64,000 nucleotides of DNA from an uncultured Acidobacteriota bacterium (GTDB lineage: Bacteria; Acidobacteriota; Vicinamibacteria; Vicinamibacterales; UBA8438). The stretch spans positions 320,001-384,000 of the forward strand of contig CAJWLU010000001.1 of assembly GCA_913043225.1 (NCBI GenBank). Reading direction: 5' to 3'. Position 1 is the stretch's first letter, and each line of letters opens with the position of its first letter. The position numbers and the translations under genes were made by a program. Positions 1 to 64,000 of this stretch are shown piece after piece. Below the pieces are notes generated by a model. It ran no database searches. It was not told the origin of the DNA and saw only the letters and a list, made by a program, of their open reading frames with translations.

Positions 1-810
1 CACATGCCGTCGCACACCTGGAACGAGGTGGGCCGTTGGGGTGATGGCGTCCGCTCGAACCTGCGCGCCTGGCACTCGGACCAGATGTCCGAGTTCGGAA
101 CCGGGATCGCCATTTACCCAACCCACAACCTGCACATGCTGCTCTTCGCCGCGTCGATGGACGGGCAAGGCGCGATCGCCATCCAGGCAGGCAAGGATTT
201 CCACAAGCTGACCGGCAACAGCGTGCATCATGCCCTAACCCTAATCCGCTTCGGAAGATTCGACGAAGTCCTCAAGGTTACCGAGCGCCCTGACAGTGAG
301 GTGGCCGGCGGGCTGTGGGACTTCGCGCAGGGCTACGCGCACCTGCGTGAGGGCGACGTCGACTTCGCGGAGGTCTATCTGAATCGGGTGAAGGAGCTAG
401 CGGCGACCTCTGAGGCGCAGATGCGGTTCCACCCGGCAGAGACCCTGCTCGGCGTAGCCGCAGGCATCCTCGAGGGCGAGCTCCATCGTGAGGCAAGCGA
501 CCTGAACGCCGCCGAATCCGCGTTTGAGCAAGCCGTTGAGCTTGAGGACAGCCTGGCCTACGACGAACCTGAGCCGCTGCCCTTTGCCGCCAGACACTGG
601 CTGGGGGCGCTCCTCCTCGAACGGGAACGATGGGCCGAGGCGGAGCAGGTGTTCAGAGCTGAGCTCGATGACCACCCCCACAACGGGTGGTCCCTGTTCG
701 GCCTGAAGACGGCGATCGAAGCCCAGGGTCGCACCGACGCCGACGTGGATGCCGACCTCGAACAGAGCTGGGCGCGCGCCGACACCTGGCTGTACACGCC
801 GCGTTATTGA
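1..810 (+). CDS. TPR-repeat protein, 5'-truncated by the window edge
   Basis: Frame is open from base 1 (CAC ATG, giving HMPSH). Helical TPR-like repeats (AAESAFEQAVELED, LGALLLERERWAEAEQVF, HPHNGWSLFGL). Confidence 0.75.
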   Translation, partial: HMPSHTWNEVGRWGDGVRSNLRAWHSDQMSEFGTGIAIYPTHNLHMLLFAASMDGQGAIAIQAGKDFHKLTGNSVHHALTLIRFGRFDEVLKVTERPDSEVAGGLWDFAQGYAHLREGDVDFAEVYLNRVKELAATSEAQMRFHPAETLLGVAAGILEGELHREASDLNAAESAFEQAVELEDSLAYDEPEPLPFAARHWLGALLLERERWAEAEQVFRAELDDHPHNGWSLFGLKTAIEAQGRTDADVDADLEQSWARADTWLYTPRY

Positions 811-1961
811 GACACACCGAAGTCGAGGGGACGACCACGCCAGGTGCTCGTCTTCAGCTCCAGCACGTGGCGATCGGGATCACGCAAATAGAGACTGCGA
901 CCTCCCTCCGGCCAGTCGACTACGCTCTCGATCTCGATACCCGCGTCGTGAAGACGCGACCGCCAGCGGTCCAGATCGGCCGGGCGGATACCGAACGCTA
1001 GATGCTGCTGCCCGCGACCGTCCGAGGACGGAATCGTTCCATGTGGCGTCACCGTCGGTTCGACCGACGCGCCCTGCTTGAATAACAGCAGCACTTGATT
1101 CTCGGCCACGTCGAGGGCCGCCATCCGCTCCATCGGCTCCATCGCGCGGGTGAAGCCCAGCACGCGCTGATAGAACTCAACCGACCGACCGAGATCGGCG
1201 ACGTAAAGCGCCGTCTCGGTCACCGCAACTACCTTCTCCTCGGCTGCCAGAGCCCGCTTCTCTGCCTGCTCCTCCTCACGCACGCGCGTGAGCGCGGACG
1301 CGATGAGCCCGGTCGGCACCGCCACCACCCCCAGCCCCGCCATCAGAACCAGGAACGTGAACATACGCCCGCCCGCCGTCACGGGGAAGGCGTCTCCGTA
1401 GCCGACTGTAGTTAGGGTGACCACCGCCCACCAGAGACTGTCGAAGACCGACGCAAATGTCTCCGGCTGAGCGGCGTTCTCGAAGTAATGGATGCCCACC
1501 GCGGACAGATAGATGAGCACCATGGCGGTGCCCAGAAAGGCGATCAGTTCCTCGCGCACGAGGACGGCAGCCCGTCGGAACCTAGCCATCGCGTCGCCGT
1601 AGCGGGCCAGTTTGAGGATGCGGGCCAGACGGAACAGCCGCAGCGCGCGGATCGAACGCAAGTCGACCCCCAGCGCCACATAGAACGGCAAGATCGCCAG
1701 CAAGTCGACCACGCCGAAGAAGCTGAAGACGAACGTGAGCTTCCGGTCCGCCACCAGTAACCGGAGCAGATATTCAATGGTAAACACGACCACCGAGAAC
1801 ACTTCCAGGCGGCGAAGGAGTTCTAGGGTCTCCGGTGACAGATCCGGCAGGGTCTCGATCGAGAACGCGGCAATGGTGAGAAGGATGACCCCCACCACGA
1901 CGGCGTCGAAGAGACGACCGGCGAAGGTATCGGTATCCTCGACGATGCGCTTCAGACTCAC
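804..1961 (-). CDS. 6TM voltage-gated K+ channel (ion transporter family) fused to a C-terminal VOC/glyoxalase-like domain
   Basis: S4 motif LRSIRALRLFRLARILKLARY and selectivity filter TTVGYGD. Continues in frame into VOC motifs ETALYVADLGRSVEFY, HLAFGI and GGRSLYLRDPDRHVLEL. GTG at 1961 chosen because it clears the upstream gene and follows TACACT. Confidence 0.85.
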   Translation of the reverse strand: MSLKRIVEDTDTFAGRLFDAVVVGVILLTIAAFSIETLPDLSPETLELLRRLEVFSVVVFTIEYLLRLLVADRKLTFVFSFFGVVDLLAILPFYVALGVDLRSIRALRLFRLARILKLARYGDAMARFRRAAVLVREELIAFLGTAMVLIYLSAVGIHYFENAAQPETFASVFDSLWWAVVTLTTVGYGDAFPVTAGGRMFTFLVLMAGLGVVAVPTGLIASALTRVREEEQAEKRALAAEEKVVAVTETALYVADLGRSVEFYQRVLGFTRAMEPMERMAALDVAENQVLLLFKQGASVEPTVTPHGTIPSSDGRGQQHLAFGIRPADLDRWRSRLHDAGIEIESVVDWPEGGRSLYLRDPDRHVLELKTSTWRGRPLDFGVSQ

Positions 1962-2010
1962 GCCGGAAGTGTATCGCGGGCAAGCTGGCCCGAGACGCGA
2001 ACGGAGGGGA

Positions 2011-3099
2011 TCAATACAGGAGCATGGCGACGACAAACATCAGGATGGCCAGCATCACCACCCACTGCCAGACCTCCTGCTTATCGTCGGACGGGATGAG
2101 CTGGAACGAGATACTGCGGTGGCTGTCGACCACGTTGCGGAGGAAGTTGGCTGATTCGAGCTGCTGGCTGTCCATAGAAAAGGTGCGCCCGCCAGTGCGC
2201 TGCACCACCATGTTGATGCCATCCTGCTCCAGCCGGGTCCGCTGCCCGTCGAGGTCGGCCTCCAACGTCTCGTCATAGTCGACACCACGAATGTAGTCGA
2301 GCAGCACGGTGTCCACGTTGACCCCAGTCCGGCTCCCGATCCCGATCGGGTAGATCGCGAGCCCCCGGCGGTTGAACTCACCGAGAGCGATATCCAGACG
2401 GCTCCGCTGTTCGGCGTCGATCAGAAAGTCTCCGTCGGTGAACAGCAGGACCAGACGGTCGCTCCGCTCCTCGGGCTGCCAGTCGTCCTCACCCGACTCG
2501 AACCGATCCTGATTGTCGAGCGACAGATAGATCGACTCGAACGCGGTCGCGATGTCGCTGTCCCAGGGAAACGCATCGCCAGACAGTGTCAACGGCGGAC
2601 CGATCCGCCCCACCTCTTCCACGAACCGTTCAGCGTTGGACGACAGGTGGACCCGACGTAGTGCCGTGGTGCCCCAAACGAACACGGCGGTACGGTCGCC
2701 CGGCGTCAGCAGGTCTTGCGTGTACAGACTCAGCGCCTCCCGCACGGCGAGGTCGAGTCGCGATGGACCAAGGTCCTTGACCCACATGGAGGCCGAGGCG
2801 TCGACCGCCACGATGACGTCCACGTCGCCCCGCTTGAAGCTCGACGCACCGTAGACCCAGAACGGCCTCGCGGCGGCCACCGCCACGAGCGTGAGTGCTG
2901 CAATCGCGAAGAACCAGAACTTAATGTGACCGAACAGGGGGTAGTTCGACCCTTCGCTGCGGGCCGGTCTCAATTGCAAGCGGAGCGCAAAGACGACCAG
3001 TCCGAAGGCCAGCAGCAGCCCAGCGATCGGCACGATAGCCAGATACTCCGGGTTGGCGAACTCGACACTGTCCCGGAACAGGCTGGTGATGGCGTCCAC
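2011..3099 (-). CDS. Membrane-anchored VWA domain protein (MxaL/BatB-like)
   Basis: N-terminal F-x-x-P-x-Y-L followed by two TM helices. MIDAS motif VAVDASASM...SRL and LFTDGD. C-terminal TM helix. Confidence 0.8.
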   Translation of the reverse strand: MDAITSLFRDSVEFANPEYLAIVPIAGLLLAFGLVVFALRLQLRPARSEGSNYPLFGHIKFWFFAIAALTLVAVAAARPFWVYGASSFKRGDVDVIVAVDASASMWVKDLGPSRLDLAVREALSLYTQDLLTPGDRTAVFVWGTTALRRVHLSSNAERFVEEVGRIGPPLTLSGDAFPWDSDIATAFESIYLSLDNQDRFESGEDDWQPEERSDRLVLLFTDGDFLIDAEQRSRLDIALGEFNRRGLAIYPIGIGSRTGVNVDTVLLDYIRGVDYDETLEADLDGQRTRLEQDGINMVVQRTGGRTFSMDSQQLESANFLRNVVDSHRSISFQLIPSDDKQEVWQWVVMLAILMFVVAMLLY

Positions 3100-3134
3100 C
3101 GCTCGGCTTCCTCAGACTGCAGTCCGTCTCAAGG

Positions 3135-3800
3135 TCAGCCGCGGCGGCGGCGGACCGGGGTGCCCTCGCCCTTCATCTGCTCGAGCTCGGGCGGCTCGAT
3201 CTCGCGGGGCGCCTCAAGGGCCCGACGCACCGCCTCGGGGTTGCTGGTCAAGTCGTAGTTCCACTTGTAGTCGAACCGGTCGGTGAGGTCGCTCCGGAGC
3301 GCCCGCTCGTAGTCCGGGTTGATGGTCTCCATCACCTCCACGATGATGGCTTCCTTGAGACGCGCGGCATCCGGGTCTTCACCGTCGATGGCGCGATAGC
3401 GCTCCCGTGCCAGCAGGAACTTCGCGTTCGCGAGCAGATGCGACGCCCGCGCATCGTCCACTTCATCAGACAGATCGTCCACGACCGTCTGGAGGTCGCC
3501 AGTCAGATAGCTGTAAGACGCCTGCTGCAAGAAAGCATCCTGAAAGAGATAGGAGTCAACCAGCTGCTGGACACCCCAGGCGCGGCTCCCTTCGTAGAAC
3601 GCTGACACCTCGGCGAGTTGCTGCTCGGCGGTCTCGTAGTCGGCGCGCTGCACGCTATCGCTGAGCCCCTCCAGGTTGTCGTAGAACACAGCCAGGCTGC
3701 GGGACGGCACCCACACGGCGACGAAGAACGCCACCGCCAGCACGAGGCCGATGAGATAACGGAAGGAATGTTCCTTGTCGAGCAGGTCTGTCAGTCGCAT
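3135..3800 (-). CDS. Membrane-anchored TPR-like protein (MxaK-like)
   Basis: N-terminal TM helix, helical body, and YERALRSDLTDRFDYKWNYDL, which resembles the MxaK/BatC 'Y..AL......AKYNLEL' motif. Lies between two VWA genes. Confidence 0.6.
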   Translation of the reverse strand: MRLTDLLDKEHSFRYLIGLVLAVAFFVAVWVPSRSLAVFYDNLEGLSDSVQRADYETAEQQLAEVSAFYEGSRAWGVQQLVDSYLFQDAFLQQASYSYLTGDLQTVVDDLSDEVDDARASHLLANAKFLLARERYRAIDGEDPDAARLKEAIIVEVMETINPDYERALRSDLTDRFDYKWNYDLTSNPEAVRRALEAPREIEPPELEQMKGEGTPVRRRRG

Positions 3801-3846
3801 GTCGTCTGTTCAGGACCGGCCGCTGAGCCGGCCTGACTCCTCGATT

Positions 3847-4977
3847 CTAGGGGGTCGTCCCCCAGAGCAGCTCCGAAACGAATCCGAGCGGTATCCCGAC
3901 TACCAGTAGTCCCATAGCCACGAGTAGGAATCTGGAATAGATGGGCACTCTCAGAGCACGGTGCTTCAGTTCGACCCGCACCGCTTCACGCTCGTCGATC
4001 GCCTGGTAAGCGCGCAGCAGGCTGTCCTCGCTGGTGACGTCGAAGTAGTCGCCGCCATACTCCTGAATCTGGGCCACCAGCTGCGGCACACTCGGATTCA
4101 GGAAGCTCGCGGTACGGGCATCACTCGTGTTGATGTAGATCAAATACGGGACGATGTTGCGCTTGCTAAGCTCTTCGAACTCCGCATCCGGGAACTCGTC
4201 GACCGCGGCATCGGTGATGATGAGCACGGCACGATTCTGATTCCGTCCGCGCCCTTGAACCGCTTCGTCCCGGTCAAAGTGCTTCACGATGTCCTGCAGC
4301 GGCCGGATGATGTTGGTGTCCCCTTCGGCGGGAATAATCCGCACCTTGTCCCGCGGCACCACCATCGCCTTATCGAGCCGCTGGGTCATCACATACGGCG
4401 CATCCCAGACCTGGTAGTAGTAGAGCTCGTCGTCCATGACGAAGTCATCCACCATGTAGGGATAGGTCGAGAACAACCAGAGCGACACACGGTCGTTCTT
4501 CTCACGACGCATCTCGAGAAACTCGAGGTGCGCGTCTCGAGCCACCTCGGCCTTCGACTTGTTCGTATCAGGGAACTCCCATGCCATCGAACCCGACGTG
4601 TCGACGAGATCGATCCGCACACGCGACTCGACCGACCCACTCACTTCCTCAGTCGCAGTAAGAAACGGATCGGCCACCGAGACGACGAGCATGACGAGCG
4701 CAGCTGCGAGCAAGACCTTCGGCGCCGTGTGCAGCACGCGGACCCAAAGCCGTTTCCGGTGCCTCGCCTCGATGAGATGGCCAGAGTGCTGTCGCGCATG
4801 CCGCTTGCGGGTCGAGGCTAGCCGCACCAGCGTCAGAGCGAGAACCACACCGACCGCCACCGCCAGCGCCACGGCCATACCGACATCGCCGTACCGCACT
4901 TGGGCATAGTCGGTCTCGAGCAGCTCGCGAAAGCCGCTATCGAGGAAGGCGACCAGCTCGTTCCATGGCATCAACAT
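3847..4977 (-). CDS. Membrane-anchored VWA domain protein (MxaC/BatA-like)
   Basis: Two N-terminal TM helices. MIDAS motif DLVDTSGSM, GDTNI and LIITD. C-terminal TM helix. Confidence 0.8.
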   Translation of the reverse strand: MLMPWNELVAFLDSGFRELLETDYAQVRYGDVGMAVALAVAVGVVLALTLVRLASTRKRHARQHSGHLIEARHRKRLWVRVLHTAPKVLLAAALVMLVVSVADPFLTATEEVSGSVESRVRIDLVDTSGSMAWEFPDTNKSKAEVARDAHLEFLEMRREKNDRVSLWLFSTYPYMVDDFVMDDELYYYQVWDAPYVMTQRLDKAMVVPRDKVRIIPAEGDTNIIRPLQDIVKHFDRDEAVQGRGRNQNRAVLIITDAAVDEFPDAEFEELSKRNIVPYLIYINTSDARTASFLNPSVPQLVAQIQEYGGDYFDVTSEDSLLRAYQAIDEREAVRVELKHRALRVPIYSRFLLVAMGLLVVGIPLGFVSELLWGTTP

Positions 4978-4993
4978 GAGATCGCTCGCAGGT

Positions 4994-6115
4994 CTAGCCG
5001 CCGAACATGCCCTTCACCGAGTTGAGCAGCCGGACGTGCGGCCGCAGGTCGGCGAGGGCTCCCGAGATTGCGTCCGCGTCGGCCGACGGGTTGTCGACCG
5101 ACGGCGCGCCTAACTCCAATCCTCGCTGGTACGTCACCAGGAAGTCGGTGAGCACGGCCAGTGCCTCCTTACGGTGGCCATCATCGAGACCGGCCACGAA
5201 CCGCTGGATGCCGAGCGCCGTGTCCCCCGAATTGAGGTCCGACAGGTCGGCCTGCAGGTAGTCGCGAAGCGCCAACACCAACCCTCGCTGGACCTCGCGG
5301 ACTCGGTCCCCTTCGGCGCCGGACGGCAGATCCTGCAACCCCCCCAGCGCCCGGCCCACGGCCCGCCGCGCCTCCCAGATCGATGGCTGGATCGGAATCT
5401 GCGCCTCGATCTGGGCAAGCTCGTCCTCTTCCTGCTGCTTCTCGACCGACAAACCCTTCGGCTTGCGGGCCAAGCGAACCAGCATGACGAGCCAGAGCAC
5501 CAGCGGCAGCGGCGCGACGGTCCAGGCCATTGTCCGGAAGAAGGTCGCTTGATTGGCGAAGCTGCCCAGCTCGATCGTGTCGCGGATGTCGAGCAGTGGC
5601 TCGTCGGTCACCGAGGTGACATACCGCACTAGCCCCTGTCCACCGTCCACCTGCTGCACCTCGGCGTCCTCGATATCTTCACCGAGGTCGCGCACCAGGT
5701 AGTAGAAGCTGAAGTTCGGGAGCACGTAGGTCATCTTGTTCGGGTCAACCAGCCTGAACCCGTAGATGAAGTCCCAGATGTGCTCGTCCTCGACGCGGGT
5801 CTTCTCCACCGTCAGCGAAACGCCCTCGAAGGGATGCACCGGCAGGGTCTCTGGTGCCACCCGATCCTCCAGCACGATGATCTCCTGCCCATCGTCGATC
5901 AGGTCGGGGAACCGCACCCGATACCGCTGGGTGATGAGGTCGCCGGTCTTCACCACCGTCGGTTCCAGCTCGAGCGTCTCGACCCGCACCGGGCCCATGG
6001 GCGCATCGATCGCGTCAGGCGGCTGGGCCAGCAGGCTGGTCGGAAGCAACAGAGCGAAGGCAAGTGCGAACGCCGACGTGCGTGTCATGTTCACCGGTTG
6101 TCCATCCCTGGTCAT
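4994..6115 (-). CDS. Secreted or membrane protein in the MxaA position of the cluster (alternative start 6088)
   Basis: Signal peptide (SAFALAFALLLPTSLLA-Q), beta-rich domain starting VKTGDLITQRYRV, single TM helix (WTVAPLPLVLWLVMLV) and helical C-terminus. This matches MxaA-like topology and position. Confidence 0.55.
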   Translation of the reverse strand: MTRDGQPVNMTRTSAFALAFALLLPTSLLAQPPDAIDAPMGPVRVETLELEPTVVKTGDLITQRYRVRFPDLIDDGQEIIVLEDRVAPETLPVHPFEGVSLTVEKTRVEDEHIWDFIYGFRLVDPNKMTYVLPNFSFYYLVRDLGEDIEDAEVQQVDGGQGLVRYVTSVTDEPLLDIRDTIELGSFANQATFFRTMAWTVAPLPLVLWLVMLVRLARKPKGLSVEKQQEEDELAQIEAQIPIQPSIWEARRAVGRALGGLQDLPSGAEGDRVREVQRGLVLALRDYLQADLSDLNSGDTALGIQRFVAGLDDGHRKEALAVLTDFLVTYQRGLELGAPSVDNPSADADAISGALADLRPHVRLLNSVKGMFGG

Positions 6116-6126
6116 CGATGTCCGAT

Positions 6127-7044
6127 CTAGCGAGCCGTGCGAGAAATCAGGAACTTGGGCAACTCCTCGATGTGGTTCTCTGGCGTCAGCACGACCGAGT
6201 CGATCCCCGCCCAATACTTCAACTTGTATTGCAGCGTTTCGCGTGACTCCTCGATCCGACGACGGATCGCTCCAGCCTTCCTGGCAGAGATCACCGTCTG
6301 TTTGCCGGTCTCCATATCCGAGATCCGGATGTAACCCAGGCGGCTCTTGACCGAGAACTCCTCGGGGTCGTCCAGAATGAGCACGATCATATCGTGCTTC
6401 GCCGCCACGGTGCTGAGGAGCTTGAAGTCGATTGCGTCGTGGTCGTTGACGAGATCGACCAGGTCGGTGAGCACCACGACCGAGTGCCGCATCTTCAGTC
6501 TAGCCAGCATGAAATCGATGGCCACCTTGAGATTCGCCGGACGCCGCGACGGGAACTCCCGCTCGAGCTTCAGCTTCTCGAAGATCTGATGCGCCATGTA
6601 AAAGACCTGCGAGCTGCCCATCTTGGGCTTCATGTAGAGCTCGATCCGATCCGAGTAGCCGAGCAACCCGACCGGGTCACGCACGTTGGACCGGGTCAAC
6701 CCGATGTTGCCCAGCAGATCCAACATCAACAGTGCCTTGTTGGACCGTTGGGATACCTGAAACAGCGTCGAGTAGGAGAGGTCGCAGATGATGAGCGTCC
6801 GCATCTCCTTGGGCTCCATCCGCTCGATCCGGAACAGCTTCTCCGGATACGTGCGCATGCTCAGGTTCCAGGCCACGTCCTTGAGTGGCTGGCCCGGCCG
6901 CCACTGATCGACGCCGACGATGTCGTAGCCGGCCCCCTTGAACCCGCTCTTGTGCTCGCCGAAGTGGATGCTCGTGGAGGGCTTGCGCGCTCGGATCCCG
7001 TGCTTGATGTCACGAAACCTGGCGTAGACCTCCTCTACTTCCAA
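6127..7044 (-). CDS. DUF58 family protein (MxaS-like partner of MoxR)
   Basis: GEHKSGFKGAGYDIVGVDQWRPGQ..VAW, ICDLSYS and VVVLTD motifs. Overlaps the moxR stop codon. Confidence 0.8.
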   Translation of the reverse strand: MEVEEVYARFRDIKHGIRARKPSTSIHFGEHKSGFKGAGYDIVGVDQWRPGQPLKDVAWNLSMRTYPEKLFRIERMEPKEMRTLIICDLSYSTLFQVSQRSNKALLMLDLLGNIGLTRSNVRDPVGLLGYSDRIELYMKPKMGSSQVFYMAHQIFEKLKLEREFPSRRPANLKVAIDFMLARLKMRHSVVVLTDLVDLVNDHDAIDFKLLSTVAAKHDMIVLILDDPEEFSVKSRLGYIRISDMETGKQTVISARKAGAIRRRIEESRETLQYKLKYWAGIDSVVLTPENHIEELPKFLISRTAR

Positions 7045-8150
7045 GGAGGAACCTCCATGTCGCGGACGATCTGTTGCAAGAGTTCGTCCTTGTCGACGGA
7101 GAACTCCATACCTTCGCGCAGGACCAGCCGGTGGGCGAGCACCGGCCCCGCGACCTCCTTAATGTGATCCGGCGTGACCTGCAGGTCGCCGTTGAAGAAG
7201 GCGAACGTCCGCGCCACGGCCTCAAGGTGAAAATGGACACGAGGCGAGATCCCGACGCGGATATACTCCTTCACCGCCCGGGCGGCCCGTCCCTGGACCC
7301 GATGGGGACGCGTGTTCCGGATGAGCCGGACCTTGTACTGCGCCCCGTATTCAGACATCGTGACGTTGTCGTAGATATAACGGGCAATATCGAGCACCTC
7401 GTAAAGATCGGTCAGCTTCTCGACCTTCCGTCCCACGACGTTGCCGGCGGTGATGTTGTACTCGTCCTCTTCCCTCTCCGGGTCCATCATATTGATGGAG
7501 ATGGTGGTGCGGTCGAGCTGCGCGACAGGGTTGGCGAAGGTGCCTTCTTCCTCGCCGAAGATATTCTCGGTGCAAATGACCATGAAGAACCGGGGTCCCG
7601 TGATGTCACTGAAGTCACAGGACAGCGGGAAGAGGGGCAAGACCTTACCCTCGGCCAGGTTCCCGTAGTCCGAGCTAAGAGTGGCCGAGCTCTCCTCCAT
7701 GCCCTCGAGCACGGCCGCCTTGGTTTTGCCTGACAACCGGTTGTCCTCGTCAATGAGGACGATGTGGGCCATCAGCTTGCCCGGTTTGAAGACGAGCTTG
7801 CGGCTGCCGTCGGTCTCCTCGACGATCGTCTCGTAGCCGAGGATGTCCTCGGGCATGTAGGTCGGCAGCCCCTGGATCCGTTCGAACTTCGCGTCGATCG
7901 CCATGGCGCAGGCGCTAACCAGGTCGGTCTTCCCGGTGCCGGTCGGCCCCCTGAACATGACGTGCGGCTGCCTGAGCAGCTTGCTCTGGCTAAGCTTGTC
8001 CGTGTAGGGGAGCAGCGTAAAGAACGCCCAGGACAGGATGCGCGCGGCATCGTCGAGACCATAGAGCCACTTGGTCGACTCCTTCTGGAACCGCTGGACC
8101 ACTTCATTGGCGCGGTCGAAGTCGATAGTGCGTGTCGGTTGAACGGCCAT
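7035..8150 (-). CDS. moxR: MoxR family AAA+ ATPase (MxaR-like)
   Basis: Walker A GPTGTGKT, RIQG.P..MPEDILG, Walker B VLIDEDNR, AQLDR, GISPR and VLAHRL. ATG at 8150 follows GAGAGGA. Confidence 0.88.
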   Translation of the reverse strand: MAVQPTRTIDFDRANEVVQRFQKESTKWLYGLDDAARILSWAFFTLLPYTDKLSQSKLLRQPHVMFRGPTGTGKTDLVSACAMAIDAKFERIQGLPTYMPEDILGYETIVEETDGSRKLVFKPGKLMAHIVLIDEDNRLSGKTKAAVLEGMEESSATLSSDYGNLAEGKVLPLFPLSCDFSDITGPRFFMVICTENIFGEEEGTFANPVAQLDRTTISINMMDPEREEDEYNITAGNVVGRKVEKLTDLYEVLDIARYIYDNVTMSEYGAQYKVRLIRNTRPHRVQGRAARAVKEYIRVGISPRVHFHLEAVARTFAFFNGDLQVTPDHIKEVAGPVLAHRLVLREGMEFSVDKDELLQQIVRDMEVPPWK

Positions 8151-8223
8151 GTAATCCTCTCGCGCTCCGGGCGCCTCGAACATGGCAGGCGGCCGCTCGC
8201 ACGACCGGCCCCTGCCGGCGGTA

Positions 8224-8252
8224 AGTGTGGCCGCGTGCGACCACACCGTCAA
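8224..8252 (-). promoter_or_regulatory. Putative sigma70 promoter of the moxR cluster, overlapped by a palindrome
   Basis: Minus strand reads TTGACG-N17-CACACT. Near-perfect palindrome GTGTGGCCGC-GT-GCGACCACAC at 8225-8246. Confidence 0.4.
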
Positions 8253-8282
8253 GATAGGTATTGGGTGTCCGACACCGGGTGC

Positions 8283-10643
8283 CTAGCGGGGGCCCCCACC
8301 CACGGTGAAGCCGACATAGAACTCACGCCCCGGCGACGGCTCGAAGTAGCGGCCACCCCATGCGTTGGTAATCCCCGAAGAGTTGTAGCGCTCATCGAAG
8401 ATGTTGTCGAAGCCGACGAACGGCCGCACATCGACGTCACCGATCTGCGCGTCCCAGCCGAAGCGGAGGTCGACTACCGTATAGGCCCAGTTGAACACCG
8501 TGTTGGCGTTGTTCAGAGCGTAGTCGTCGTTCCAGCGCACGGTCGCGCCAGAGCGCAAACCGAAGGGCGCGGTGTAGTTGAACCCTGCGAATAAACGGTG
8601 GGGCACCGCACCCGGCTCGAGCATGCCGGAGAAGTCGTTCCCCTCGGGCGTGAAGTTCTCGAACACGAAGTCCTGATAGGTGTAGGCGACGCGAACGTCG
8701 AAGCTAGAGGTCGGCACCCAGTCAAGCGCCAGTTCGAACCCGTCGCGCGAGGTCTCTCCGGCGTTGCGGAAAAACGTTTCTTCGGTGATCGGGCTCTGGA
8801 ACGGCACCAGGGCACTATCGACGGTCGAGAAATAAACGGCCACCTCGTAGCGAAGCCGAGCCGCCTCGGCGAGACCGCGGACACCCACCTCGAAGCTCTG
8901 GAGATCCTGCGGCTCCAGATTCTGGTTGAATCCCCCCGAGCCGTCCTCGGTGTTCGACAGCTCGACGGTGGTCGGCGTCTCGTAGGCGGTCGAGAAGTTC
9001 CCGAACAAGTTCACCCCGGGCGCAGCAGCGAACGTAATGCCCACCGAGGGGCTCACCGCATTCATGGTGCGCTCGCCAGACTGGTCGCCATCGTCCAGCT
9101 TCCGGTCTCCGGCCTGGAAATCGTAGTAGTCCCAGCGCACGCCGGCACTGAGGCGGACCCGGTCTGTCGGCGAGATGCCGATCTGGGCGAACGGACCGGC
9201 CGACATTACTTCCTCGGTCTGGTCCACGAGCAGACTGCCGCTGGTAGCTCGCCCCCCGGCTGTAGTCGGCGCGACCTGCCTAAACTCCATTCGGTCGTCG
9301 TTCTGTGAGGCCACGTCGAGGCCGGCAGCCCAATCGATGCCGGTGCCGCCGCGTTGCGTGCTGCCGATGTACTCGGAACGGAACCCGAATCCGTTCCGAC
9401 CGAGGTCGACGTTCCGAAACGCACCGACGGCGCCCAGATCCCGCCACATGCCCCAACCAGTGGCACGAAACACCTGGGTTCCGCTCAGCCGGTGCTCGAG
9501 GGTGATGCCGCCTTGTCCCTGGGTCGCGGCCTCGCCCCAGTTCCGAGACGCGGCGACGCCTCGGGCCAAACACGCGCCAGACAGGCAGTTTCCGTCGCTA
9601 CCGCGGACCGGATCCCCGCGCGCATCAGACTCGTTAAGGAAACTCGGACTCTCGGCAAAAGGCGAATCGTAGAGGTTGAAGATGCCCCGGATTTCGGTGT
9701 CGGCGCCTAGTTCATGCCGCATGACGAAATTGGCCTGTGTAATCTCGGCCGCGCCATTGTCCCGAAAACCGTCAGTTCCAAAACGGCTGGCACTCAACAT
9801 GAACTGCGTACTCGCGCTGCCGCCGTCGACCCGCAGTTGCTGGCGGTTGTAGCCATAGCTACCGAACTGTACGTCGGGGCGAATGGTCAGGGCCCTCGAC
9901 TCGTCAAACGTGGTCTGTAGATTGATCACGCCGCCCGCCGCGTTGCCATAGAGTACCGAGCTCGGCCCACGGATGACGTCGATCCGGCCCACCGACCCGA
10001 GGTCCACGTTGCCCGGCTCAGTCGTCCCGTCCGCGGTCGTGATCGGAATGCCGTCCTGGATGATCGCCACCCCGCGTAGGCCGAAGCGAGGCTGCGGAGC
10101 GCGGATGCTGAGTCCAATGCCCCCAGACAACCCGTAGTTGCGACGGTTCTGCACGTAGAGCCCGGGAATACCGCGGAGCGCCTCGTCGAGCGACGATCGG
10201 CGCTGAGCAAACTCGATCTGGTCCCTGGACACGACGGCAACTGAATTCGGGACGCCTGAGAGATCCTGGTCGGTCCGGGTAACAATGACCGTCTCATCAA
10301 GCGGCGCCAGCCCGAGGGTCATATCGACCGTCACGGCCACGTTTGCCACGGTCGTGGGCTGCTCTTCGCTCCCGAACCCAGGCAGCACGCCCCGCACGGC
10401 ATAGGTACCGGCCGGCAGATTCAGGATCTCGTAGCGGCCAAGACCGTCGCTCACACCCAAGTGGACCGATCCAGTCGAGGTCGCGGTCGCCGTCACGGTG
10501 ACCCCGGGCAGCACGGCGCCGCTCTCGTCACGCGTGACTCCTTCGATTCGTCCTGACTGCGCAGCTACCTCTGAGACCAACACAACAACCAGCAGCATGG
10601 CCACCCATGCCCCCAACTTCAACAAGTGCCAAACGGTACTCAT
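8283..10643 (-). CDS. TonB-dependent receptor of the YncD/PqqU (PQQ uptake) type, with an N-terminal carboxypeptidase-regulatory-like domain
   Basis: Signal peptide and D.SGAVLPGVTVT N-domain. Plug SLDEALRGIPGLYVQNRRNY...FGLRGV...DGIPITTADG...VIRGPSSVLYGNAAGGVIN. Also YETPTTVELS and C-terminal GRYFEPSPGR. These segments resemble E. coli YncD as I recall it. Confidence 0.8.
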   Translation of the reverse strand: MSTVWHLLKLGAWVAMLLVVVLVSEVAAQSGRIEGVTRDESGAVLPGVTVTATATSTGSVHLGVSDGLGRYEILNLPAGTYAVRGVLPGFGSEEQPTTVANVAVTVDMTLGLAPLDETVIVTRTDQDLSGVPNSVAVVSRDQIEFAQRRSSLDEALRGIPGLYVQNRRNYGLSGGIGLSIRAPQPRFGLRGVAIIQDGIPITTADGTTEPGNVDLGSVGRIDVIRGPSSVLYGNAAGGVINLQTTFDESRALTIRPDVQFGSYGYNRQQLRVDGGSASTQFMLSASRFGTDGFRDNGAAEITQANFVMRHELGADTEIRGIFNLYDSPFAESPSFLNESDARGDPVRGSDGNCLSGACLARGVAASRNWGEAATQGQGGITLEHRLSGTQVFRATGWGMWRDLGAVGAFRNVDLGRNGFGFRSEYIGSTQRGGTGIDWAAGLDVASQNDDRMEFRQVAPTTAGGRATSGSLLVDQTEEVMSAGPFAQIGISPTDRVRLSAGVRWDYYDFQAGDRKLDDGDQSGERTMNAVSPSVGITFAAAPGVNLFGNFSTAYETPTTVELSNTEDGSGGFNQNLEPQDLQSFEVGVRGLAEAARLRYEVAVYFSTVDSALVPFQSPITEETFFRNAGETSRDGFELALDWVPTSSFDVRVAYTYQDFVFENFTPEGNDFSGMLEPGAVPHRLFAGFNYTAPFGLRSGATVRWNDDYALNNANTVFNWAYTVVDLRFGWDAQIGDVDVRPFVGFDNIFDERYNSSGITNAWGGRYFEPSPGREFYVGFTVGGGPR

Positions 10644-10804
10644 TTTCACGAATCCCCCCCCCCAAATTATTTTCGATACACGCATGCACCGACGGCATCC
10701 TCGAAAAACAAACACCGACGGAACACGGGCCTTGATCGAAGCACTCCTCGAAGCCCCTTGTGTCGTACTCTTCCGAGCAACTCAACTACCTACCAGCAGA
10801 CCGG

Positions 10805-12991
10805 TCAGTTCGCCAGCGGGTCGGGACGCATCTGGAACTTCACGATGCCCGGCTTCACGCCCTGGCCACCCTCGATATGCCAGGTTGCCGCTTCGCCGTA
10901 GGTGGCCCACAAGCCACGTCCCTTCCAGCCGGCGTCTGGATCATCAATCCGACCATCGAGCCCACGAGTGAAGAACCCTTGCGGGTACGGCACCCGGAGG
11001 ACAGTCCACTCACCGGAGTCAGGATCAAGAGCCAGCAACGAGTCGGAGTTGGAGCCGGTCGCAATCGGCACGTCGGCACCCAGGCCAAGGACATTCCACT
11101 GGTCCACCCAGTTGTAGTAGTGGAAGTCAGCTCGCACCGGTGGGTCGGTGCCCGCAATGATCGGGCCCGGCGTTTCATAGAGGGTCCATCCTTCGACACA
11201 GTGCCTCCCCTGGGACGTCTCTGGCCCGTTGTGCACCTCGCACTTCGTGCGGTCGAAGCTGGCCAGATGGCTACTTCCGGACAACGCCGTCCAGATCACG
11301 CCATCGCGGTCTATGTCGACACCCCGCGCCCCGAAGCCCCGCTTCTCGGGCGGCACGCTCGAGTCGAATACCGAAGGCACCTCGAAGATCTCAGTCGCGC
11401 ACGTCTCCGGCGGATTGTCGCCGATGTCGAGACGCGCCAGCGTACCGGGGAACCGATTGGCGCTAATCCACACCACCCGATCGTCGGTCGGATCGCCGAT
11501 GACCCCGTAGCTCCCCACGATCACGCGGGTATCGAGGCTCAGGTCGGGCGTGGCCTCCTGGCCGCGTCGCGCCGGCTCATTCCACGGCTTGGTGATACGG
11601 CCATCGCCATTGGTGTCGATGACCGTGGGGCACCAACCCTGCGACGCGCGCTCGTCACCCGTCTCATCGTAGAGCTTGGTGTCAATCCAGCCGACGACCT
11701 GACCGCCGCCGCTGAAATACAGCGTGTCGTTCTCGTCCTCGGCAAACTGAAGATGGTGGGTCCCGAAGCAGGTGTCCACCATGACGAACTTCTGAGTCGG
11801 CGGGTCGTAGTACACGGCTGAGCGGAACCCGTTGTCGAGCGGGAAGTACTGGGCGAACGCGTTGTCCGACCCCTCGCGGCAATAGTCCGGATTCGCGCGA
11901 TTTCGGATCGCCGAGGTCATCCAGACCCGCCCCTTCTGGTCCATCATCGGATTGTGTGGGTTGGCTGGGTCGTTCCAGATGAGTTCATCGCCAAAGAAGC
12001 GCGATGGCACGGGCATCGACTGGGCGATCATGCCGGGCACCGTGGCCGGATCGACCCGCAACGGCACCTTCAGATTCGTGGCTAGGTGCGTGGTCGGGTC
12101 GAGCATGGTCAGCTCATCGTTCGAGATGTTGACGCCGTAGATCGGCCCATTGGCGTTGACCTGCGGATTCCGCTTGTCGGTGGCGATCTCGTCGTGGACG
12201 TAGTCGATCTCAGTACCCCACTCCCACATCGAGATAACGACGTTGCGTTCGATTCCCTGGGGACGCGGCGGTGCGCTCGGAACCGCACCTGACGCGATAC
12301 GCTCGCTCCAGTCGGCGAACATCTGCAGCCCGCGCTGACGACCGAAGCGATTCATGGCGTTGGTCATCTGCGAGCCGCGCTGCCCCATCTGCACCCGGTG
12401 GTCCCAGGCGGCCAAGGTGGAGTCGAACTGGTCGAGGTTGTCGATCTCGCGGATGATGCGGTTCCCCAGCTGGTGACAGAGCATGCAGCCCTGCTTCTGG
12501 ATGTCGACCCACTGCTCCTGGTGCTCGAGCGTGGCAGCGATGCCGTTCCCGTCGTCGCCTGTACCGGGAAACTCTCTCGCCAACGGCGGCTGGATCAGCG
12601 AATACCAGTAGTTGGCCGGGTAAACGCGGGCAGCATCGACCGGATCGGTAGCGACCGTGACCTCAAGCTCAATGCTGTCCCCGGGCGATGCAGTGACGCC
12701 CGCCGAATCGAGTAGCCCGTAGCCACGGACCCACACCTTGTAGCTGGCCGCCGGAAGCTCGGGGATCAGGAAACGACCACCGTCGGTGGTCACCACGCTC
12801 TTGATGAGCTTCGTGGGGAGGTCGGTGGTCTCGGCGATGACCCAGACGCCCGCTTCGGGCCCCAGGGAACTGGTCACCGTACCGGCGATGTCCCCTTCCG
12901 CCGCCCGACCGGGTACGCTAGCCCACACCAACGAGAGACCGACGAGCGCCGACGTCGCCAGCGCTCCAGCGATACGATTCGTTTTCGTCAT
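10805..12991 (-). CDS. Secreted protein: carboxypeptidase-regulatory-like domain, single c-type heme motif and predicted Vgb-like beta-propeller; function unknown
   Basis: Signal peptide, GPEAGVWVIAET domain, CMLCH (CXXCH). Propeller-like blades (MMDQKGRVWMT, VDIDRDGVIWT). RBS GAGGGAG before ATG at 12991. Confidence 0.75.
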   Translation of the reverse strand: MTKTNRIAGALATSALVGLSLVWASVPGRAAEGDIAGTVTSSLGPEAGVWVIAETTDLPTKLIKSVVTTDGGRFLIPELPAASYKVWVRGYGLLDSAGVTASPGDSIELEVTVATDPVDAARVYPANYWYSLIQPPLAREFPGTGDDGNGIAATLEHQEQWVDIQKQGCMLCHQLGNRIIREIDNLDQFDSTLAAWDHRVQMGQRGSQMTNAMNRFGRQRGLQMFADWSERIASGAVPSAPPRPQGIERNVVISMWEWGTEIDYVHDEIATDKRNPQVNANGPIYGVNISNDELTMLDPTTHLATNLKVPLRVDPATVPGMIAQSMPVPSRFFGDELIWNDPANPHNPMMDQKGRVWMTSAIRNRANPDYCREGSDNAFAQYFPLDNGFRSAVYYDPPTQKFVMVDTCFGTHHLQFAEDENDTLYFSGGGQVVGWIDTKLYDETGDERASQGWCPTVIDTNGDGRITKPWNEPARRGQEATPDLSLDTRVIVGSYGVIGDPTDDRVVWISANRFPGTLARLDIGDNPPETCATEIFEVPSVFDSSVPPEKRGFGARGVDIDRDGVIWTALSGSSHLASFDRTKCEVHNGPETSQGRHCVEGWTLYETPGPIIAGTDPPVRADFHYYNWVDQWNVLGLGADVPIATGSNSDSLLALDPDSGEWTVLRVPYPQGFFTRGLDGRIDDPDAGWKGRGLWATYGEAATWHIEGGQGVKPGIVKFQMRPDPLAN

Positions 12992-13038
12992 GGCGAACTC
13001 CCTCGTCCCTACCCCCAAGCGTCCTAGGTTCCGTGCCT

Positions 13039-13410
13039 CTACTTGCGTGAGGCGATCCAGTCTCCGGTGCCATACCAGGAGAAGCTTCCGCTCGCGCCCT
13101 GGATGAAGCCTCCGCTCACTTCGCCCTCGAAACTGATCGGCTGATCGCCGTCAAGGTCCGGTACGACCACAGTGAAGGTTAGTGCCGAACCGTCGAGGGT
13201 CCCGTCCACCGAAAGGATCTCTCGATCACCGATGTCGATCTCTCCGCCGATACCGGTGCCGTTCTGCTCGAACCGCGCCTGCCAAGTGGTCTCACCCGTC
13301 TGGGTCCGCAAGGTCATCTCCCACTCACCGGTGAGACCACCCTGACCCAACAACGGTGCACCAAGCACCGCGGTGGCCGCCAAGACGACCATCGCCAGAC
13401 GTTGGACCAT
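13039..13410 (-). CDS. Small secreted beta-rich hypothetical protein
   Basis: RBS GGAGGAG, signal peptide, LTGEWEMT start of a beta-rich domain, and C-terminal WIASRK. Confidence 0.7.
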   Translation of the reverse strand: MVQRLAMVVLAATAVLGAPLLGQGGLTGEWEMTLRTQTGETTWQARFEQNGTGIGGEIDIGDREILSVDGTLDGSALTFTVVVPDLDGDQPISFEGEVSGGFIQGASGSFSWYGTGDWIASRK

Positions 13411-13443
13411 TGTCACTCCTCCACTTTGACAACGAAAACGGTC

Positions 13444-13472
13444 ATTCTATGCGTCACCCTGTTGAGGGTCAA
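13444..13472 (-). promoter_or_regulatory. Sigma70 promoter for the 13410/12991 genes
   Basis: Minus strand reads TTGACC-N17-TAGAAT, about 30 nt upstream of the ATG. An ACCCT-GTTG-AGGGT inverted repeat lies mostly in the spacer and overlaps the -35. Confidence 0.65.
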
Positions 13473-13619
13473 GAAGGCAAGCCTCTGTCGCTCAATAGAT
13501 TAGCCGTAGTTTGGCGGACGCTGGCGAGAGCTACTCGTCCACCCCAGGGGGCGGACGTCGAACCCGCGACGCCACGGCGCTTGACGCCGACCCGAATCCG
13601 AACGATCCTACGCGCCCCA

Positions 13620-15128
13620 ATGACGACAGAAACGACTGTTGCGAACGTTCCCTACTGGATCAACGGCCGTCAGGCGACCCCCAAAGACGCCCGGCGACTT
13701 CCGGTCACCGACTCGGCAACCGGCGAGGTGGTCCGTAAGGTCCCCTGCGCAGACGCCACCGACATCGACCTGGCGGTGGAAAGCGCAAAGGCGGCCTTCG
13801 CCGGCTGGCGCGCCACGCCTCCGTTACGGCGAGCGCGCATCCTCATGCGGTTCCGGGACCTCCTAGTACAGCACAAGAGCCAGATAGCCGCGGTCGTGAC
13901 CGAGGAACACGGCAAGACCCTCGAGGACGCCGAAGGCTCAGTGCAGCGCGGTCTCGAGGTGGTCGAGTTCGCCACCGGCATCCCGCACCTCCTCAAGGGC
14001 GAGCACTCGGAGGACGTGGGCGCCGGGATCGACTCGCACACCGTGCGACAGCCTCTCGGGGTGTGCGCCGGCATCACGCCATTTAACTTCCCGGTAATGT
14101 GCCCACTCTGGATGATTCCGGTTGCGCTGGCCTGCGGAAACACGTTCATCCTCAAGCCGTCTGAGAAAGACCCGTCGGCCAGTGTGATGCTCGCGCACCT
14201 GTTAAAGGAGGCTGGACTACCAGACGGCGTGCTAAATGTGGTTCAGGGTGACAAGGAGGCCGTGAACGCGCTGCTCCAGCATCCCGGCATCGCCGCAGTC
14301 TCCTTTGTTGGCTCGACCCCGATCGCCCGCCACGTCTACGAAACCGGAACGGCCGCGGGCAAGCGCGTGCAGGCGCTCGGCGGCGCCAAGAACCATGCAG
14401 TAGTACTCCCAGACGCCGACCTCGACGGAGCAGCAGATGCGCTGATCGGGGCCGGGTACGGTTCGGCCGGCGAGCGCTGCATGGCGATCTCGGCCATCGT
14501 GGCGGTCGGCGAAGCGGGCGACGCACTTGTGTCGAAGCTGTCCGAGCGTGCCCAGGCGCTCTCGGTCGGCCCTGGCGACCGAGAAGGCGTGCAGATGGGC
14601 CCGCTCATCACCGCCGAACACGCAGCCCGGGTCACGGGCTACATCGACACCGGCGCTGACGAAGGCGCCAAGGTGATTGTAGACGGGCGCGGTCTGGTCG
14701 TGGCCGGCCATGAAAAGGGACACTTCGTCGGCCCCACCCTGTTCGACCAGGTGACCGACGAGATGACGATCTACCGGGACGAGATCTTCGGTCCGGTGCT
14801 GGTCGTGCTGCGGACCGAGACCCTCGGCGAGGCGATCGACCTGATCAACCGGAACCCCTACGGGAACGGCACCGCAGTCTTTACCCGGTCGGGCGCCGCC
14901 GCGCGGCGGTTCGCCAATGAGATCCAGGTAGGCATGGTGGGCGTTAATGTTCCGATCCCGGTACCGATGGCGTTCTTCTCGTTCGGCGGCTGGAAGAGCT
15001 CGCTCTTCGGCGACCTCCACGTGCACGGTCCGGAGGGCGTAAAGTTCTACACCAGGACCAAGGTGGTCACGACTCGCTGGCCCGTCCATCAGGACGGGGT
15101 CAGCCTGACCATGCCGACCATGAAGTAG
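13620..15128 (+). CDS. mmsA: CoA-acylating (methyl)malonate-semialdehyde dehydrogenase
   Basis: ITPFNFP, LKPSEKDP, SFVGSTP, LGGAKNH, GSAGERCMA, EIFGPV and GVNVPIPVPMAFFSFGGWK motifs. Confidence 0.92.
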   Translation: MTTETTVANVPYWINGRQATPKDARRLPVTDSATGEVVRKVPCADATDIDLAVESAKAAFAGWRATPPLRRARILMRFRDLLVQHKSQIAAVVTEEHGKTLEDAEGSVQRGLEVVEFATGIPHLLKGEHSEDVGAGIDSHTVRQPLGVCAGITPFNFPVMCPLWMIPVALACGNTFILKPSEKDPSASVMLAHLLKEAGLPDGVLNVVQGDKEAVNALLQHPGIAAVSFVGSTPIARHVYETGTAAGKRVQALGGAKNHAVVLPDADLDGAADALIGAGYGSAGERCMAISAIVAVGEAGDALVSKLSERAQALSVGPGDREGVQMGPLITAEHAARVTGYIDTGADEGAKVIVDGRGLVVAGHEKGHFVGPTLFDQVTDEMTIYRDEIFGPVLVVLRTETLGEAIDLINRNPYGNGTAVFTRSGAAARRFANEIQVGMVGVNVPIPVPMAFFSFGGWKSSLFGDLHVHGPEGVKFYTRTKVVTTRWPVHQDGVSLTMPTMK

Positions 15129-15134
15129 GACAAA

Positions 15135-16352
15135 ATGGCTGATACCCCCGCCGGCAATCGCTGGAGACCTCTGATCGGTGGCACCCTGCTCAACCTGGTG
15201 CTCGGGTCGTTCTACGCTTGGAGCGTGTTCGTCCTGCCTCTCGAGCAAGAATTCGGATGGGCTCGGTCCGAGACATCGCTGACTTTCAGCATCGGCATCC
15301 TCACGATGGCGGTGACCTTCGTCTTCGCCGGGCGACTGCACGCGACGGTCGGTTTCCGTCCGCTAGCGGCGATCGGAGGCATCCTATTTAGCATCGGATT
15401 CTTCCTGGCCAGCTTCACGTCGTCGCTGACCGTGCTCTATGTCGCCTATGGCCTGATCGCGGGAGCTGGCAACGGCATCGGCTATTCGATTGCGACCCCG
15501 GTCGTGACCAAGTGGTTCCCCGACAAGAGAGGCCTGGCCATTGGGATCGCGGTCGGCGGCTACGGCGCTGGGTCTGGCGTCTTCGGGCCGATCGCCGACG
15601 AGATCCTGATCCCACGGATGGGATGGGAGACCACCTTCCGGATCTACGGCGTGGTGTTCCTGGCGATCGCGCTGGTAGCCGCCTGGATGCTGAAACCTGC
15701 GCCAGATGGGTATGCCCCGGAGGGCTGGGACCCGAGCCAGCTGAAGGCGGCCGTCACCCCGGTCGGTCGCGACATCACGCCCGGCGAGATGCTCCGCGGC
15801 AACAGCTTCTACTTCCTGTTCCTGGCCTATTTCTTCGGAGCGATCGCCGGACTGGGTCTCATCAGTCAACTGGTGCCGTTCGGCACCTCGGTAGGCATCG
15901 GGAGCGTGGCCCTGATTGGCCTGGTGGTGGGCGCGATCGGCAACACCACTGGACGGGTGCTATCGGGCGCCATGTCCGACAACATAGGCCGTCTGAACGT
16001 CCTTCGCCTCATGGTCGTCGTCTCGGCGGTGGCCATGCCGCTCCTCTATCTCCTCGGGTCCAACGTGCTGTTCTTCGTGGTCGGCGTCTTCGCGGTCTAC
16101 TACTGCTACGGCACCCTGCTCGCCGTCTTCGCGGCAACATCGGCCGACTTCTACGGCACCAAGCACTTCGGCGTAAACTACGGCCTGTTGTTCCTCGCCT
16201 GGGGCATCGCGGCGGTGGCCGGTTCGCAGCTCGCAGGCTTCGTCTTCGACACTTTCGGCAACTATCAGTACGCGTTCTTCGGCGCGGCGGTACTGTCCAT
16301 CATGTCACTAGGCTGCCTCTACAAGGCAAAGAGCCCAGCCCGCGCCGCTTAG
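15135..16352 (+). CDS. MFS transporter, oxalate/formate antiporter (OFA) family
   Basis: About 12 TM helices. GSFYAWSVF, KWFPDKRGLAIG and DFYGTKHFGVNYG motifs. Confidence 0.85.
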   Translation: MADTPAGNRWRPLIGGTLLNLVLGSFYAWSVFVLPLEQEFGWARSETSLTFSIGILTMAVTFVFAGRLHATVGFRPLAAIGGILFSIGFFLASFTSSLTVLYVAYGLIAGAGNGIGYSIATPVVTKWFPDKRGLAIGIAVGGYGAGSGVFGPIADEILIPRMGWETTFRIYGVVFLAIALVAAWMLKPAPDGYAPEGWDPSQLKAAVTPVGRDITPGEMLRGNSFYFLFLAYFFGAIAGLGLISQLVPFGTSVGIGSVALIGLVVGAIGNTTGRVLSGAMSDNIGRLNVLRLMVVVSAVAMPLLYLLGSNVLFFVVGVFAVYYCYGTLLAVFAATSADFYGTKHFGVNYGLLFLAWGIAAVAGSQLAGFVFDTFGNYQYAFFGAAVLSIMSLGCLYKAKSPARAA

Positions 16353-16373
16353 GCGCTTCGAGTCTCGGAAACC

Positions 16374-17762
16374 ATGTCTTCAATCATTCGTCTCGTCGGC
16401 AACCTCGGTGACTCTCTGTCGCGCTTCACCCAGCGCTGGATTCCAGACTCGTGGGTCGTCTGCATGATGTTGACGGTCCTGGCGATGCTGCTAGCCGTGG
16501 CCGGCGCCGGAGCCGGGGTCAACGAAACGGTGCTCGCCTGGGGCGGCGGCATGTGGTCCCTGCTCACCCTGGCGATGCAGTTCACCATCGCTATGATCGC
16601 GGCGCACGCCTGCGTGTCATCCGGGCCGGCCTTCCGCTTTCTCGACTGGCTGGCCAGCCGCCCAGACGTGGAGCGACCCGTTCAGGCCGTGGTACTGCTC
16701 GGGCTCTACTCGATCATCATCGCCTACTTCAACTGGGCGGCCAGTGTCGTCGCATCGGCGCTCTTTGTCCCCTTCATAGCGCGGCGAAATCCGAAAGCCG
16801 ACATCCGCCTGCTGATCGCCGCGGCCTATCTGGGCATGGGCACGGTGTGGCACGGTGGACTATCTGGATCGGCGCCGCTCATCATGGCCACCTCCGGCAA
16901 CCCGATCACAACGGCCACCGGCGGTAACCCGGCGCTCGTCGACCGACTGTATCCAGTTACCGAGACGCTGTTCAACGCCTTCAACCTCACCTATCTGGTC
17001 ATCGTCGCAGCCGTCGGCCTTGGCATGGTCGCCATCCTGCATCCACGCCAAAACGCACGGACCCTGACCCCCGAAGAGATCGACCGGATGATGCCAGTCA
17101 TGCCGACTGAGGAGGAACCGACGACCCCCGCGGCGTCGATGGAGGCGTTCCGGGGCTGGACCCTGCTGGCCGTGGTACTGATCGGATACCCACTCGGCCA
17201 CTCCATCGTGACCCAGGGCTTCGGCGCCAGTTGGACCATCAACGCCTACAACGCGGTGTTCCTGATCGGCGCCCTGCTGCTCCAGGGCAGCCCGGCAAAT
17301 CTAGTCCGCGCCTTCGCCAACGGCGCCCGGACCGCCTCCGGGGTCATCTTGCAGTTCCCGTTCTATGCCGGGATCTTCGGGGTCATCAACGGCACGGGAC
17401 TGGGCGACTGGCTGGGCGACATCTTCGTCACTATCGCCACCACCGAGACTTACCCGCTGATCGTCTATGTCTACTCAGGCATCGTGAACGTGTTCGTGCC
17501 GTCAGGCGGATCGAAGTGGCTGATCGAGGCGCCCTATCTGCTGCCGGCTGCGCGGGAGTTGGCGGTGTCGCCGACCACCACCGTGCTGGCCTATGCCTAC
17601 GGCGACTCGACGAGTAACCTCATCCAGCCGTTCTGGGCGATCCCGATCCTGACCGTCACCCGGATGAAGTTCGGGGACGTGCTCGGCTACACCGGCCTGG
17701 TTGCGCTCGCGCTGTTCGCGGTAACGGTGATCGCCATGTTCCTCATCCCACCGATGCTCTAG
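16374..17762 (+). CDS. Short-chain fatty acid transporter (AtoE family)
   Basis: RWIPD, WGGGMWSLL..AMQ, VWHGGLSGSAPL, LQFPFYAGI, NVFVPSGG and YG..SNLIQPFWA motifs. Confidence 0.88.
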   Translation: MSSIIRLVGNLGDSLSRFTQRWIPDSWVVCMMLTVLAMLLAVAGAGAGVNETVLAWGGGMWSLLTLAMQFTIAMIAAHACVSSGPAFRFLDWLASRPDVERPVQAVVLLGLYSIIIAYFNWAASVVASALFVPFIARRNPKADIRLLIAAAYLGMGTVWHGGLSGSAPLIMATSGNPITTATGGNPALVDRLYPVTETLFNAFNLTYLVIVAAVGLGMVAILHPRQNARTLTPEEIDRMMPVMPTEEEPTTPAASMEAFRGWTLLAVVLIGYPLGHSIVTQGFGASWTINAYNAVFLIGALLLQGSPANLVRAFANGARTASGVILQFPFYAGIFGVINGTGLGDWLGDIFVTIATTETYPLIVYVYSGIVNVFVPSGGSKWLIEAPYLLPAARELAVSPTTTVLAYAYGDSTSNLIQPFWAIPILTVTRMKFGDVLGYTGLVALALFAVTVIAMFLIPPML

Positions 17763-17768
17763 GAGTCC

Positions 17769-18935
17769 GTGCTCGGTTTCTCACGCTTCAGGCCCCGGGC
17801 CATCCCAGACCGTCGCAGCCTGCACATGGACGGCCGGCGGGGCACGCTGCCGTTCCGCTATGCGGTTGGGACCGGTGACGACTACATCTTCACCGTCGAC
17901 ATCTGGGCCTACCTGGACAAGCGGGACCCGGACCAGCACCTCGGCTGGTGGCGGTTCGAGCTCCCATCTGGGGACCGGCAGGCAGAGCTCGCACTCGACT
18001 TCGACCAGATCAGCATGGCGTCGGTCACGCTCCAAGTCGACGGCACAAGCTATCAGGCCCTCGATGGATGGCAGAACCCAGACTATCCGTTCGACCCGCT
18101 CGCCGATCTCGAACTGGTGTTCCGGAATGCCCAGGGCGAGGTGCAGCGGATCGAACCGACGCTGCTTAAATTTAGCGACCGTGACGGGCTGCGGCGGTTC
18201 TACGCGCGACACTTCGCGACCGACGGGTATACCTCGGCGGAAGAAGCCCCGTTTCTGCCGAACCTCCACGCCTACAAGCTGGACCGGCTCGAACGCCTGT
18301 TCACGAAACACATCCCCGTGGGAGGGTGGGTCGTCGACGTTGGCTGTGGACGGTCGCTGTTCTCGGACATCGATACGACCTTTCCCTTCACGGTGTTTGC
18401 TGGCGACCTGAACTACGACTCGGTGCACACCCGGGCGCTCGAAGTGCCGTCTCAACGGTGGAGCGTGTTCGACGCGGCAGCCGTGCCGCTCGCCGACGCC
18501 AGCGTCGACGCGCTCTTCGCCGGTGAAGTGATCGAGCACCTCACCGACGTCGAAGCCACACTCCGCGAATGGGGCCGGGTGTTGAAGCCCGGAGGAGTCG
18601 CCATCATCACCACTCCGAACCGCGACCGTCTGGTCTCGGTGGTGGGCGGAATGGAGCGCCCCTACAGCCGGGACCACCTCCGAGAACTGTCGTATCGGGA
18701 ACTGACGGGCGAGCTGCTCCCTGCGAGCGGTTTCCGGGTCGTGGAGCAGTCGGGGCTCTATCTCGAGCTGTGGCTCAAGAACCTGTTCAGCGCCGAACCG
18801 GTCCACGACCACCTGCAACGGGGCGGCAACACGAAAGAGCACCTGTCGCTCATGCGGCGCTTGTATCCGTTGGGCCGCTGGCTACCTCGGTGGGCGCTCG
18901 GCATCGTGGTCGTCGCGCGAAAATGGGATACGTAG
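17769..18935 (+). CDS. Class I SAM-dependent methyltransferase with an unknown N-terminal domain
   Basis: VVDVGCG, EVIEHL and RVLKPGG...TTPN motifs. GTG start after AGGAG. Confidence 0.8.
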   Translation: MLGFSRFRPRAIPDRRSLHMDGRRGTLPFRYAVGTGDDYIFTVDIWAYLDKRDPDQHLGWWRFELPSGDRQAELALDFDQISMASVTLQVDGTSYQALDGWQNPDYPFDPLADLELVFRNAQGEVQRIEPTLLKFSDRDGLRRFYARHFATDGYTSAEEAPFLPNLHAYKLDRLERLFTKHIPVGGWVVDVGCGRSLFSDIDTTFPFTVFAGDLNYDSVHTRALEVPSQRWSVFDAAAVPLADASVDALFAGEVIEHLTDVEATLREWGRVLKPGGVAIITTPNRDRLVSVVGGMERPYSRDHLRELSYRELTGELLPASGFRVVEQSGLYLELWLKNLFSAEPVHDHLQRGGNTKEHLSLMRRLYPLGRWLPRWALGIVVVARKWDT

Positions 18936-18957
18936 AAGCATCAGCGCAGCGAATCGC

Positions 18958-20616
18958 TCAGCGCCTTGATTGAGTGGGCGTGACCCGAACGACCTGACCG
19001 CCGGAGGCGTGCTCGAGCAGCAGGTAGAGCTCGCCAGTCGGGCCGATCTCGACGTCTCTGATCCGTGCCACGTTCTCGATCAGGATCTCCCGCTCGAGCA
19101 GCTGACCATCCTCGATTCGCAGCCGGATGAGGTCTGCTGCCTTGAGCGAGCCGACCAGCAGATCCCCGCGCCAGGCGGCAAGAGCGTCACCCTCATAGAC
19201 CACGAATGACGACACGGCCACCGACGGGGTGAAATCCACGACAGGTTGGGCAACATCCTCGAGCGACACCTCGGTACCGTGGCGCCCGTCCCAGTTGACC
19301 TCTGTCCCATCGTAGTTCTGTCCGTTCGAGAAGAGCGGCCAGCCGTAGTTGCGTCCAGGCAGCAGTAGATTCAGCTCGTCGCCGCCCCGGGGTCCGTGCT
19401 CGGTTCCCCACAGGCGATCGGTGCGGGCATCGAACTCGAGGCCCTGCGGGGACCTGTGGCCATAACTCCAGATGCTCGGCACCGCGCCGGGCAGATCGAC
19501 GAAGGGATTATCAGCCGGGACTCGGCCATCGTCGTGGATCCGGTGGATCTTGCCGTGCGGCGAGGCGAGGTCCTGAATCCCGTCGTCGCTCTTGTAGCCC
19601 ACGCTCAGAAACACGTACCCGTCCGGGTCGAACGCGATTCGACCACCGGCCACCGAGTCGCTCGAGGGCGAGTAGGATTCGAGCGGCGGCTGCCAGATCA
19701 CTTGCTCGTCTGTCCAGCGGCCGTCTTCAATGCGACCACGGACGAGCTTGACCATGGACACCGGACGCTCTGAGACTCGACTGGCCTCGTTGCAGCCTCC
19801 ACAGCGGTCGGTGTAGGCCAGGTAGATCCAACCATTCTCCGGATAGCGCGGATGCAGAGCAACGTCCAGGAGCCAGCCGATGCCCTCCTCGACACCACCC
19901 AGACCGAGCTGGCTGTCGTCGTAGACCGCCGGCGTACCTTCGATAAGCGTCGAGCGTTCTCCCTCCGGCGTGACGAGCCGAAGGCCGCGCTTCTTCTCGG
20001 TGACCAACACATATCCATCGGGCAGCACCGCGAGGGAGTATGGAAGTGGGTCGAGCCCCGCGATCAGCACGTCGATCTCGAGGTCGTACGCCTGGGTTCG
20101 GATCTCGCCCTCCGGGATGGTGAGCTCGTCCATATAGTTGAACTGCGAGTAGACCAACCCGTCCCGAACCTCGGCTATCCAGAGCGCCAGGGTCTTGATC
20201 TGGTCGGCGCTCATGATAGCGGACCAGGCCGGCATGTCGCGTTCCGGGACGCCGTTGCTGATGCTCGCCACCAGTTCGTCGACAGACGCGCCGCCGGCGA
20301 GCGCGGCCCCGACGAGCGGCGTGCCCTGGGCCGCCCCCTCCATGCGCTCGCCGTGGCAGACGGCGCAGTGCTCGCTGAACAACTCCGCGCCAGCTTCGAG
20401 CATGAAGCGCTCGCCCTCCACATCCCGGTTCCTGGTGTACGTGCCAGTCCCTCTCCCGGGCTCTTCACCACCATCTCGGTCCGTGGAAGGGGCAGCACAG
20501 GCGACGGCGGCCAGGGGCACGATGAGCAGTGCTGCCGCCAGCCAGCGCCACGGGCCGCCCGTACGGCGAAACGCCGAGTACAGCGGCAATGAAGAGGGAG
20601 GGAGCGAAGCGGCCAT
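18958..20616 (-). CDS. PQQ-dependent glucose/sorbosone (soluble GDH-type) dehydrogenase fused to an N-terminal cytochrome c; possible lipoprotein
   Basis: CAVCHG heme motif with distal MPAW. GSDH motifs LLDVALHP, GGRIAF, GKIHRI..DG.VP.DNPF, SYGHRSPQGL and EHGPRGGDELN...NYGWP. Lipobox-like LAAVAC. Confidence 0.85.
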   Translation of the reverse strand: MAASLPPSSLPLYSAFRRTGGPWRWLAAALLIVPLAAVACAAPSTDRDGGEEPGRGTGTYTRNRDVEGERFMLEAGAELFSEHCAVCHGERMEGAAQGTPLVGAALAGGASVDELVASISNGVPERDMPAWSAIMSADQIKTLALWIAEVRDGLVYSQFNYMDELTIPEGEIRTQAYDLEIDVLIAGLDPLPYSLAVLPDGYVLVTEKKRGLRLVTPEGERSTLIEGTPAVYDDSQLGLGGVEEGIGWLLDVALHPRYPENGWIYLAYTDRCGGCNEASRVSERPVSMVKLVRGRIEDGRWTDEQVIWQPPLESYSPSSDSVAGGRIAFDPDGYVFLSVGYKSDDGIQDLASPHGKIHRIHDDGRVPADNPFVDLPGAVPSIWSYGHRSPQGLEFDARTDRLWGTEHGPRGGDELNLLLPGRNYGWPLFSNGQNYDGTEVNWDGRHGTEVSLEDVAQPVVDFTPSVAVSSFVVYEGDALAAWRGDLLVGSLKAADLIRLRIEDGQLLEREILIENVARIRDVEIGPTGELYLLLEHASGGQVVRVTPTQSRR

Positions 20617-20620
20617 AGAG

Positions 20621-21640
20621 TCAGGGCGTCCTGGCCACGCGAAATCCTACGCTGTTGTACGTTCTCGTGGTGTCGTCGTTGCTCCGCTTGGCAGACCGCA
20701 CGCCCATGGGTCCGTAGAACCAGGAGCCGCCGCGAACCACACGCCTCGAACAGTCGCCCGCGTCCCGCCAGACGTCGCCGCCGATCGGGGCGTCAGCATA
20801 GGACTCGTGCCAGCAATCTGCCGTCCACTCCCAGACATTGCCCAGCATGTCGTACAGGCCGAACGCGTTCGGTCGATAGCTCGCCACCGGGGCCGAGACC
20901 ACATGGCCGTCAGCACAATCTACGGTCGACCGCTCCCTGAGCCGCGGCTGGGCGTCCTCGTCGGCGCCATTGGCGAAATCGCACGGGCTTGCGGACCCCT
21001 CGACCTCCCAATGGCGTGCGGTGGTCGTGCGAGCGCGCGCGGCGTACTCCCACTCGGCTTCCGTGGGTAACCGGTAGTGCTGACCCGTGCGCGCGGCGAG
21101 CCACTCGGTGTAGGCCAGCGCATCGTCGAAGGACACGCACACGACTGGCATCGAGGCGACCTGGGCAACGTCCAGGTAGCGTGGATCCCGCCAGGACGCG
21201 TCCACGCCGTCGACAAAGGTGATGCCAGCGTCGTTCAACGCGCGACAGTTCCCGCTGTCGGCCGTCGCGACATACCCCGAGTCCTCCACGAAGACCGAGA
21301 ACTCCGCCACGGTGACTTCGCAGCGACCGAGGGCAAACGACTTCACCGTAACCGTGTGCACTGGCTTCTCGTTACTGTCACCGTCGAGCGAGCCCATCCT
21401 GAAATGACCGCCCTCGATGACGACCATCTCCGGGCCCATCGCCGGGTCGCTGCGACAGACGTTCGGGTCCCGCTCGGGGAGTTGGATGGTCACCTCCCTG
21501 GCAGTCTCGCTTCCGCTGCCGCTGGCTACTCCTCGGCTGAAGAGGCCACCACAGACCAGCAAGGCCAGGCAGACCGCAATCCCCCGCGTCAGTCGCGCGC
21601 CAAGCCGTGTGCCCCTCGCGAGTTGAGACTCTGCAGCCAC
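20621..21640 (-). CDS. FGE-sulfatase (SUMF1) domain protein, secreted
   Basis: F.MGS, EVT..EF, PVVCVS, YRLPTEAEWEYAAR, PNAFGLYDMLGNVWEW, RGGSW and GFRV motifs. Confidence 0.88.
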   Translation of the reverse strand: MAAESQLARGTRLGARLTRGIAVCLALLVCGGLFSRGVASGSGSETAREVTIQLPERDPNVCRSDPAMGPEMVVIEGGHFRMGSLDGDSNEKPVHTVTVKSFALGRCEVTVAEFSVFVEDSGYVATADSGNCRALNDAGITFVDGVDASWRDPRYLDVAQVASMPVVCVSFDDALAYTEWLAARTGQHYRLPTEAEWEYAARARTTTARHWEVEGSASPCDFANGADEDAQPRLRERSTVDCADGHVVSAPVASYRPNAFGLYDMLGNVWEWTADCWHESYADAPIGGDVWRDAGDCSRRVVRGGSWFYGPMGVRSAKRSNDDTTRTYNSVGFRVARTP

Positions 21641-22125
21641 ATCACTCTCCTTCTTGGCCGAGCACTGCGCGGCTCAGTCGCCGCACCACATCCACACGCA
21701 GATGGAGCATGGCGGCCGTACGGCTGTGAGCCGCTGCCACGACGCCTCGAAGACGATAGCAGTTCTCGGAGCCCCCCGGTCGGTGGGGGTTGTTCGGAGG
21801 CGGGGGCGTCACCGTGTGACGGTCGCCCTGCTGACGTGGCGCGGCGACTGACAGCGGACCGAGGCTCCTCGTGCCCGCTTTGGCCCTCGCCATCAACAGA
21901 CTGGAAGCGTGTCTTCGTCGCCAGTGGGGTCACCGCTCCGCGCGAACGAGATGACGGTTGTTCGACCGGCGTTGGCCAGCGCTCGTACCGCAGGATCGTC
22001 GGCGTCATACAGATTCATACGATCGACGCCTCTGGCAAAGCGATTGAAAGTGACTGCTGGGTTTGCCGCGCTCTCGTCGTTTGGAGATTACCTCGCCACG
22101 AGGGTCCCCCCTCGAGCGGTCTAGC

Positions 22126-24015
22126 CTAGTTCCCCTGCCGATCCAAGATCTCCTCGATCCGGTCCATGACCCTGTCCATGCGGGCGATGAGGGCGTCGTA
22201 GGGAGCGTCGATGGCCAGGTCGATGCCGTATTCCTGGAGCAGCTCGTAGGCGTAGCGTGAGCCGCCGGCGGAGAGGACGGCGAGATAGTCGTCGCGCGCC
22301 TGCTCGTCACCGTTGAGAAAGCGCTCGGCGAACATCGTGCCGCCGGCGATCGAGGTGGCGTACTGGAACACGTAGAAGTTCCGGTAAAAGTGCGGGATGA
22401 AGGCCCACTCCACGGCGTAGGCCGGATCGATGTTCATCACCCCTTCATCGGCGCCGTGATACTGACGGAGGAGCTGCTCGTAGACCGAGGTCATCTTCTC
22501 GCCCGAGAGCGCTTCGCCCGCTTCCACCATCTCGTGGATGCGCAGCTCGAACTCGGCGAACATGGTCTGGCGGAAGAAGGTACCACGAGCGGCCTCGAGC
22601 GCCGTGCCCAGATAAAACAGCCGCTCCTCGTCCGAGATGTCCTGGCCGAGCATGTGCTCCTGGAGCAGCACCTCATTGGTGGTCGACGCGATCTCGGCCG
22701 TGAACGTCGCGTAGCTCGAGGTCTCGTAGGGATTGTGCTCGGTCGACAGCAGCGTGTGCACGGCGTGTCCCCACTCGTGGGTGAACGTCGACACGTCGTT
22801 GAACTGGCCGTTGTGGTTCAGCAGCAGATACGGGTGCACGTCGTAGACGCTGCCGTACATGTAGGCGCCGGGTGCCTTGCCCGCTTGCGGATAGACGTGC
22901 ATCCAGTCGCCGGCGAACCCGCGTTCGAGCAGCGACAGGTAGTGGCCGCCCAGAGGCGCCGCCGAGGCCAGCGTCAGCGCCTTCGACTCTTCGATGTCGA
23001 AGGACCGATCCGACGCCACCAGCGGCGGATAGATGTCGTAGTAGTGCAGGTCGTCGAGCCCGAGCATCCGCTGTCGCAAACGGAAATATCGATAGAGCGA
23101 GGGCAGATGCCGATGGGTCGCCTCGATGAGCTTGCGATACACGGCCGTCGGGATGTTGGGCCCGGACAAGGCCGCGTCGAGCGCGTTCTCGTACTTGCGG
23201 GTCTTGGCCTGGAACACGTGCGACTTCACGTGCGTGTCGAGGGTCTGCCCGATCGAGTTCTGGTACGCGTTCCAGGTCCCCCAGAACGCGTCGAACACCT
23301 TCTTGCGGTCGTCTCGATTCTGAGAGGCCCGGTGCAGCGAGTAGCCAGCCTGGTCGAGGGTGACCTCGTCGCCCGTCGACAGCGTGAGGACCGGCCATGT
23401 GATGTCCGAGCTGGTCAGCAGCGCATAGATCCGCTCGGGGCCCTGGACGACCGGACCGGTGGCCGCGAGGATCTGCTCGGCCTCGTCGGAGAGGGTGTGC
23501 GGCTCCTGCCGCAGGGTGTTCTGAATGTTGAACGCGTGCTTCTCGAGGCCGGGGTCCTCGCCCAGATACCGCTCGATGGTGGCCGAACCGACACGCAGCA
23601 GCTCCGGTGACACCCACGACACGGCTTCGCCGAACTCGGACAACAGCGCGGCGGCGAGTCCCCGCCGCTCCTGGTCTGCAGACACGCGACGGTCTTCGTC
23701 AGCCTTCAGGAACGCAAAAACGTAGAGTCGGGCCAGCTCCTTCTCTGTGTCGGAGATCTCGTCGTACGCCTCGCGCAGCACGGCGGCGCTCTCGCCCAAT
23801 CGGCCACGGAAGGCGGCCAGCCCATCGACGCGGGTCTCGAGGCGGGCCTTCGCCGCGTCCCATGCGTCGAAACTCGGGTAGATCTCGCTCAGATCCCAGA
23901 CGATCTGTTCGAGGGGCGTCTCCTGGGCTTCCGCGACCGCTGTCGTCATCATCATCGTCGTCACCATCGTCAGTGCCCCGCCGAGCGCGGGGCAGACACC
24001 GCGTGGCCATCTCAT
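22126..24015 (-). CDS. pepF: Oligoendopeptidase F (M3B family) with signal peptide
   Basis: WDLSEIY, GAYM..VHPYLLLN, HEWGH, AEIAST.NE, RQTMFAEFE and HFY..FYVFQYAT motifs. RBS AGGAGGAG before ATG at 24015. Confidence 0.9.
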   Translation of the reverse strand: MRWPRGVCPALGGALTMVTTMMMTTAVAEAQETPLEQIVWDLSEIYPSFDAWDAAKARLETRVDGLAAFRGRLGESAAVLREAYDEISDTEKELARLYVFAFLKADEDRRVSADQERRGLAAALLSEFGEAVSWVSPELLRVGSATIERYLGEDPGLEKHAFNIQNTLRQEPHTLSDEAEQILAATGPVVQGPERIYALLTSSDITWPVLTLSTGDEVTLDQAGYSLHRASQNRDDRKKVFDAFWGTWNAYQNSIGQTLDTHVKSHVFQAKTRKYENALDAALSGPNIPTAVYRKLIEATHRHLPSLYRYFRLRQRMLGLDDLHYYDIYPPLVASDRSFDIEESKALTLASAAPLGGHYLSLLERGFAGDWMHVYPQAGKAPGAYMYGSVYDVHPYLLLNHNGQFNDVSTFTHEWGHAVHTLLSTEHNPYETSSYATFTAEIASTTNEVLLQEHMLGQDISDEERLFYLGTALEAARGTFFRQTMFAEFELRIHEMVEAGEALSGEKMTSVYEQLLRQYHGADEGVMNIDPAYAVEWAFIPHFYRNFYVFQYATSIAGGTMFAERFLNGDEQARDDYLAVLSAGGSRYAYELLQEYGIDLAIDAPYDALIARMDRVMDRIEEILDRQGN

Positions 24016-24080
24016 GCTGGCTCCTCCTGAGACGATCCTCCGCCGAAAACCGAACGGCGTCGCCATTTGCCCGAACTCGG

Positions 24081-26747
24081 TCAACTCTGAGGGTTGACCA
24101 GCTGACGCAGCACGTAAGGCAGGATCCCGCCGTGCCGGTAATAGCTCAGCTCGTCGGGGGTATCGATACGCACGTCGACCGCAAACGACCGGCGGTTACC
24201 GTCGGCGGCCACGGCTTCGACTGTCGCCTGGCTCCGGGGAACTAGCCCGCTGCCGATCCCGGTCACCTGGAACGCTTCCTGCCCGGTCAGCCCCAGCGAC
24301 GCCACCGTCTCGCTGTCCCGGAACTGGAGCGGCAAGACGCCCATGAAGACGAGGTTGCTCCGGTGGATCCGTTCAAAGCTCTCTGCGATCACCGCCAGAA
24401 CCCCGAGCAACATCGTGCCCTTGGCGGCCCAGTCCCGTGACGACCCCGAGCCGTACTCCTTGCCGGCCAGGACGAGCAGGCCGACGCCAGCCTCGCGATA
24501 CCGCATCGCGGCGTCGTAGATGCTCATCTCTTCGCCGTCGGGCTGATAGCGTGTCCATCCGCCCTCGGTGCCCGGCGCGAGCTGGTTGCGCAGGCGGATG
24601 TTGGCGAACGTCCCCCTCATCATGACCTCGTGGTTGCCGCGCCGGCTGCCAAACGAGTTGAAGTCGCCCGGGGCGACCCCACACGAGACCAGATAGCGGC
24701 CCGCCGGGCCATCGGCGGGGATCGTTCCGGCCGGAGAGATGTGGTCGGTGGTCACGCTATCGCCCAGCAGCGCCAGCACCCGAGCGTCGATAATCTCCCC
24801 CGGGGGCGACGGCTCTGGCGAGAGCGCCTCGAAGAACGGCGGATTGCGCACGTAGGTCGAGTCGTCGTCCCAGGCGAACCGCTGCCCCGTGGGGGCCGGC
24901 AGGCCCTGCCATCGATCGTCGCCGTCGAACACGCCGGCATACTTGGAGGTGAACTGTTCGGTCCGCACGGCGCTGGCCATGGCCGACTGGATCTCGGCCG
25001 CAGTCGGCCAGATGTCGGACAGGAATACGTCCCTGCCCTCGGCGTCCTGCCCTAGCGCCTCGGTGGTCAGATCGGTACTCATCCACCCGGCCAGCGCGTA
25101 GGCAACGACCAGCGGCGGCGAGGCCAGATAGTTAGCACGCACCTGCTGCTGCACACGGCCCTCGAAGTTTCGGTTGCCGCTGAGCACGGAGGTCACCACC
25201 AGGTTGCGCTCTCTCACCTCGGCGGACACGTCTTCGGGGAGCGGACCACTGTTGCCGATGCAGGTCGTACACCCGTAGCCGACCAGACCAAAGCCCAGCT
25301 CGGCCAGCGGCGCCATCAACCCCGCCGCCTCGAGATACTCGGTCACCACGAGGGAACCGGGCGCCAGACTGGTCTTCACCCACGGCTTCGGTCTGAGCCC
25401 GCGCTCGGCCGCCTTCTTCGCCAACAAGCCGGCCGCAATCATGACGCTGGGGTTTGACGTGTTGGTACAGCTCGTGATCGCAGCGATTACGACCGCGCCA
25501 TGGTCGAGGGTCTCGCTGCCGCCGTTCCCGGCCGCGGCGTCGCCGGCCAAGTCGCTCAGGACATCGCCAAACGCCGTCTTGGCGCTGGCGAGCGCCACCC
25601 GGTCCTGGGGGCGCTTCGGGCCCGCGATGCTCGGCTCGACCTCGGCAAGATCGAATTCCACCACGGCGGCATACACCGGCTCATCCGCATCGCCGCCAAA
25701 CACACCCTGGGCCCGGGCGTAGGCGTCGACCAACGCCACCTGGCTCTTGTCACGGCCGGTCAACACCAGATAGTCAATCGTCATCTGGTCGATCGGGCAG
25801 ATCGCCACCGTCGAACCGTATTCGGGCGACATGTTGCCCAGCGTGGCGCGGTCGGCCAGGGTCAACGAGGCCAACCCAGGACCGAAGAACTCAACGAACT
25901 TGCCCACCACACCGTGCTGCCGCAGACGCTCGGTGATGGTCAGCACGAGATCAGTTGCCGTCGTGCCTTCCGGTAGTCGTCCGGTGAGCTTGAAACCGAC
26001 GACATCGGGAATCAGCATCGACACCGGCTGGCCGAGCATGGCCGCCTCGGCCTCAATCCCACCGACACCCCAACCCACAACGCCGAGCCCGTTGACCATG
26101 GTGGTGTGCGAGTCGGTGCCCACCAGCGTGTCGGGATAGGCGATCAAACCGTCCCGATGTGGCTCGGTGCAGACGACGCGCGCCAAATACTCGAGGTTCA
26201 CCTGGTGCACGATGCCGGTATCAGGCGGCACCACCCTGAAGTTATCGAAGGCCTGCTGACCCCATTTCAGGAACGCGTAGCGCTCCTTGTTACGCGAGAA
26301 TTCGAGTTGAGCGTTGAGGTCGAAGGCGTTCGCCTCGCGGAAGTGATCGACCTGCACCGAGTGGTCAATGACGAGTTCGGCCGGCTGCAGCGGGTTGATG
26401 CGATCCGGATCACCGCCGAGCCGTACCACGCCGTCCCGCATCGCGGCCAGATCGACCACCGCGGGCACGCCGGTGAAATCCTGCAAGAGCACGCGGGCCG
26501 GCATAAAGGCGATCTCCTTGGTCACTCCCGCCTGCGGATCCCAATTCGCCAGGGCCTGGATGTCGTCGGCTGTCACCCGCGAGCCGTCTTCGCGGCGAAG
26601 CAGGTTCTCGAGCAGTACCTTGAGCGAATACGGGAGTCGCGACACGGAGGGAAACCGCGCCGCCAGGGTCGCCAGACTGTGATACGAGACTGTCGCGCCG
26701 TCGACCAGGAGGGTGGCAAGAGTACCGAAGCTGTTCTGCGTGCTCAT
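24081..26747 (-). CDS. acnA: Aconitate hydratase A
   Basis: [42 protein letters not shown] and [10 protein letters not shown] motifs. Confidence 0.97.
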
Positions 26748-26871
26748 GGAATACCCGTGTTCTCAGCGAGACGTTGGGGGTCAGGGCGACCCTGGAACCA
26801 CCCATTGTCCGTCAGCCGCGAGAGGTCACGCAACCCGGCACGCGCAGCGCCTCTGACACAATTAGCCCCCT

Positions 26872-27756
26872 ATGCCACGCCTCGGAGCCCACATGTCGAT
26901 CACGGGCGGCCTGCCTCTCGCGATCGAACGCGCCAACGCGGCCGGGTGTGAGTGCCTGCAGATCTTCACCAAATCGTCTGGCCAATGGCGGGCACGCCCG
27001 CTGCCACCGGCCGAGATCTCGGCATTCCGCGAAGGGATGGACGTCACGGACGTTCGGCCCGTCTTCGCCCACGCGAGCTACTTGATCAACCTCGCCTCGC
27101 CGGACGACACCCTCCGTGACCGCTCGATGGCCGCGCTGGGCGAGGAGATGGACCGGGCCGAGGCGCTGGGGCTGGCCGGTGTCGTGCTGCACCCAGGGTC
27201 GTTCACGACCGCGACCCCGGAGCAAGGCTTGCGCCGGATCGCTGACGCGACCGTCTCCGTCCTCCGCCCTCGGGCAACCTTCGACACCCGGCTCCTGCTC
27301 GAGCACACCGCGGGCCAGGGCACGAATCTGGGTCACACGTTCGAACAGCTCGAGGTGATCATCAAAGAGGCCGAAGGGGCAGGTGCACCCGTCCTCGGTC
27401 TCTGCTTGGACACCTGCCATCTGGTAGCCGCTGGCTACGAGCTTAGCGAGCAGGCCGGCTACGACGACACCCTGGGCGAGTTGGACACCAGGATCGGACT
27501 CGAACGGGTCAGCCTGTGGCATCTAAATGACTCCAAAACCCCGCGCGGCAGTCGGGTCGACCGCCACACCCACATCGGGGCCGGACACGTGGGACTGGAC
27601 GGATTCCGGCACGTGCTGACCGACCCGAGATTCGCCGACCACCCGATGGTGCTCGAAACCCCGAAGGCGGGAAACCGACGTGCCGGCGGGGTGGAAGCTG
27701 ACGAAATGGACCTCGAGAATCTCCGAACTCTCCGTCAACTACTGGCGGACCGCTAA
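26872..27756 (+). CDS. nfo: Endonuclease IV
   Basis: LGAHMS, HASYLINL, LHPG, LEHTAGQG, DTCH, HLNDSK, DRH.HIG.G and LETP motifs. Confidence 0.93.
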   Translation: MPRLGAHMSITGGLPLAIERANAAGCECLQIFTKSSGQWRARPLPPAEISAFREGMDVTDVRPVFAHASYLINLASPDDTLRDRSMAALGEEMDRAEALGLAGVVLHPGSFTTATPEQGLRRIADATVSVLRPRATFDTRLLLEHTAGQGTNLGHTFEQLEVIIKEAEGAGAPVLGLCLDTCHLVAAGYELSEQAGYDDTLGELDTRIGLERVSLWHLNDSKTPRGSRVDRHTHIGAGHVGLDGFRHVLTDPRFADHPMVLETPKAGNRRAGGVEADEMDLENLRTLRQLLADR

Positions 27757-27907
27757 GCTGGACCTCGTTCAACGAAGACAAACGCCTCGAACCGGTACCG
27801 GGTCGCGGCGGCATCATGCAGGTACCCCTTCACAGCCTCGATGAGCGCCTCGGCATCTCCGGGATACCACTGACCGACGACCGCAACCGGCCGGACACCG
27901 CCGACGC

Positions 27908-28168
27908 TCACGGTCTGTCCTCGACCTGAGGTTCGGTCTCGTCGAGCGGAGATTCATCCGACTCCAAGCCAGGCGGGGTTGCGATAGCTTGTCGAAGCAG
28001 CACGAGCCGCACGCCTATGAAGACGAGTAGGGTGAGGATGGCCGGGCTGCCCATGACGAGCCAGAACGGGTCGAGCGCGAGCCCGACCACGAGCGACAGC
28101 ACCCCCAGGATGAGCATGATGCCTACCATCCACGGCGGATGTTGAAACACCGGACGCTGGTCAGTCAT
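27908..28168 (-). CDS. Small membrane protein, hypothetical
   Basis: Two hydrophobic helices and an acidic tail; fills the intergenic gap. Confidence 0.55.
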   Translation of the reverse strand: MTDQRPVFQHPPWMVGIMLILGVLSLVVGLALDPFWLVMGSPAILTLLVFIGVRLVLLRQAIATPPGLESDESPLDETEPQVEDRP

Positions 28169-28242
28169 TGGCGGTTGCTCGATTGTGGCACAGTCGGCAC
28201 ACGGTCGTTGACCGACTCGGGGTGGTGTGGTTCGATAGCCCC

Positions 28243-29130
28243 ATGCGGAACCTGATGCGCCACGCGCCGATGGTCGTCCTGCTCGGCACGCTCGGAACCA
28301 CGGCGATCCTCGCCAACGACTACGTGACCGAGATCGAGGCCTGGCGGGTTGAACGAGAAGCCGGACTCGCCGCCGACGACGGGTGGCTCACCGTGTCGGC
28401 ACTCTTCTTCCTGCGAGATGGAGAGACCACGTTCGGCTCGAGCCCGCGCAACGACCTGGTCGTCCCCGGCCTCCCGGCGGACGCCGGCGTCCTGACGCTC
28501 GAAGACGGTCGCGTGACCGTCCGGGCCCATGCGGGCGACACTCTGACCATCGACGACCAAGAGTCCGAAGGGGCACAACTGTACCCATCAGAAAAACGGG
28601 TCGCGGTGCGCTCCGGACCGGTCTCATTCTGGGTCCACCTAAGTGGAGCCCGCCTGGCCATCCGGGTGCGCGACACTGACGCAGAGCTGAGGAAAGAATT
28701 CACCGGGCTGGAGTGGTTTCCTGTCGACGACCGCTACCGTGTGCGCGGCCGGTTCACGCCGCACAGCGAACCGATCACCGTGAAGACGATGAACATCCTG
28801 GGCGACGTCGAGACCTACACCAGCAGCGGCTACGTGACCCTGTCGGTGGAAGGCCGTGAGGTCCGCATGCTTCCGGTCAACTCAGGCCAGCGCCTCTGGT
28901 TCATCATGCGAGACCTTACGAGCGGAGAAGAGACTTACGGGGCCGCGCGCTTCCTGTACGCCGATGTCCCGGACGACGATGGCTGGACGACGGTCGACTT
29001 CAACAAAGCCTACAACCCGCCGTGCGCGTTCAACCCTCACACGACGTGCCCGCTTCCGCCCCCAGACAACCGTCTCGACATGAGGATCGAGGCAGGTGAG
29101 AAGAACTACCTTGGGCCGGGTGCCCACTAG
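28243..29130 (+). CDS. DUF1684 family secreted protein
   Basis: GWL, RD.TSGEETYGAARFL, DFNKAYNPPCAF...TCPLPP.DNRL...IEAGEK motifs. Confidence 0.88.
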   Translation: MRNLMRHAPMVVLLGTLGTTAILANDYVTEIEAWRVEREAGLAADDGWLTVSALFFLRDGETTFGSSPRNDLVVPGLPADAGVLTLEDGRVTVRAHAGDTLTIDDQESEGAQLYPSEKRVAVRSGPVSFWVHLSGARLAIRVRDTDAELRKEFTGLEWFPVDDRYRVRGRFTPHSEPITVKTMNILGDVETYTSSGYVTLSVEGREVRMLPVNSGQRLWFIMRDLTSGEETYGAARFLYADVPDDDGWTTVDFNKAYNPPCAFNPHTTCPLPPPDNRLDMRIEAGEKNYLGPGAH

Positions 29131-29309
29131 CCCTCGGCGTGGCGCGGAGTTGGCTCGCCCGAAGGCGGTCACGCTGGACGAGGGACTGCCCGGTCTGTCC
29201 CTACTCCCGCCCACCGATGATGAACAGGTGCACTAACCATGGCTGTTCATCACGGCTCTCCTTACTGCTAGATTGTCTCGGTCGGTGACGCGAGAACTGA
29301 AGGAGCGCC

Positions 29310-30221
29310 TCAACGCTCTCGCGCGTAGAGGTCCAGGATGCCGCCGGTCCGCAGCCACTCAACTAGACGGTGATAGGTGAGACGCAGACCGCGAGAGAGC
29401 GCCAGGACAGGGGTCTCCCAGTGCAAAACCTCGAACCCAGCCGTCTCAACCAATCGCGAGAGCGTGGCCGGGGTGAAGAACCACAAGTGATGCAACGCCG
29501 CATAGTGCCGCCACCGTTTGCCCTTCAGACCCAGCCGGCTCTGCCAGCTCTTCGCCCTCAGGCTCGCACCTGCCAGATTGGGCACGCCGATGAGCAACAC
29601 GCCGCCAGGTGCAAGGACGGAGCGGGCGGCCCGCAGCTCCGTAAGTGGATCGCGCGTGTGCTCGAGCACATGGTTAAACCGCACAACGTCGAACCGCGCG
29701 CCGCCGAACTCAATCGCCGGAAGCTCTCCCTCCCACACCCGCGCACCGCTATCGCGGGCCCAGGAGGTCACGACGTAGTCGGTGCCTTCCACGTCCCAGC
29801 CACGCTCGCGGCCGAAGCGGAGAAACGCCCCGGCACCGCAGCCGACATCCAGCAGGCGCCGCCCGCCCGGCTGCAACCACTCGAGCCGGTCACACTGACG
29901 GCCATACTGGCGACGATGGCGGGCATCGGCGTTGGCCTCGTCCGCACGGTGGTAATGCGCGCCATACACAGCGGTCGCCATCTGCTCAAGGGTCGGACGA
30001 GGGCTGTGCAGTTCCAGACGGCACGTTGGGCAACGCGCGAGGGAAAACCCCTGAAAATCCAAAGCGAACGGGTGCGGATCCACCCGACAAATGGGGCAAA
30101 CAGCAGATTCTCTATCTGGGAGCGCCGCGTCGACCTCGGCCCTAGGGCGCCCGAAAAGCGACCCAGTCAGCTCCCGGCTGGTTTGCTTCCCGCCCTCGAC
30201 ACCCTGGGCCGGCTCGCACAT
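29310..30221 (-). CDS. Class I SAM-dependent methyltransferase with an N-terminal Zn ribbon
   Basis: CPIC...CPTC, LLDVGCGAG, HVLEH, L.PGG....VPN and HLWFFTP motifs. Start codon uncertain. Confidence 0.82.
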   Translation of the reverse strand: MCEPAQGVEGGKQTSRELTGSLFGRPRAEVDAALPDRESAVCPICRVDPHPFALDFQGFSLARCPTCRLELHSPRPTLEQMATAVYGAHYHRADEANADARHRRQYGRQCDRLEWLQPGGRRLLDVGCGAGAFLRFGRERGWDVEGTDYVVTSWARDSGARVWEGELPAIEFGGARFDVVRFNHVLEHTRDPLTELRAARSVLAPGGVLLIGVPNLAGASLRAKSWQSRLGLKGKRWRHYAALHHLWFFTPATLSRLVETAGFEVLHWETPVLALSRGLRLTYHRLVEWLRTGGILDLYARER

Positions 30222-30294
30222 GGCTCACATCATGACGGACCCGATCGCGCAAGGCAAAGGCACCCGGATCGCCACATGGTAGGATTTTGGCGCC

Positions 30295-30588
30295 GTGACC
30301 GAGCGACTCACCCGCACCGAGGTCGAGCGAATCGCCCGCCTGGCCCATCTCGAACTCGACGATGCGGAGGCTGACCGCCTGACCCGCCAGCTGGGTGACA
30401 TCCTCACCTACTTCGAACGCCTGCGCGAAGTCGATACGTCGGGCGTCGAAGCCACCACCCACCCGGTCTCGGCCGGGCCCCGCATGCGCGACGACCAGAG
30501 CCGCGAGTCGCTCCCGCGCGACGAGGCGGTCGCGGGGGCACCAGATGCCGCCGACGGGCTCTTCCGGGTCCCGAAGGTCATCGGATGA
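30295..30588 (+). CDS. gatC: Asp/Glu-tRNA amidotransferase subunit C
   Basis: EVERIARLAHL, L.EVDTSGVE, MRDD and FRVPKVI motifs. Confidence 0.93.
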   Translation: MTERLTRTEVERIARLAHLELDDAEADRLTRQLGDILTYFERLREVDTSGVEATTHPVSAGPRMRDDQSRESLPRDEAVAGAPDAADGLFRVPKVIG

Positions 30589-32060
30589 CGGACGCCTCCG
30601 CGATCGAGACCATAGCAGACGTTCGCGCGGCGCTCGCAGGCGTCGGGTCGGCAGTCGATGTCTGCACTATCTTCCTTGAGCGGATCCAGGAGCGAGACGC
30701 CGCACTGGGCGCGTTCACGCATGTCGCGTCCGACACTGCCCTGGAGGAGGCTGCGACGGTCGACGCCAGGGGCGCCGACGATCCAAGCCAGCCGCTGGCA
30801 GGCGTGCCGATCGCGATCAAGGACAACATCTGCACCCGCGGCCTGCCGACCACGGCCGCCTCGCGCATCCTGACAGACTACCGGCCCCCCTACGACGCCA
30901 CCGTCGTCGAGCGTCTCCGCGCCGCCGGCGCCGTCATCCTCGGTAAAACGAACTGCGATGAATTCGCGATGGGGTCAACGACCGAGCATTCGTGCTACGG
31001 GATCACGCGTAACCCCTGGGATCACGATCGCGTGCCTGGCGGGTCAAGCGGAGGCTCGGCCGCGGCGGTCGCGGCACGGCTGGCGCCAGTCGCGCTTGGT
31101 TCGGATACCGGAGGCTCGATCCGACAACCGGCTGCGTTCTGCGGGCTCGTCGGTCTGAAACCAACCTACGGTCGGGTCTCACGCTACGGCCTCCTAGCCT
31201 TCGCATCGTCACTCGATCAGATCGGACCCCTCGGGTTGACGGTGGCTGACGTGGCAGCCGTCTTTCGAGTGATCGCAGGCCACGATCCTGCCGATGCCAC
31301 GTCCGCGGCCGAGGCCGTACCCGAGTGGCCATCTGGCACGGCGAACGAAACTCCGGCGATTGGGGTCCCGTGGACCTTGTTGAACGACGGCATCGACGAC
31401 GACGTACTTGCTTCATTCCGGACCGCGCTCGACACCCTTCGCTCGTCCGGAGCGACGCTCGTGGACATCGAGCTTCCTCACGCAACCTACGCCGTCCCGA
31501 CCTACTACGTGGTCGCGCCAGCCGAGGCCAGTTCAAACCTAGCCCGCTATGACGGTGTCCGGTATGGCGTCCGAGCCCCGCTCGCCGAAACCGCGGACCT
31601 CACCGCCATGTACGACCGCACTCGCGAAAGCGGCTTTAGCGATGAGGTTAAACGACGGATCATGCTGGGCACCTACGCCCTCAGTGCCGGCTACTACGAT
31701 GCCTACTATCTGCGGGCTCAGCAGATCCGGACCCTGATCCGGCGGGACTACGACACCGTGTTCTCGACCGTCGACGCGGTAGCCCTCCCAACCACTCCGA
31801 CCACCGCGTTCCCGCTCGGCCAGCACGCCGACGATCCGTTGCAGCTGTATGTGGGCGACATCTTTACCGCCAGCGCCAACCTGACCGGGCTCCCCGCGCT
31901 GAGCGTACCGTCCGGAAACGACAGTAGCGGACTTCCGATCGGCCTGCAGTTGGTGGGACGGGCCTTCGACGAAGTCACGATCCTCGATCTGGCGGCGCGG
32001 TTTGAACGCGAGCGCTCTGAGCCGATCGGCCGGCCGCCCGGTCTAGACCCAAGCGCCTAA
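30585..32060 (+). CDS. gatA: Asp/Glu-tRNA amidotransferase subunit A
   Basis: [34 protein letters not shown] and [22 protein letters not shown] motifs. Confidence 0.96.
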
Positions 32061-32218
32061 GACGCCGTTAAGGTGAAGGGGCAGAACAGTGGGGGCTGGC
32101 CTCTCCGCATAGCTGAGAATACCAGCCAGGCGAGAGCGCGCCCAGCAGCAGGTGGAACGTGCCTGACTTCCTGCACGACCGGACCCTGGTGGGCGGTCTA
32201 TCTTCGTCGTCAAGAAAC

Positions 32219-32479
32219 CTAACGACCGGTATGTTCCTGAAGTTCCGGAGTCTTGAGCTGATCGGCGGGACCGCGGGGCACGTTTGGGGAAAGGTAGCGA
32301 GCCCCGGACAAACGGTCATCGAGACTGCGGACGATCCGGCTGTTCTTGTTGATCGCGCGCAGCTTAGTGAAATTAAAGATTACACAGAAGCCGAGAAAGA
32401 GCGCCAGCAGGAAGAGGCTGGACGACAGGAGACCTCGGAGGAGTCCGAACACGATCGTCTGGACCTCGCCAGGGCTCAC
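32219..32479 (-). CDS. Small single-TM hypothetical protein, translationally coupled to the rpoZ-like gene
   Basis: GTGA overlap with the upstream stop, RBS GGAGGAG, hydrophobic N-terminus. Confidence 0.6.
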   Translation of the reverse strand: MSPGEVQTIVFGLLRGLLSSSLFLLALFLGFCVIFNFTKLRAINKNSRIVRSLDDRLSGARYLSPNVPRGPADQLKTPELQEHTGR

Positions 32480-32802
32480 GACGTCTCCTCCGAGCTCCTG
32501 TCTTCGGGCAACTCGTAGACGACCAAGCCTTCCCCGACCTCGTCCATCGCAACCCGCTCGAGTCGCGACTTCACGTCTGGCCGTTCACCAGTCTCCGGAT
32601 TCGGGCGCAGCCGCTCGAGACGGGGCAGGGCGCCGCGGCGGAGCTGCTTCGCCCGCTGCGCGGCCACGTCGACAAACAGGAAGCGGTTCGTGATCTCCGG
32701 CATCCGCTCGTCAGGAACCCGAGGCATCAGGATCGGCCGCGGCACCGCGAACTCGGTGTCAGTGTCAAGAAGCGGATCGTACTCGTCGTTCATATCCGGC
32801 AT
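32476..32802 (-). CDS. rpoZ: RNA polymerase omega subunit-like protein
   Basis: NRFLFVDVAAQRAKQLRRG...RVAMDEV..G matches the omega signature. Acidic N-terminal extension. Confidence 0.75.
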   Translation of the reverse strand: MPDMNDEYDPLLDTDTEFAVPRPILMPRVPDERMPEITNRFLFVDVAAQRAKQLRRGALPRLERLRPNPETGERPDVKSRLERVAMDEVGEGLVVYELPEDRSSEETS

Positions 32803-32829
32803 ATCCGGTCGATCGTAGTCGAAAACGCC

Positions 32830-33066
32830 TCATGAGTCGACCGCCTGACAGGGAAACAGCGCCGACCGTGGCGCAACGTCGTCGAACGCTTCGGTCACGG
32901 TCGGCGCCGGTCGAGCGACGAACCACTCCCCATCCATCAGGTATTGCGTCGGCCGACTACCGTAGTAGATCGTGACCCCGCCGTGCTCGTCGGTTACCGG
33001 CACGACAAGACGCGCGTCGATCGCCCCAGTCAAAGCCAGCTCATCGAGGGTCGGTGGTCGGGTCAC
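32830..33066 (-). CDS. Hypothetical protein
   Basis: RBS AGGAG before GTG; co-directional with hsp20 and rpoZ. Confidence 0.45.
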   Translation of the reverse strand: MTRPPTLDELALTGAIDARLVVPVTDEHGGVTIYYGSRPTQYLMDGEWFVARPAPTVTEAFDDVAPRSALFPCQAVDS

Positions 33067-33108
33067 TGTCGATCTCCTAGGGAGTGTCCAGTCAGGGCGA
33101 ATGTTGGT

Positions 33109-33141
33109 GCTGTCCCCGGGGCGACAGGCCCCCGGGGCAGC
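33109..33141 (-). terminator. GC-rich hairpin just downstream of hsp20 (no clear U-tract)
   Basis: GCTG(T)CCCCGGGG ... CCCCGGGGCAGC inverted repeat. Confidence 0.4.
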
Positions 33142-33155
33142 GGCATCTAATAACC

Positions 33156-33602
33156 TTAGGCGGCCTTGATATCGATCCGATGGGGCTTAGCGGCCTCCTT
33201 GAGTGGCAACCTGATCCGCAGGGCACCGTTCTTGTGCTCCGCCGTTACCGCGCCCGCATCGACGGAACGAGGCAGCGTGAACGACCTCCGGAACGCTCCA
33301 TAGGCTCGCTCCGACCGATATAGCCGACCGTCTTCCACTTCGCCGTCCGGCTTGCGCTCTCCCGCGATGGTCAGCACCCCGTTCTCGAGGGTGACATTCA
33401 CCGCATCGCGTTCGATCCCAGGCAGCTCGGCGCTGATCACGAGCGCGTGATCGTCGGTCTCGTACACGTCCACCGCCGGCAGCCTGTTCCCGCGACCGCA
33501 CTCTGCCGATCCCGCACCCAGATTTGCGGGACGGAAGAAGGGATCGAACGCGCTGTCTAACAGACTGAGCTCACGAATCGGATTCCATCGAACAAGTGAC
33601 AT
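33156..33602 (-). CDS. Small heat shock protein (Hsp20/alpha-crystallin family)
   Basis: PAVDVYET, AELPG, ENGVLTIAGERK, ER.YG.FRRSFTLP and NG.L.I.LP motifs. RBS AAGGAGG. Confidence 0.95.
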   Translation of the reverse strand: MSLVRWNPIRELSLLDSAFDPFFRPANLGAGSAECGRGNRLPAVDVYETDDHALVISAELPGIERDAVNVTLENGVLTIAGERKPDGEVEDGRLYRSERAYGAFRRSFTLPRSVDAGAVTAEHKNGALRIRLPLKEAAKPHRIDIKAA

Positions 33603-33667
33603 GAGATGCCTCCTTGAGTTGACCGTTCAAGTGACTTTTTCGCCCCAACTCCGGGACGCTGAAAGCA

Positions 33668-33725
33668 ATGATAGTCAATTTATGAGTGCTAGTCAATAAT
33701 TAAATATGAGTATTGCATAATCATA
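33668..33725 (-). promoter_or_regulatory. hsp20 sigma70 promoter with HAIR-like (HspR-type) inverted repeat
   Basis: Minus strand reads TTGACT-N17-TATCAT (33696-33668). TATGAGT-N7-AATCATA at 33705-33725, and a second TATGAGT at 33681-33687. AT-rich island. Confidence 0.65.
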
Positions 33726-33813
33726 TAAATATCTTTCCCCGCCATGGCTTTCCGCGTCGCGTGGAGGAAGATACGTAGCTCTGGCACCTCGGCTGTGCGA
33801 TCATTGGGTTGAC

Positions 33814-34629
33814 GTGCGAATTCTGTTCATCGGAGACATCGTCGGGAAACCGGGTCGGACGCTCGTGCAGAGCGCAGTACGGCCACTGGTGTCCCACTAC
33901 GGCATCGACCTCGTCGTCGCGAACGTCGAGAACGCCGCGGGCGGCAACGGCATCACCCGCGAGATCGGTGAAAGCTTGCGGGACTGCGGCATCGACGTCA
34001 TGACGTCGGGGAATCACATCTGGGACAAGCGCGAGGCACTCGACTACATCGAACTCGAACCCCGATTGATCCGCCCCGGCAACTATCCAGACGCCCCAGG
34101 GCTCGGCCATGTGCTCGCGCAGGCCGCCACCGGAGATACGGTGGCCGTGCTCAATCTGATGGGCCGGGTCTTCATGGCCCCGCTGGACAATCCCTTCACG
34201 ACCATTGACGCCATGCTGGTCAAGCTCGCCGGGCAGGCGCGCGTCATCCTGGTGGACTTCCACGCCGAAGCTACCTCGGAGAAGATCGCGATGGGATGGC
34301 ACCTCGACGGGCGCGTCACCGCCGTCGTGGGCACGCACACCCATGTACAGGCCGCGGACGAACGGGTACTGCCGGGCGGCACGGCTTACATCACAGATGT
34401 CGGAATGAGCGGGCCGCACGACTCGGTCATCGGTGTGGACAAACAGGTAGTCCTGAAACGATTCAAGACGGGACTGCCAGGCCGGTTCGATACGGCTCGA
34501 GGTGACCCCCGGATCCATGGCGTGATCGTGACGACCGATCCAGAAACAGGCCTGGCGACCGGTATCGAACGACTGAGCCTGACCCAAGCCGACGTCGACG
34601 CCCTGCGGTCGGCGGTGGCGGACTCGTGA
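33814..34629 (+). CDS. YmdB/TIGR00282 family metallophosphoesterase
   Basis: GDIVG.PGR, N.ENAAGG.G, GNHIWD, DFHAEATSEK, GTHTHVQ and TDVGM.G motifs. Confidence 0.93.
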   Translation: MRILFIGDIVGKPGRTLVQSAVRPLVSHYGIDLVVANVENAAGGNGITREIGESLRDCGIDVMTSGNHIWDKREALDYIELEPRLIRPGNYPDAPGLGHVLAQAATGDTVAVLNLMGRVFMAPLDNPFTTIDAMLVKLAGQARVILVDFHAEATSEKIAMGWHLDGRVTAVVGTHTHVQAADERVLPGGTAYITDVGMSGPHDSVIGVDKQVVLKRFKTGLPGRFDTARGDPRIHGVIVTTDPETGLATGIERLSLTQADVDALRSAVADS

Positions 34630-36032
34630 CCGAACGCCCGTCGCTGCCCTTCGACGGCCCAGAACGGGCAGCGCCCACGCGACGCCTCGTTGTGACGGTC
34701 ACCGCCCTGACCGCTCGCATCCGGACTCTGCTCGAGTCCAACCATGGAGAAGTCTGGGTCGAGGGCGAGCTCGCCAACTGCCGGCTGTGGAAGACGGGCC
34801 ACCTGTACTTCACTCTTCGCGACGATCGCGCCCAGCTTAAGGGGGTGATGTATCGATCGGCGGTGCGGCACCAGCGCTTCACGCCGGAGGACGGCCTCCG
34901 GGTGGTAGCGCGAGGCCGGATAAGTGTCTACGAACCCAAAGGCGAGTATCAGCTGGTCTGCGAGCATCTCCAGCCACAAGGACAAGGGGCGCTGCAGCTA
35001 GCCTTCGAGCAGCTGAAACGCACGCTTGAAGAAGAAGGCCTGCTCGATGCCGCCAGAAAGCGCACGCTGCCCGTCCTGCCTCGGCGGATCGGAGTCGTGA
35101 CGTCCCTCGATGGCGCGGCCATCCGTGACATTCTGCATGTGCTGACGCGACGGCACCCAACGGTGCAGGTGCTGATCAGCGCGACGCGGGTCCAGGGAGA
35201 GGGCGCCGCCGGCGCGATCGCTCGAGCGCTGGACCGGGTCGCCGACGAAGCGGGCGTTGACGTGGTGATCGTCGGTCGCGGGGGAGGCTCGCTCGAGGAC
35301 CTGTGGGCCTTCAACGAAGCGGAGGTGGCTCGCGCGATCGCGGGGTGCCGCGTCCCGGTCATCTCGGCAGTTGGTCATGAGACGGACGTCACGATCAGCG
35401 ATCTCGTCGCCGACGTCCGGGCCCCGACCCCGTCGGCGGCTGCCGAACTGGTCGTGGCGGGACGCGACGAACTACGAGACCGCGTCGATCGGTTCCTGGC
35501 GCGCCTCCGCGCTGGCCTGGGCGACCGACTCCGCCACGGACGCGCGGCACTCCAGCAACTCGATCGACGGCCTGGGCTCGCAGGGTGGCGCGCCTGGCTG
35601 GCCGGCCGGGGGCGCCACGCAGCCGAGCTCACGCATGCGCTCAGAGCGAGCGTACGGACGCCGGTCGGCCGCGACGGCCGACGGCTCCAGAACGCGCGGC
35701 TGGCGCTCGAGGCTCGCGGCGTAACGGTGCGGCGGTTGCGGACGCCGGGTCGGCGACTTGCCGCAAGCCGCACCCGGCTGGTCGAGGCGAGCACGCGGCT
35801 GGAGAGCGCCTCACGAGAACTAGTTCGCCTCACGACCGGCCGGATCGCGACCCTCGCGGGTCGGCTCGACGCGCTGAGCCCGCTGGGCGTGCTAGCGCGC
35901 GGTTATGCCGTCTGCTGGAACACAGACCGAACGGCGGTCATCCGTGATGCTGACGCCGTCGCGGTCGGCGACGAGATCTCGATCACCTTGCAACGAGGTC
36001 GGCTCCGAGCCAAGACCACGGGAAGGGACTAA
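34626..36032 (+). CDS. xseA: Exodeoxyribonuclease VII large subunit
   Basis: GHLYFTL, RGGGSLEDLWAFN, SAVGHETD, RAPTPSAAAE and LSP..VLARGY motifs. Confidence 0.95.
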   Translation: MTERPSLPFDGPERAAPTRRLVVTVTALTARIRTLLESNHGEVWVEGELANCRLWKTGHLYFTLRDDRAQLKGVMYRSAVRHQRFTPEDGLRVVARGRISVYEPKGEYQLVCEHLQPQGQGALQLAFEQLKRTLEEEGLLDAARKRTLPVLPRRIGVVTSLDGAAIRDILHVLTRRHPTVQVLISATRVQGEGAAGAIARALDRVADEAGVDVVIVGRGGGSLEDLWAFNEAEVARAIAGCRVPVISAVGHETDVTISDLVADVRAPTPSAAAELVVAGRDELRDRVDRFLARLRAGLGDRLRHGRAALQQLDRRPGLAGWRAWLAGRGRHAAELTHALRASVRTPVGRDGRRLQNARLALEARGVTVRRLRTPGRRLAASRTRLVEASTRLESASRELVRLTTGRIATLAGRLDALSPLGVLARGYAVCWNTDRTAVIRDADAVAVGDEISITLQRGRLRAKTTGRD

Positions 36033-36287
36033 ATGGACGAGAAAGAAAAGATCCAGGACTTCGAGTCGGCAATCGGAGAGCTTGAGGGCGTCGTGCAAAC
36101 CCTAGAGTCGGGCAAGCTGACGCTGGAGGAGTCACTTCGTTTGTACGAGCGCGGGGTTCAACTCTCTCGTTTCTGCCACACCAGGCTGGAAGATGCCGAA
36201 CGACGCATCGAGATCCTTGATGAGCGCGGCGAGGTAAAGCCGGCGCCTCCGTCCGTGTCAGACGGACTCGGAGGCGAGAACGCGTGA
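36033..36287 (+). CDS. xseB: Exodeoxyribonuclease VII small subunit
   Basis: FESAIGELE..V..LESG.L.LEESL.LYERG motif. Confidence 0.93.
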   Translation: MDEKEKIQDFESAIGELEGVVQTLESGKLTLEESLRLYERGVQLSRFCHTRLEDAERRIEILDERGEVKPAPPSVSDGLGGENA

Positions 36288-37216
36288 GTCAGGCACCGGA
36301 CTTCGCGAGCTATCTCGAAGCGCGACGCCTTGAGATTGAGGCTGCGCTTGAGGCTGCGCTCCCCCGCCCCCCCGCCTGCCCGACACGGCTGGCCGAAGCG
36401 ATGCGCTACAGCCTAATGGCCGGGGGCAAACGGTTGCGGCCGATCTTGGCTCTGGCCGCCGCCGAGGCAGTCGGCGAGGCCGCCGCTCGCGCGGAGGCGA
36501 TGCCGGCCGCGTGTGCTATCGAGCTAATCCACACCTACTCCCTCGTGCACGATGACCTGCCGGCAATGGACGATGACGATCTTCGCCGTGGCCGTCCGAC
36601 CGCCCACATCGCGTTCGGTGAAGGACTGGCGATTCTCGTGGGCGACGCCCTCCTGACACAAGCGTTCGTCGTACTCGGGCAGCACACCCCCGATGCGTCG
36701 CCTACGCTCGTGGCTCGCCACCTCAGAGCCTCCGCCTGTCTTGCTGAGGCCGCAGGCGCGATCGGGATGGTCGGTGGACAGGCGCTCGATCTCGCCGCGA
36801 CCGGGGAAGCCACCGACGGTGCCTCGAGCGAGGAGGCGCGACAGGCGCTCCGTGAGATACATGCGCGCAAGACCGGCGCCTTGATTCGTGCCGCGGCGGT
36901 CAGCGGCGCCATCCTGGGCGGAGCGGATACTCCGGCTACCCATGCTGTGGACACCTACGCGGCGCAGCTCGGCCTAGCCTTCCAGATCGTCGACGACATT
37001 CTCGATGTCGAAGGCGACGCGGCCAACCTCGGCAAGACGGCCGGCAAGGATGCCGCCGCGGGAAAGCCGACCTATCCCGCCCTCTACGGCCTGGATCGCT
37101 CCAGAACCCTGGCGTCCGAAGCTGTCGAGGCGGCTCGAGCGGCGCTCGCCACCGCCGGGCTTGGCGGGAAACGGCTGGACGCCATCGCGGCGTGGGTTGT
37201 CGGGCGGACCCACTAG
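36284..37216 (+). CDS. ispA: Farnesyl/geranylgeranyl diphosphate synthase
   Basis: GGKRLRP, HDDLPAMDDDDLRRG, KTGALI, FQIVDDILD and GKTAGKD motifs. Confidence 0.93.
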   Translation: MSQAPDFASYLEARRLEIEAALEAALPRPPACPTRLAEAMRYSLMAGGKRLRPILALAAAEAVGEAAARAEAMPAACAIELIHTYSLVHDDLPAMDDDDLRRGRPTAHIAFGEGLAILVGDALLTQAFVVLGQHTPDASPTLVARHLRASACLAEAAGAIGMVGGQALDLAATGEATDGASSEEARQALREIHARKTGALIRAAAVSGAILGGADTPATHAVDTYAAQLGLAFQIVDDILDVEGDAANLGKTAGKDAAAGKPTYPALYGLDRSRTLASEAVEAARAALATAGLGGKRLDAIAAWVVGRTH

Positions 37217-37222
37217 TCAGCG

Positions 37223-37984
37223 ATGCCGGCTCGAATCAGACTGGATACGCTCCTCCATGAGCGAGGTCTTGTCGAGTCACGCAGTCGCGGTCAGGCCCTG
37301 ATCCTGGCCGGGCAAGTTCGCGTCGACGGACAGACCGTGACCAAGGCGGGCTCGATGGTCGACGCCCAGGCAGAACTGTCGCTGGAGCGCCCCGACCACC
37401 CCTGGGTGGGGCGGGGCGGGCTCAAGCTGTCACACGCGCTCGACATCTTTGCGGTCGACCCCTCGGGACGCACCGGGCTGGACGTCGGCGCCTCGACCGG
37501 AGGTTTCACCGATGTCCTCCTCGCTCGCGGCGCACGCACGGTAGTGGCTCTCGACGTGGGTCACGGCCAGCTCGCCTGGAAGCTCCGCCGCGACGAGCGG
37601 GTAGTGGTTCGCGAGCGCCAGCACATCGGCTCGGTGACGCCCGAGACCCTGCCACCGGAACTGCAGCCGTTTGGCGTGATCACGGTGGATGTGTCCTTCA
37701 TCTCAGTCCGCTACTTTCTCGACCGGCTTCCGGCCCTGCTAGCGCCAGACGGCGATCTCGTCGCGCTCGTCAAACCGCAGTTCGAGGCTGGGCGCATCGA
37801 GGTAGGACGGGGAGGTGTGGTGCGTGATCCCTCGATCCACGAGCGGGTCGTTCACGATGTCGCGGCCCGAGCTGCTGAGGTAGGATTGACATCTGTGGCC
37901 ACGACCCCGTCGCCCATTCGGGGCGCCGAAGGGAATCGAGAGTTCTTCCTCCATCTCCGCCTAGCGCCGGGCGCCGGGGGCTAG
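37223..37984 (+). CDS. tlyA: TlyA family rRNA (cytidine-2'-O)-methyltransferase
   Basis: S4 domain RLD.LL..RGL, plus RGG.KL, DVGASTGGFTD, DVSFIS, KPQFE and GN.EF motifs. Confidence 0.93.
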   Translation: MPARIRLDTLLHERGLVESRSRGQALILAGQVRVDGQTVTKAGSMVDAQAELSLERPDHPWVGRGGLKLSHALDIFAVDPSGRTGLDVGASTGGFTDVLLARGARTVVALDVGHGQLAWKLRRDERVVVRERQHIGSVTPETLPPELQPFGVITVDVSFISVRYFLDRLPALLAPDGDLVALVKPQFEAGRIEVGRGGVVRDPSIHERVVHDVAARAAEVGLTSVATTPSPIRGAEGNREFFLHLRLAPGAGG

Positions 37985-37991
37985 TGCACCA

Positions 37992-38888
37992 GTGTCCGAG
38001 TCGTCCCTCCCCACAATCGCGCGTGTCGGGATCGTCGCCAAGGCCGGACTTGAAGCGGCGGCGCAAGTCGTGACCGACGTGGTGGCATGGCTGGAAAGCC
38101 GGCAGATCGAGCCAGTCGTGGAGCGTGCCACCGCCGATATGACCGGGCTGGCCGGCATCAACACCTGCGACGCCGCCGACCTCCCGGACACCACGGACCT
38201 CATCCTTGTCCTCGGGGGTGACGGCACCCTCCTCGGCATGGCGCGTCTGATCGCACGGTCGGACTCCGATCCCCCGATTCTGGCCATTAACTTCGGCAGT
38301 CTGGGCTTCCTCACCGAGACCACCCTTCCGGAGCTCTCCGACGCGCTAGCCTTAGTGGTGGACGGCGCCGCCCGGGTCGACCGCCGACGGATGCTCCGGT
38401 CGCGCGTCGTGCGCGAGGATGAGGTGCTGGCGGAGGAGATCGTCCTCAACGACGTGGTAATCACCAAGAGCGCGCTGTCCGGCATCCTAGACCTCTCGGT
38501 AACGGTGGGCGATCAGTTCGTGGCCCGGTTCCGCGCCGACGGGCTCATCGTCGCCACCCCCACCGGATCCACCGCCTACAACCTGTCGGCGGGCGGCCCC
38601 ATCGTGCACCCGCTGGTCGAGTCCGTCGTGCTGACGCCCATTGCGCCGCATACCTTGACTAATCGGCCCATCGTGTTGCCGGAAAACCCGGCCATCCAGA
38701 TCCACCCCGAACTCGATCTACGTTCGACCGAAGCGTTCGTCAGCTTCGACGGTCAGGCGGGCCATCGGCTCGAGTGCGGCGACGTGGTCACCATCGACGC
38801 GGCCGAACGGCCACTGCGGGTCATCCGTGCGGCCGCGCGTCCCTACTTCGCGGTGCTGCGTGAGAAGCTTCGCTGGGCCGAGCGCTGA
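37992..38888 (+). CDS. nadK: NAD(+) kinase
   Basis: LGGDGT, G.LGFL, LNDVVI and ADGLIVATPTGSTAYNLSAGGP motifs. Confidence 0.95.
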   Translation: MSESSLPTIARVGIVAKAGLEAAAQVVTDVVAWLESRQIEPVVERATADMTGLAGINTCDAADLPDTTDLILVLGGDGTLLGMARLIARSDSDPPILAINFGSLGFLTETTLPELSDALALVVDGAARVDRRRMLRSRVVREDEVLAEEIVLNDVVITKSALSGILDLSVTVGDQFVARFRADGLIVATPTGSTAYNLSAGGPIVHPLVESVVLTPIAPHTLTNRPIVLPENPAIQIHPELDLRSTEAFVSFDGQAGHRLECGDVVTIDAAERPLRVIRAAARPYFAVLREKLRWAER

Positions 38889-38917
38889 GCCGGGTCCGGC
38901 GAGCGGACACTGGCAGG

Positions 38918-39940
38918 GTGCCGATGTCACATGACGTCACGCTGGAGCGCATCATGGCCGCGGCACCCGCGGTCTATCGAGTCGCTCGGCGCACGCCACT
39001 GGTACCGTTTCGTCCCCTCACACCGGTCCGGGAACGAGCCCGCCGCGCCACCGATCCCGGGGACCGCCTGTATCTGAAGCTCGAGAACCTGCAACCGATC
39101 GGCGCCTTCAAGGTCCGCGGGGCTGCCAATGCCGTTGCCCGACTGGGCACGAACGCCGGGGCGTCTGGCGTCTGGACCGTGAGCGCGGGCAACGCAGCGC
39201 AGGGCGTGGCGCTCGCGGCACGCGAAGCTGGACTTTCCTGCTCGGCCCTCGTGATCGAGACCGCCCCAGCGGCCAAGATCGACGCGATCGAGCGACTGGG
39301 GGCGCGTATCGTCACCACCACCTACGACGATGCCTGGCACGTCGTGGAGGCACGCGTCGCTGACCGGCTTCCTGGACACTTCATTCATCCCTTCGACGAC
39401 GATGACTTCATCTGCGGCAATGGGACTGTGGGCCTGGAACTGATGGCGGAGCTGCCGGACATTGCCGCGGTCGTGGTCTCGGTCGGTGGCGGGGGCCTGA
39501 TCTCCGGCGTGGCTACCGCGGTCAAGGCGCTGAAGCCTGGGGTGCGGGTCTACGCGGCCGAGCCTGAAACCGCCGCGCCGCTCTCCGCATCAATAGCCAA
39601 GGGCCGAGCCAGCGTCGCGCCCAGTTGGCGGGCGTCGTTCGTGGACGGCTGCGGCGGGCAGTCCGTCACCCCTTCGATGTGGCCGCTGCTACGGGACCTC
39701 GTCGACGACACCATCGTGGTCTCGCTCGACGAGATCGCGGACGCCATGCGAGCCACTGCCGCGGGGGCGCACGTCATCAGCGAGGGCGCCGCTGGATGCG
39801 CCGTTGCCGCCGCGCTCACCGGGCGTGCCGGCCCGGGACCGATCGCCGCCATTGTCTCGGGCGGCAACATCGCCCCGACCGTGTTCGCGACGATCTTGCA
39901 GGGCGAGACGCCCGCAGCACCTGGAGACACTACGCTATGA
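38918..39940 (+). CDS. PLP-dependent threonine/serine dehydratase-like enzyme
   Basis: LKLENLQPIGAFKVRGA, SAGN.AQG, VGGGGLISG and SGGN motifs. Confidence 0.85.
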   Translation: MPMSHDVTLERIMAAAPAVYRVARRTPLVPFRPLTPVRERARRATDPGDRLYLKLENLQPIGAFKVRGAANAVARLGTNAGASGVWTVSAGNAAQGVALAAREAGLSCSALVIETAPAAKIDAIERLGARIVTTTYDDAWHVVEARVADRLPGHFIHPFDDDDFICGNGTVGLELMAELPDIAAVVVSVGGGGLISGVATAVKALKPGVRVYAAEPETAAPLSASIAKGRASVAPSWRASFVDGCGGQSVTPSMWPLLRDLVDDTIVVSLDEIADAMRATAAGAHVISEGAAGCAVAAALTGRAGPGPIAAIVSGGNIAPTVFATILQGETPAAPGDTTL

Positions 39941-40084
39941 CCACGATGGGGCTCGAGGAACTTAAACCGCCGCAGGCTCGGATCAAGTCGTGGTGCCGAG
40001 CTTCACCACCCGCGGCGTGGTCCAGGAGTACGTCGAGACGATATATACACCGGCCATCGAAAAGAGCGGCGATACACTGAACCG

Positions 40085-40504
40085 ATGATCGAGCGTCCTT
40101 CACATCTCGGCCTGCGTCACGTCGCGCTCTATGCGACCGCCTACGACCAGATGAAGCACTTCTACATCGAGCGCCTCGGGTTCGCGATCGAGTGGGAACC
40201 GAACGGCGACAACGTCTACCTCTCCTCCGGCTCAGACAACCTCGCGCTACACCGCGCCGCGGGCGACCGAGTCCTGGACGGCGGCCCGCTCGATCATATC
40301 GGGCTGATCGTGCCCACGGCCGACGACGTCGACCGCTGGGCCACCTACCTCGGTGAGCACGGCATCGCGCTCCACGCCGCGCCTCGCACCCACCGGGACG
40401 GCGCGCGTTCCCTCTACGTCCGAGATCCGGACGGAAACATCGTCCAGATCATCCACCACCCCCCGATCAGCATCGTGCCGATTGCTTTCGAGGCCCACCC
40501 GTAA
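40085..40504 (+). CDS. VOC/glyoxalase family protein
   Basis: GLRHVAL, LDHIG and THRDGARSLY.RDPDGN motifs. Confidence 0.88.
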   Translation: MIERPSHLGLRHVALYATAYDQMKHFYIERLGFAIEWEPNGDNVYLSSGSDNLALHRAAGDRVLDGGPLDHIGLIVPTADDVDRWATYLGEHGIALHAAPRTHRDGARSLYVRDPDGNIVQIIHHPPISIVPIAFEAHP

Positions 40505-40538
40505 GCTCATCCCCCTCGTCTCGGGGTAAGATCGCGGG

Positions 40539-40997
40539 ATGGTCCCACGATCGGCGACGCAGTCCAAATGCACGCTCTGCGGCGCGAAGGAGGTGTCCGA
40601 ACCTCGCGGCGAAGCGAAGTATTGCCACGACTGCTGGGACAAAAAGATCGCTGTCGAGGACATCGTGGCCCGGGAGCTGGCGCTCAAACGCTACATCAGG
40701 GCGCACAGCGCCGAGAAGTATCTCGTCTACCACTCGACGCTGAAACGGCCCTGTGGTCAGCTCATCGTGGTCGATGACGGATACGACCTCTTCCTGACGC
40801 TGGTGCTATACCAGACGTTCGGCTGGGACGAACCGGCGTATCATCTAGAAGGCGACCCTGAGGGTCGTTCGTTCGCCGAGATCCTGGTCGATGTGGTCGC
40901 GGCAGAGGTCATCGAACCGTGGGGCGGTGGCAAGTGGCATCTGGAGATCTTCCGAACCAACCACGCCGAGCCAGAAGACTGGAACGGCGAGATGTAG
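40539..40997 (+). CDS. Hypothetical protein with an N-terminal CxxC...CxxC zinc finger
   Basis: CTLC and CHDC motifs; plausible coding composition. Confidence 0.7.
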   Translation: MVPRSATQSKCTLCGAKEVSEPRGEAKYCHDCWDKKIAVEDIVARELALKRYIRAHSAEKYLVYHSTLKRPCGQLIVVDDGYDLFLTLVLYQTFGWDEPAYHLEGDPEGRSFAEILVDVVAAEVIEPWGGGKWHLEIFRTNHAEPEDWNGEM

Positions 40998-41088
40998 GAA
41001 GATCCTGATCGCTAGTTGAAGTTTGTCGGCGGAGCGCCATATAATCCGCCGGTTCGTTCTACTGGGTACAATCCCGGAGGTGGTGCAC

Positions 41089-41670
41089 ATGAGACGCGCG
41101 AAGCTAGCGGCGCTGCTCGGAGTAATGGTCGTCAGCGTGGCGGCGACCGGTTGCGGCGGAGAAGAAGAAGTAGAAGTGCCTGAGGGCGCGATGATCGATA
41201 TGTCGCTCCCCGACGTGCAGCTGCGACCGCTCCTCGAGGCAATGGAGGGTGACGACGCTGTGCAGCTGGTCGCGACCGTGCGCGGCCCAGGCCAGATCGG
41301 CTACCTTCAGCCACAACCCCGCCGCGAAGGAAGTGAAGTGGTTACAACCTTCGTGATCAAGAACGTGTCTCTGGGACACCTGGCAGGATTCAAGATCGAC
41401 GAATTCTGGTATAACGACGCTGGCGACACCTTGACCGGGTCGTCCTACCGAATGAAGCAGCCCTTCATGCAAGACCAGGTCATTCAGGTTACGTTGCATA
41501 CGCCTCGCAGCCCGAACGCCAGCCGAAGCAACTGGGAATTCTCGCACCAGGGCGGCGTGATCGAAGCCAATCTGTTCGACGAGGTCGAGGAGCCGACTCT
41601 GCTCATCGACGGCGACGAAGTGACCGAAGTCGAGCCTGAAGCTGAAGAAGAAGCGGACCCGGCTGCCTGA
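41089..41670 (+). CDS. Lipoprotein, hypothetical
   Basis: RBS GGAGG; signal MRRAKLAALLGVMVVSVAATG-C with lipobox. Confidence 0.7.
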   Translation: MRRAKLAALLGVMVVSVAATGCGGEEEVEVPEGAMIDMSLPDVQLRPLLEAMEGDDAVQLVATVRGPGQIGYLQPQPRREGSEVVTTFVIKNVSLGHLAGFKIDEFWYNDAGDTLTGSSYRMKQPFMQDQVIQVTLHTPRSPNASRSNWEFSHQGGVIEANLFDEVEEPTLLIDGDEVTEVEPEAEEEADPAA

Positions 41671-41696
41671 TCTCGGCAGAAGCCATACAGCCGAAG

Positions 41697-41732
41697 AGAC
41701 CGTCCGGACCGATGGTCCAGGGCGGTCTTTTT
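41697..41732 (+). terminator. Rho-independent terminator
   Basis: AGACCGTCC GGACC-GAT-GGTCC A GGGCGGTCT followed by TTTT, downstream of the lipoprotein gene. Confidence 0.7.
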
Positions 41733-41841
41733 GTGTACGCACGACCGCCCACCAGACCATCCTCGGCGCTCGCACGTCCTACTTGATGTGAGAATCGGGA
41801 GTCAGAGAGCCCAAGAAACGGCCGCTGCTATACTCCCCGCC

Positions 41842-43023
41842 ATGGGACTCGACATCGCCGCGATCCAGCAGGCGTTGTGCGACGACGAACTCGACGGGTG
41901 GCTCCTGTGCGACTTCCACGGGTCAAATCCGATCGCACGCGGTCTCGTAGGACTTGCCGCCTCGGGGGCGTTGACCACCCGCCGGTGGTACTACCTGATC
42001 CCAGCGTCCGGCACCCCCCGGGGACTCGTCCATGCGATCGAGCGGGACCGACTGGATCATCTGCCAGGAGAGACCGTGACCTACGCCGGCCATGGGGCAT
42101 TGGCGGCTGGTCTAGAGCAGCTGCTGTCTGGGTGCCGCACCGTCGCCATGGAGTACTCGCCGCGCTGCGCGATTCCGTATGTCTCGCGCGTGGACGCCGG
42201 CACGATAGACACCATCCGGGCCCACGACATCGAGGTCCGCTCGTCAGGCGACCTCATTCAGCGCTTCGAAGCGGTGTGGAACGCCGCAGCACTCGAGACC
42301 CATCTCGCGGCCTCCAAGGCGCTCTACGACATCAAGGACAACGCCTTCGATTTGGTCCGGCAGCGTTTTGACAGCGCGACCCCGGTCACCGAGCTCGAGA
42401 TCCAGGACGCCATGGCCGCATGGTTCGAAGAATTCGGACTCGTGAGCGACTCCCGCCCGGTGGTGGCGGCCCAGGAGAACGCCGGAGACCCACACTACCT
42501 GCCAACCCCCGCCCGCCATCGCGGCCTGGGGGAGAACGAGATTCTACTGCTCGATCTCTGGGGCAAACTGGACCGCCCCGGCGCCGTGTTCGCCGATATC
42601 ACCTGGATGGGTTACACCGGCGCCGAGATTCCGACGCGCTATGCCAGGGCCTTCAACGTGATCCGTGATGCTCGCGACACGGCAATCGACCTCGTCGACG
42701 GTCGCATACGTGAGGGCCAACCGCTGCGAGGGTGGGAAGTGGACCGAGCTGCACGTGAACGAGTGGCAGCGGCCGGCCTCGCCGCCTACTTCGTCCATCG
42801 CACGGGTCACAGCCTGGGAGAGGAGGTCCACGGCAATGGGGTGCATTTGGACGACTTCGAGACTCATGACGACCGCCGGTTGCTGACCGGTTCCGGCGTC
42901 ACGGTCGAACCGGGAGTCTATTTCGAGGATTTTGGTCTGCGAACGGAGATCAACCTGTTCGTCGAGACCGATGGAGCACGGGTGACCGGGCCGCGCCAAA
43001 CCGAAATCCGGCCGCTGAGGTAA
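41842..43023 (+). CDS. M24 family metallopeptidase (aminopeptidase P-like)
   Basis: DPHY, LLDLW, ADITW, HRTGHSLG..VHG, EPGVY and RTE motifs. Confidence 0.88.
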   Translation: MGLDIAAIQQALCDDELDGWLLCDFHGSNPIARGLVGLAASGALTTRRWYYLIPASGTPRGLVHAIERDRLDHLPGETVTYAGHGALAAGLEQLLSGCRTVAMEYSPRCAIPYVSRVDAGTIDTIRAHDIEVRSSGDLIQRFEAVWNAAALETHLAASKALYDIKDNAFDLVRQRFDSATPVTELEIQDAMAAWFEEFGLVSDSRPVVAAQENAGDPHYLPTPARHRGLGENEILLLDLWGKLDRPGAVFADITWMGYTGAEIPTRYARAFNVIRDARDTAIDLVDGRIREGQPLRGWEVDRAARERVAAAGLAAYFVHRTGHSLGEEVHGNGVHLDDFETHDDRRLLTGSGVTVEPGVYFEDFGLRTEINLFVETDGARVTGPRQTEIRPLR

Positions 43024-43050
43024 GGTAGGGGAACATAGGTGGAGGACAGG

Positions 43051-44568
43051 ATGCCTACAGGTAGGAATCGGCTGTTTTCGGGGGTCCTGATCGCTGTCAC
43101 ATCGATGGCGATCGGCTTAGTGCTCGCCGCACGGCTCGACCTCACGTCGGGCTCGTCGGCCCAGACGTTCATCGCGTCGACCCTCCCGCCGATGAATAGC
43201 ACCCCCATCGAGGGCCAGCTGACCGCGACCACGTTCCGTGACATCGCGTCGGCGCAAAGCCCGATGGTGGTCAACATCAGAACCGAGGCGACACGACAAG
43301 GCCGCGACCTGAGCGAGCTGTTCGGCGGCAACGGCGGCGACGAGCTATTCCGACGGTTCTTCGGAGACCCTCCCGAGGGAGACCAGGAACCACGCGAGGA
43401 GACCACGGTGGCGGCGGGCACCGGCTTCGTCATCGACGAAGCGGGCTACATCGTGACCAACAACCACGTCGTCGAAGACGCCACCAAGATCGAGGTGACG
43501 TTCCTCGACGACGATACCGCCTACGAGGCGGAGGTGGTTGGACAGGATCGCCTGACTGATAGCGCGCTCCTCCAGCTGATCGAGCGGCCCGACAGCCCGT
43601 TGGCGGTCGCGACCTTTGGTGACTCGAGTCAGATGCAGGCGGGCGACTGGGTCATGGCCATCGGCAACCCGTTCGGTCTCGGTCACACCGTAACGGTGGG
43701 CGTGGTGAGCGCCGTCGGCCGGCCGTTCGAACAGGTCCGGGGACGTGCGCAGAATGTCATCCAGACCGACGCCGCCATCAATCCAGGTAACTCCGGCGGC
43801 CCGCTGCTGAATGTCCGCGGTGAGGTAATTGGGATCAACACCGCCATCGTGAGTGATCGGCCGAGCAATCTCGGCATTGGCTACGCCATGCCGATTAACA
43901 CGGTACGCGAGCTGCTGCCGCAACTCCGGACCGGCAGGGTCACCAGAGGCGTCATCGGCGTGTCGATCATCCCGGTCACCAACGACGACTACGAAGAGCT
44001 AGGACTCGACGAGGCACGGGGTGCGATCATCTCCCGCATCGAACCGGGAATGCCGGCTGACAACTCAGAGTTGGAGCCGGGAGACGTCATCGTCGCCTAT
44101 GACGGCGAGCCAGTGCGAAACATCGAGGATCTGCAGTCCAAGGTGACGGCGACGCCGCCCGGAACCGTGGTGAACCTCGGCGTCTACAGGGGCGGCGCGC
44201 CGGGGACGGTCGAGATCACCATCGGTGAGCTGGATCTCGAGAACCAGGGGCGCCAGGCCCGGCGAGAAGTCGAGGATCTAAACAGTGGGTTCGGCATGAA
44301 CCTACAGGACCTGACCGCCGAGAACGCGCGCGAGCTAGAACTCGGCGGCGGGGTCTCTGGCGCCGTCGTCAGCGGGATCGACAACGGTGGGGCCGCCCAG
44401 CGCGGCGGAGTCGTACCCGGCGACGTGATCACCGCGATCAACCAGCAGGAGGTCGGCAGCGCGGCCGAGGCGGTACGCGAGCTAAATCGGATCGAGTCTG
44501 GCCGCACCGCGTTCCTGCTTATCCAGCGACGAGACGGTCAGGTGTTCCTGCGGGTGCGCAAGGAGTAG
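43051..44568 (+). CDS. degP: DegP/DegQ (Do-family) serine protease with two PDZ domains
   Basis: TNNHVV, TDSAL, IQTDAAINPGNSGGPL and two PDZ domains. RBS GGAGGA. Confidence 0.92.
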   Translation: MPTGRNRLFSGVLIAVTSMAIGLVLAARLDLTSGSSAQTFIASTLPPMNSTPIEGQLTATTFRDIASAQSPMVVNIRTEATRQGRDLSELFGGNGGDELFRRFFGDPPEGDQEPREETTVAAGTGFVIDEAGYIVTNNHVVEDATKIEVTFLDDDTAYEAEVVGQDRLTDSALLQLIERPDSPLAVATFGDSSQMQAGDWVMAIGNPFGLGHTVTVGVVSAVGRPFEQVRGRAQNVIQTDAAINPGNSGGPLLNVRGEVIGINTAIVSDRPSNLGIGYAMPINTVRELLPQLRTGRVTRGVIGVSIIPVTNDDYEELGLDEARGAIISRIEPGMPADNSELEPGDVIVAYDGEPVRNIEDLQSKVTATPPGTVVNLGVYRGGAPGTVEITIGELDLENQGRQARREVEDLNSGFGMNLQDLTAENARELELGGGVSGAVVSGIDNGGAAQRGGVVPGDVITAINQQEVGSAAEAVRELNRIESGRTAFLLIQRRDGQVFLRVRKE

Positions 44569-44581
44569 CTGCCGCCCCCGA

Positions 44582-45745
44582 ATGTCGATACGGTTGGACG
44601 CGCTGATCGCCGAGCGGATCCGGAACGCCGGACCGCTCACGGCGGCCGCGTTCATGGAGCTGGCCCTCTATCACCCCACACTCGGCTATTACACCCGCGC
44701 GTCCAAACGCACCGGGCGCGCGGGTGACTTCTACACGAGCGTCGACGTCGGCCCGCAGTTCGGTGCCCTGCTGGCGGCGCAGCTCGATGAAATGCGACGC
44801 CAGCTCGCTTCCCCATCCTTCGACTTGGTCGAGGTCGCGGCCGGCAACGGGCAGCTCAGCCGGGATATCCTCGATGCGTCCGCCGCGCGTTATCCTGAGC
44901 TCTACGAATCACTCCGGGTCAATCTCGTCGAGACCAGTCCGGCGGCACGGCAGGTTCATGCCGACACGCTGGCTCCGCATAAGGCCAAGCTCGAAGCGTC
45001 GACCGCGGCGCTACCCAACACCGTCACCGGGGTCATCTTCGCCAACGAACTCCTTGACGCGCTGCCCACCCATGCCGTGACCATGACCGAGACGGGACTC
45101 GCCGAGATCTACGTCGCGCTTGACGGCGACCGCCTGGTCGAATGTCTCGGACCGCCGTCAACGCCGGCGCTGGCGTCATATCTAGAGCGGCTCGACCTGG
45201 AACTCGCGCCCGGCTGGCGGGGGGAGATCTGCCTGAGCGCAATGGAGTGGGTCCGGACCGCGGCGAACCGGCTAAACCGGGGCTTCATGCTTCTCGTCGA
45301 CTACGGTCACACCGCCGACCGGCTCTATGAGGGGCATCATGTACGCGGCACCCTGACGACCTTCACCAGCCATCTCGTCGACGCCGCCTCGCAGTCCGGC
45401 GAGGGGCCCCGTGGGCCCGCCTGGCTTAGCGAGCCTGGCGACCGCGACATAACGGCGCACGTGGACATCACGTCTGTGTGCGACTCCGCCCGCAAGGCCG
45501 GGCTGGATCTCCTCGGCGTCGTGGACCAGAGCCGGTTCCTTCTTGGACTTGGCGCAGTGGACGAGCCAGCGATGGACCACGACCCTCGAGCGCAGTTGCG
45601 GCATCGGCTGGCGCTCAAGACGCTGCTGGTGCCCGGCGGGCTGGGCAGCACGCACCAGGTCATGTTCTTCGGACGCGGCGTTGGGACTCCGACCCTTGCG
45701 GGTCTGTCTCTTAGTCCAAGTGTCCAGGGCAAGCCATCACCATGA
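44582..45745 (+). CDS. MidA/NDUFAF7-like SAM-dependent methyltransferase (DUF185)
   Basis: FMELALYHP..GYY, GDFYTS, ANELLDALP, DYG and DITAHVD motifs. Confidence 0.88.
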   Translation: MSIRLDALIAERIRNAGPLTAAAFMELALYHPTLGYYTRASKRTGRAGDFYTSVDVGPQFGALLAAQLDEMRRQLASPSFDLVEVAAGNGQLSRDILDASAARYPELYESLRVNLVETSPAARQVHADTLAPHKAKLEASTAALPNTVTGVIFANELLDALPTHAVTMTETGLAEIYVALDGDRLVECLGPPSTPALASYLERLDLELAPGWRGEICLSAMEWVRTAANRLNRGFMLLVDYGHTADRLYEGHHVRGTLTTFTSHLVDAASQSGEGPRGPAWLSEPGDRDITAHVDITSVCDSARKAGLDLLGVVDQSRFLLGLGAVDEPAMDHDPRAQLRHRLALKTLLVPGGLGSTHQVMFFGRGVGTPTLAGLSLSPSVQGKPSP

Positions 45746-46302
45746 CCGGCCCAATCGAGCGGGAGATCAAGCTCGCCTACGCGTCACCAGATGAAGCCAG
45801 ACGCGCGGTGATGGCGCTCGGAGTGATCCCGCGCCGCCAACGAAGGCTTCAGCAGGACAGCCTCCTCGACCGCGGCACGGACCCCCTGGTCGATCGCAGG
45901 CAGACCCTCCGTGTGCGACGGGACGGCGACCGGGCCTGGCTCACCTTCAAGGGGGCCCCACTGCCCGGTCCCACCAAGGCGCGGGAAGAACTGGAGACGG
46001 AAGTAGAGGACGCCGACCGCCTCCTGCAACTCCTTGCACGTCTTGGCTTCGAAATGCGGTTCCGGTACGAGAAGTATCGTGAAGAGTTCGACTGTGGCGC
46101 GCTCGTCGTCACGGTCGACGAAACGCCCATCGGCACGTTCGTCGAACTCGAAGGCGAAGAACACGACGTGATCGAAACAGCGAAGCGTCTCGGGCGGTCG
46201 CCGGCCGACTTCATCCTAGCCTCCTACCGGGAGCTCTTCCTAGTGTTTCAGGCAGAGTCTGGATCCACCGCCTCTCACATGCGGTTCGACGACCTGACAT
46301 GA
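45742..46302 (+). CDS. CYTH domain protein (class IV adenylate cyclase-like)
   Basis: EREIK, LRVR, LTFKG, REELE, YEKYR and FVELEG motifs. Confidence 0.88.
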   Translation: MTGPIEREIKLAYASPDEARRAVMALGVIPRRQRRLQQDSLLDRGTDPLVDRRQTLRVRRDGDRAWLTFKGAPLPGPTKAREELETEVEDADRLLQLLARLGFEMRFRYEKYREEFDCGALVVTVDETPIGTFVELEGEEHDVIETAKRLGRSPADFILASYRELFLVFQAESGSTASHMRFDDLT

Positions 46303-47261
46303 CTGCCCTTCCTCCGGCTCTCATCCTCGCCGCCGGCCTCGGCACAAGACTCCACCCTCTGACAGCCCAGCGGGCCAAGCCGGCGCTCCCGGTGGCGGGC
46401 CAGCCGTTCATCCGCCGGGTGCTCACCTCGCTGGCCACGCAGGGCGTTCGACAGGTGGTGATCAACCTGCATCACCGTCCCGAAACTATCTCGGCTGTGG
46501 TCGGTGACGGAAGCGATCTCGGATGTGAGGTGCGCTATTCCTGGGAGCCTCGGATCCTCGGCTCTGCCGGGGGGCCTAGACGCGCCCTTCCGCTGCTTGG
46601 CGAACGCTTCTTCCTTTTAAACGGAGACACGCTGTGCGACGTCGATCTGCACGCGCTCGCCCGAACCCATCGGGAGCGGCACGCGACAGTGACACTGGCC
46701 ACGACCCCCAACCCGGCGCCGGACCGCTATGGCACCCTCCTGAGCCAGGACGGAACTTGGATCGACGGAGTACGACCTGCCGGCGCCCCCGGCGCCGAAG
46801 GCTGGCACTTCGTCGGGGTACAGCTGGTGGAAGCCGCGCCGTTCACTGCGCTCGAAGACGGGAAACCCGCCGCCACCATTGGCGGGCTCTACGACCGTCT
46901 GTGGGCACGCTCTGGACAGATCGGGCTCTTTCGGGTCGAGGGACCGTTCCATGACATCGGCACCCCGCTCGACTACTTGAAGACCACCAGAGCCATCGCG
47001 GCTCGAGAGAACCGGTCCACCCCACTGCGGGGCGACGGATGCCTAGTCGACCCCACCGCGGATCTCCGGGGTTGTCTGCTCTGGGACCGAGTGCAGGTTG
47101 GCGCTGGGTGCCGGCTCACGGACTGCATCCTGGGGAACGATGTCCAAGTGCCTGACGGCACCCGGCTCGCGCGTCAGGCCGTGGTGCCGTGGACGCCCGA
47201 GGCCGCTGGCAGTGGCCGCGAACGGCGCGATGGGAATCTGTGTCTGGTCGATCTGGACTAA
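46299..47261 (+). CDS. Sugar-phosphate nucleotidyltransferase (MurU-like) with a C-terminal left-handed beta-helix
   Basis: LILAAGLGTRL.PLT..RAKP, NGD and DIGTP motifs. Adjacent to an AmgK-like kinase. Confidence 0.8.
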   Translation: MTALPPALILAAGLGTRLHPLTAQRAKPALPVAGQPFIRRVLTSLATQGVRQVVINLHHRPETISAVVGDGSDLGCEVRYSWEPRILGSAGGPRRALPLLGERFFLLNGDTLCDVDLHALARTHRERHATVTLATTPNPAPDRYGTLLSQDGTWIDGVRPAGAPGAEGWHFVGVQLVEAAPFTALEDGKPAATIGGLYDRLWARSGQIGLFRVEGPFHDIGTPLDYLKTTRAIAARENRSTPLRGDGCLVDPTADLRGCLLWDRVQVGAGCRLTDCILGNDVQVPDGTRLARQAVVPWTPEAAGSGRERRDGNLCLVDLD

Positions 47262-47275
47262 AACACGACGCGACG

Positions 47276-48289
47276 ATGAGTGACAGGCCCGACGCCACCG
47301 AAGATAGCCTGCGTCCTCGGATCGAGCGCTACCTGCGCGAGACGGGTGTCAACCCGGCCGAGGTGGATCTCTCGCGCCTTGCCGGTGACGCGTCCAGCCG
47401 TGTGTATTTCCGGGCAAGCCGCGGCGGCCATTTGTCCCGGCTCATCGTGCTCCACCCGACCCCGTTCACACCCGAAGCCCTGCCACAGATCGTGGTTGGC
47501 CGCCTGCTGGCACGGCTCGACATCCCCATCCCGAACGTGCTCGATGCCGCCGGCAAGCTCGGCGTGCTGGTCGTGGAGGATGTCGGCGACGCTACCCTGC
47601 ACACTTGGCTGGCCGAGGGGCACGACCCCGAACCGCTGTACTCACAAGCAGTAAATCTGATTGCACGTCTACAGAGCGCCCAGGCGACGACCGCGAGCCA
47701 GGGCCCCCCGTTCAACCTGGCGTTCGACGTTCCGAAGCTAACGTGGGAGCTCAATTTCTTCCGCTCCGAGTTTCTGGAAGCACACCGACAGATACACCTC
47801 GACTCGGCGCAAAGTGGTGTCTTGACCGAGGAGTTCGAGTGCCTGGCCAGCCAGCTGGCCGCTGAGCCTCGGGTGCTTTGCCACCGCGACTACCACTCCA
47901 GGAATCTAATGGTCCGAGACGGCAATCTGGTAGTCATCGACTTCCAGGATGCTCGACTGGGACCGGCTACCTACGATCTAGTGTCGCTCCTGCGGGACTG
48001 CTATGTGGAGCTCCCGGATACGCTGAGCGAGCGTCTACTACACCGCTATCTAACCCTCGCGCCCAACCAGGCCGGCGCAGACTTTCGGCTCCGTTTCGAC
48101 CGGATGTCGATTCAGCGTCACCTGAAGGCCTTGGGGACGTTCGGCCACCAGGTCGCCGTCAGGGGACGCAGATCGTTCAACGAGGCGATTCCCCGCACGC
48201 TGGGCTATCTACGACGGACCCTCCATGGGGATTCCAGCTACGGTCGGCTACTCGAAGTCTTGGCGTCCGTCCTCCCCGAACTCCGTTGA
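47276..48289 (+). CDS. AmgK-like anomeric sugar kinase (APH-family phosphotransferase)
   Basis: LAGDASSRVYFR, EDVGD, CHRDYHSRNLM, IDFQDARLGP..YDL.SLL.D and QRHLKALG.F motifs. Confidence 0.82.
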   Translation: MSDRPDATEDSLRPRIERYLRETGVNPAEVDLSRLAGDASSRVYFRASRGGHLSRLIVLHPTPFTPEALPQIVVGRLLARLDIPIPNVLDAAGKLGVLVVEDVGDATLHTWLAEGHDPEPLYSQAVNLIARLQSAQATTASQGPPFNLAFDVPKLTWELNFFRSEFLEAHRQIHLDSAQSGVLTEEFECLASQLAAEPRVLCHRDYHSRNLMVRDGNLVVIDFQDARLGPATYDLVSLLRDCYVELPDTLSERLLHRYLTLAPNQAGADFRLRFDRMSIQRHLKALGTFGHQVAVRGRRSFNEAIPRTLGYLRRTLHGDSSYGRLLEVLASVLPELR

Positions 48290-48319
48290 ACGCTCGGCGG
48301 CGGTATCCTACGACCAGCC

Positions 48320-49609
48320 ATGGCACACATCGAGAACATCTCCGAGTTCGAAGGCGAGTCGGTCACCCTGCAGGGCTGGCTCCACAACCGCCGATCGAGC
48401 GGCAAGCTCCACTTCCTGACGCTCCGTGACGGCACCGGTTTCATCCAAGCGGTCATGTCCAAGACGGCGGTGGGCGATCAGACGTTTCTGCAGGTCAAGC
48501 ACCTCGGCCAGGAGACTGCACTGACTCTCGACGGGGTGGTCCGCGCCGACACCCGGGCGCCCGGCGGGTATGAACTCGACGCGACCGGCATCAGCGTGGT
48601 CGGCGAAACCCACGAGTACCCGGTCACCCCCAAAGAACACGGCGTAGACTTCCTGCTGGATCACCGCCACCTCTGGGTGAGAGCCGAGCGCCAGCACGCA
48701 GTGCTCCGCGTGCGCCACAGCGTAGTCAACGCTGTCCGCGACTACCTCAACACGGAGGGGTTCATCCTTGCCGACACGCCGGTCTTTACGCCGGCGGCCT
48801 GCGAGGGCACCACAACGCTCTTCCCAGTGCCCTACTTCGATCTGGGCACGGCGTATCTCACCCAGTCCGGCCAGCTCTACAACGAAGCCAACGCGATGGC
48901 CCTGGGACGGGTCTATTGCTTTGGACCGACGTTTCGTGCCGAGAAGTCCAAGACGCGTCGGCACCTGACCGAGTTCTGGATGGTCGAGCCGGAAATGGCC
49001 TACGGCACCCTAGACGATGTCATCGCGCTGGCAGAGGGACTGATCTCTTCGGTTGTGGGCAGAGTGCTGGAAGAGCGCGGACGAGAGCTTGACGTGCTGG
49101 AGCGCGACCGCGGCCCGCTCGCCGGCGTCGTCGCACCCTTCCCCCGAATGACCTATGACGAGGCGGTGGACATCCTGCGTGAGGCCGGCCGACCGATCGC
49201 GTACGGTGACGACTTTGGCGGCACTGACGAGACCATCCTCGCCAAGCGCTTCGACCGCCCGGTCGCCATCCACCGCTATCCGGCGGCCGCCAAGGCGTTC
49301 TACATGCAGCCGGACCCGGAGCGACCGGAGCTCTCGCTATCAGTCGACATTCTTGCCCCTGAGGGCTACGGCGAGATCGTCGGCGGTGGCCAACGCCTAG
49401 ACGACCTCGCCCTGCTTGAGCAGCGGATCGCGGAGCATGATCTTCCCAAGGACGCATTCGAGTGGTATCTCGACCTCCGTCGCTACGGCAACGTTCCGCA
49501 CGCCGGCTTCGGGATGGGTATCGAGCGGGTCGTGGCGTGGATCTGCGGTCTCGACCATGTGCGGGAGACCATCCCGTTTCCACGAATGCTCTATCGATTG
49601 ACCCCGTAG
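48320..49609 (+). CDS. asnS: Asparagine--tRNA ligase
   Basis: LRDGTG, HRHLW.R, ACEG...[32 protein letters not shown] and [19 protein letters not shown] motifs. Confidence 0.95.
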
Positions 49610-49658
49610 CGAGACCCGCTGGCGGCAGTGACGACCACTTTGGAGCCTTCCCAGCCCG

Positions 49659-49726
49659 TGATATAGTTCCACGGTTACGTTCGCGGAGAACGGTGAGAGT
49701 GGGCGTCTTGGCCCACTCTTTTTTTT
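49659..49726 (+). promoter_or_regulatory. Promoter and leader terminator/attenuator hairpin of the rimP-nusA-infB operon
   Basis: Extended -10 TG-A-TATAGT at 49659-49667. Hairpin AGAGTGGGC-GTCTTG-GCCCACTCT followed by T7 at 49696-49726. Confidence 0.75.
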
Positions 49727-49739
49727 CGGGGCCACTCAG

Positions 49740-50243
49740 GTGACCGCGTCACGCACGAGCACGCTCGACACGGTCAGGACTATCGCGGACCGAGTGGCTC
49801 GCAGCCACGGTCTCGAACTGTTCGACCTACAGTTTCGCCGCGAAGCGATCGGGTGGGTCTTGCGGATTGTTGTCGACCGGGTAGGACCGGGCGCCACTGA
49901 CGCGGAGGGTCGCACTGAGGAGAGCGTGACCGTCGCCGACTGCGCGGCTGTGAGCGTTGACGTGAGCGCGATCTTCGATGTCGAGGTCACGTTCGAGCAC
50001 GCCTACACCCTTGAGGTGTCTTCGCCGGGTCTGGACCGGCCGTTGCGCGGGCTCGACGACTTCGTGCGGTTCGTGGGACGTCGCGTGAAAATCGTGACCT
50101 CCGCCCCCGTCGAAGGGCTTAACTTCGTCGCGGGTCGGATCACGGCGGTCGACAATCGGACCATCGTGATTGAGGACGGGAAGACGACCAGACGGGTTCC
50201 GGAAACGTCGGTCGCACGGGCAAAGCTCGAGGTCGAGATCTGA
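49740..50243 (+). CDS. rimP: Ribosome maturation factor RimP
   Basis: VLRIVVD, DC..VS and YTLEVSSPGLDRPL motifs. Confidence 0.93.
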   Translation: MTASRTSTLDTVRTIADRVARSHGLELFDLQFRREAIGWVLRIVVDRVGPGATDAEGRTEESVTVADCAAVSVDVSAIFDVEVTFEHAYTLEVSSPGLDRPLRGLDDFVRFVGRRVKIVTSAPVEGLNFVAGRITAVDNRTIVIEDGKTTRRVPETSVARAKLEVEI

Positions 50244-50291
50244 CGCCGCTCTGGCGCTGACGGCGCCGGACGGGGGCAGGACAGGAAGACA

Positions 50292-51824
50292 ATGAACAAC
50301 GCGTTGCAGCAGACGATCGAAACGCTGGCCAAGGAGAAGGGCATCGAGGCCGACGTCATCATCACGGCCATCGAGGATGCCGTACTGACGGCCTCGCGCA
50401 AGTACTACAAGGGCGACGAGAACCTGCGCACCAAGTTCAATCCTGAAACCGGACAGGTCGAGCTCTTCGCGGTGCGAACGATCGTCGATGAAGCCACGAG
50501 CCCGGAAACCGAGATCGCGCTGAGCGAGGCCCGGGAACTCTATGGGGACGAAGCCGAGGTGGGCATGGAGATCGAGTTTCCTAAGCCCACCGATGTCCTG
50601 GGGAGAATCGCCGCCCAGACCGCAAAGCAGGTCATCTTCCAGAAGGTCAGGGAGGCGGAGCGCGATAACGTCTTCGACGAGTACGGCGGCCGTCTCGGCG
50701 AGGTCGTGAACGGTCTCGTGAAGCGTTTTGAGAGCGGCGACATCGTGGTGGAAGTCGGCCGGGTCGAGGCGCTGCTGCCTCGCCGCGAGCAGTCGCGCGC
50801 CGAAAACTACTCGACTGGCGACCGGGTCCGCGCTGTCATCAAGGACGTCAACAAAAACACCAAAGGTCCCCAGATTATCCTCTCTCGCACGGACGCGGTC
50901 TTGCTCATCAAGCTTTTCGAGCAGGAGGTGCCGGAGATCTACGACGGGACGGTCGTCATCCGCGGCGCGGTCCGCGAAGCGGGCGATCGGGCAAAGGTGG
51001 CGGTGGCGTCCAAAGAACGGGAAGTGGACCCAGTGGGCGCCTGTGTCGGCATGAAGGGGACGCGGGTACAAGCGATCATTCGTGAACTTCGTGGGGAAAA
51101 GATCGACATAGTCGAGTGGTCGGATGACGCCTCGATGTTCGTGACCAACGCGATCAGCCCCGCGCGCGTGCAACGAGTGTCGGTGGTCGACGACGCCGAG
51201 CGGGTGGTCGAGGTCGTGGTCGAAGACCGGCAGCTGTCGCTCGCGATTGGCAAGAAGGGTCAGAACGTCCGTCTCGCGGCGAAGCTGACCGGTTGGAAGA
51301 TCGACATTAAGAGCGAGGAAGAGAAGCGGCGCGAGGTCGAGGCACAACTCGACGGCTTAGAGGCCGAGCCGGCGCCGCTTTCGATCCCCGGTCTCGACGA
51401 GGCGATGGTGGACAAGCTCAATGCCGCCGGCATCGAGACCGTCGAGCGGATGATCTCGGCCAGCGCCTCCGAACTCAGCGCCGTGCTCGAAATCTCCGAG
51501 GGCGCCGCCGAGGCGCTGCGTCAGGGTGCGGAAGCCGCAACGATGGCGGCTGGTGGCGCCGTAGGCAGCGGCATGACAGAGGCGATTCCGCAAGAGGGTG
51601 TGGAGCCGCTGACCCCGCCGCTCCAGGCCACGGCGAGCGAACCGGCTAACGAGACGGCGTCTGAGGCTGCCGAAGAGGACGAGTCAGTCCAGGACGAGCT
51701 AGAAACAGTCGCTTCGCCAGGCACCGACGGGCCGGAAGACGCGGCCGCGCCGGCCGAGAACGATGCGGAGCCAACAGACGACGCCGAGTCGCCAGGAGAG
51801 GAAGACACCGACAAGCCGGTCTGA
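50292..51824 (+). CDS. nusA: Transcription termination factor NusA, with acidic C-terminal tail
   Basis: GRIAAQTAKQVI.Q, LSR, EVPEI.DG, DPVGACVG.KG.RV and SLAIGKKGQNVRLA motifs. Confidence 0.96.
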   Translation: MNNALQQTIETLAKEKGIEADVIITAIEDAVLTASRKYYKGDENLRTKFNPETGQVELFAVRTIVDEATSPETEIALSEARELYGDEAEVGMEIEFPKPTDVLGRIAAQTAKQVIFQKVREAERDNVFDEYGGRLGEVVNGLVKRFESGDIVVEVGRVEALLPRREQSRAENYSTGDRVRAVIKDVNKNTKGPQIILSRTDAVLLIKLFEQEVPEIYDGTVVIRGAVREAGDRAKVAVASKEREVDPVGACVGMKGTRVQAIIRELRGEKIDIVEWSDDASMFVTNAISPARVQRVSVVDDAERVVEVVVEDRQLSLAIGKKGQNVRLAAKLTGWKIDIKSEEEKRREVEAQLDGLEAEPAPLSIPGLDEAMVDKLNAAGIETVERMISASASELSAVLEISEGAAEALRQGAEAATMAAGGAVGSGMTEAIPQEGVEPLTPPLQATASEPANETASEAAEEDESVQDELETVASPGTDGPEDAAAPAENDAEPTDDAESPGEEDTDKPV

Positions 51825-51897
51825 CGACGGCTGTCGGCGTCGGCACGCGCATACGCGAACGCACAACGGACGTATACGGGAACGCAGAGGGTAAACG

Positions 51898-54684
51898 TTG
51901 TCCACGATCCGGATCTACAAGGTCGCCGAGGTGCTCGGAATTCCGAGCCACGATGTCATCGACCTGCTCAAACGGGAGCACGGCATCGAGGTGAAGAGCG
52001 CCTCCAGCACGATCGAGGAGATTGTCGCGCGGCAGTTCGTCGAGCGGACGGCCCGCGAGCGCAACCTGAGCCTGCCGGCCGGCCAGCTATTTGCGACCAA
52101 GCCTGCCGCCAAGAGCAAGACGAAAGGCACTAAGACCGCCAAGAGCTCTGAACCTCTGATGCGGCCGCGTCTGGGCCCGCCGCGGCTGGTCAAGGCACCG
52201 AAGCCAACACCGCCGCCTGAGGCCGAGGACGAGGTCACGGAGGAGTCAGTCGTCACGGAGCCGGAACCAACGCTGCCCGAACCGGTCACGGCGATAGAGC
52301 CAGAACCGGCGCCAGCGCCAGAACCGGCCCGCCCAGCCCGCGCAATCAAGCCGCGGCGTACCGTGCGCGTCGAGGAGCCTGGAGACGCCCCACCGCTCAC
52401 GCCTCCGTCGCCGACCGCTAGGGTGGTAAAGCCAAGACCAGCTCCACCGGTCGAACCGGCGCCACCGACGCCCAGGGAAGAAGCGCCGCCGCCCGAAGCG
52501 CCGCCGCAGGCTGCCGCGCCGGCGGCGACCGAGACACCGCCCACGGCCTCGGTCCCTCCGGCGCAGCCGGTCACACCAACCGGGCGCGTCGCGCCATCGA
52601 AATTCAAGCTGCAGGTCGAGCAGGAAGCCCCGTCGCTTAGACCACTCGAACCGGTCACCAAGATGCGTCCGACGCTCAAGCCGGCGGGGCCGGCACGGCC
52701 ACGGCCCGGCGCACGCCCGATCGGAGCAGCGCCGACCAGACCGGCCACACCTCCGGGCGCCACGCGACCGCTGCCTGGGCAGCCAGCGCGTGGCCCCGTC
52801 GGAGCCCGTCCGCCTGCCGTCGGATACCGCCCCTCGTTCCGGCCTCCGCCAAGGCCACCGCGTGGGAAGCGGCGTCCACCGAAGCCGACGACACCTCACA
52901 TACCCGCGCCGCCGCCGCCGATTACGCGCACCATCTCCCTGGCCGAAGGGATGACGGTGAAGGATCTGGCGGACAAACTTGAACTGAAGGCGAAGGACGT
53001 CCTGAAGAAGCTGATCGAACGTCGGATGATGATGACCATCAACACGACGCTCGACACCGAGACCGCCACCATGGTGGCGCGCGAATTCGGCGCTGATGTC
53101 GAGATGCACTCCTTCGAGGAGGAGATACTCGAGGTCGAGACGACCGCGGCGCAAGATGAAGACCTGGTCTCCCGCGCCCCGGTCGTGACCGTCATGGGTC
53201 ACGTCGACCACGGGAAGACCACCCTGCTGGACGCCATCCGAGATTCTCGCGTTGCCGAAGGCGAAGCCGGCGGCATCACGCAGCACATCGGCGCCTACGC
53301 AGTCGAGATCAAGAAGAAGCGAATCGTCTTCCTCGACACTCCGGGCCACGAAGCATTCACGCTGATGCGAGCCAGAGGTGCGCGTGTCACCGACGTGGTA
53401 GTACTGGTGGTAGCGGCCGACGACGGCGTTATGCCGCAGACTCGAGAGGCGATCGATCACGCGAAGGCCGCCGATGTCCCCCTCATCGTGGCTATCAACA
53501 AGATTGACAAAGCTAACGCCAATCCGGAGCGGGTAAAGACGGAACTCTCCGAGTTGGGCCTTACCGCCGAGGACTGGGGCGGCCAGACCGTCACTGTCGA
53601 AGTGTCGGCCAAACAGCAGAAGAACCTCGACCTACTTCTGGAGATGATCCTGCTCGTCACCGAACTAGGTGAGCTCAAGGCCAACCCTAAGCGCAGCGCG
53701 GCCGGAACGGTGCTTGAAGCGCAGGTGGACCGCGGGCGTGGTCCAGTCGCCACCATCCTCGTCAAGGACGGCACCCTCCGAGTGGGCGACAATTTCATTG
53801 CCGGCCCTATTGTCGGGAAAGTCCGTGCCCTCTACGACGACCGGGGTCAACAGCAGACCGAAGCCGGTCCATCGAGCCCAATTAAGGTCCTGGGCCTGAC
53901 CGGGCTTCCACAGCCCGGAGACACGTTCCAGGGGGTGGAGGACGCCGCGAAGGCACGCCAGATCTCGATGCTGCGCCAACAGCAGGTAAAGGAGAAGACC
54001 CTCGGCGAGAAGGGCGGCCGCCTGACACTCGAGTCACTCCAGGAGCAGGTCGCAGAAGGCGGCACCAAGGAGCTGCCGATCATCGTGAAGGCCGACGTGC
54101 AGGGTTCGGCCGAGGTACTGGCCGATGCTCTGAGCAAGCTGGGCGACGAGCGCGTCAAGGTTCGCCTCCTCAGCAGCGGCGCCGGCGCCGTCAACGAAGG
54201 CGATGTGGTCTTTGCCGCAGCCTCGAATGCCGTGATCATCGGGTTCAACGTCAGACCGGACCGGAACGCCGCGGCTATGGCCGAGCGTGAGCAGATCGAC
54301 ATTAGGCTGCACCGGGTCATCTACGACGTGACTGAAGAGATCAAGCAGGCCATGGCCGGGCTGCTGGACCCGACGGTAAAGGAAATCCAGGTCGGCCAGG
54401 CCGAGGTGCGGGACGTCTTCAAGGTACCCAAGTTCGGCGCTGCGGCCGGCTGTCTTGTCATCGAGGGCAAGATCACGCGCACCGGTGAGACCCAGGCTCG
54501 TCTCCTGCGAGATAACGTCGTGATCCACGAGGGCCGGATCGGCTCGCTGCGACGGTTCAAGGACGATGTCAGTGAGGTAAAGAACGGTCTGGAGTGCGGC
54601 ATCGCATTCGAGCGGTATGCCGACATCAAGGTGGGCGACGTGATCGAGATCTTCAGCACCGAGAAGATCGCGGCCACGGTCTGA
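51898..54684 (+). CDS. infB: Translation initiation factor IF-2 (TTG start)
   Basis: IRIYKVAE N-terminus, Pro-rich linker, [26 protein letters not shown] and G.ECGI motifs. Confidence 0.97.
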
Positions 54685-54730
54685 CCTCACCGCTGACTCA
54701 CACCCGAGGCCACTGGCGAGCGGGGTCGAC

Positions 54731-55012
54731 ATGATCGTCGGGCTGCTTTCCGTCGAGCTCCACATCAGAGGCGCACGGTCCCTGAAGGACAAGCGCGCAG
54801 TCCTGCGCCGACTCAAGGATCGACTCAGCCGTCTAAACGTCGCCGTGGCCGAAGTCGACCATCACGATCTACGCCAGCGGGCCGAGCTGGCTCTAGTGAC
54901 GGTCGGGGTCGACCAGGAGATCGCGGAGCGGACCCTCGATACGGTGATCAACGAGGTCGAACGCCTGGAACCTGGCCTCCTTGTGCGGAGCGAGAGCGAG
55001 TGGCTCACCTGA
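54731..55012 (+). CDS. DUF503 (YlxP-like) protein
   Basis: SLKDKR and NVAVAEV...D motifs; position between infB and rbfA. Confidence 0.88.
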   Translation: MIVGLLSVELHIRGARSLKDKRAVLRRLKDRLSRLNVAVAEVDHHDLRQRAELALVTVGVDQEIAERTLDTVINEVERLEPGLLVRSESEWLT

Positions 55013-55022
55013 GCGAACCGAC

Positions 55023-55433
55023 GTGGAGAAACCGAAACCGTCACGCGGAGCACGACTGGGAGACCAGATCCGGGCCGAACTCGCTCTGATCCTGCAACGC
55101 TCGGCGCGGGACCCAGCGCTACGGTTGATCACGATCACCCATGTCAGGCTGACCCGAGACCTCCAGAGCGCCCGGGTGTTCTACACGAGCCTGAACGACA
55201 ACGCCGACCCACGGCAGACGGCGCAAGGACTCCGCCGTGCCGCTCCGTATCTGCGCGGCCAGCTGGCGCAGCGGATTCGCCTCCGCCACGTGCCAGGGCT
55301 TACCTTCGAGTACGACGAGTCGCTCGAACGCGAGCAACGGGTAGCCGAAATGCTGGAGTCACTACGAGATGAAACCGCGGCGCCAGAAGACGGGTCGCCT
55401 GCAGACACGACACCCGACACAGACGATGCCTGA
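55023..55433 (+). CDS. rbfA: Ribosome-binding factor A
   Basis: RDP, ITITHV.LT.DL..A.V and LRHVP.L.F.YD.S motifs. Confidence 0.92.
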   Translation: MEKPKPSRGARLGDQIRAELALILQRSARDPALRLITITHVRLTRDLQSARVFYTSLNDNADPRQTAQGLRRAAPYLRGQLAQRIRLRHVPGLTFEYDESLEREQRVAEMLESLRDETAAPEDGSPADTTPDTDDA

Positions 55434-56418
55434 ACTTGCACAAGAGGTTGCCCAAATCTGCGATCTGATCAGCACCGGACAGCGCTTTCTTCTCAGCTCG
55501 CACGCGCGCCCAGACGGAGACTCTCTCGGCAGCCAACTCGCTCTCGGAGCAGCCTTGGATCAACTTGGCAAAGGGGTGCGGATCGTCAACGCCGACCCGG
55601 CGCCGGACCTGTACGGCTTCCTCCCGGACGTCTCACGAATCGAGGTGAGCACGTCGCTCGATCCGACCAAGGTCGATGCCCTCGTCGTGCTGGAGTGCGG
55701 CACCCTGGCCCGCACCGGCGTCGAGGGGCTTGCCCGCTACCGGGTCGTCAACATCGATCACCATGCGGGCAACGCGATGTTTGGCGCCATCAACTGGCAC
55801 GACGCCTCGGCGTGCGCCTGCGCCGAGCTGGTCTTCGAGCTAATTGACGCCCTCGGTGTCCAGCTGACGCCGGCGATGGCCACGCAGCTCTATGTCGCGA
55901 TCCTGACCGACACCGGCTCGTTCCGGCATGCCAACATCACGGATCGCACCTTCGAAATCTGCCGTCGCATCGCGGCCACCGGGGTGGAACCGGCAGCAAT
56001 CGCGGCTCAGGTCTACAACAACGGGAGCCTGGGCCGTCTCCGCCTGACCGGCATGCTGCTCGACCGCATGGAGTTCGACGACGACCACCGGATCGCCGTG
56101 CTGACGCTGACCGGAGAGATGCTGAACGCCTCCGGCTGCGCGCCGGACGATCTCGAAGGCATCGTGAACCTGCCGCTGGCCGTCCGAGACGTACAAGCGG
56201 TCGTCTTCCTCAAACACACCGGTGACGGACTCCGGGTTAGCCTCCGGTCAAAGGACGCCATTGACGTCAGGGCAGTCGCGGTCGAGTATGGCGGCGGTGG
56301 CCATCGGAATGCGGCAGGCCTCACTCTGACCGACGTCGCGGCCGAGGCCCGGGCTGCGCTGCTTGGCCGCGTGGCCGCCGCGATCGCAAAGGCCGACGGC
56401 CCATCCACAGCCGACTGA
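55426..56418 (+). CDS. nrnA: DHH family oligoribonuclease/pAp phosphatase
   Basis: H.RPDGDSLGS, NIDHH, TDTGSF, VSLRS and GGGGH..AAG motifs. Confidence 0.9.
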   Translation: MPELAQEVAQICDLISTGQRFLLSSHARPDGDSLGSQLALGAALDQLGKGVRIVNADPAPDLYGFLPDVSRIEVSTSLDPTKVDALVVLECGTLARTGVEGLARYRVVNIDHHAGNAMFGAINWHDASACACAELVFELIDALGVQLTPAMATQLYVAILTDTGSFRHANITDRTFEICRRIAATGVEPAAIAAQVYNNGSLGRLRLTGMLLDRMEFDDDHRIAVLTLTGEMLNASGCAPDDLEGIVNLPLAVRDVQAVVFLKHTGDGLRVSLRSKDAIDVRAVAVEYGGGGHRNAAGLTLTDVAAEARAALLGRVAAAIAKADGPSTAD

Positions 56419-57374
56419 TGGCTTCAGACGCGCCCCTTGAAGGGGTCCTCGTGGTCGATAAGCCCCAGGGACCGACGTCGCACGACGTCGTCGCCTGTGT
56501 ACGTCGGGCAACCGGGATCCGGAAGGTGGGCCATCTCGGTACGCTCGACCCAATGGCTACCGGTGTGCTCCCCGTCGCTATCGGGCGTGCCACTCGCCTC
56601 GCCCCCTGGCTGACCAGTGCGCCGAAGCAGTACCGAGCCGTCATCACGCTCGGCCGGGTCACAGACAGCTACGACATCACCGGCGCCGAGGTGGGGGGAG
56701 CATTGACGCTCAACCCCCGCGCTCTCGCCCCATCCGCCGACGCGATCGCCGACGCGCTCGACGGATTCTTGGGCGAAACCGAGCAGCTGCCCCCGCCGGT
56801 CTCGGCGAAGAAGGTCGACGGCGTCCGAGCGTATCGGCTAGCTCGCCGACAACAGCCGGTGGACTTGAAGCCGGTCCCGGTGCGTGTCGACGAGCTGAGC
56901 CTGCTCTCAGTCGACGCCTGGAAGATCAAGTGTCGAATCCGCAGTTCGAGCGGATTCTATGTTCGAGCGCTGGCCCACGATCTCGGTCAACGACTCGGTT
57001 GCGGCGGCTGTCTCGAGGCGCTGACCCGGGAGACCCATGGCCGCTTCACCCTGGCCGACGCCGTGCCGCTAGCGGAGATCGTCGACGACGAGGCCGCCCG
57101 GCATGAGATCAGGTCCCGGCTCACGACCCGTCTGATGAGGTTAGATACCCTGCTCCCTGAACTTCCGGCGGTGCAGGTGACCGATGCCGGCGCACGACGC
57201 GCTCGCCACGGGAATGCGTTGCGCCCGGCCGATCTCACCGACGGCCCTCTCTCCGGTTCGACACCGGCCATCCGGGTCCTCGACAGCGACGGTCATTTGC
57301 TGTGCCTCGCAAAACCGGCGACGGGTGGACACCTGCAGCCGCAACTGGTACTGGCGACCATCGTAAGGGAGTAA
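56418..57374 (+). CDS. truB: tRNA pseudouridine(55) synthase
   Basis: DKP.G.TSHDVV, GH.GTLDPMATGVL, SAKKVDG and G.YVRAL motifs. Confidence 0.94.
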   Translation: MASDAPLEGVLVVDKPQGPTSHDVVACVRRATGIRKVGHLGTLDPMATGVLPVAIGRATRLAPWLTSAPKQYRAVITLGRVTDSYDITGAEVGGALTLNPRALAPSADAIADALDGFLGETEQLPPPVSAKKVDGVRAYRLARRQQPVDLKPVPVRVDELSLLSVDAWKIKCRIRSSSGFYVRALAHDLGQRLGCGGCLEALTRETHGRFTLADAVPLAEIVDDEAARHEIRSRLTTRLMRLDTLLPELPAVQVTDAGARRARHGNALRPADLTDGPLSGSTPAIRVLDSDGHLLCLAKPATGGHLQPQLVLATIVRE

Positions 57375-57453
57375 GCGCAGGGTTGGTTCGATCGTCGCCG
57401 CTGGTGTACGATTAGGGGGTTGACTGAGAAGAAGGGATAACATCGTGACGACG

Positions 57454-57508
57454 GCGGTTCGGAACCCGGCGGACCACAGCCGGGCACGTCTGGACCGTTC
57501 GCGGAGGT
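57454..57508 (+). promoter_or_regulatory. Putative structured S15 autoregulatory leader
   Basis: Inner hairpin CCCGGC-GGACCACA-GCCGGG, closed by CGGTTCGGA/TCTGGACCG pairing, directly before RBS GGAGGT of rpsO. Confidence 0.4.
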
Positions 57509-57516
57509 AACTAGCG

Positions 57517-57786
57517 GTGGTGCTACAGAAGGAACAGAAGACCGAGCTCATCGGCTCGTATCAGGTTCACAAGACCGACACCGGCTCTCCCGAAGTGCAG
57601 GTGGCCCTGCTCACCGAGCGGATCAGCTACCTCACCGAGCATTTCAAGACCCACGCGAAAGACCATCACTCGCGTCGGGGCCTGCTGAAGCTCGTTGGGC
57701 AGCGCCGCAGGCTCCTTGACTATCTCAAGGCCAAGGACTCAAATCGCTACGCCGACCTGATCAACCGGCTGGGTATCCGCAAGTAG
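57517..57786 (+). CDS. rpsO: 30S ribosomal protein S15
   Basis: [13 protein letters not shown] and [22 protein letters not shown] motifs. Confidence 0.98.
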
Positions 57787-57995
57787 CGGACCGGTCGGAC
57801 CTCACGTTTTCCCGCTTCCTCGGTTCTCTGGGAGCCAGTCATGAAGGCCCACGCGGTACTCTACCGGCGTTCTGTATCGGCACACGAGGCGGGCGGTGAC
57901 GCCAGACGCTCTGGTGCGTATGGCGTCCGGCCACAGCGCGAACGGGCCGGGGAACCGACCTCACGATATCTCGGCACGTGTAGTGGAGTGACATC

Positions 57996-60107
57996 ATGCA
58001 AACAGGCGAAGTAAACGTCGGCGGCCGCCCGTTGACCATCGAAACCGGTAAGCTGGCCAAACAGGCCAACGGATCGGTCATTGTGAGACAGGGAGACACC
58101 ATGGTGCTCGTGACGGCGTGCTATGCGCCCAACGAGCGGGAGGGCATCGACTTTCTTCCCCTGACCGTGGACTATCGCGAGAACACCTACGCCTCAGGAC
58201 GAATCCCCGGAGGCTTCTTCAAGCGAGAGGGCAAACCTCCTGAAAAAGAGGTCCTGACGAGCCGTCTTATCGACCGGCCGATTCGCCCGCTCTTCCCGGA
58301 TGGATGGCGGCGAGAGACCCAGGTAGTTGCCTTCGTCATCTCCGCGGACAAGGAGAACGACTCGGACGTGCTGGCGCTCACAGGCGCGTCCGCTGCGCTC
58401 GCGCTCTCTGAAGTTCCATTCCAGGCAACGATTGCCGCTGTGCGTGTCGGTCTCGTCGATGACGAGCTCATCATCAACCCGACCTACGAACAGCGGCGAC
58501 AGGGACGGCTCGACCTCACGGTCGCGGGGAGCAAGGATGCGCTCGTCATGGTCGAAGCGGGGGCAAAGGAAGTCTCCGAAGAAGACATGGTGCGGGCACT
58601 CGATGCAGGCCATGCTGCCATCCGAGACATCATCGGCACGATCGATACGCTGGCTGCCAGCGCGGGCAAGGCAAAACTTGAGATCAGTGCCCCCACACCG
58701 GATCCGGAGGTCACCTCGGAGGTCGAAGCCAAGCTGCTTGGTCCACTGGCAGACGCCATGCGGATCCAGGACAAGCTGGAGAGCTACGCGGCGGTCGACA
58801 AGGTCCTGAACGACCACCTAAAAACACTTCCGGAAGAGGACTCCGCTCGCCGCGCCGACACCAAGTCGGTCTTCAAGGCGCTCAAGGAAAAAGTACTGCG
58901 AGACGAAATACTGGACCGCGGTCAGCGTCTGGACGGTCGGGCATTTGACGAGATCAGGACGATCACGTGCGATGTGGGCCTGCTCCCGCGCGCGCACGGA
59001 TCAGCGGTGTTCACCCGGGGTGAAACCCAGGCGCTGGTCACCTCCACACTCGGCACGGCTGACGACCAACAAAAGGTCGAAATGGTCGACGGCGAGATCT
59101 ACCGGCGCTTCATGCTGCACTACAACTTTCCACCATTTTCGGTGGGTGAGGTCAAGTTTCTCAGGGGCCCGGGCCGCCGAGAGATCGGTCACGGGAACCT
59201 GGCCGAGCGCAGCCTGCTGCCGGTCGTACCCGGCGAGGAGACCTTCCCGTACACCGTAAGAGTCGTCTCCGACATCCTCGAGTCGAACGGCTCGTCATCG
59301 ATGGCGTCGGTGTGCGGCGGCACGCTTGCCATGATGGACGCCGGCGTCCCCCTGAAGGCGCCGGTGGCGGGCGTGGCCATGGGCCTCATTCTGGATGAGG
59401 CGACCGGCCGGCACGCCGTCCTGAGCGACATCGCCGGGGCCGAAGACCACTACGGTGACATGGACTTCAAGGTAGCCGGCACCGCCGATGGCATCACGGC
59501 GCTACAGATGGACATCAAGGTCGGCGGCATCACGGGCGACATCATGCGTCAGGCACTGGCCCAGGCCCGCGCAGGTCGCATACACATCCTCGAGCGGATG
59601 GCCGCCACGCTGCAGGATCCGCGTGAGACCATCTCCACCCACGCGCCGCGTATCGTGACGATCCAGATTCCGGTCGACAAGATCCGTGACATTATCGGCC
59701 CGGGTGGCAAGACCATTCGCAGCATCGTTCAGCGCACCGGGGTCAAGATCGACGTCGAGGACGACGGTCGGGTCAACGTGGCGTCGAGTGACGATGAGTC
59801 GGCACAGAAGGCCCTCTCGATCATCGAAGAACTGACGGCCACACCGGAGCTGAACAAGAGCTACCTCGGCACGGTGCAGCGGATCACCGACTTCGGCGCG
59901 TTTGTCGAAGTTCTCCCAGGAGTTGACGGACTCCTCCACATCTCCGAAATCGCCCACTATCGGGTGAAGGAGGTACGCGACGAGCTCCAGGAGGGAGACC
60001 AGGTGCTCGTGAAGGTGATCAACGTCGACCCGTCAGGAAAAATCCGCCTGAGCCGGAAGGCACTGCTGGACAAATCGGAAGCTGCCGGAAAGCCGACGCA
60101 GTCGTAA
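57996..60107 (+). CDS. pnp: Polyribonucleotide nucleotidyltransferase
   Basis: [40 protein letters not shown] and GDMDFKVAG motifs; KH and S1 domains. Confidence 0.98.
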
Positions 60108-60108
60108 C

Positions 60109-61230
60109 CTAGCCGGCTCCCGACGGATTCGCCAGCTGGGACAGCCGGCGGTCAAGCGGTGGGTGGCTGTGCCAGAACAGCTCCACCATGCGGGATGGGC
60201 TGGGTTCGGCGAGGTGCTGCTCGCCAAGCCGGCGCAGGCTCGAGGCAAGCGCCGCAGGCTCGCTGCAGTAGCGCAACGCAAACCGATCGGCCCGCCGCTC
60301 GTGACGACGCGACAGCGCGTGTCCGAGCGGCGCGGCCACGATCGCGATCCCCCCGGCGGCCAGCCCCATCAGCGGCAGCGAAGCCAGGTCGGTTGCCCCG
60401 GTCACTCCCACCAACGGCCCTGCCATTGTCGCCACACGGCCCGCGGTCCATAGCGCGGCAAGCGCCACCCCGAGCTCGTAGATCGCCGTCTGCCAGAGAT
60501 CCAGGTGGACGTGGTGGCCCAGCTCGTGGGCCGTCACCGCCTCGATCTCTGCATCCGAGTAGTCGCTGAGGAATGTCTCCGAGAGCAGAATCTGTCGGCC
60601 GGCGCCGAACCCGACGAGCAGGGCGTACGCGCGACGGCCGGGCTGTCCTACCAACAGCTCGGCGACCGGAATCGGCGGAACGCCGACGCGCTCCGCCAGC
60701 GCCGTAAGTCGGCGTTGTAAGGCCGGGCGCTCCAGGGGCCGGGTGGTTGAGACCCACGGAAGGATCCAGCCTGGCGCCAAGGTGGTAATCGCGAGCGTAG
60801 TCAACGAGAACAGCACCCCGCACACGACCCACCACACCTGGGGCCACCAGAACCGAGCCGTGAAGACGACCGTCGCGGCAACCGCCACCAGTGCCACGTT
60901 CAATACCGAGGTGGTGAGCGTAGTTCTCAACCAGCTGAACGCGCGGGGCTCGGACAACCGGTAGCGTCGCTCCAGGATGACGCCCTGATAGAACCGAAAC
61001 GGAAAGAGCCACGCCTCGAGGGCGAGCCAAACAAGCCCGCCGTAGCAAGTCGGCCCATACCAGGGGGAGGCCCCGCCCGGACCGCCGGGCCAGAGAGTGA
61101 GCGTATCTCGCAGGGAAGCGGCGCCCCCCTCGACGAGGAACCCAACCAGGAGAGTCAATCCGCCAAGCACCGCGCCCGAACGGGCGCGACGACGCTGCCG
61201 GTGATAGCGAGTGGACTTGCCTTCGTTCAC
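60109..61230 (-). CDS. M48 (Ste24/HtpX-like) membrane metallopeptidase
   Basis: Multiple TM helices; AHELGH, E..AD.FA and SHPP...R motifs. Confidence 0.85.
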   Translation of the reverse strand: MNEGKSTRYHRQRRRARSGAVLGGLTLLVGFLVEGGAASLRDTLTLWPGGPGGASPWYGPTCYGGLVWLALEAWLFPFRFYQGVILERRYRLSEPRAFSWLRTTLTTSVLNVALVAVAATVVFTARFWWPQVWWVVCGVLFSLTTLAITTLAPGWILPWVSTTRPLERPALQRRLTALAERVGVPPIPVAELLVGQPGRRAYALLVGFGAGRQILLSETFLSDYSDAEIEAVTAHELGHHVHLDLWQTAIYELGVALAALWTAGRVATMAGPLVGVTGATDLASLPLMGLAAGGIAIVAAPLGHALSRRHERRADRFALRYCSEPAALASSLRRLGEQHLAEPSPSRMVELFWHSHPPLDRRLSQLANPSGAG

Positions 61231-61258
61231 GGCCGGTCGGCGGCAGGTCGTCTATGGA

Positions 61259-64000
61259 TTACGCCTGCCCGAGTTGCACCGAAATCAACTTCGAGACTCC
61301 GGGCTCCTCCATGGTCACGCCATACATCCTGTCGGCGATCTCCATCGTCTTACGATTGTGGGTAACGAGGATGAACTGGGTGTCAGTCTGCATCCCGCGA
61401 AGCATCTGCACGAACCGGCCGATGTTCGCCTCATCGAGCGGCGCGTCGATCTCGTCAAGGAGACAGAATGGGCTCGGCCTGTACTTGAAGATGGCGAACA
61501 TCAGTGCCATCGCCGACAACGCCTTCTCGCCGCCAGAGAGCAGCTGAATGCTCTGGAGGCGCTTCCCCGGGGGCTGGGCGATGATGTCGATCCCGCTCTC
61601 GAGCAGATCACTCTCGTCGAGCAGGACGAGCCCGGCGCGCCCTCCACCAAAAAGCGTAGAGAACGTCTTCTGAAAATGGAGATTGATCGCATCGAATGCC
61701 TCGCGGAACCGCTCCCGCGTCGTCCGATTGATCCGCGCGATGGCATCACCGGTAGCCTTGATCGACTCGACCAGATCCTGCCGCTGCGTGGTGAGAAACT
61801 CGTAGCGCTGATCGAGGTCGTCGAACTCCTCGATGGCCATCATATTCACCGGCCCCATCCGATCGATCTTGTCCTTCAGCGCGGCAATGCTCTCTTCCAC
61901 GCTCATGGGCCCGAGCCGCGTAGAGGCGTCGTCAGAGACCGCCTCACTATCTGATTCCTGAGCCTCGCCAGCAACCTCATCGTCCTCTTCACCCGCGCTA
62001 GGCTCGATAGAAATATTGACGACGTCGGCACTGACCAAGCCCTCGGCTTCCAGCTCGGTCATCCGGGTGGTGACTTCGGCCAGACTCATCTGCAACGTGT
62101 CCCGGCAACTTTCTTCGAGATGCCCCAGGTCACTCTCGGCGGTCGCGCGAGCCACATCAAGCTCGGCGACATGCGAACGCATCTCCTCCCGGTACGTCCT
62201 GGCCTCGCGCACCTCGCCTTCCCGGCCCTCAAGACTGGCTCGTAGGCTGAGTACCTGCTCGTCGGCCGTCTGCACGGCCGCCCGCAGGTCAGTCAGCCCG
62301 GCAATGTCGGCATCGAGCTGCTGCTTAGAACCTGCCACGGTCTCGATCAAAGCGGTACGCTCGGTACCCGCACGCGCATGATCCGCCGCCCGACGCTCCA
62401 GACGGCCTTCGAGTTCCTGACCGACCAGCTCGAGGCGCAATGCCGTTGCCTCGAGCGCCGACGCGCGCTCGACCAACGCGGCATGCGCCGCCTTGGCCTC
62501 GGCTACCTCGGTGCCCAGGGTGTCGATCGACTCGCGGGCGTCCATTACGCGACGCTGCGCGGCAGTCAGCTTCTCGTCGGCGGCTCGCTGCTCCGCCTCA
62601 AGTCTCGCGATGGACGTCTCGGCGTCGGTGCGACGCGTGTCGAGTGCCGACAGCTCTTCGTCCGTAGTCCGGCGCTCGGTCTCGATCACTTCACGCTTCC
62701 GCTCGAGACGCTCAGCGTCCTCGTCATGCGCCGCGCGCTGCATCTCGTGTCCGAGCAGCGCCTTCTCCTGCTGATGGCGTTCCTCCTGGAGTTTCTCGAG
62801 GCCTTCCTCGGTCTGCCTGACCGTGAACCCCAGCTGCGTGATCTCGGCGTTGAGCACCTCCACCTGGTATCGCTCGGATTCGATCCGCCCCTCCAACTCG
62901 CGGAGCTCTCGCTTCGTCGCGAGGATACCCAGACCGTCCTCGCTTGCTCCCCCGCTGACCAGTGTCCGCCCCCGGAACACGTCACCCTCCGGGCTGGCGA
63001 CCGGAGCCGTCGTCTCCAACGCCGCTTGCGCCGCAGCCTCGAACGAGTCGGCGAGCCAGTGCCCGGCCAGAGTCGAGCGGATAGCAGCGGCATCGGGGCC
63101 GCTCACTCGGACGACGTCCGACACCGGGCGCACACCGGGCGCGGGGGGCGCCGGCGTCGCAGCCTCGACGGGAGCGTCTGCCACCAAGAACCCCACCCGG
63201 CCCGCACCATGTCGGCGCGCCGCCTCGAGACCAGCCTGCGCATCAGCCCGTGAGGCCACGATTACGTGCTGCAGCAGGTCGCCCAGACACGCCTCGACCC
63301 CACGCTCCAGACCAGGGTCCACCTCGAGATGGTCGGCCACGGCGCCCAGGTGCCTGACGCCCGCCCCGCCGTCCGCCAACAGCGAACGAGCCGCATCCGA
63401 GTACCCGGCGCGGCTCTTCTCGAGATCGCGCAGCGAGGTCAATCGCCCATCGAGCGCCGCCAGTTGCTGCTCGCGCTCTCGCAGCGCGCCTACCCGTGTC
63501 TCGCGAGTGTTGCGAAGCGATGCCAGCTCGGCATCCCGTGCCGCGATGGCCGACTCGAGCCGCTCCAGTTCACCACGGGTAGTCCGCTCCTCCTCTGACA
63601 CCTGCCGGCGCGCCTGATCGAGGAACTCGGTCTCCGTCGCTAGATCCCTTGATTCGGCATCGAGCTTGGCCACGACTTCGCCGAGTCTCGTCTGCCCGGC
63701 GGTCGCGTGCTCGACCGCATGCCGCAGTGCCGTCACCGCATTGATAACCGCGAAGACCTCGTTTCTCGCCGCCTCGACGTCGCCTTCAAGCCCTTCGAGT
63801 GCCTGCTGCGCCTCGACCAGAGACTGTTCCTTCCGCCGCAGGGTCGTGCCAACCTCGTCGCGCTCGGTACCGCAGCGCTCGGCGTCGGCCGCGTGCGCAT
63901 CGAGCTCACGGCGCGCCGGCTCACGGCGCGCGCGGAGATCTTCGAGCTCCTCCCTCAGTTCGGTTAGCGTCACCGCCAGCGTATCGATCTGCTGGCTGTC
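61259..64000 (-). CDS. smc: Chromosome segregation protein SMC, 5'-truncated by the window edge
   Basis: Coiled coils, hinge (G.VAD.LEV, GRVGFL), GPVN..A.EEF, LSGGEK, LDEIDAPLD and QFILVTH motifs. Confidence 0.95.
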   Translation of the reverse strand, partial: DSQQIDTLAVTLTELREELEDLRARREPARRELDAHAADAERCGTERDEVGTTLRRKEQSLVEAQQALEGLEGDVEAARNEVFAVINAVTALRHAVEHATAGQTRLGEVVAKLDAESRDLATETEFLDQARRQVSEEERTTRGELERLESAIAARDAELASLRNTRETRVGALREREQQLAALDGRLTSLRDLEKSRAGYSDAARSLLADGGAGVRHLGAVADHLEVDPGLERGVEACLGDLLQHVIVASRADAQAGLEAARRHGAGRVGFLVADAPVEAATPAPPAPGVRPVSDVVRVSGPDAAAIRSTLAGHWLADSFEAAAQAALETTAPVASPEGDVFRGRTLVSGGASEDGLGILATKRELRELEGRIESERYQVEVLNAEITQLGFTVRQTEEGLEKLQEERHQQEKALLGHEMQRAAHDEDAERLERKREVIETERRTTDEELSALDTRRTDAETSIARLEAEQRAADEKLTAAQRRVMDARESIDTLGTEVAEAKAAHAALVERASALEATALRLELVGQELEGRLERRAADHARAGTERTALIETVAGSKQQLDADIAGLTDLRAAVQTADEQVLSLRASLEGREGEVREARTYREEMRSHVAELDVARATAESDLGHLEESCRDTLQMSLAEVTTRMTELEAEGLVSADVVNISIEPSAGEEDDEVAGEAQESDSEAVSDDASTRLGPMSVEESIAALKDKIDRMGPVNMMAIEEFDDLDQRYEFLTTQRQDLVESIKATGDAIARINRTTRERFREAFDAINLHFQKTFSTLFGGGRAGLVLLDESDLLESGIDIIAQPPGKRLQSIQLLSGGEKALSAMALMFAIFKYRPSPFCLLDEIDAPLDEANIGRFVQMLRGMQTDTQFILVTHNRKTMEIADRMYGVTMEEPGVSKLISVQLGQA

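Follow-up and report, generated by a model that had tools for sequence, protein, structure and literature searches.

At one end of the window (the whole 64,000-nucleotide stretch of DNA analysed here), a voltage-gated K+ channel appears to run on, without a stop, into a glyoxalase/VOC domain. Two questions follow: whether the two halves are really one protein and, if they are, why a channel should carry a domain of this kind. The frame begins with GTG and encodes a single protein of 385 residues, P0001, in which Pfam finds Ion_trans at residues 16-231 (E 3e-33, 115.6 bits vs a cut-off of 25) and Glyoxalase (PF00903) at residues 250-369 (E 4e-12, 47.2 bits vs 20.6). All full-length homologues start at the residue equivalent to window position 1961. 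A longer frame from a TTG at 2036 was ruled out because it overlaps the upstream vWA gene. A promoter scan found nothing. The features of the locus are:

1..810, plus strand: 3' part of a convergent gene for a TPR protein, a synteny marker (open reading frame, Pfam)
804..1961, minus strand: fused gene, a six-TM voltage-sensor K+ channel with a C-terminal VOC domain (stop-free frame, homologue starts, Pfam, model)
807..1232, minus strand: VOC domain, residues 244-385, 3R4Q-like (Pfam, sequence search, fold search)
858-860, minus strand: predicted metal ligand E368 (alignment with FosA)
1002-1004, minus strand: predicted metal ligand H320 (alignment with FosA)
1215-1217, minus strand: predicted metal ligand E249 (alignment with FosA)
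1218..1286, minus strand: linker, residues 226-248, a charged helix and then a hinge (model, alignments)
1242..1376, minus strand: S6 and its predicted helical extension, residues 196-240 (AlphaFold2 model)
1392..1412, minus strand: K+ selectivity filter TTVGYGD, residues 184-190 (sequence, alignment)
1599..1925, minus strand: voltage-sensor domain S1-S4, residues 13-121, with E53, F60, E63, R67 and D86 (alignment, model)
1602..1658, minus strand: S4, with R102, R105, R108, R111, R114, K117 and R120 (alignment)
2011..3099, minus strand: upstream vWA-domain gene, which ends a same-strand MoxR/vWA-type run, a synteny marker (open reading frame, Pfam)

The TPR gene overlaps the end of the fusion gene by 7 bases. 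On the other side, the MoxR/vWA-type run (window 2011-8252, minus strand) comprises two vWA genes, two membrane proteins without annotation and, identified by eye, an AAA ATPase-like and a DUF58-like gene; the channel gene follows on the same strand. The gap between vWA and channel genes (window 1961-2011) holds small genes that differ by lineage (L002:319-1467, L090/L114:1140-2500, L044:889-1473): GNAT, an ArfB-like gene with a 2Fe-2S-like gene (recognised by eye), DUF4287/DUF5655, or none. The host genome, G000, is 96% complete, and the labelled sequencing runs with DNA matching the source are mostly marine or seawater metagenomes. Across its 3.85 Mb there are 25 Glyoxalase-domain matches, several of them in tandem.

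The probability that the union is an assembly or frameshift artefact is negligible. Contigs bridge the junction (window 1200-1300) in all four runs compared (X2, X3, X4 and X5), among which are two divergent strains. Run X2 shows no differences and may be close to the source, the X3 contig differs from the window stretch at 40 positions, and X5 holds the entire stretch in one piece with 47 differences and no gaps. X4 is an RNA library whose contig also bridges the junction, although transcription is not thereby demonstrated. In addition, full-length fusions from several sources occur in four 90%-identity clusters beyond the strain, with 82 members, fragments included (P0002, 17; P0003, 7; P0004, 2; P0009, 56). 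The bridging contigs and these full-length proteins together rule out the artefact reading; with the single frame and the two Pfam domains, they confirm the one-protein architecture proposed in a first-pass annotation. Databases label the named members just 'voltage-gated potassium channel'. The fusions related to P0001 (clade I) are 67-98% identical to it and form one clade on the channel tree (100/97; 98 with L146 added). Thus, the fusion is not peculiar to one strain whose relatives keep two separate genes, though one relative, G099, has a split form. A second apparent two-gene case, G009, was rejected: its halves lie at contig ends and are nearly letter-for-letter those of the full-length fused P0019/P0009 cluster.

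The channel half carries the intact S4 and TVGYGD filter attributed to it at first reading. S4 has seven basic residues, one at every third position, and these and the TTVGYGD filter are invariant in the eight aligned clade I fusions; the counter-charge set of S2 and S3 (E53, F60, E63 and D86) is also present in the alignment. Pfam, fold search and an AlphaFold2 monomer model (93-row alignment, mean pLDDT 86.9) agree on an Ion_trans fold with six TM helices. The modelled channel half matches Kv4.3 (7w3y; Z 19.5, rmsd 3.3, 244 residues aligned), and the channel sequence matches Kv4 at E 2e-27 and the KvAP entries 2a0l and 1orq at about 1e-15. None of the chains listed by the fold search matches both halves. 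In the Pfam search of P0001 we found no T1 domain and no RCK or cNMP-binding domain; residues 250-372 show only VOC families. The protein is predicted from these matches to be a voltage-gated K+ channel, likely opened by voltage.

Its C-terminal domain is most similar to 3R4Q, which is both the best sequence match (E 1.6e-12) and the best fold match for the VOC half (Z 17.0, rmsd 2.2, 137 residues aligned). This Agrobacterium VOC protein, deposited as lactoylglutathione lyase, shares the E-T-A-L-Y first strand and the hydrophobic fourth strand but is a standalone soluble protein. A literature search found no paper on the entry, and its name is therefore not a demonstrated function. By sequence and model, the domain is a member of the 3R4Q-like subfamily with three predicted ligands. 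Resolution of the VOC tree is poor, and the fused domains do not come out as one clade on it. In four tandem two-VOC proteins (P0005, P0007, P0008 and P0010), one half is 55-62% identical to the fused domain.

Identification as glyoxalase I was rejected. The GloA model NF050074 scores 22.6 bits vs a cut-off of 165, and TIGR00068 is absent among the matches listed. GloA has four ligands, H/E/H/E, including a Glu in the fourth strand; the corresponding strand here, residues 289-295, reads QVLLLFK, with Leu at the place of the second Glu.

The putative E/H/E metal ligands pointed out in the first-pass annotation are all present. In the sequence alignment E249, H320 and E368 fall on His7, His67 and Glu113, the Mn ligands of FosA (PMC10779102). 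The predicted ligands are invariant in the eight aligned clade I proteins; among 29 unfused VOC rows, the His and last Glu are kept in all, as is the first Glu when read by eye, 21 of the 29 rows being misaligned at the first VOC strand. One cluster member, P0050, has a predicted ligand change from H to Q. The three-ligand pattern is shared with FosA, FosB and FosX, but the first ligand of the fused domain is Glu. Membership of the Fos families was also rejected, with scores of 30-40 bits against cut-offs of 170-310 (best, 39.9 vs 180); the fosfomycin-binding K93, S97 and Y65 are not kept, and Y103 is. Three of the six residues of the FosA K+-loop (E98, G99 and S101; PMC10779102) align with E352, G353 and S356, which is only a lead because an E-G-x-S loop also occurs in FosX.

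These assignments bear on an earlier proposal that likened the protein to Kef K+ efflux coupled, through glutathione adducts, to methylglyoxal detoxification. The domain fails the glyoxalase I comparisons. In G000, the bacillithiol genes BshA and BshC score over cut-off, GshB and GshF have no match in this 96% complete genome, and neither Kef (TIGR00932) nor GloA is over cut-off anywhere in it. The glutathione-based analogy is therefore unsupported. Moreover, Kef is a CPA2 antiporter, described as regulated via KTN/RCK domains and glutathione (PMC10224563, PMC5790435), whereas P0001 is a PF00520 channel. BshC does not track the fusion, since three relatives whose channels are unfused or split have it too, and it did not turn up in the two fused genomes that are 77% complete.

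The linker reads as first quoted, a charged helical stretch, and in the model S6 continues as a helix to residue 240, followed by a low-confidence hinge (241-245) and a two-unit VOC fold. The S6 proline and the first ligand lie 32-33 residues apart in clade I; in a second group of fusions, clade II, the spacing is 34 in three of four proteins and 25 in the fourth. In lineage g1 the linker is the most constrained part of the protein, with one non-synonymous vs seven to eight synonymous changes (three pairwise comparisons, not independent). Several of these features would suit a gating module in which two VOC dimers under the pore bind a metal, a bacillithiol adduct or electrophile, or K+, pull on S6 and shift voltage gating; by analogy, they would take the place of RCK in Kch and MthK, with another fold and two-fold symmetry. 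We regard such a module as possible but doubtful. It owes its standing to the attachment directly after S6 via a predicted continuous helix, the constrained linker, the near-constant spacing, the two independent origins described below and the precedent of Kch, a 6TM channel described as Zn2+/Cu2+-activated via its C-terminal domain (PMC13563188). The three K+-loop counterparts also point this way, as do the host's BshA and BshC genes, given that PMC5790435 describes a putative K+/H+ antiporter of Bacillus that is gated by bacillithiol. PMC12332018 reports successes as well as failures in coupling K+ pores to foreign sensor domains. Other observations temper the gating idea: unfused orthologues end inside the linker stretch, just after S6, the first half of the linker helix is already present in unfused channels, the hinge is modelled with low confidence, and the E-G-x-S loop is not specific.

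The linker also raises the question of a second product. In P0009-type genes it contains an in-frame ATG, nine codons upstream of the first ligand and at the position where standalone VOC genes begin, and in G000 and G001 it has purine-rich codons and a GTG shortly before the equivalent place. An internal start could then yield, beside the full-length fusion, a soluble VOC protein that completes the dimers or acts as free enzyme; internal-methionine expression of RCK domains, and their coupling through linkers, are described in PMC4565861. We consider two products very unlikely. The linker lacks an ATG in the three g1-type genes examined, GAG-rich runs follow simply from Glu codons, and four tethered VOC domains can pair among themselves.

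A profile search over 1.84 billion representatives returned 30,625 matches, the best 150 of which include one channel–VOC protein, P0167 (386 aa). It belongs to clade II, whose four clusters (P0167 and P0202-P0204) contain 30 members with 52-100% identity across the linker and VOC domain; a partial one carries the label Fibrobacteraceae. The clade II channel lies on a separate branch of the channel tree (99/96), and its VOC domain is of another subfamily, with H/E/H/E ligands, that keeps the Glu in the fourth strand. On this comparison of sequences, the channel–VOC architecture arose twice, independently, and more such fusions may exist, since only the best 150 of the 30,625 matches were covered. 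This convergence is the strongest hint of function, and it lends some weight to the tentative view that VOC domains were recruited at least twice as cytoplasmic gating modules of bacterial voltage-sensor K+ channels, two metal-loaded dimers directly coupling K+ flux to a metal, K+ or bacillithiol-electrophile signal. It is weakened by the promiscuity of VOC fusions. That the VOC domains of the two clades come from different subfamilies and differ in their ligand sets also speaks against a gating module. The 59 matches to the clade II linker–VOC region include 4 channels, 16 SemiSWEET, 14 HAD, 4 GNAT and 1 MFS protein.

The SemiSWEET/PQ-loop proteins with a clade II-type C-terminal VOC domain make up sixteen clusters (P0213, P0216, P0220, P0222-P0224, P0228-P0235, P0240 and P0244), four of them named Reichenbachiella, and the MFS–VOC fusion P0226 has a member named Cystobacter. 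Transporter–VOC pairing thus recurs, and we found no paper on it in the literature searched. Two related channels, P0065 and P0092, each a single-member cluster, end in a Spo0M or a chorismate mutase domain. The ESM Atlas returned single-domain clusters alone, which says little about the absence of fusions.

The history of clade I suggests how the fusion was formed. Twelve of 104 family genomes have a channel orthologue: three are fused (G000, G001 and G009), one is a split relic (G099) and eight have no VOC match in the flanking sequence covered. Five of these eight, including the frameshifted G100, keep the TPR neighbour, and their channel runs only a few residues past S6. The best 80 of 522 metagenome loci comprise five intact fusions, one fusion with a frameshift in the VOC domain (L146) and 74 loci without a VOC match, 10 of which have fewer than 300 bases downstream. 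The channel is therefore normally without a VOC domain. Samples of 400 class and 400 order genomes contained no further clade I fusions. The G099 channel has its stop at the same place as its relatives. Overlapping this stop is the ATG of a separate VOC frame, which is shifted by one base relative to the fusion (a hand count gives 52 rather than 51 bases from one equivalent codon to the other) and ends after about 46 residues. G099 branches first among g15 on the channel tree, and g15 and g18 together are sister to the fusion clade with moderate support (92/89), so channel and VOC probably already lay next to each other in the common ancestor. The proposed merger would have begun with a standalone 3R4Q-type VOC gene landing immediately downstream of the channel gene, whose stop would then have been removed by a single-base change. 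The overlap of the VOC start with the channel stop in G099 and the P0009-type linker ATG at the standalone start both speak for such a merger. Against this order, the best 80 of 522 loci include no intact pair of separate channel and VOC genes, and G099 could thus have arisen by fission instead of preserving the ancestral arrangement.

Where the VOC domain was lost, a GC-rich palindromic REP-like sequence fills the place between the channel and TPR genes (L082:4400-4640 in G099; L043:2205-2316). Close standalone VOC genes (53-61% identical) occur in six family genomes, in unrelated contexts and none with a channel orthologue. G047 was the only unfused VOC locus with a nearby channel match among a set of such loci examined. 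It was rejected as a linked pair: its VOC gene lies ~0.6 kb before a frameshifted channel of another family (L081:6500-7600, 40% identity), which is taken as a coincidence.

Selection bears on whether the domain is kept for a purpose. Between G000 and G001, dN/dS values are 0.084 (channel), 0.025 (linker) and 0.107 (VOC domain), with 0.041 for the TPR control. Channel, linker and VOC domain are all under purifying selection. The fusion persisted across five lineages, and dS between G000 and G009 exceeds 1.5. It is nevertheless conceivable that the domain is a mere passenger in the course of being lost, one that was acquired by accidental read-through, has been tolerated since and is now decaying in some lineages. 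The truncated VOC frame of G099 and its absence in the relatives of that genome, the L146 frameshift, the H to Q change in P0050 and a VOC dN/dS of 0.58 between P0009-type strains would all fit. We think this improbable, because VOC dN/dS is 0.07-0.14 in all between-species comparisons, the ligands are invariant in eight of eight proteins and the within-species value reflects a small count (7 non-synonymous and 4 synonymous changes).

We favor, with a probability of about 50%, a voltage-gated K+ channel with a tethered and probably still active VOC enzyme that exerts at most a fixed bias on gating. The tetramer would conduct K+ on depolarisation, like the unfused 240-aa orthologues. Homodimers are described for FosA and prokaryotic GloI, and in most of them the sites lie at the interface (PMC10779102, PMC5412262); if the fused domains behave likewise, four tethered VOC domains would form two dimers joining the S6 ends. 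They would pair as domain-swapped dimers, two per tetramer, hanging below the pore with a divalent metal on E249, H320 and E368. The domain would be kept by selection for its own chemistry, possibly bacillithiol-dependent handling of an electrophile, as no unfused copy of its subfamily was found in G000. If gating were affected at all, cross-linking of the S6 ends would impose a fixed bias, and the VOC domain would be no dedicated ligand gate.

Several pieces of evidence favor the tethered enzyme: (i) The channel normally lacks the domain and the sister lineage discarded it, which also counts against gating. (ii) Enzyme function alone explains selection on the genome's only close copy. (iii) The voltage sensor shows no degeneration, and all the ligands conserved in standalone relatives are present in the VOC domain. 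(iv) VOC domains fuse to many partners, and the channel family has also gained Spo0M and chorismate mutase tails. (v) Linker sequences differ between lineages, and the upstream gap holds varied small genes. The frameshift within the VOC domain of L146, which may be a sequencing error, is a further point against a gating role. The constrained g1 linker, the near-constant spacing, the persistence over five lineages and the two origins stand against the tethered-enzyme reading.

Both halves are well-known folds; their union, narrow in distribution and evolved twice, is apparently undescribed. We found no paper on the architecture in the literature searched (subscription journals lie mostly outside its coverage, and supplements are excluded) and no solved structure in the PDB, which agrees with the initial remark that no characterised channel of this kind was known. 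If the VOC domain did gate the channel, it would add a further class of ligand sensor for bacterial K+ channels, an enzyme-as-sensor gate beside RCK and cNMP domains in which a four-fold pore meets a two-fold sensor, and a one-protein analogue of glyoxalase/Kef coupling. Even without gating, fused, split and channel-only orthologues at one locus provide a series for studying how channels gain regulatory domains and for assigning a function to the uncharacterised 3R4Q-like VOC subfamily.

Among known systems, the closest in kind are the bacterial ~240-aa 6TM 'ion transporter' K+ channels (PF00520), whose characterised relatives include KvAP, MVP and KvLm. P0001 shares with them the full S1-S4 charge set, the TTVGYGD filter and the S6 glycine/proline hinge, and the solved folds nearest to its channel half are Kv4, Kv2 and Kv1; it scores far below the cut-offs of the MVP and Kch NCBIfam models and, unlike the 240-aa channels, has a 140-aa C-terminal VOC domain. 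Kef of E. coli and KhtSTU of B. subtilis, which mediate electrophile-activated K+ efflux, offer a conceptual likeness in combining K+ flux with thiol-dependent electrophile detoxification, but they are antiporters and their glyoxalase is a separate protein. The RCK-gated channels Kch and MthK also carry a cytosolic domain on the end of the inner helix via a helical linker, and Kch is likewise 6TM. Theirs, however, is an RCK fold assembled into an octameric ring, whereas here the fold is VOC and the four domains are predicted to form two dimers.
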